A DNA stretch of 11,214 bases from an uncultured Deinococcales bacterium (GCA_964247135.1 CAXTTL010000160.1:1-11214); one strand, 5' to 3'. Shown: positions 1 to 11,214, numbered from the stretch's first letter. Notes: generated by a model not told the origin, from the sequence alone. A program made the numbers and translations.

Positions 1-285
1 CAGGGATATAAGTGGATTGGCGATCAGAAAATAGCAAATGAGACGATTCAAAAGATTGACTGGTCGGCAATTCAAACTAAATATAACCTGTGTCGACATG
101 TAATACTAGATGAGTTCGATGAAGCTATACATTGTATGAAAAAAATCGGAATAGATGATGAAATGAAACCTGAAAATTATAAAGAGTGGCCAATATTTAA
201 AGAATTTAGGCTTTCTGAAGTTTTTTTGACAACATATAAAGAAATATTCAAAGAAGATTTTTCAACTCTTTTGAGCGAAACTTAG
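1..285 (+). CDS. 3' end of an AT-rich hypothetical protein (5' partial)
   Basis: Frame 1 is open from base 1 to TAG at 283-285: QGYKWIGDQKIANETIQKIDWSAIQTKYNLCRHVILDEFDEAIHCMKKIGIDDEMKPENYKEWPIFKEFRLSEVFLTTYKEIFKEDFSTLLSET*. It is absent from the ORF track because its start lies outside the window. Composition is protein-like and helical, and the DNA is much more AT-rich than the rest of the window. Confidence 0.8.
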   Translation, partial: QGYKWIGDQKIANETIQKIDWSAIQTKYNLCRHVILDEFDEAIHCMKKIGIDDEMKPENYKEWPIFKEFRLSEVFLTTYKEIFKEDFSTLLSET

Positions 286-357
286 AATTAAATCACAAAT
301 TTTGAACATTGATTCAATAAATATATGGTTTTAGCTATAAATAATAGTGTAATTTAA

Positions 358-1344
358 CTACCACCATTTGCGCCATTTAAAATACGCGGCGAAAGCCAGC
401 GCGGCTACAATAAAACTGCCCCAAGCGAACGCATAACCGTACTTCCAATGCAGTTCGGGCATGAACACGTAATTCATGCCCCAAACGCCAGCCAAAAACG
501 TTAAGGGCAAAAAAATCGTGCTGACCGTGGTCAAGGTTTTCATGACTTCATTCATGCGGTTGCTTTGAACGGTCAAATGCACGTCCAGCAAACTCGAGAG
601 CACATCTCTGGCACTGTCGATGCCATCATAAATTCGGGTCAAGTGGTCGCTGACATCGCGCAGGTATATTGCACCTTCGGGCGAAAGGGCGCTGGCGTGC
701 CGCGAGAATTGAGCCACATTCTCGCGGGCGCTCGAGGCAAGTCTGCGTGCCGCAATGATGGTGTGTTTGAGTTCAAAGACCTTTGCCGCAAATTCTTGGC
801 TCGGCATGATTCGCGTCGGATGAAACACTTGTTCCTCGAGTTCGTCGGTACGCAGCTCGAGTTCGTCGAGAAAAATAAAAAACGTGTCTGTGCCCTCATC
901 TAAAATCGTGTAAAGCACATCGGTGGCGCTTAAACCTTTGCGATTCTCGAGTTCTTTCCAAGTGCCTTCAATGTACGTGATTGGTTCTTGGCGAATGGTG
1001 ACCACACTCTCGAGGTCTGGATACCAAAAGATGGCAACTTTCTCGGTTCTGTCCGTGACATCTTCGGGTTCGGCAAGCGTGCGCAAGACCAAAAACAAAT
1101 GCTCGGGGTAAGATTCAAATCGCGCCCACTGCTCGGGGTCGAGTGCATCCTCGAGCGCAAGACGGTTGAATCTAAAATGTTTACCCAACCGCAGCAAGTC
1201 CACCTCGTGCGGGTTTTCGACATCGACCCAAACCCGATGCTGTTTTTGCTCGAGCGACAAATCTTGGTTGGTGTCCAAGCATTTCACCCGAATTCCAGGT
1301 TTGGCGGCGATCATCGGGTGTTTGGATTCGGGGACAGGCAGCAC
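358..1344 (-). CDS. corA: CorA-family Mg2+/Co2+ transporter
   Basis: 328 aa with the GMN signature (GVWGMN), MPEL motif, two C-terminal TM helices and a KWRKWW end. The GTG start is supported by a TAAACT box 6 nt upstream. Confidence 0.95.
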   Translation of the reverse strand: MLPVPESKHPMIAAKPGIRVKCLDTNQDLSLEQKQHRVWVDVENPHEVDLLRLGKHFRFNRLALEDALDPEQWARFESYPEHLFLVLRTLAEPEDVTDRTEKVAIFWYPDLESVVTIRQEPITYIEGTWKELENRKGLSATDVLYTILDEGTDTFFIFLDELELRTDELEEQVFHPTRIMPSQEFAAKVFELKHTIIAARRLASSARENVAQFSRHASALSPEGAIYLRDVSDHLTRIYDGIDSARDVLSSLLDVHLTVQSNRMNEVMKTLTTVSTIFLPLTFLAGVWGMNYVFMPELHWKYGYAFAWGSFIVAALAFAAYFKWRKWW

Positions 1345-1350
1345 CAGGTT

Positions 1351-1367
1351 AGTTTAACCGTTAAGCT
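1351..1367. promoter_or_regulatory. Back-to-back -10 boxes of divergent, probably leaderless promoters
   Basis: Minus-strand TAAACT (1356-1351) lies 6 nt before the corA GTG. Plus-strand TAAGCT (1362-1367) lies 6 nt before the ATG at 1374. No Shine-Dalgarno is seen on either side. Confidence 0.75.
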
Positions 1368-1373
1368 GAAAGC

Positions 1374-2183
1374 ATGACAGAATTTCAAACCAAACTCGAG
1401 CCGATTTTAAAAGCTTTTTCTGGTGAAATTGGTTTTTATGCCAAACGCCTCGATGATGCTTTCACGCTCGAGCACAACAAAAACGAGGTCTTCGCCGCCG
1501 CCAGCGTCGTCAAAGTCCCGATTTTACTCGAGGCGTTACGCCAAGTTCAGCATGGAATTTTGAATCTTCAGACCAGAATTCCAATGCCAGCACTCGAGCA
1601 AGTTGGCGGCTCTGGGGTTTTAATGGCATTTCAACCTGGACTCGAGCCGACGTTGCAAGATTATTTGACCATGATGATTGTGGTATCGGACAACACCGCG
1701 ACCAACATCAGTTTGGATGCCGTCGGCGGTCACGATACAGTCAACTCGAGTTTGGCAAACTGGGGTTGCTTGAAAACAACTGTGGTTGGGAAATTGATGT
1801 TGACCGACGACCGTAAAAACGCCGATCAACTCGCGGGCAAACGCGCCGAAGTCACCCCGTTTGAAAGCGTGATGCTGCTCGAGAAACTGTATCGCGGCGA
1901 AATTCTCGATCCCGAACTGACCAAACTCGCCCTCGAGATTCTCGAGAAACAGCAGTACACCGAAATTCTGGCGCGGTACTTGCCTGACGGTACGCGAACC
2001 GCCACCAAAAGCGGTCAGATTATTGGCGTGCGAAATGATGTTGGTCTTGTGCTGACCGAACGCCCGTATGTTCTCGCGCTTTGCTCCAAAAATTGCAGCG
2101 ACGAGCGCTATCATGTGGACAACGAAGCTGTTTTAGCGTTGGGGAAAATCTCGAGATTGGTGTTTGATGTGATGGTGTCATGA
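1374..2183 (+). CDS. Serine hydrolase, class A beta-lactamase-like fold (Beta-lactamase2/PBP-A type)
   Basis: SxxK (ASVVK), SDN and KSG motifs in the expected order. No signal peptide and no recognisable ExxLN omega-loop. Confidence 0.88.
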   Translation: MTEFQTKLEPILKAFSGEIGFYAKRLDDAFTLEHNKNEVFAAASVVKVPILLEALRQVQHGILNLQTRIPMPALEQVGGSGVLMAFQPGLEPTLQDYLTMMIVVSDNTATNISLDAVGGHDTVNSSLANWGCLKTTVVGKLMLTDDRKNADQLAGKRAEVTPFESVMLLEKLYRGEILDPELTKLALEILEKQQYTEILARYLPDGTRTATKSGQIIGVRNDVGLVLTERPYVLALCSKNCSDERYHVDNEAVLALGKISRLVFDVMVS

Positions 2184-2225
2184 TCTCGAGATTTGCCTTG
2201 ATTGATTTGATGTTTTCGTTGTGTG

Positions 2226-2253
2226 GTAGGGCGAACACAAGGTTCGCCCCTAC
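2226..2253. repeat. GTAG-type REP-like palindrome
   Basis: GTAGGGCGAAC-acaag-GTTCGCCCCTAC: inverted repeat with a single bulge and GTAG/CTAC ends, intergenic. Confidence 0.7.
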
Positions 2254-2277
2254 GGGTTTGGTATGTTTGAGTTGACC

Positions 2278-2286
2278 TGATAATCT
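2278..2286 (+). promoter_or_regulatory. Extended -10 box of polX (probably leaderless)
   Basis: TGa-TAATCT ends 5 nt before the ATG at 2292. No Shine-Dalgarno. Confidence 0.6.
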
Positions 2287-2291
2287 GAATC

Positions 2292-3980
2292 ATGGACAAG
2301 AAACAAGCACTCAATGCCATCAGCCTCACCGCAGACATTCTCGAGCTTCTGGGACAAGACGAATTCAAGGTTCTGGCGTACCGCAAAGCCGAACGGATGC
2401 TCGAGCGTTTTGACGGCGACTGGGATGAGGCGCTGGCAACGAATTTCAAAAAAGTTTCGGGCATCGGGGCGCAACTCGGCTCGAGTTTGATGGAGTTCGC
2501 GGATTCGGGTGTGTTCGCACCGCTGACCGATGTGGCATCCTTGGTGCCGCCTGGGGTGCTCGAGTTGTTTCGGGTACGCGGCTTGGGACCCAAAAAAGTT
2601 CGGGTCTTGTGGGATGCTGGCGTGGATGGCATTTCGGGTTTGCTCGAGGTTGGGCGTTCGGGCAAACTGGCAACTTTAAAAGGATTTGGTGCGGCGAGCA
2701 GCGCCAAAATAATTGATGATGCAGAATTTACCTTAAAGTCCAGTGAGCGCAGGTTGATCGCTGAGGCTCGAGCGGTCTTTGGGATGCTGTCAGACCAGTT
2801 GCAGGGTGTCGTCACGCGTCTCGAGCCTGCTGGCAGCTTGACGCGCGGTTTGGAGACGTGTGGCGACGTGGATGCGGTGGCGATTGGAGATCGTGACGCG
2901 GCACTGAAGGCACTCGAGGGTTTTGGGGCGAAAGATGACCCAGAATATCCGTGGCTGATTGCGGCAAACATCGAGGGCGTCAACGTTCAATTGCAAGTCT
3001 CGAGCGTTGAAACTTGGGGCGCGGCGAAACTGATGTTGACGGGTTCAAAACCGTTTCTAGAGATTGTGAAGGCTCGAGCTTTAGAAAAAGGTATTGATTT
3101 CTCAGCTCGCGGATTGTTCAACAATGGCGTTTTGATTCCAACCCTGACCGAAAACGATGCCTTTCAAGAGCTTGACCTCGAGTACGTGATTCCCGAATGG
3201 CGCGAGGCGGAACACTTGGGTCGAACTGACCTGCCGAATCCCGAAAAATTGATTCAGCTTTCGCAAATGCGCGGCATGTTGCATGTACACAGCACCTGGT
3301 CGGACGGCGCGGCAAGTCTGCGCGACATGGCACTTGGCGCGAAGGCTCGAGGGGCGAAATACCTGGGCATTTGCGACCACAGCAAAAGCGCGTTTTACGC
3401 CAACGGATTAGACGAAACTCGGGTTCAAGCACAGTGGCGCGAGATTGAGGCGTTGAATGCGGAACTCGAGGATTTTAAAATTTTGAAAGGTATCGAATCG
3501 GATATTTTGTCAAATGGCGACCTCGATTATGCCGATGAAATTCTGGCTGGGTTCGATTTTGTGGTTGCCAGCATTCACTCGAGCTTTGGTCTGCCCGAAG
3601 TCCAACAAACAGAACGTCTGGTTCGGGCGGTGTCCAATCCGTTCACGACCATTCTGGGGCATCCGACAGGACGGCTTTTGCTGCGCCGCCCACCCTACAA
3701 ATTCGATCACGCCGCCGTGCTCGAGGCGGCAAAGGTTCACAACACCGTCATCGAAATCAACGCCAGCCCCTACCGTCTCGACCTTGACTGGCGCGAGGTT
3801 TTGGAAGCTCGAGCCTCAGGTTTGAAATTTGCCATCAACACCGACGCCCACAGGGTTCAGGGTTTTGACGACCTTTGGTACGGCGTTCAAGCCGCCCGCA
3901 AAGCCGCCCTCGAGACGAATATGGTCGTCAACACGCTCGAGCTGGAGGATTTTTTGAATTTGGCTCGAGCCAAGCGGTAG
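2292..3980 (+). CDS. polX: DNA polymerase X family protein with C-terminal PHP nuclease domain
   Basis: HhH motifs (VSGIG, VRGLGPKK, LKGFG), palm GSLTRGLETCGDVD, TGSK. PHP motifs HVHS, CDHS, GIESD, SIHS, GHPTGR and NTDAH. Confidence 0.93.
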   Translation: MDKKQALNAISLTADILELLGQDEFKVLAYRKAERMLERFDGDWDEALATNFKKVSGIGAQLGSSLMEFADSGVFAPLTDVASLVPPGVLELFRVRGLGPKKVRVLWDAGVDGISGLLEVGRSGKLATLKGFGAASSAKIIDDAEFTLKSSERRLIAEARAVFGMLSDQLQGVVTRLEPAGSLTRGLETCGDVDAVAIGDRDAALKALEGFGAKDDPEYPWLIAANIEGVNVQLQVSSVETWGAAKLMLTGSKPFLEIVKARALEKGIDFSARGLFNNGVLIPTLTENDAFQELDLEYVIPEWREAEHLGRTDLPNPEKLIQLSQMRGMLHVHSTWSDGAASLRDMALGAKARGAKYLGICDHSKSAFYANGLDETRVQAQWREIEALNAELEDFKILKGIESDILSNGDLDYADEILAGFDFVVASIHSSFGLPEVQQTERLVRAVSNPFTTILGHPTGRLLLRRPPYKFDHAAVLEAAKVHNTVIEINASPYRLDLDWREVLEARASGLKFAINTDAHRVQGFDDLWYGVQAARKAALETNMVVNTLELEDFLNLARAKR

Positions 3981-3997
3981 GGTGCGCCGTGCGCACC
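3977..3997 (+). repeat. GTAG-type REP-like hairpin overlapping the polX stop codon; possible terminator between convergent genes
   Basis: GTAG followed by GGTGCGC-cgt-GCGCACC, a perfect 7-bp stem. CTACC at 4004-4008 complements GGTAG at 3976-3980. Confidence 0.65.
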
Positions 3998-4011
3998 GAT
4001 GTTCTACCGTT

Positions 4012-4659
4012 TTAAACCCCAATTTGTGGGCACAACTCGAGCAATTGACAGCCAGAGCAATTTGGCACTCTGGCAAAGCACACGCGTCTGCCGTGCAAAA
4101 TCAGCGAGTGATGCACAAAAATCCAGTGTTCAATCGGGAAAATCGCTTCCAAATCAACCTCGACCAAATCGGGGTTGGTGTTGCTCGAGAAGTTCAAGCG
4201 TCGCCCGAGCCTGCCAACGTGGGTGTCCACGGCAATGCCTGGTCGTCCGTAAATGTTTGACAGCACCACATTGGCGGTTTTTCTGCCGACCCCTGGCAGG
4301 GTTTGAATGGCATCAAAATCGTTCGGCACTTGACCCTCGAAACGTTCGACCAAGGCTCGAGCGGTGGCGGCGATGTTCTTGGCTTTGTTGTGATGAAAAT
4401 TCACTTTGCTGATGTAAGGCTCGAGTTCATCTGCCGTGGCGAGCGCCATTTTTTCGGCGGTCGGATAGGTTTCAAACAGTTTTTTGGTCGCCAAGTTGAC
4501 GCTGACGTCGGTGGCTTGGGCGCTTAAAATCGTGGCAATCAACAGCTCGAAAGGGGTTGTGTAAACCAGTTCGGTCGTGGCGTTCGGATACGTCTCGAGC
4601 AGTGTGGAAAGCACTTGTGAAGCTCGAGCGAGTTTGTTTTTTTTGGTTTCTTTTGGCAC
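4012..4659 (-). CDS. nth: Endonuclease III (HhH-GPD DNA glycosylase/AP lyase)
   Basis: LSAQATD, HhH LPGVGRKTAN with the catalytic Lys, VDTHV with the catalytic Asp, and the 4Fe-4S motif C-x6-C-x2-C-x5-C. The GTG start is preceded by TACACT-N6. Confidence 0.96.
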   Translation of the reverse strand: MPKETKKNKLARASQVLSTLLETYPNATTELVYTTPFELLIATILSAQATDVSVNLATKKLFETYPTAEKMALATADELEPYISKVNFHHNKAKNIAATARALVERFEGQVPNDFDAIQTLPGVGRKTANVVLSNIYGRPGIAVDTHVGRLGRRLNFSSNTNPDLVEVDLEAIFPIEHWIFVHHSLILHGRRVCFARVPNCSGCQLLELCPQIGV

Positions 4660-4665
4660 GTTTTA

Positions 4666-4671
4666 AGTGTA
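4666..4671 (-). promoter_or_regulatory. -10 box of nth (probably leaderless)
   Basis: TACACT-taaaac-GTG on the minus strand. Confidence 0.7.
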
Positions 4672-4681
4672 CCTGAAATGG

Positions 4682-6463
4682 TTAGAACATCTCGAGTTCT
4701 TCGCGGGTTTTTCTGGTTTTGTCCTCAATTTCGGGTTCGACCAGTTTGAAACTTTCCACGTCGAACAAGCCACGGTCGGTCAGTTTCAGGCTTGGAATCA
4801 CGGTCAAACCCAAAAACGCCAGGGTCATGATCGGGTGCGGCAGGGTGCAGCCCAACACCCGAGCGATGGTTTCAAATTCGGTCTGGGCTTTGAGGAGTTC
4901 TGTCGGGTGGGCGTCGCTGATCAAACCAGCAATCGGCAGGGCGATGCTGGCGGCAATTTCGCCGTCTTCGACGATCACCGCGCCGCCACCCATGCGCTCG
5001 AGTTCGCGCACGGCAATCACCATGTCGCTGTCGTCAACTCCTGCCACGATGATGTTGTGCGCGTCGTGAAGCACGGTTTGCGCCATTGCGCCGCGCCGCA
5101 AGCCGATGCCTTTGGCAAAGCCGACGCCGGTGCGTCCAGTCCCGTGGTGGCGTTCAATCACCGCGAGCTTGACCAGATCGCGGTCTGGGTCGGCGGCGTG
5201 CAGGTTTTCGGGTTCGAGTTTTCCAGTGTAAATCTGGTCCTTGTGCACGACCATGACGGGCAGTATGTGTTGGTCGTCGGGCGCGAGCCTCGAGATGTCC
5301 CAGTGCTCTGGGAGCTTGATGCTGTTTTCAAATTGCGTTGTATCTGCTGTGGCTTCGTCCTCCTCGATCAGTTTTCCGTCTCGAGCGACTATTTCACCGG
5401 CAATCATGGTCCATTCGGTTTTGAAATCGCTCAAATCGTCGAACAACACCAAATCGGCGGCATAACCTGGGGCAATCGCGCCTCGGTACTCGAGGTGCCA
5501 GTATTCGGCGGGCGCAAGTGAGCACAACCTGATGGCGTAAACCGGATCGATCCCGTTTTTGACCGCCTCGCGCAGCAACCTGTCCATGTGACCGAGTTCG
5601 ATCAATTCCCTGGCATCGACATCGTCGGACACCAGCATGGCGCGGTGGGGTTGGGTGCGGGTCAGCAGCGGTGCGATGGCAGCCAGATTTCGTGCCGCGC
5701 TGCCCTCACGAACCATCAACCACAAACCGGCGCGTAAACGCTCAAAAGCCTCGAGTTCGGTGGTGGCTTCATGATCGCTGTGAATCCCAGAGGCAACATA
5801 TGCCGTCAATTCACGCCCCGACAAACCTGCGGCATGACCGTCGCGGCGACGACCTTTTGCCGCCTCGAGAATGTTCCAGACGGTGCTGTCTTCGTTCAGG
5901 ACGCCAGGGTAATTCATCATTTCAGCCAAACCCAGCACACCGTCCATCTTCAGCGCCAATTTGACCTCGCCAGCCAGGACGCTCGAGCCAGCATTTTCAA
6001 ATGCACTGGCGGGCACACAACTCGGCACGCTCGCCCAAACGTGAAGCGGCGTCTCCTTGCCGGCGTCGAGCATGTAGGTCAAACCTTTGATGCCCATGAC
6101 GTTGACCAACTCGTGCGGTTCGGCGACCACGCCGACCGTGCCGCGCGGCAGGCAGGTTTGGGCAAAACGGCGCGGGGTCATCATGGCGCTCTCGAGGTGA
6201 ATGTGCGCGTCGATCAAGCCGGGCGACAAAAATTTGCCTTTGGCGTCAATGATGGTCGCGGCGTCCAAGTATTCACCGATGGCGGCAATAAAACCGCCGC
6301 AAATGGCAACGTTGGCGCGGTAAATGGTTTTGGTCATGACATCGACCACACGGGCATTTTTCACCACCACATCGGCGGCGTCTTTTCCTCGAGCCACCCG
6401 AACCAACCGTTGGCGTTCAATCAGTGGAGCTTCCATGTCGGCGGTGTAACGCTTGGGCTGCAT
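4682..6463 (-). CDS. ade: Adenine deaminase (amidohydrolase superfamily)
   Basis: 593 aa with PGLIDAHIHLES, EPHE, PSCVPA, LAEMMNYPG, DGHA, SDHE, REGSAARNL, SDD, HDAHN and IPSLKLTDRGL motifs. Confidence 0.95.
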   Translation of the reverse strand: MQPKRYTADMEAPLIERQRLVRVARGKDAADVVVKNARVVDVMTKTIYRANVAICGGFIAAIGEYLDAATIIDAKGKFLSPGLIDAHIHLESAMMTPRRFAQTCLPRGTVGVVAEPHELVNVMGIKGLTYMLDAGKETPLHVWASVPSCVPASAFENAGSSVLAGEVKLALKMDGVLGLAEMMNYPGVLNEDSTVWNILEAAKGRRRDGHAAGLSGRELTAYVASGIHSDHEATTELEAFERLRAGLWLMVREGSAARNLAAIAPLLTRTQPHRAMLVSDDVDARELIELGHMDRLLREAVKNGIDPVYAIRLCSLAPAEYWHLEYRGAIAPGYAADLVLFDDLSDFKTEWTMIAGEIVARDGKLIEEDEATADTTQFENSIKLPEHWDISRLAPDDQHILPVMVVHKDQIYTGKLEPENLHAADPDRDLVKLAVIERHHGTGRTGVGFAKGIGLRRGAMAQTVLHDAHNIIVAGVDDSDMVIAVRELERMGGGAVIVEDGEIAASIALPIAGLISDAHPTELLKAQTEFETIARVLGCTLPHPIMTLAFLGLTVIPSLKLTDRGLFDVESFKLVEPEIEDKTRKTREELEMF

Positions 6464-6469
6464 AAGGAG

Positions 6470-6475
6470 AGTTTA
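6470..6475 (-). promoter_or_regulatory. -10 box of ade (probably leaderless)
   Basis: TAAACT-ctcctt-ATG on the minus strand. Confidence 0.7.
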
Positions 6476-6516
6476 AGCCAACAAACCTCCGAGATGCGGT
6501 TAAAACCGCGCAGTAT

Positions 6517-7647
6517 TCAGGCAATCGTGACGTTGACATCGGTGGTCAGCAAATCGGCGGTGTCGTGCGGGGCGCTGCGGCTGAGTTCAATTCGGTTGCG
6601 CCCAAAGGTTTTGGCTTGATACAGCGCCTCATCGGCGCGTTTGACCAAGCTCGAGACGCGCTCGTCTTGTTTGAGGTACGCCACACCGAAGCTGGCGGTC
6701 ACGCGGCTGACGACCTTAAAAGGATGAACCTGCATTCGTTTGCGAATGTGATCGGCAAATTCGGCGGCTTCCTCGAGCGAACTGCCAGGCACGACAATCA
6801 AAAATTCTTCGCCGCCCCAACGCCCAATCGTGGCTCGAGGTTCGATGGCGAGGATCAGACCCTTCACCAATCTTACGGTTTCGCGCAGCACATGATCGCC
6901 GACGTCATGACCGTACTTGTCGTTGATGTTTTTAAAGTGATCCAAGTCAAACAACACCACCGCCATTTTTAGCGGTTGCACGCTGTTGGAACGCAGCACG
7001 TGCAGAATTTGACGGCGGTTGGCGGCGCCAGTCAGCGGGTCGATGGCGGACCGCAAACGCTCGAGCGCCAGCAGTTCTTTGCTCGAGGCGAGCACTTGGG
7101 TCAGGGCAAAACTGGTTGAGGCGAAGGCAAGATAACGGGCGAACAGCAAAAAGTTTTGGGTGTTGCCGTTAATCGCTTCGGGAACGAATTTGAAAAGACC
7201 CAATAAACTCAGCGTTCCATACAAGCCCAAACCGATTTGAAAGGCTTGTTTGTTATCAAATGACAGGTGAATCATTTGAATCACAATGAGCGCTTGCCAA
7301 AACCAGCCGATGCTTAACTCTTGTTGGATTTTGAATCCGCTCGGTAAAAAAAACAGGGTGTAAATAAATTCTGACACCACTGAAAGCATCACCACGGCAG
7401 TGGTCGACTTTTCGATCAGTTTGAGGGGAAGTACTTTAACAAGCGTCAGTGCAAACAAAACGATGGTGGAAATCAGTAAAAGCGGATATGTGGCTCGAAT
7501 ATAGGGATTTAAATCTTTTTGCGTCAGCGAAATCAAGGCGATAGCCAAGATCGCCGTTAAAAATGCCAGCAGGTAAAAACGATAGCGCAATCCAACTGAG
7601 GTTTCACCGGCAGTATCTTCAAGGGCTTTATCGCTCAGACGCCGCAT
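6517..7647 (-). CDS. Membrane-anchored diguanylate cyclase (GGDEF domain)
   Basis: About six hydrophobic N-terminal segments, then DPLTGAANRR, DLDHFKNINDKYGHDVGD, RWGGEEF, TASFGVA and ADEALYQAK..GRN. TATACT lies 8 nt upstream of the ATG. Confidence 0.93.
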   Translation of the reverse strand: MRRLSDKALEDTAGETSVGLRYRFYLLAFLTAILAIALISLTQKDLNPYIRATYPLLLISTIVLFALTLVKVLPLKLIEKSTTAVVMLSVVSEFIYTLFFLPSGFKIQQELSIGWFWQALIVIQMIHLSFDNKQAFQIGLGLYGTLSLLGLFKFVPEAINGNTQNFLLFARYLAFASTSFALTQVLASSKELLALERLRSAIDPLTGAANRRQILHVLRSNSVQPLKMAVVLFDLDHFKNINDKYGHDVGDHVLRETVRLVKGLILAIEPRATIGRWGGEEFLIVVPGSSLEEAAEFADHIRKRMQVHPFKVVSRVTASFGVAYLKQDERVSSLVKRADEALYQAKTFGRNRIELSRSAPHDTADLLTTDVNVTIA

Positions 7648-7984
7648 CTTGGTTCAGTATAACGGCTGGCTGTGAAATTCTTAAGTGACTCAATACGACG
7701 TGTCTATCACGTAATACTATTGTTTTAAGCAAATTTTTTTATGAAACAAACATGGCTTTGATGTGCCACCTCGCCACAAGCAATCACCCAAATTGGGTTG
7801 AACGCAAAAATTTTAATTCATTCTCGAGATTTGATCTGAAGCGTTCAGGCTCGAGTTCGGTATCGCCACGTTTGTTTTACAATGCTATTCAAGTTCAACC
7901 GATGCCTCAAGCATCGGGTGGGCATTTGCACCTGGATTAACGCGTATGCTGGGAAAAGTTTCTCGAGTGTTAAAGGAGTTCGCC

Positions 7985-8188
7985 ATGAACCGTGATAATG
8001 GAGCTACGTTGTTTGGAACAGTATTTTTCTTAATTTTGGCTTTGGTTGCTTTCTTGTTTGGGTTTTACCCTTACCCTCAAGCCGATGCCGAAAATGGTAT
8101 TCGCACCCTGGGCAAAATCGCAGCGGTCGCCTTGGTGGTCGGCGCGGTGCTGGCTGGTGTAAGCGGTTCGCTCGAGCATAAAGAATAA
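7985..8188 (+). CDS. Small two-TM membrane protein, unknown function (67 aa)
   Basis: AAGGAG Shine-Dalgarno at 7973-7978 favours ATG 7985 over the track start at 7946. Two hydrophobic helices, followed by a terminator-like hairpin. Confidence 0.75.
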   Translation: MNRDNGATLFGTVFFLILALVAFLFGFYPYPQADAENGIRTLGKIAAVALVVGAVLAGVSGSLEHKE

Positions 8189-8203
8189 TTTCTTTTAAGG
8201 AAT

Positions 8204-8244
8204 TGAGGTTCGGGGTTTGTGTTGACCTCGAGCCTCATATTTTG
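8204..8244 (+). terminator. Intrinsic terminator-like hairpin between convergent genes
   Basis: TGAGGTTCGGGGT-ttgtgttg-ACCTCGAGCCTCA forms a 13-bp stem with two G-U pairs in the plus-strand RNA, followed by TATTTTT. Confidence 0.6.
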
Positions 8245-8615
8245 GCTTTTGGCTTGCTGGCGTTTTGCTCTTCAAGAATCCAAGCTTTCCAAGCTGCCTC
8301 TGCCAATCCAACCGTCACGTATTTTCCGTACCTGACCAGCGGCAACCGCAGCAACTTTGGCTCGGCTTCAATTTTTGCCAGCATTCCCTCATCGGACACC
8401 CGCAAAAACTCGAGTCCGGCGTCAATGTAGGCTTTGCCAGCAATGTCCAAAACCGTGTTCAAACCAAATTTTTGAATGAACCGATTGATCTCCCCAGCGC
8501 TCATGGGTCGGTCGTGCAAGTCCACGTCGTGCGTTTTGATGCGGCGTTCCTTAAAAAAACGCATCGCCGCTCGGGTTTCTTTTGATGATTTCAGACCAAA
8601 AATTTGGACTTCCAT
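8235..8615 (-). CDS. ArsC/Spx/MgsR (YffB-like) thioredoxin-fold protein without cysteines
   Basis: VQIFG...TRAAMRFFKER and PKLLRLPLVR family motifs. Start moved to ATG 8615 because TAAAAT (8627-8622) lies exactly 6 nt upstream. Confidence 0.85.
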   Translation of the reverse strand: MEVQIFGLKSSKETRAAMRFFKERRIKTHDVDLHDRPMSAGEINRFIQKFGLNTVLDIAGKAYIDAGLEFLRVSDEGMLAKIEAEPKLLRLPLVRYGKYVTVGLAEAAWKAWILEEQNASKPKAKI

Positions 8616-8655
8616 GTCCACATTTTACTATCTCGAGCCAGAATCATTGTTGGGT

Positions 8656-8661
8656 TAAACT
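8656..8661 (+). promoter_or_regulatory. -10 box of the uricase gene (probably leaderless)
   Basis: TAAACT-aaacc-ATG. Confidence 0.65.
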
Positions 8662-8666
8662 AAACC

Positions 8667-9578
8667 ATGAAAACCCAGATTTCTTACGGCAAATTTAACA
8701 TTTCCCTGCACCGCACGTATGCTGCGCCGCTCAAGGTCTCCGCCATTCCAGAGTCAGAATTTGTTGGGCGCAACAACAACCTTTTTGCTGTGGATGTCAG
8801 CGTCGAAGTCTTTGGAAACAACTTTTTGCCCGCCTACACCCACGGCGACAACAGCATGGTGGTTGCCACGGACAGCATGAAAAACTTCATCCTCAAAGAA
8901 TCCGCAAATTTTAAAGGCAGCACGCTCGAGGGTCTGCTCGAGTTTTTGGGGAAGCGTTTTTTGGCAACCTATTCGCAGATGGAAAGCTTGCGCATGATGG
9001 GACGCGAATTGCCGTTTCTTGCCGCTCGAGTTCCTGGGAAAAATGGGTTTGAAAACAGCGATGTCCTGCATTACCCGACAAACGGTGACGCCGCAACCGC
9101 CAGCCTCTACCTCGAGCGCAATACAAATGATTCACAGGTCATCGACCTCGAGTGCGGACGCGAAGGTTTTCAACTTCTGAAAATCACCGGTTCGAGTTTT
9201 GCCGCGTTCGTGCGCGACGATTACACGACCCTGCCCGAACTCAAAGACCGCCCATTGTTCATTCATATGGATTTAAACTGGACGTACTCGAGCATTGCCG
9301 ACGGTTTGGGCGTTGCAAAATACGTGCCGAGCGAGCAGATCGCCGATATTTGCCGTGTTATTTTTCACCAGTTCAATTCCAAATCGATTCAGGAACTCGT
9401 GTACAAATTTGGCGAACGGATTCTCGAGCGATTCCCGCAACTGATGCGTGTCAGTTTTGAGGCGCAAAACCACACTTGGGACAAAGCGACCGAACTCGAG
9501 GGCAGTGATAAAGTCAAGGTTTTCTGGGAACCAAAAGTGCCTTACGGTTATATTTCGCTGACCATGACCAGGGATTGA
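8667..9578 (+). CDS. pucL: Urate oxidase (factor-independent uricase)
   Basis: N-terminal SYGK, AYTHGDNSMVVATDSMKN, LLKITGSSF, DDYTTLPE..DRPL, SKSIQ and C-terminal PYG motifs. Confidence 0.93.
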   Translation: MKTQISYGKFNISLHRTYAAPLKVSAIPESEFVGRNNNLFAVDVSVEVFGNNFLPAYTHGDNSMVVATDSMKNFILKESANFKGSTLEGLLEFLGKRFLATYSQMESLRMMGRELPFLAARVPGKNGFENSDVLHYPTNGDAATASLYLERNTNDSQVIDLECGREGFQLLKITGSSFAAFVRDDYTTLPELKDRPLFIHMDLNWTYSSIADGLGVAKYVPSEQIADICRVIFHQFNSKSIQELVYKFGERILERFPQLMRVSFEAQNHTWDKATELEGSDKVKVFWEPKVPYGYISLTMTRD

Positions 9579-9579
9579 A

Positions 9580-10302
9580 ATGAAAGTCGCCGTCTTCAGC
9601 GATGTACACGGCAATCGTTTTGCGCTCGAGGCGGTGCTTGCCGACATCTCGAGTTTGAAACCAGATTTGATGCTGAACTTGGGCGATACCGTGTTGGGTG
9701 GTGCTGATCCTGCTGGCGCGTTAAAGCTCCAACTCGAGTGCGTCGCATTGATGGTGCGGGGCAATGCCGACGAAGAAGTCGCAAATCCAGAATCTGACCT
9801 CGAACCTGCGCGTCTCGAGGTGGTGAATTGGTTGCGTGGTTTGCTGGCTGAAAACGATCTCAAAACACTCGAGAATCTGCCAACCATGCTCGAGGTTGCA
9901 AACGGTGAAATTCTCGCGTGTCACGGAAACCTCGAGACACCTTGGAAATTTTTGATGCTGCGCGACGACCCGCAAACCTTCACAGATTACGCCAGTTCAG
10001 AACAACTTCTCTCAAGAATCCAAAAATACCCAAAAGCAAAAGTTGTGCTTTGCGGTCATTCACACCGCGCTCGAGTTGTGACCACCAACGGAGTGCAATT
10101 CGTCAATGTCGGCAGCGTTTCCAGACAACCCGACGGCGACCCTCGAGCGCGATGGGCATTGCTCACTCGAGATGAAAACACTTGGCACGTCGAACACAAA
10201 TTCACGCCTTACGATGTCGAAGCCGCCGCAAATTGGGCGCTTGAGAATGCACCCGACGGCGAACTCGAGGCTCAAAAATTACAAACTGGACGCGGCGTTT
10301 AA
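9580..10302 (+). CDS. Metallophosphoesterase (calcineurin-like, YfcE/MJ0912 type)
   Basis: SDVHGN, LGD, RGNAD, CHG, GHSH and NVGSV motifs. Starts 1 nt after the uricase stop (TGA-A-ATG), which suggests translational coupling. Confidence 0.9.
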   Translation: MKVAVFSDVHGNRFALEAVLADISSLKPDLMLNLGDTVLGGADPAGALKLQLECVALMVRGNADEEVANPESDLEPARLEVVNWLRGLLAENDLKTLENLPTMLEVANGEILACHGNLETPWKFLMLRDDPQTFTDYASSEQLLSRIQKYPKAKVVLCGHSHRARVVTTNGVQFVNVGSVSRQPDGDPRARWALLTRDENTWHVEHKFTPYDVEAAANWALENAPDGELEAQKLQTGRGV

Positions 10303-10330
10303 TCAAGCCATTCGAGAAAAAATCAAAACT

Positions 10331-10369
10331 CCCTTCTCTCGCTTGCGAGAGAAGGGTCGGGGATGAGAG
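10331..10369. repeat. Purine/pyrimidine-asymmetric REP-like hairpin; likely bidirectional terminator
   Basis: CCCTTCTCTCGC-tt-GCGAGAGAAGGG is a perfect 12-bp inverted repeat, followed by tcGGGGATGAGAG, and lies between convergent stop codons. Confidence 0.7.
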
Positions 10370-10379
10370 CAGGCGCTAC

Positions 10380-11213
10380 TCAGTTTTTGATTTTCACCAA
10401 ATCCCGCAGCAGCCCGTCCAAACCGTTTGAAATGTTGATCTGATCGATGTTCTCAGTGATTCGCTCGAGCGTCTCGAGTTCTTTGAGCCTGAGTGCCACG
10501 GGGTTGTCCTCCATGACTTTGGCGGTGTTGAGCAAGCTTCGGGTCGCGGCGGTTTCCTTTCGGCGTCTGATACCGTTGGCTTGCGCAACTTTTTCGGCTT
10601 CGACCACTTTGGACAAAATCGCCTTCATCTCGCCTGGCAAAATAATGTCTTTGACGCCGACTGAATCGACCACCAATCCAAAGCCTTCAGATTTGGTTTT
10701 CACGTGCTCAAACACCACGTTGTCCAGCACGTCTTTGTCCTCGAGCAATGCGTCCAGGGTTCGCGTTCCGACAGCCGCCCGCAAACCGAGTTGCAATTCT
10801 TTGTACAAGAACACTTCTAAGTCTTTGAGTTTGCTGGTCGCCAAAATCGCGTCCGTCACGCGGTATGAGGCACTCAAGTTGAGCCGCAACGCGACTTTGT
10901 CTTTGGTCAGAATCTCTTGACCGCCCACCTCGAGCGTTTGAAGCCGCGAATCCACGATTGCCACACGCAAATTCCGCCCGATTTTCCAGAAGGCATGAGC
11001 GCCGACTTCCAGCACGCCCTCGAGTTTGCCGTCCACAAACAACGCGCCACTGTGATACTCGGGAATGGACACGTTTTCGATGTACTGCTCGAGCTTGGTG
11101 CCTTTGAGGTTTGCGGCAATGTCGGCGCGAACGCGGAAATCGCTGGCAATGTTCACCGTCTCGAGTTTGGTTACACCGTCGTCGAAGTACATGGCAGAGG
11201 CGGTTGGCGGAAT
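10380..11213 (-). CDS. SPFH/band-7 (slipin-family) protein, probably 5' partial
   Basis: GQEILTKDKVALRLN, RTLDALLEDK, GVKDIILPGEMK and ETAATRSLLNTAKVMEDNPVALRLKELE motifs. The frame stays open past ATG 11192 to the window edge. Confidence 0.9.
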   Translation of the reverse strand: MPPTASAMYFDDGVTKLETVNIASDFRVRADIAANLKGTKLEQYIENVSIPEYHSGALFVDGKLEGVLEVGAHAFWKIGRNLRVAIVDSRLQTLEVGGQEILTKDKVALRLNLSASYRVTDAILATSKLKDLEVFLYKELQLGLRAAVGTRTLDALLEDKDVLDNVVFEHVKTKSEGFGLVVDSVGVKDIILPGEMKAILSKVVEAEKVAQANGIRRRKETAATRSLLNTAKVMEDNPVALRLKELETLERITENIDQINISNGLDGLLRDLVKIKN

Positions 11214-11214
11214 C

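What the first reader, a model, noticed from the sequence alone, without database searches (positions are those of the whole stretch)
593..11165. CTCGAG behaves as a HIP1-like highly iterated palindrome (about 30-fold excess)
Seen: about 92 exact CTCGAG copies by hand count, against about 2.7 expected for a 6-mer at 50% GC. They occur in every native gene on both strands and at six intergenic positions (2185, 7823, 7850, 7962, 8227, 8632). Established: cyanobacterial HIP1 (GCGATCGC) is similarly dispersed and frame-independent, and has been linked to DNA methyltransferase recognition sites, whereas palindromic restriction sites are normally avoided. Inference: this lineage has a genome-wide process that creates or keeps CTCGAG. 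Candidates are methylation-directed repair or conversion by an orphan CTCGAG/TCGA methyltransferase, a nucleoid-protein binding site, or an uptake or recombination signal. I have an unverified recollection of CTCGAG-rich sequence in related taxa (Meiothermus), so the enrichment itself may have been noted before. No causal gene is visible in this window.
Basis: partly seen in the sequence, partly recalled or inferred. Interest (0 to 1): 0.9.

Follow-up and report, generated by a model that had tools for sequence, protein, structure and literature searches.

The report
Hyper-abundant CTCGAG palindrome, Deinococcales lineage
This uncultured relative of Deinococcus and Thermus carries the six-letter palindrome CTCGAG about once every 150 bases, in genes and between them, often enough to have changed its proteins; it is a denser counterpart, in another phylum, of the unexplained HIP1 word of cyanobacteria.

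Summary
The window has 92 CTCGAG copies where about 2.4 are expected. The whole 5.09-Mb genome has 33,925, or 6.7 per kb, about 25 times the composition expectation, and CTCGAG is its commonest hexamer.

- **Not a coding effect:** the excess survives a protein-preserving codon shuffle and is as strong between genes.
- **Conservation:** 79-81% of sites are kept between congeners that are 84-85% identical in DNA, against 38-40% for other hexamers.
- **Proteome:** Leu-Glu is the most over-represented dipeptide.
- **Spread:** all 19 genomes of the family show it. Other families of the order show it weakly, as the octamer GCTCGAGC, or not at all.

XhoI-type nucleases were found in 0 of 19 family genomes. 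XhoI-partner and TaqI-type methyltransferases do not track the trait. No DNA methyltransferase is shared by more than 3 of 6 family genomes compared.

Symmetric flanks and repulsion between close sites suggest a dimeric DNA reader. Its identity and function are unknown.

The scan reported this word before, in this genome and in at least six others. My paper searches found no published report.

The parts
593..11165 (.). Span holding all 92 CTCGAG copies of the window (mean spacing about 116 bases); 15 of them sit in the octamer GCTCGAGC
   Evidence: positions, shuffles; octamer count
358..1344 (-). CorA-type Mg transporter gene, 8 sites (6 in frame 0, 2 in frame 2)
1374..2183 (+). Class A beta-lactamase-family gene, 10 sites (8 in frame 0, 2 in frame 2)
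2292..3980 (+). PolX (polymerase beta-like plus PHP domain) gene, 19 sites (11 / 5 / 3 in frames 0 / 1 / 2)
4012..4659 (-). HhH-GPD (endonuclease III-like) glycosylase gene, 6 sites
4682..6463 (-). Adenine deaminase gene, 10 sites
6517..7647 (-). GGDEF diguanylate cyclase gene, 5 sites, all in its 3' half (6517-7087)
8235..8621 (-). ArsC-family gene, 1 site
8667..9578 (+). Uricase gene, 8 sites
9580..10302 (+). Metallophosphoesterase gene, 11 sites
10380..11192 (-). SPFH/Band 7 gene, 7 sites, all in frame 0
2185..2190 (.). Intergenic CTCGAG, two bases after the beta-lactamase stop codon
7823..7855 (.). Two intergenic CTCGAG copies (7823, 7850) upstream of the GGDEF gene
7962..8176 (.). Two copies (7962, 8171) inside an 80-aa ORF (7946-8188) that has no family support; they may be non-coding
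8227..8232 (.). Intergenic CTCGAG
8632..8637 (.). Intergenic CTCGAG between the divergent ArsC and uricase genes
1..592 (.). Stretch without any site; the first kb has 43% G+C. Bases 1-357 found no match in any relative searched, so this end looks strain-specific or foreign
7088..7822 (.). Longest gap between sites in the window (741 bases): the 5' half of the GGDEF gene plus its upstream spacer, in a kb of 45.5% G+C

Best explanation
**Shown.** CTCGAG is a word acting at the level of double-stranded DNA. A directional, selection-like force has written it into the whole chromosome of this family of uncultured Deinococcales and keeps it there. It acts in every reading frame and between genes. 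It overrides synonymous codon choice and part of amino-acid choice. It holds existing sites, and it has made new sites separately in each genus.

**Inferred, my best guess.** The force works through a symmetric, dimeric, sequence-specific DNA reader. It would use the sites along the whole chromosome, for nucleoid organisation or as a mark of the cell's own DNA. It would not need a cognate methyltransferase.
For: **DNA-level force, not a coding effect**
- There are 33,925 copies, and CTCGAG is the top hexamer by more than twofold.
- Observed sites exceed the synonymous-shuffle null by 5.6, 13 and 12 times in frames 0, 1 and 2. Non-coding density is 7.5 per kb against 6.5 per kb in ORFs.
- Leu-Glu is the top dipeptide, at 2.40 times expectation (22,634 copies), while Glu-Leu is at 1.02. 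17,385 of the 22,634 Leu-Glu pairs are spelled CTCGAG. Elsewhere CTC makes up 15% of Leu codons and GAG 33% of Glu codons.

**Sites are kept**
- 72/91 and 71/88 sites are conserved in two congeners, against 38-40% of other hexamers.
- The codons CTC and GAG are conserved far more inside sites than outside.

**Sites are also made anew**
- Between genera of the family (62-69% amino-acid identity in six comparisons, 54% in one), only 25 of 92 window sites are shared in position. The orthologues still carry 69 sites.

**Signs of a symmetric reader**
- Non-coding flanks are mirror-symmetric: A at -3 43%, G at -1 35%, C at +1 36%, T at +3 42%, against a background of about 25%.
- All three variants at the outer position are raised 1.7-1.9 times. 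At inner positions only the transition variants are raised.

**Signs of a footprint**
- The share of Leu-Glu pairs spelled CTCGAG depends on the distance to the next site. It is 16% at 6-9 bases, 45% at 9-15, 70% at 18-24 and 83-86% at 60-200.
- Close pairs are also depleted in non-coding DNA under 15 bases: 0.32 and 0.70 of expectation.

**No methyltransferase or restriction link found**

**Drift of specificity**
- In a 148-kb sample of G027, GCTCGAGC is the top octamer (129 copies) and 129 of 168 CTCGAG sites lie inside it.
- In G053 the octamer accounts for 940 of 1,531 sites. In the family of the window it accounts for 6.6-14% of sites.
Against: - No reader protein was identified, so the central actor is inferred only.
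- The repulsion between close sites could instead reflect avoidance of 6-bp hairpins or of slippage between close repeats. I did not separate these explanations.
- Beyond about 80 bases the spacing is close to random (CV 0.96, flat hazard). There is no sign of regular spacing such as a structural lattice might give.
- Conservation plus directional gain is equally what biased repair or uptake drive would produce.
- G000 is only 84% complete, and methyltransferases outside the five Pfam families searched would have been missed.
- In G027 an orphan homologue of the XhoI-partner methyltransferase does accompany the octamer. This fits the methylation model of HIP1.
- In three congeners, apparent losses (10, 12 and 13 sites present in only two genomes) outnumber apparent gains (5, 2 and 7 sites present in only one). 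Only 1 of 36 ancestral one-off words became CTCGAG. These numbers are small and parsimony-biased, but they show no rapid creation at present.
Confidence: 0.35

Rival explanations
1. Methylation-coupled biased repair, on the model Elhai proposed for HIP1. An orphan methyltransferase marks CTCGAG or TCGA, and a methyl-directed or mismatch-specific repair step converts near-cognate words into the full word and restores mutated sites.
For: - Six-base palindromes are the typical targets of type II methyltransferases.
- In cyanobacteria, HIP words co-occur with a matching methyltransferase (PMC4390886, abstract and passages seen).
- G027, which carries the octamer GCTCGAGC at 0.87 per kb, has an apparently orphan homologue (63% identity) of the methyltransferase that partners XhoI nucleases in five relatives.
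- One-off variants are biased to the outer positions, as reported for HIP1 (PMC4390886 abstract).
- An orphan CTCGAG methyltransferase exists in Nocardia (PMC4752239, passage seen).
Against: In the family of the window:
- XhoI nuclease family: 0 of 19 genomes.
- XhoI-partner methyltransferase: no close homologue, best E 3e-17.
- TaqI_C domain: 6 of 18, and not in G000, G011, G005 or G009.
- PF01555: none in the complete single-contig genome G011.
- Clustering all ORFs at PF01555, PF00145, PF02384 and PF02086 loci of six genomes at 40% identity or more gave no cluster spanning more than 3 genomes.
- Vsr: none in G000.

Elsewhere:
- 15 of 22 genomes of genus g9 have a close homologue of that methyltransferase and 22 of 22 have the TaqI type, yet CTCGAG there is near its control count.
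- No one-off word is depleted as very-short-patch repair would predict; all lie at 0.66-2.5 times expectation.
Confidence: 0.2
2. Molecular drive through natural transformation, on the model of DUS and USS. The uptake or recombination machinery prefers DNA carrying CTCGAG, so alleles with more sites spread by homologous replacement without any benefit inside the cell.
For: - Sites are dense in native DNA and rare in low-GC islands. 18 gaps exceed 1.5 kb, mostly at 27-40% G+C, and genes under 40% G+C carry 1.7 sites per kb against 6.8-7.0 in the bulk.
- Sites have rewritten protein sequence. From recall, the same is described for uptake sequences.
- Recent HIP1 work links that word to transformation efficiency (bioRxiv 10.1101/2024.09.10.611283, abstract start seen in listing; PMC13756078, passages seen).
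- From general knowledge, not tested here: Thermus and Deinococcus are naturally competent.
Against: - From recall, known uptake sequences are 9-12 bases, not palindromic, and occur at about 1 per kb. A 6-mer every 150 bases is far denser than fragment-level uptake bias should need.
- Repulsion between sites closer than 15-25 bases is not expected if each site simply adds to uptake.
- The mirror-symmetric flanks point to a dimeric reader of duplex DNA.
- No receptor was looked for, and competence in this family is unknown.
Confidence: 0.2
3. By-product of composition, codon or dipeptide preference, or of the avoidance of many other palindromes.
For: - 61% of coding sites are in the Leu-Glu frame.
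- The genome avoids many other palindromes: GAGCTC 0, GGGCCC 1, CGGCCG 3, CAGCTG 15, GGCC 380.
Against: - The excess survives dinucleotide shuffles, a first-order Markov expectation on masked sequence (586 expected) and a protein-preserving codon shuffle in all three frames.
- Non-coding DNA is at least as rich.
- Outside Leu-Glu pairs, CTC and GAG are minority codons.
Confidence: 0.01
4. Assembly, library or binning artefact.
For: None found. The genome is a fragmented assembly of 386 contigs, estimated 84% complete.
Against: - All 297 contigs over 5 kb carry the excess.
- 18 of 18 other genomes of the family carry it, including a single-contig genome.
- Sites are in frame and conserved at orthologous positions in other genomes.
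Confidence: 0.005

Closest known systems
HIP1 (GCGATCGC) and the alternate HIPs of cyanobacteria (Elhai 2015, PMC4390886; Xu, Lawrence and Durand 2018, PMC5861425)
   Same: - A short GC-rich palindrome over-represented by an order of magnitude or more across a whole lineage.
- Present in all reading frames and between genes.
- Sites conserved beyond codon conservation. I ran the same test as Xu et al., with the same outcome.
- One-off variants biased to the outer positions.
- Scarce in foreign DNA.
- Function unknown.
- A sister lineage (G027) even has the HIP1 layout, G-hexamer-C at about 1 per kb, with a matching-family orphan methyltransferase.
   Different: - A different word, in a different phylum.
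- A hexamer, not an octamer, in this family.
- 6.7 per kb, against the roughly one per 1,000 nt that Elhai's text gives for HIP1 (passage seen).
- The effect on the proteome is large: Leu-Glu at 2.4 times expectation.
- No cognate methyltransferase was found in this family, whereas Elhai reports one wherever a HIP is frequent.
- The periodicity of tens of kb reported for HIP1 could not be tested on contigs of 115 kb or less.
XhoI-type restriction-modification (CTCGAG)
   Same: The same six-base word. Five genomes of a sister family (G021, G033, G045, G097, G105) carry an intact XhoI-family nuclease next to a PF01555 methyltransferase.
   Different: Restriction targets are normally avoided, not enriched. 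The nuclease family was found in 0 of 19 genomes of this family, and the partner methyltransferase has no close homologue there.
Orphan CTCGAG methyltransferase of Nocardia, with motif clusters near the replication origin (Blow et al. 2016, PMC4752239, passage seen)
   Same: CTCGAG used outside restriction, with local enrichment tied to a conserved orphan enzyme.
   Different: That paper describes local clusters between dnaA and a DNA polymerase III gene, not a genome-wide excess. No such enzyme was found here.
   Same: A lineage-specific short word at high density that has shaped protein sequences and is scarce in foreign DNA.
   Different: From recall, uptake sequences are longer, not palindromic, and occur at about 1 per kb. 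Uptake was not tested here.
Very-short-patch repair and CCWGG in E. coli (recalled)
   Same: A repair process that raises the frequency of a methyltransferase target word.
   Different: From recall, that effect is under twofold and depletes the T-variant word. Here the excess is 25-fold, no one-off word is depleted, and no Vsr was found in G000.

Membership tests
HIP-type iterated palindrome (as defined by HIP1 studies) | Short GC-rich palindrome over-represented at least about 15-fold genome-wide | tested here: met
   33,925 copies against 1,369 (zero order) or 586 (first-order Markov on masked sequence)
HIP-type iterated palindrome (as defined by HIP1 studies) | Enriched in all three reading frames and in non-coding DNA | tested here: met
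   Frames 0 / 1 / 2: 17,385 / 4,543 / 6,604 against a shuffle null of about 3,100 / 340 / 570; non-coding 7.5 per kb
HIP-type iterated palindrome (as defined by HIP1 studies) | Sites conserved between related genomes more than control words and more than their codons elsewhere | tested here: met
   72/91 and 71/88 sites against 38-40% of other hexamers. CTC 101/114 inside sites against 41/96 outside; GAG 104/114 against 57/104. Window only, two congeners pooled.
HIP-type iterated palindrome (as defined by HIP1 studies) | Shared by a whole lineage | tested here: met
   19 of 19 genomes of the family have 12,028-35,442 copies (4.3-6.8 per kb). The rest of the order is mixed.
HIP-type iterated palindrome (as defined by HIP1 studies) | A methyltransferase specific for the word or its core is present (Elhai 2015) | tested here: not met
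   No XhoI-partner or TaqI-type enzyme in G000 or G011. No methyltransferase cluster spans more than 3 of 6 family genomes. Every type II enzyme found in G000 belongs to another restriction pair. Caveats: G000 is 84% complete and only five Pfam families were searched. The feature is met in the octamer lineage G027, though that enzyme's specificity is inferred from homologues.
HIP-type iterated palindrome (as defined by HIP1 studies) | One-off variants biased to the first and last position | tested here: met
   All three NTCGAG variants are at 1.7-1.9 times expectation. At inner positions only the transition variants are raised.
HIP-type iterated palindrome (as defined by HIP1 studies) | Periodic distribution on a 10-90 kb scale (Xu et al. 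2018) | not testable with these tools
   The longest contig is 115 kb. Site positions of the complete relative G011 could not be exported.
HIP1 itself | The word GCGATCGC | tested here: not met
   The word here is CTCGAG. CGATCG, the core of HIP1, occurs only 47 times.
Target of a resident type II restriction-modification system | Cognate nuclease and methyltransferase genes present, and the word not favoured | tested here: not met
   PF04555 in 0 of 19 family genomes. The words of the resident pairs are the near-absent ones: GAGCTC 0, CAGCTG 15, CCGCGG 11, CGGCCG 3, GGCC 380, CCSGG 856.
REP / MITE-type dispersed repeat | Copies share a longer unit or hairpin beyond the core | tested here: not met
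   Flanks beyond about 4 bases are at background. Spacing is near-random.
DNA uptake sequence | Preferential uptake or transformation of DNA carrying the word | not testable with these tools
   Needs an experiment in a cultivable relative.
Chi-type recombination signal | Asymmetric word with strand orientation tied to replication | tested here: not met
   The word is its own reverse complement, so it cannot carry orientation. This follows directly from the sequence.

The most novel reading that the evidence does not exclude
A HIP-type genome-wide word that works without a cognate methyltransferase. An unidentified dimeric reader, inherited across the Deinococcales, has driven its target to 4% of all bases in one family. 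It has shifted between an 8-base form (GCTCGAGC in G027 and G053) and a 6-base form (CTCGAG) in sister lineages. Its target is counter-selected in a Thermus-like genus, where GCTCGAGC is nearly absent in 22 of 22 genomes. If so, the graded series within one order, which includes cultivable members, would make the 30-year-old question of what HIP words do directly testable.
Probability: 0.3. Interest if true: 0.9.

Novelty: new variant of a known kind. Interest (0 to 1): 0.75.

Why it matters
HIP1 has been known in cyanobacteria for three decades, and its function is still debated. Methylation-linked repair, chromosome structure and transformation have all been proposed.

This is an independent system in another phylum, several times denser, with three useful properties:
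- It comes as a graded series inside one order: none, avoided, octamer at about 1 per kb, hexamer at about 6.7 per kb.
- In its strongest form I could detect no cognate methyltransferase.
- It leaves a large footprint in the proteome, roughly 13,000 Leu-Glu pairs above expectation.

Together these give comparative leverage that cyanobacteria alone do not offer.

**Practical uses:**
- The word is a sharp marker of native against imported DNA in these genomes. Only 18 gaps exceed 1.5 kb in 5.09 Mb.
- It is a strong binning signal for metagenomes.
- It is a warning for codon-usage and dipeptide statistics, and for gene design or cloning in these organisms.

Tried and rejected
1. **G000 C36 methyltransferase (349 aa, PF01555) as the orphan cause.** Rejected. 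Close orthologues occur in only 2 other family genomes and in scattered genomes elsewhere. It sits beside a PvuII-family nuclease, and CAGCTG has 15 copies.
2. **G000 C4 466-aa protein with a partial methyltransferase match.** Found in 7 of 19 family genomes only. Rejected.
3. **G000 C207 methyltransferase.** Its neighbour is NotI-like, and CGGCCG has 3 copies. Rejected.
4. **XhoI-partner methyltransferase, TaqI_C domain, XhoI nuclease and Vsr.** None is linked to the trait.
5. **Regular spacing.** Apart from the 3-base codon effect, and repulsion that is strong under about 25 bases and fades by about 80, the gaps look random.
6. **Sites as terminator stems.** Non-coding pairs 15-25 bases apart occur at expectation (0.99 and 1.13). 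No support.
7. **Polarising gains and losses with three congeners.** Too few events, and parsimony is biased when one state is an attractor. Reported only as a caution.
8. **Phage test.** The 120 stretches returned were mostly high-GC contigs that also carry the reversed word. It says nothing about phages of this family.
9. **Public sequencing runs.** One run was listed, kept as contigs, holding 0.05 of the sampled words. I did not lay it, so there is no evidence on methylation or habitat.
10. **Residues at window sites in distant orthologues.** The same residues are kept in 11 of 44 comparisons. That is about what 42-57% identity gives, so it adds nothing beyond the dipeptide statistics.
11. 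**Literature.** Searches found no paper reporting a CTCGAG excess in Deinococcota. The library lacks most subscription journals, and supplements such as the methylome tables of PMC4752239 were not seen.

Full report
**1. The observation**

The window holds exactly 92 CTCGAG copies between 593 and 11165. 200 dinucleotide-preserving shuffles gave a mean of 2.38 and never more than 9. The window is contig C160 of a 5.09-Mb assembly with 386 contigs and 52.7% G+C, estimated 84% complete.

Genome-wide there are 33,925 copies, or 6.66 per kb, which is 4% of all bases. The zero-order expectation is 1,369. A first-order Markov expectation computed on sequence with the sites masked is 586. CTCGAG is the commonest hexamer by more than twofold, and the next commonest are its own overlaps. 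All 297 contigs over 5 kb have at least 2.5 copies per kb.

Record titles of three close relatives read "MAG: Deinococcales bacterium".

**2. It is not a coding or composition effect**

I called 4,514 ORFs of at least 100 aa, chosen greedily by length. They hold 28,532 sites: 17,385 in frame 0 (CTC GAG, Leu-Glu), 4,543 in frame 1 and 6,604 in frame 2. Five shuffles of synonymous codons within each gene gave about 3,100, 340 and 570. That null is generous, because it keeps the codon usage the motif itself created.

DNA outside these ORFs has 7.5 sites per kb, against 6.5 per kb inside. CTCGAG is also the top hexamer there.

**3. It has rewritten proteins**

Leu-Glu is the most over-represented of all dipeptides, at 2.40 times expectation with 22,634 copies. 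Glu-Leu is at 1.02 with 9,596. Ser-Ser, which is one of the frame-2 readings, is at 1.63. Of the Leu-Glu pairs, 77% are spelled CTCGAG. Elsewhere CTC makes up 15% of Leu codons and GAG 33% of Glu codons.

**4. Sites are kept, yet turn over on a long time scale**

*Within the genus.* Against orthologous DNA of two congeners (84-85% identical in DNA), 72 of 91 and 71 of 88 sites are conserved. Other hexamers are conserved at 38-40%. Following the test of Xu et al. (PMC5861425, passages seen), CTC and GAG codons inside sites are conserved in 101/114 and 104/114 cases. Outside sites the figures are 41/96 and 57/104 (window genes only, two congeners pooled).

*Between genera of the family.* In seven orthologue comparisons (62-69% amino-acid identity in six, 54% in one), only 25 of 92 window sites are shared in position. 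The orthologues still carry 69 sites. New sites have therefore been made separately in each genus.

*A caution.* Among three congeners, 58 positions are shared by all three. 10, 12 and 13 positions are shared by two, and 5, 2 and 7 are private to one. Only 1 of 36 words that were one-off in the other two genomes became CTCGAG. Creation is therefore not visibly fast at present. The numbers are small, and parsimony is biased when one state is an attractor.

**5. Anatomy of the word**

*Flanks.* Flanks in non-coding DNA are mirror-symmetric: A at -3 43%, A at -2 33%, G at -1 35%, C at +1 36%, T at +2 34%, T at +3 42%. Beyond about 4 bases they fall to background. The site therefore reads as a weak 12-14-bp palindrome around a strict hexamer.

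*One-off words.* None is depleted; all lie at 0.66-2.5 times expectation. At the outer position all three variants are raised 1.7-1.9 times. At inner positions only the transition variants are raised. That looks like mutational decay plus a softer outer position.

*Spacing.* The mean gap is 148 bases, the median 108 and the CV 0.96. There is a 3-base periodicity caused by the frame-0 bias. The hazard climbs from 1.6 per kb at 6-10 bases to 6.4 at 20-25 and 8.4 at 80-200.

*Interference between sites.* The spelling of a Leu-Glu pair depends on its neighbours. It is CTCGAG in 16% of cases when the next site is 6-9 bases away, 45% at 9-15, 57% at 15-18, 70% at 18-24 and 83-86% at 60-200. Non-coding DNA shows the same repulsion under 15 bases.

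So sites interfere with each other over about one and a half to two helical turns. That would fit a protein footprint. Avoidance of 6-bp hairpins or of slippage between close repeats would give the same result.

*Long gaps.* Only 18 gaps exceed 1.5 kb, and most are low-GC islands. Genes under 40% G+C carry 1.7 sites per kb.

**6. Distribution in the order (151 genomes)**

| Group | Genomes | CTCGAG count | Note |
|---|---|---|---|
| f1, family of the window | 19 of 19 | 12,028-35,442 | 4.3-6.8 per kb |
| f3, mostly genus g7 | 36 | 37-1,193 | low; the reversed control word is similarly low |
| f5, genus g9 | 22 | 1,455-2,537 | near the control count |
| f5, genus g13 | 10 | 3,336-9,836 | control 650-1,634 |
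| f5, genera g22 and g24 | 3 | 7,478-12,522 | raised |
| f2, genera g6, g21, g31, g36, g23 | 7 | 6,036-10,948 | raised; other f2 genera not |

The octamer GCTCGAGC behaves differently in different lineages:
- It makes up 6.6-14% of sites in the family of the window.
- In G027 it makes up 84% of sites (2,645 of 3,131). In a 148-kb sample it is the top octamer at 0.87 per kb, with G at -1 in 86% of sites. This is the HIP1 layout.
- In G053 it makes up 61% of sites (940 of 1,531).
- In all 22 genomes of g9 it is almost absent, at 4-19 copies.

The same word is thus under opposite pressures in sister lineages.

**7. The search for a cause**

*Methyltransferases in G000.* The four main DNA methyltransferase families and PF07669 give 12 loci. 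On inspection:

| Methyltransferase locus | Neighbouring nuclease family | Target word and its count in the genome |
|---|---|---|
| C178 | Eco29kI | CCGCGG, 11 |
| C320 | SacI-like | GAGCTC, 0 |
| C14 | NgoPII | GGCC, 380 |
| C189 | MvaI/BcnI | CCSGG, 856 against 12,871 expected |
| C36 | PvuII | CAGCTG, 15 |
| C207 | NotI-like | CGGCCG, 3; GCGGCCGC, 0 |

The remaining loci are a type I system, two MmeI-like enzymes, a 1,499-aa fusion, a short PF01555 fragment at the end of contig C4 and a patchy 466-aa protein. Nothing is left over for CTCGAG. No Vsr was found.

*XhoI-type pairs.* The XhoI nuclease family occurs in 6 of 151 genomes and in none of the 19 of this family. In five of the six it lies next to a PF01555 methyltransferase. 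That enzyme has 30 close homologues (E of 2e-93 or better): 13 in family f4, 15 in g9, one in g30 and one in G027. It is the family of the T. thermophilus protein TTHA0409 (PDB 2ZIE). In the family of the window only paralogue-level hits appear.

*TaqI type.* The TaqI_C domain is in 22 of 22 genomes of g9 and 6 of 18 of this family. It is not in G000 or G011.

*Shared enzymes within the family.* G011 is a single-contig genome and has no PF01555 enzyme at all. I clustered every ORF of at least 150 aa at the PF01555, PF00145, PF02384 and PF02086 loci of G000, G005, G007, G009, G011 and G012, at 40% identity or more. No cluster spanned more than three genomes.

*Limits of these tests.* G000 is 84% complete. 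Only five Pfam families were searched. The methylation state itself could not be read, because the one public run found held only 0.05 of the sampled words and I did not lay it.

**8. Reading**

What is shown is a lineage-wide, selection-like directional force on a duplex-DNA word. It is strong enough to override codon choice and part of residue choice. It is not tied to any restriction system or methyltransferase I could detect.

What is inferred is the agent. My best guess, at 0.35, is a symmetric dimeric reader that uses the sites along the chromosome, without a cognate methyltransferase, and whose specificity has drifted between 8 and 6 bases. I put methylation-coupled repair at 0.2; the G027 case keeps it alive. 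I put uptake drive at 0.2. The remainder is something not yet thought of. Composition and artefact explanations are refuted.

**9. Comparison and novelty**

The closest known thing is HIP1 and the alternate HIPs of cyanobacteria. The behaviour matches feature by feature, except for the word itself, the phylum, the length, the density and, in this family, the missing methyltransferase. I therefore file it as a new variant of a known kind.

Five literature searches found no report of it. The library lacks most subscription journals, and supplements were closed. Blow et al. 2016 describe an orphan CTCGAG methyltransferase in Nocardia with clusters near the origin. That is a local phenomenon, not a genome-wide one.

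The scan itself has described the CTCGAG excess before, on another piece of this genome and in at least six other genomes.

- the negative methyltransferase and nuclease mapping across 151 genomes;
- the symmetric flanks;
- the interference between neighbouring sites;
- the contrast between conservation within a genus and turnover between genera;
- the octamer-type lineages, and the near-absence of the octamer in g9.

Noticed in passing
window 10331-10356 (within 10303-10372): A perfect 11-bp-stem hairpin sits in the spacer after the metallophosphoesterase gene. It is a dispersed repeat, with dozens of copies at 84-97% identity in G000 and in same-genus genomes, and eight or more in G007. It looks like a REP element, which fits earlier notes of a RAYT gene in this genome. 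It carries no CTCGAG.
   Followed up: partly
G000 contigs C14, C36, C178, C189, C207, C320: Six type II restriction-modification pairs are present: NgoPII, PvuII, Eco29kI, MvaI/BcnI, NotI-like and SacI-like nucleases, each beside a methyltransferase. Their target words are almost erased from the genome: GGCC 380, CAGCTG 15, CCGCGG 11, CCSGG 856 of 12,871 expected, CGGCCG 3, GAGCTC 0. Several other palindromes are equally rare with no system found: GGGCCC 1, AGGCCT 4, CGTACG 5, GGATCC 7, GCATGC 17.
   Followed up: partly
genus g9 (22 genomes of the same order): GCTCGAGC is nearly absent (4-19 copies) although CTCGAG is ordinary (1,455-2,537). The reversed control octamer has 18-210 copies. Fifteen of these genomes carry a close homologue of the XhoI-partner methyltransferase (the family of PDB 2ZIE, TTHA0409) without an XhoI nuclease. 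This may point to an unrecognised 7- or 8-base restriction activity.
   Followed up: no
G027 (L139-L149) and G053: These two lineages carry the octamer GCTCGAGC as their iterated word. G027 has 2,645 copies in 3.0 Mb and G053 has 940 in 1.9 Mb. That is the G-hexamer-C layout and the density of HIP1. G027 has an apparently orphan TTHA0409-like methyltransferase on a 2.5-kb contig. G053 showed no hit to it at E 1e-8.
   Followed up: partly
window 1-357: The 5' end of the contig (an open frame at 1-285 with no family match) found no counterpart in any of the 20 relatives searched. Their matches all start at about 353-360. It has no CTCGAG and low G+C, so it is probably strain-specific imported DNA.
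   Followed up: partly
window 2292-6463: Three DNA or nucleobase repair-related genes lie together: PolX, an endonuclease III-like glycosylase and adenine deaminase. The order is kept in same-genus genomes. I found no link to the motif.
   Followed up: no
G000 C86:4108-6882: Two conserved genes around the best GTP_EFTU match, a 713-aa ORF that I take to be elongation factor G (an inference, not named by a tool), carry fewer sites than average. The 156-aa ORF upstream has 0 and the 713-aa ORF has 4.2 per kb, against a genome median of 6.3 per kb. This is as expected if protein constraint limits the word.
   Followed up: partly
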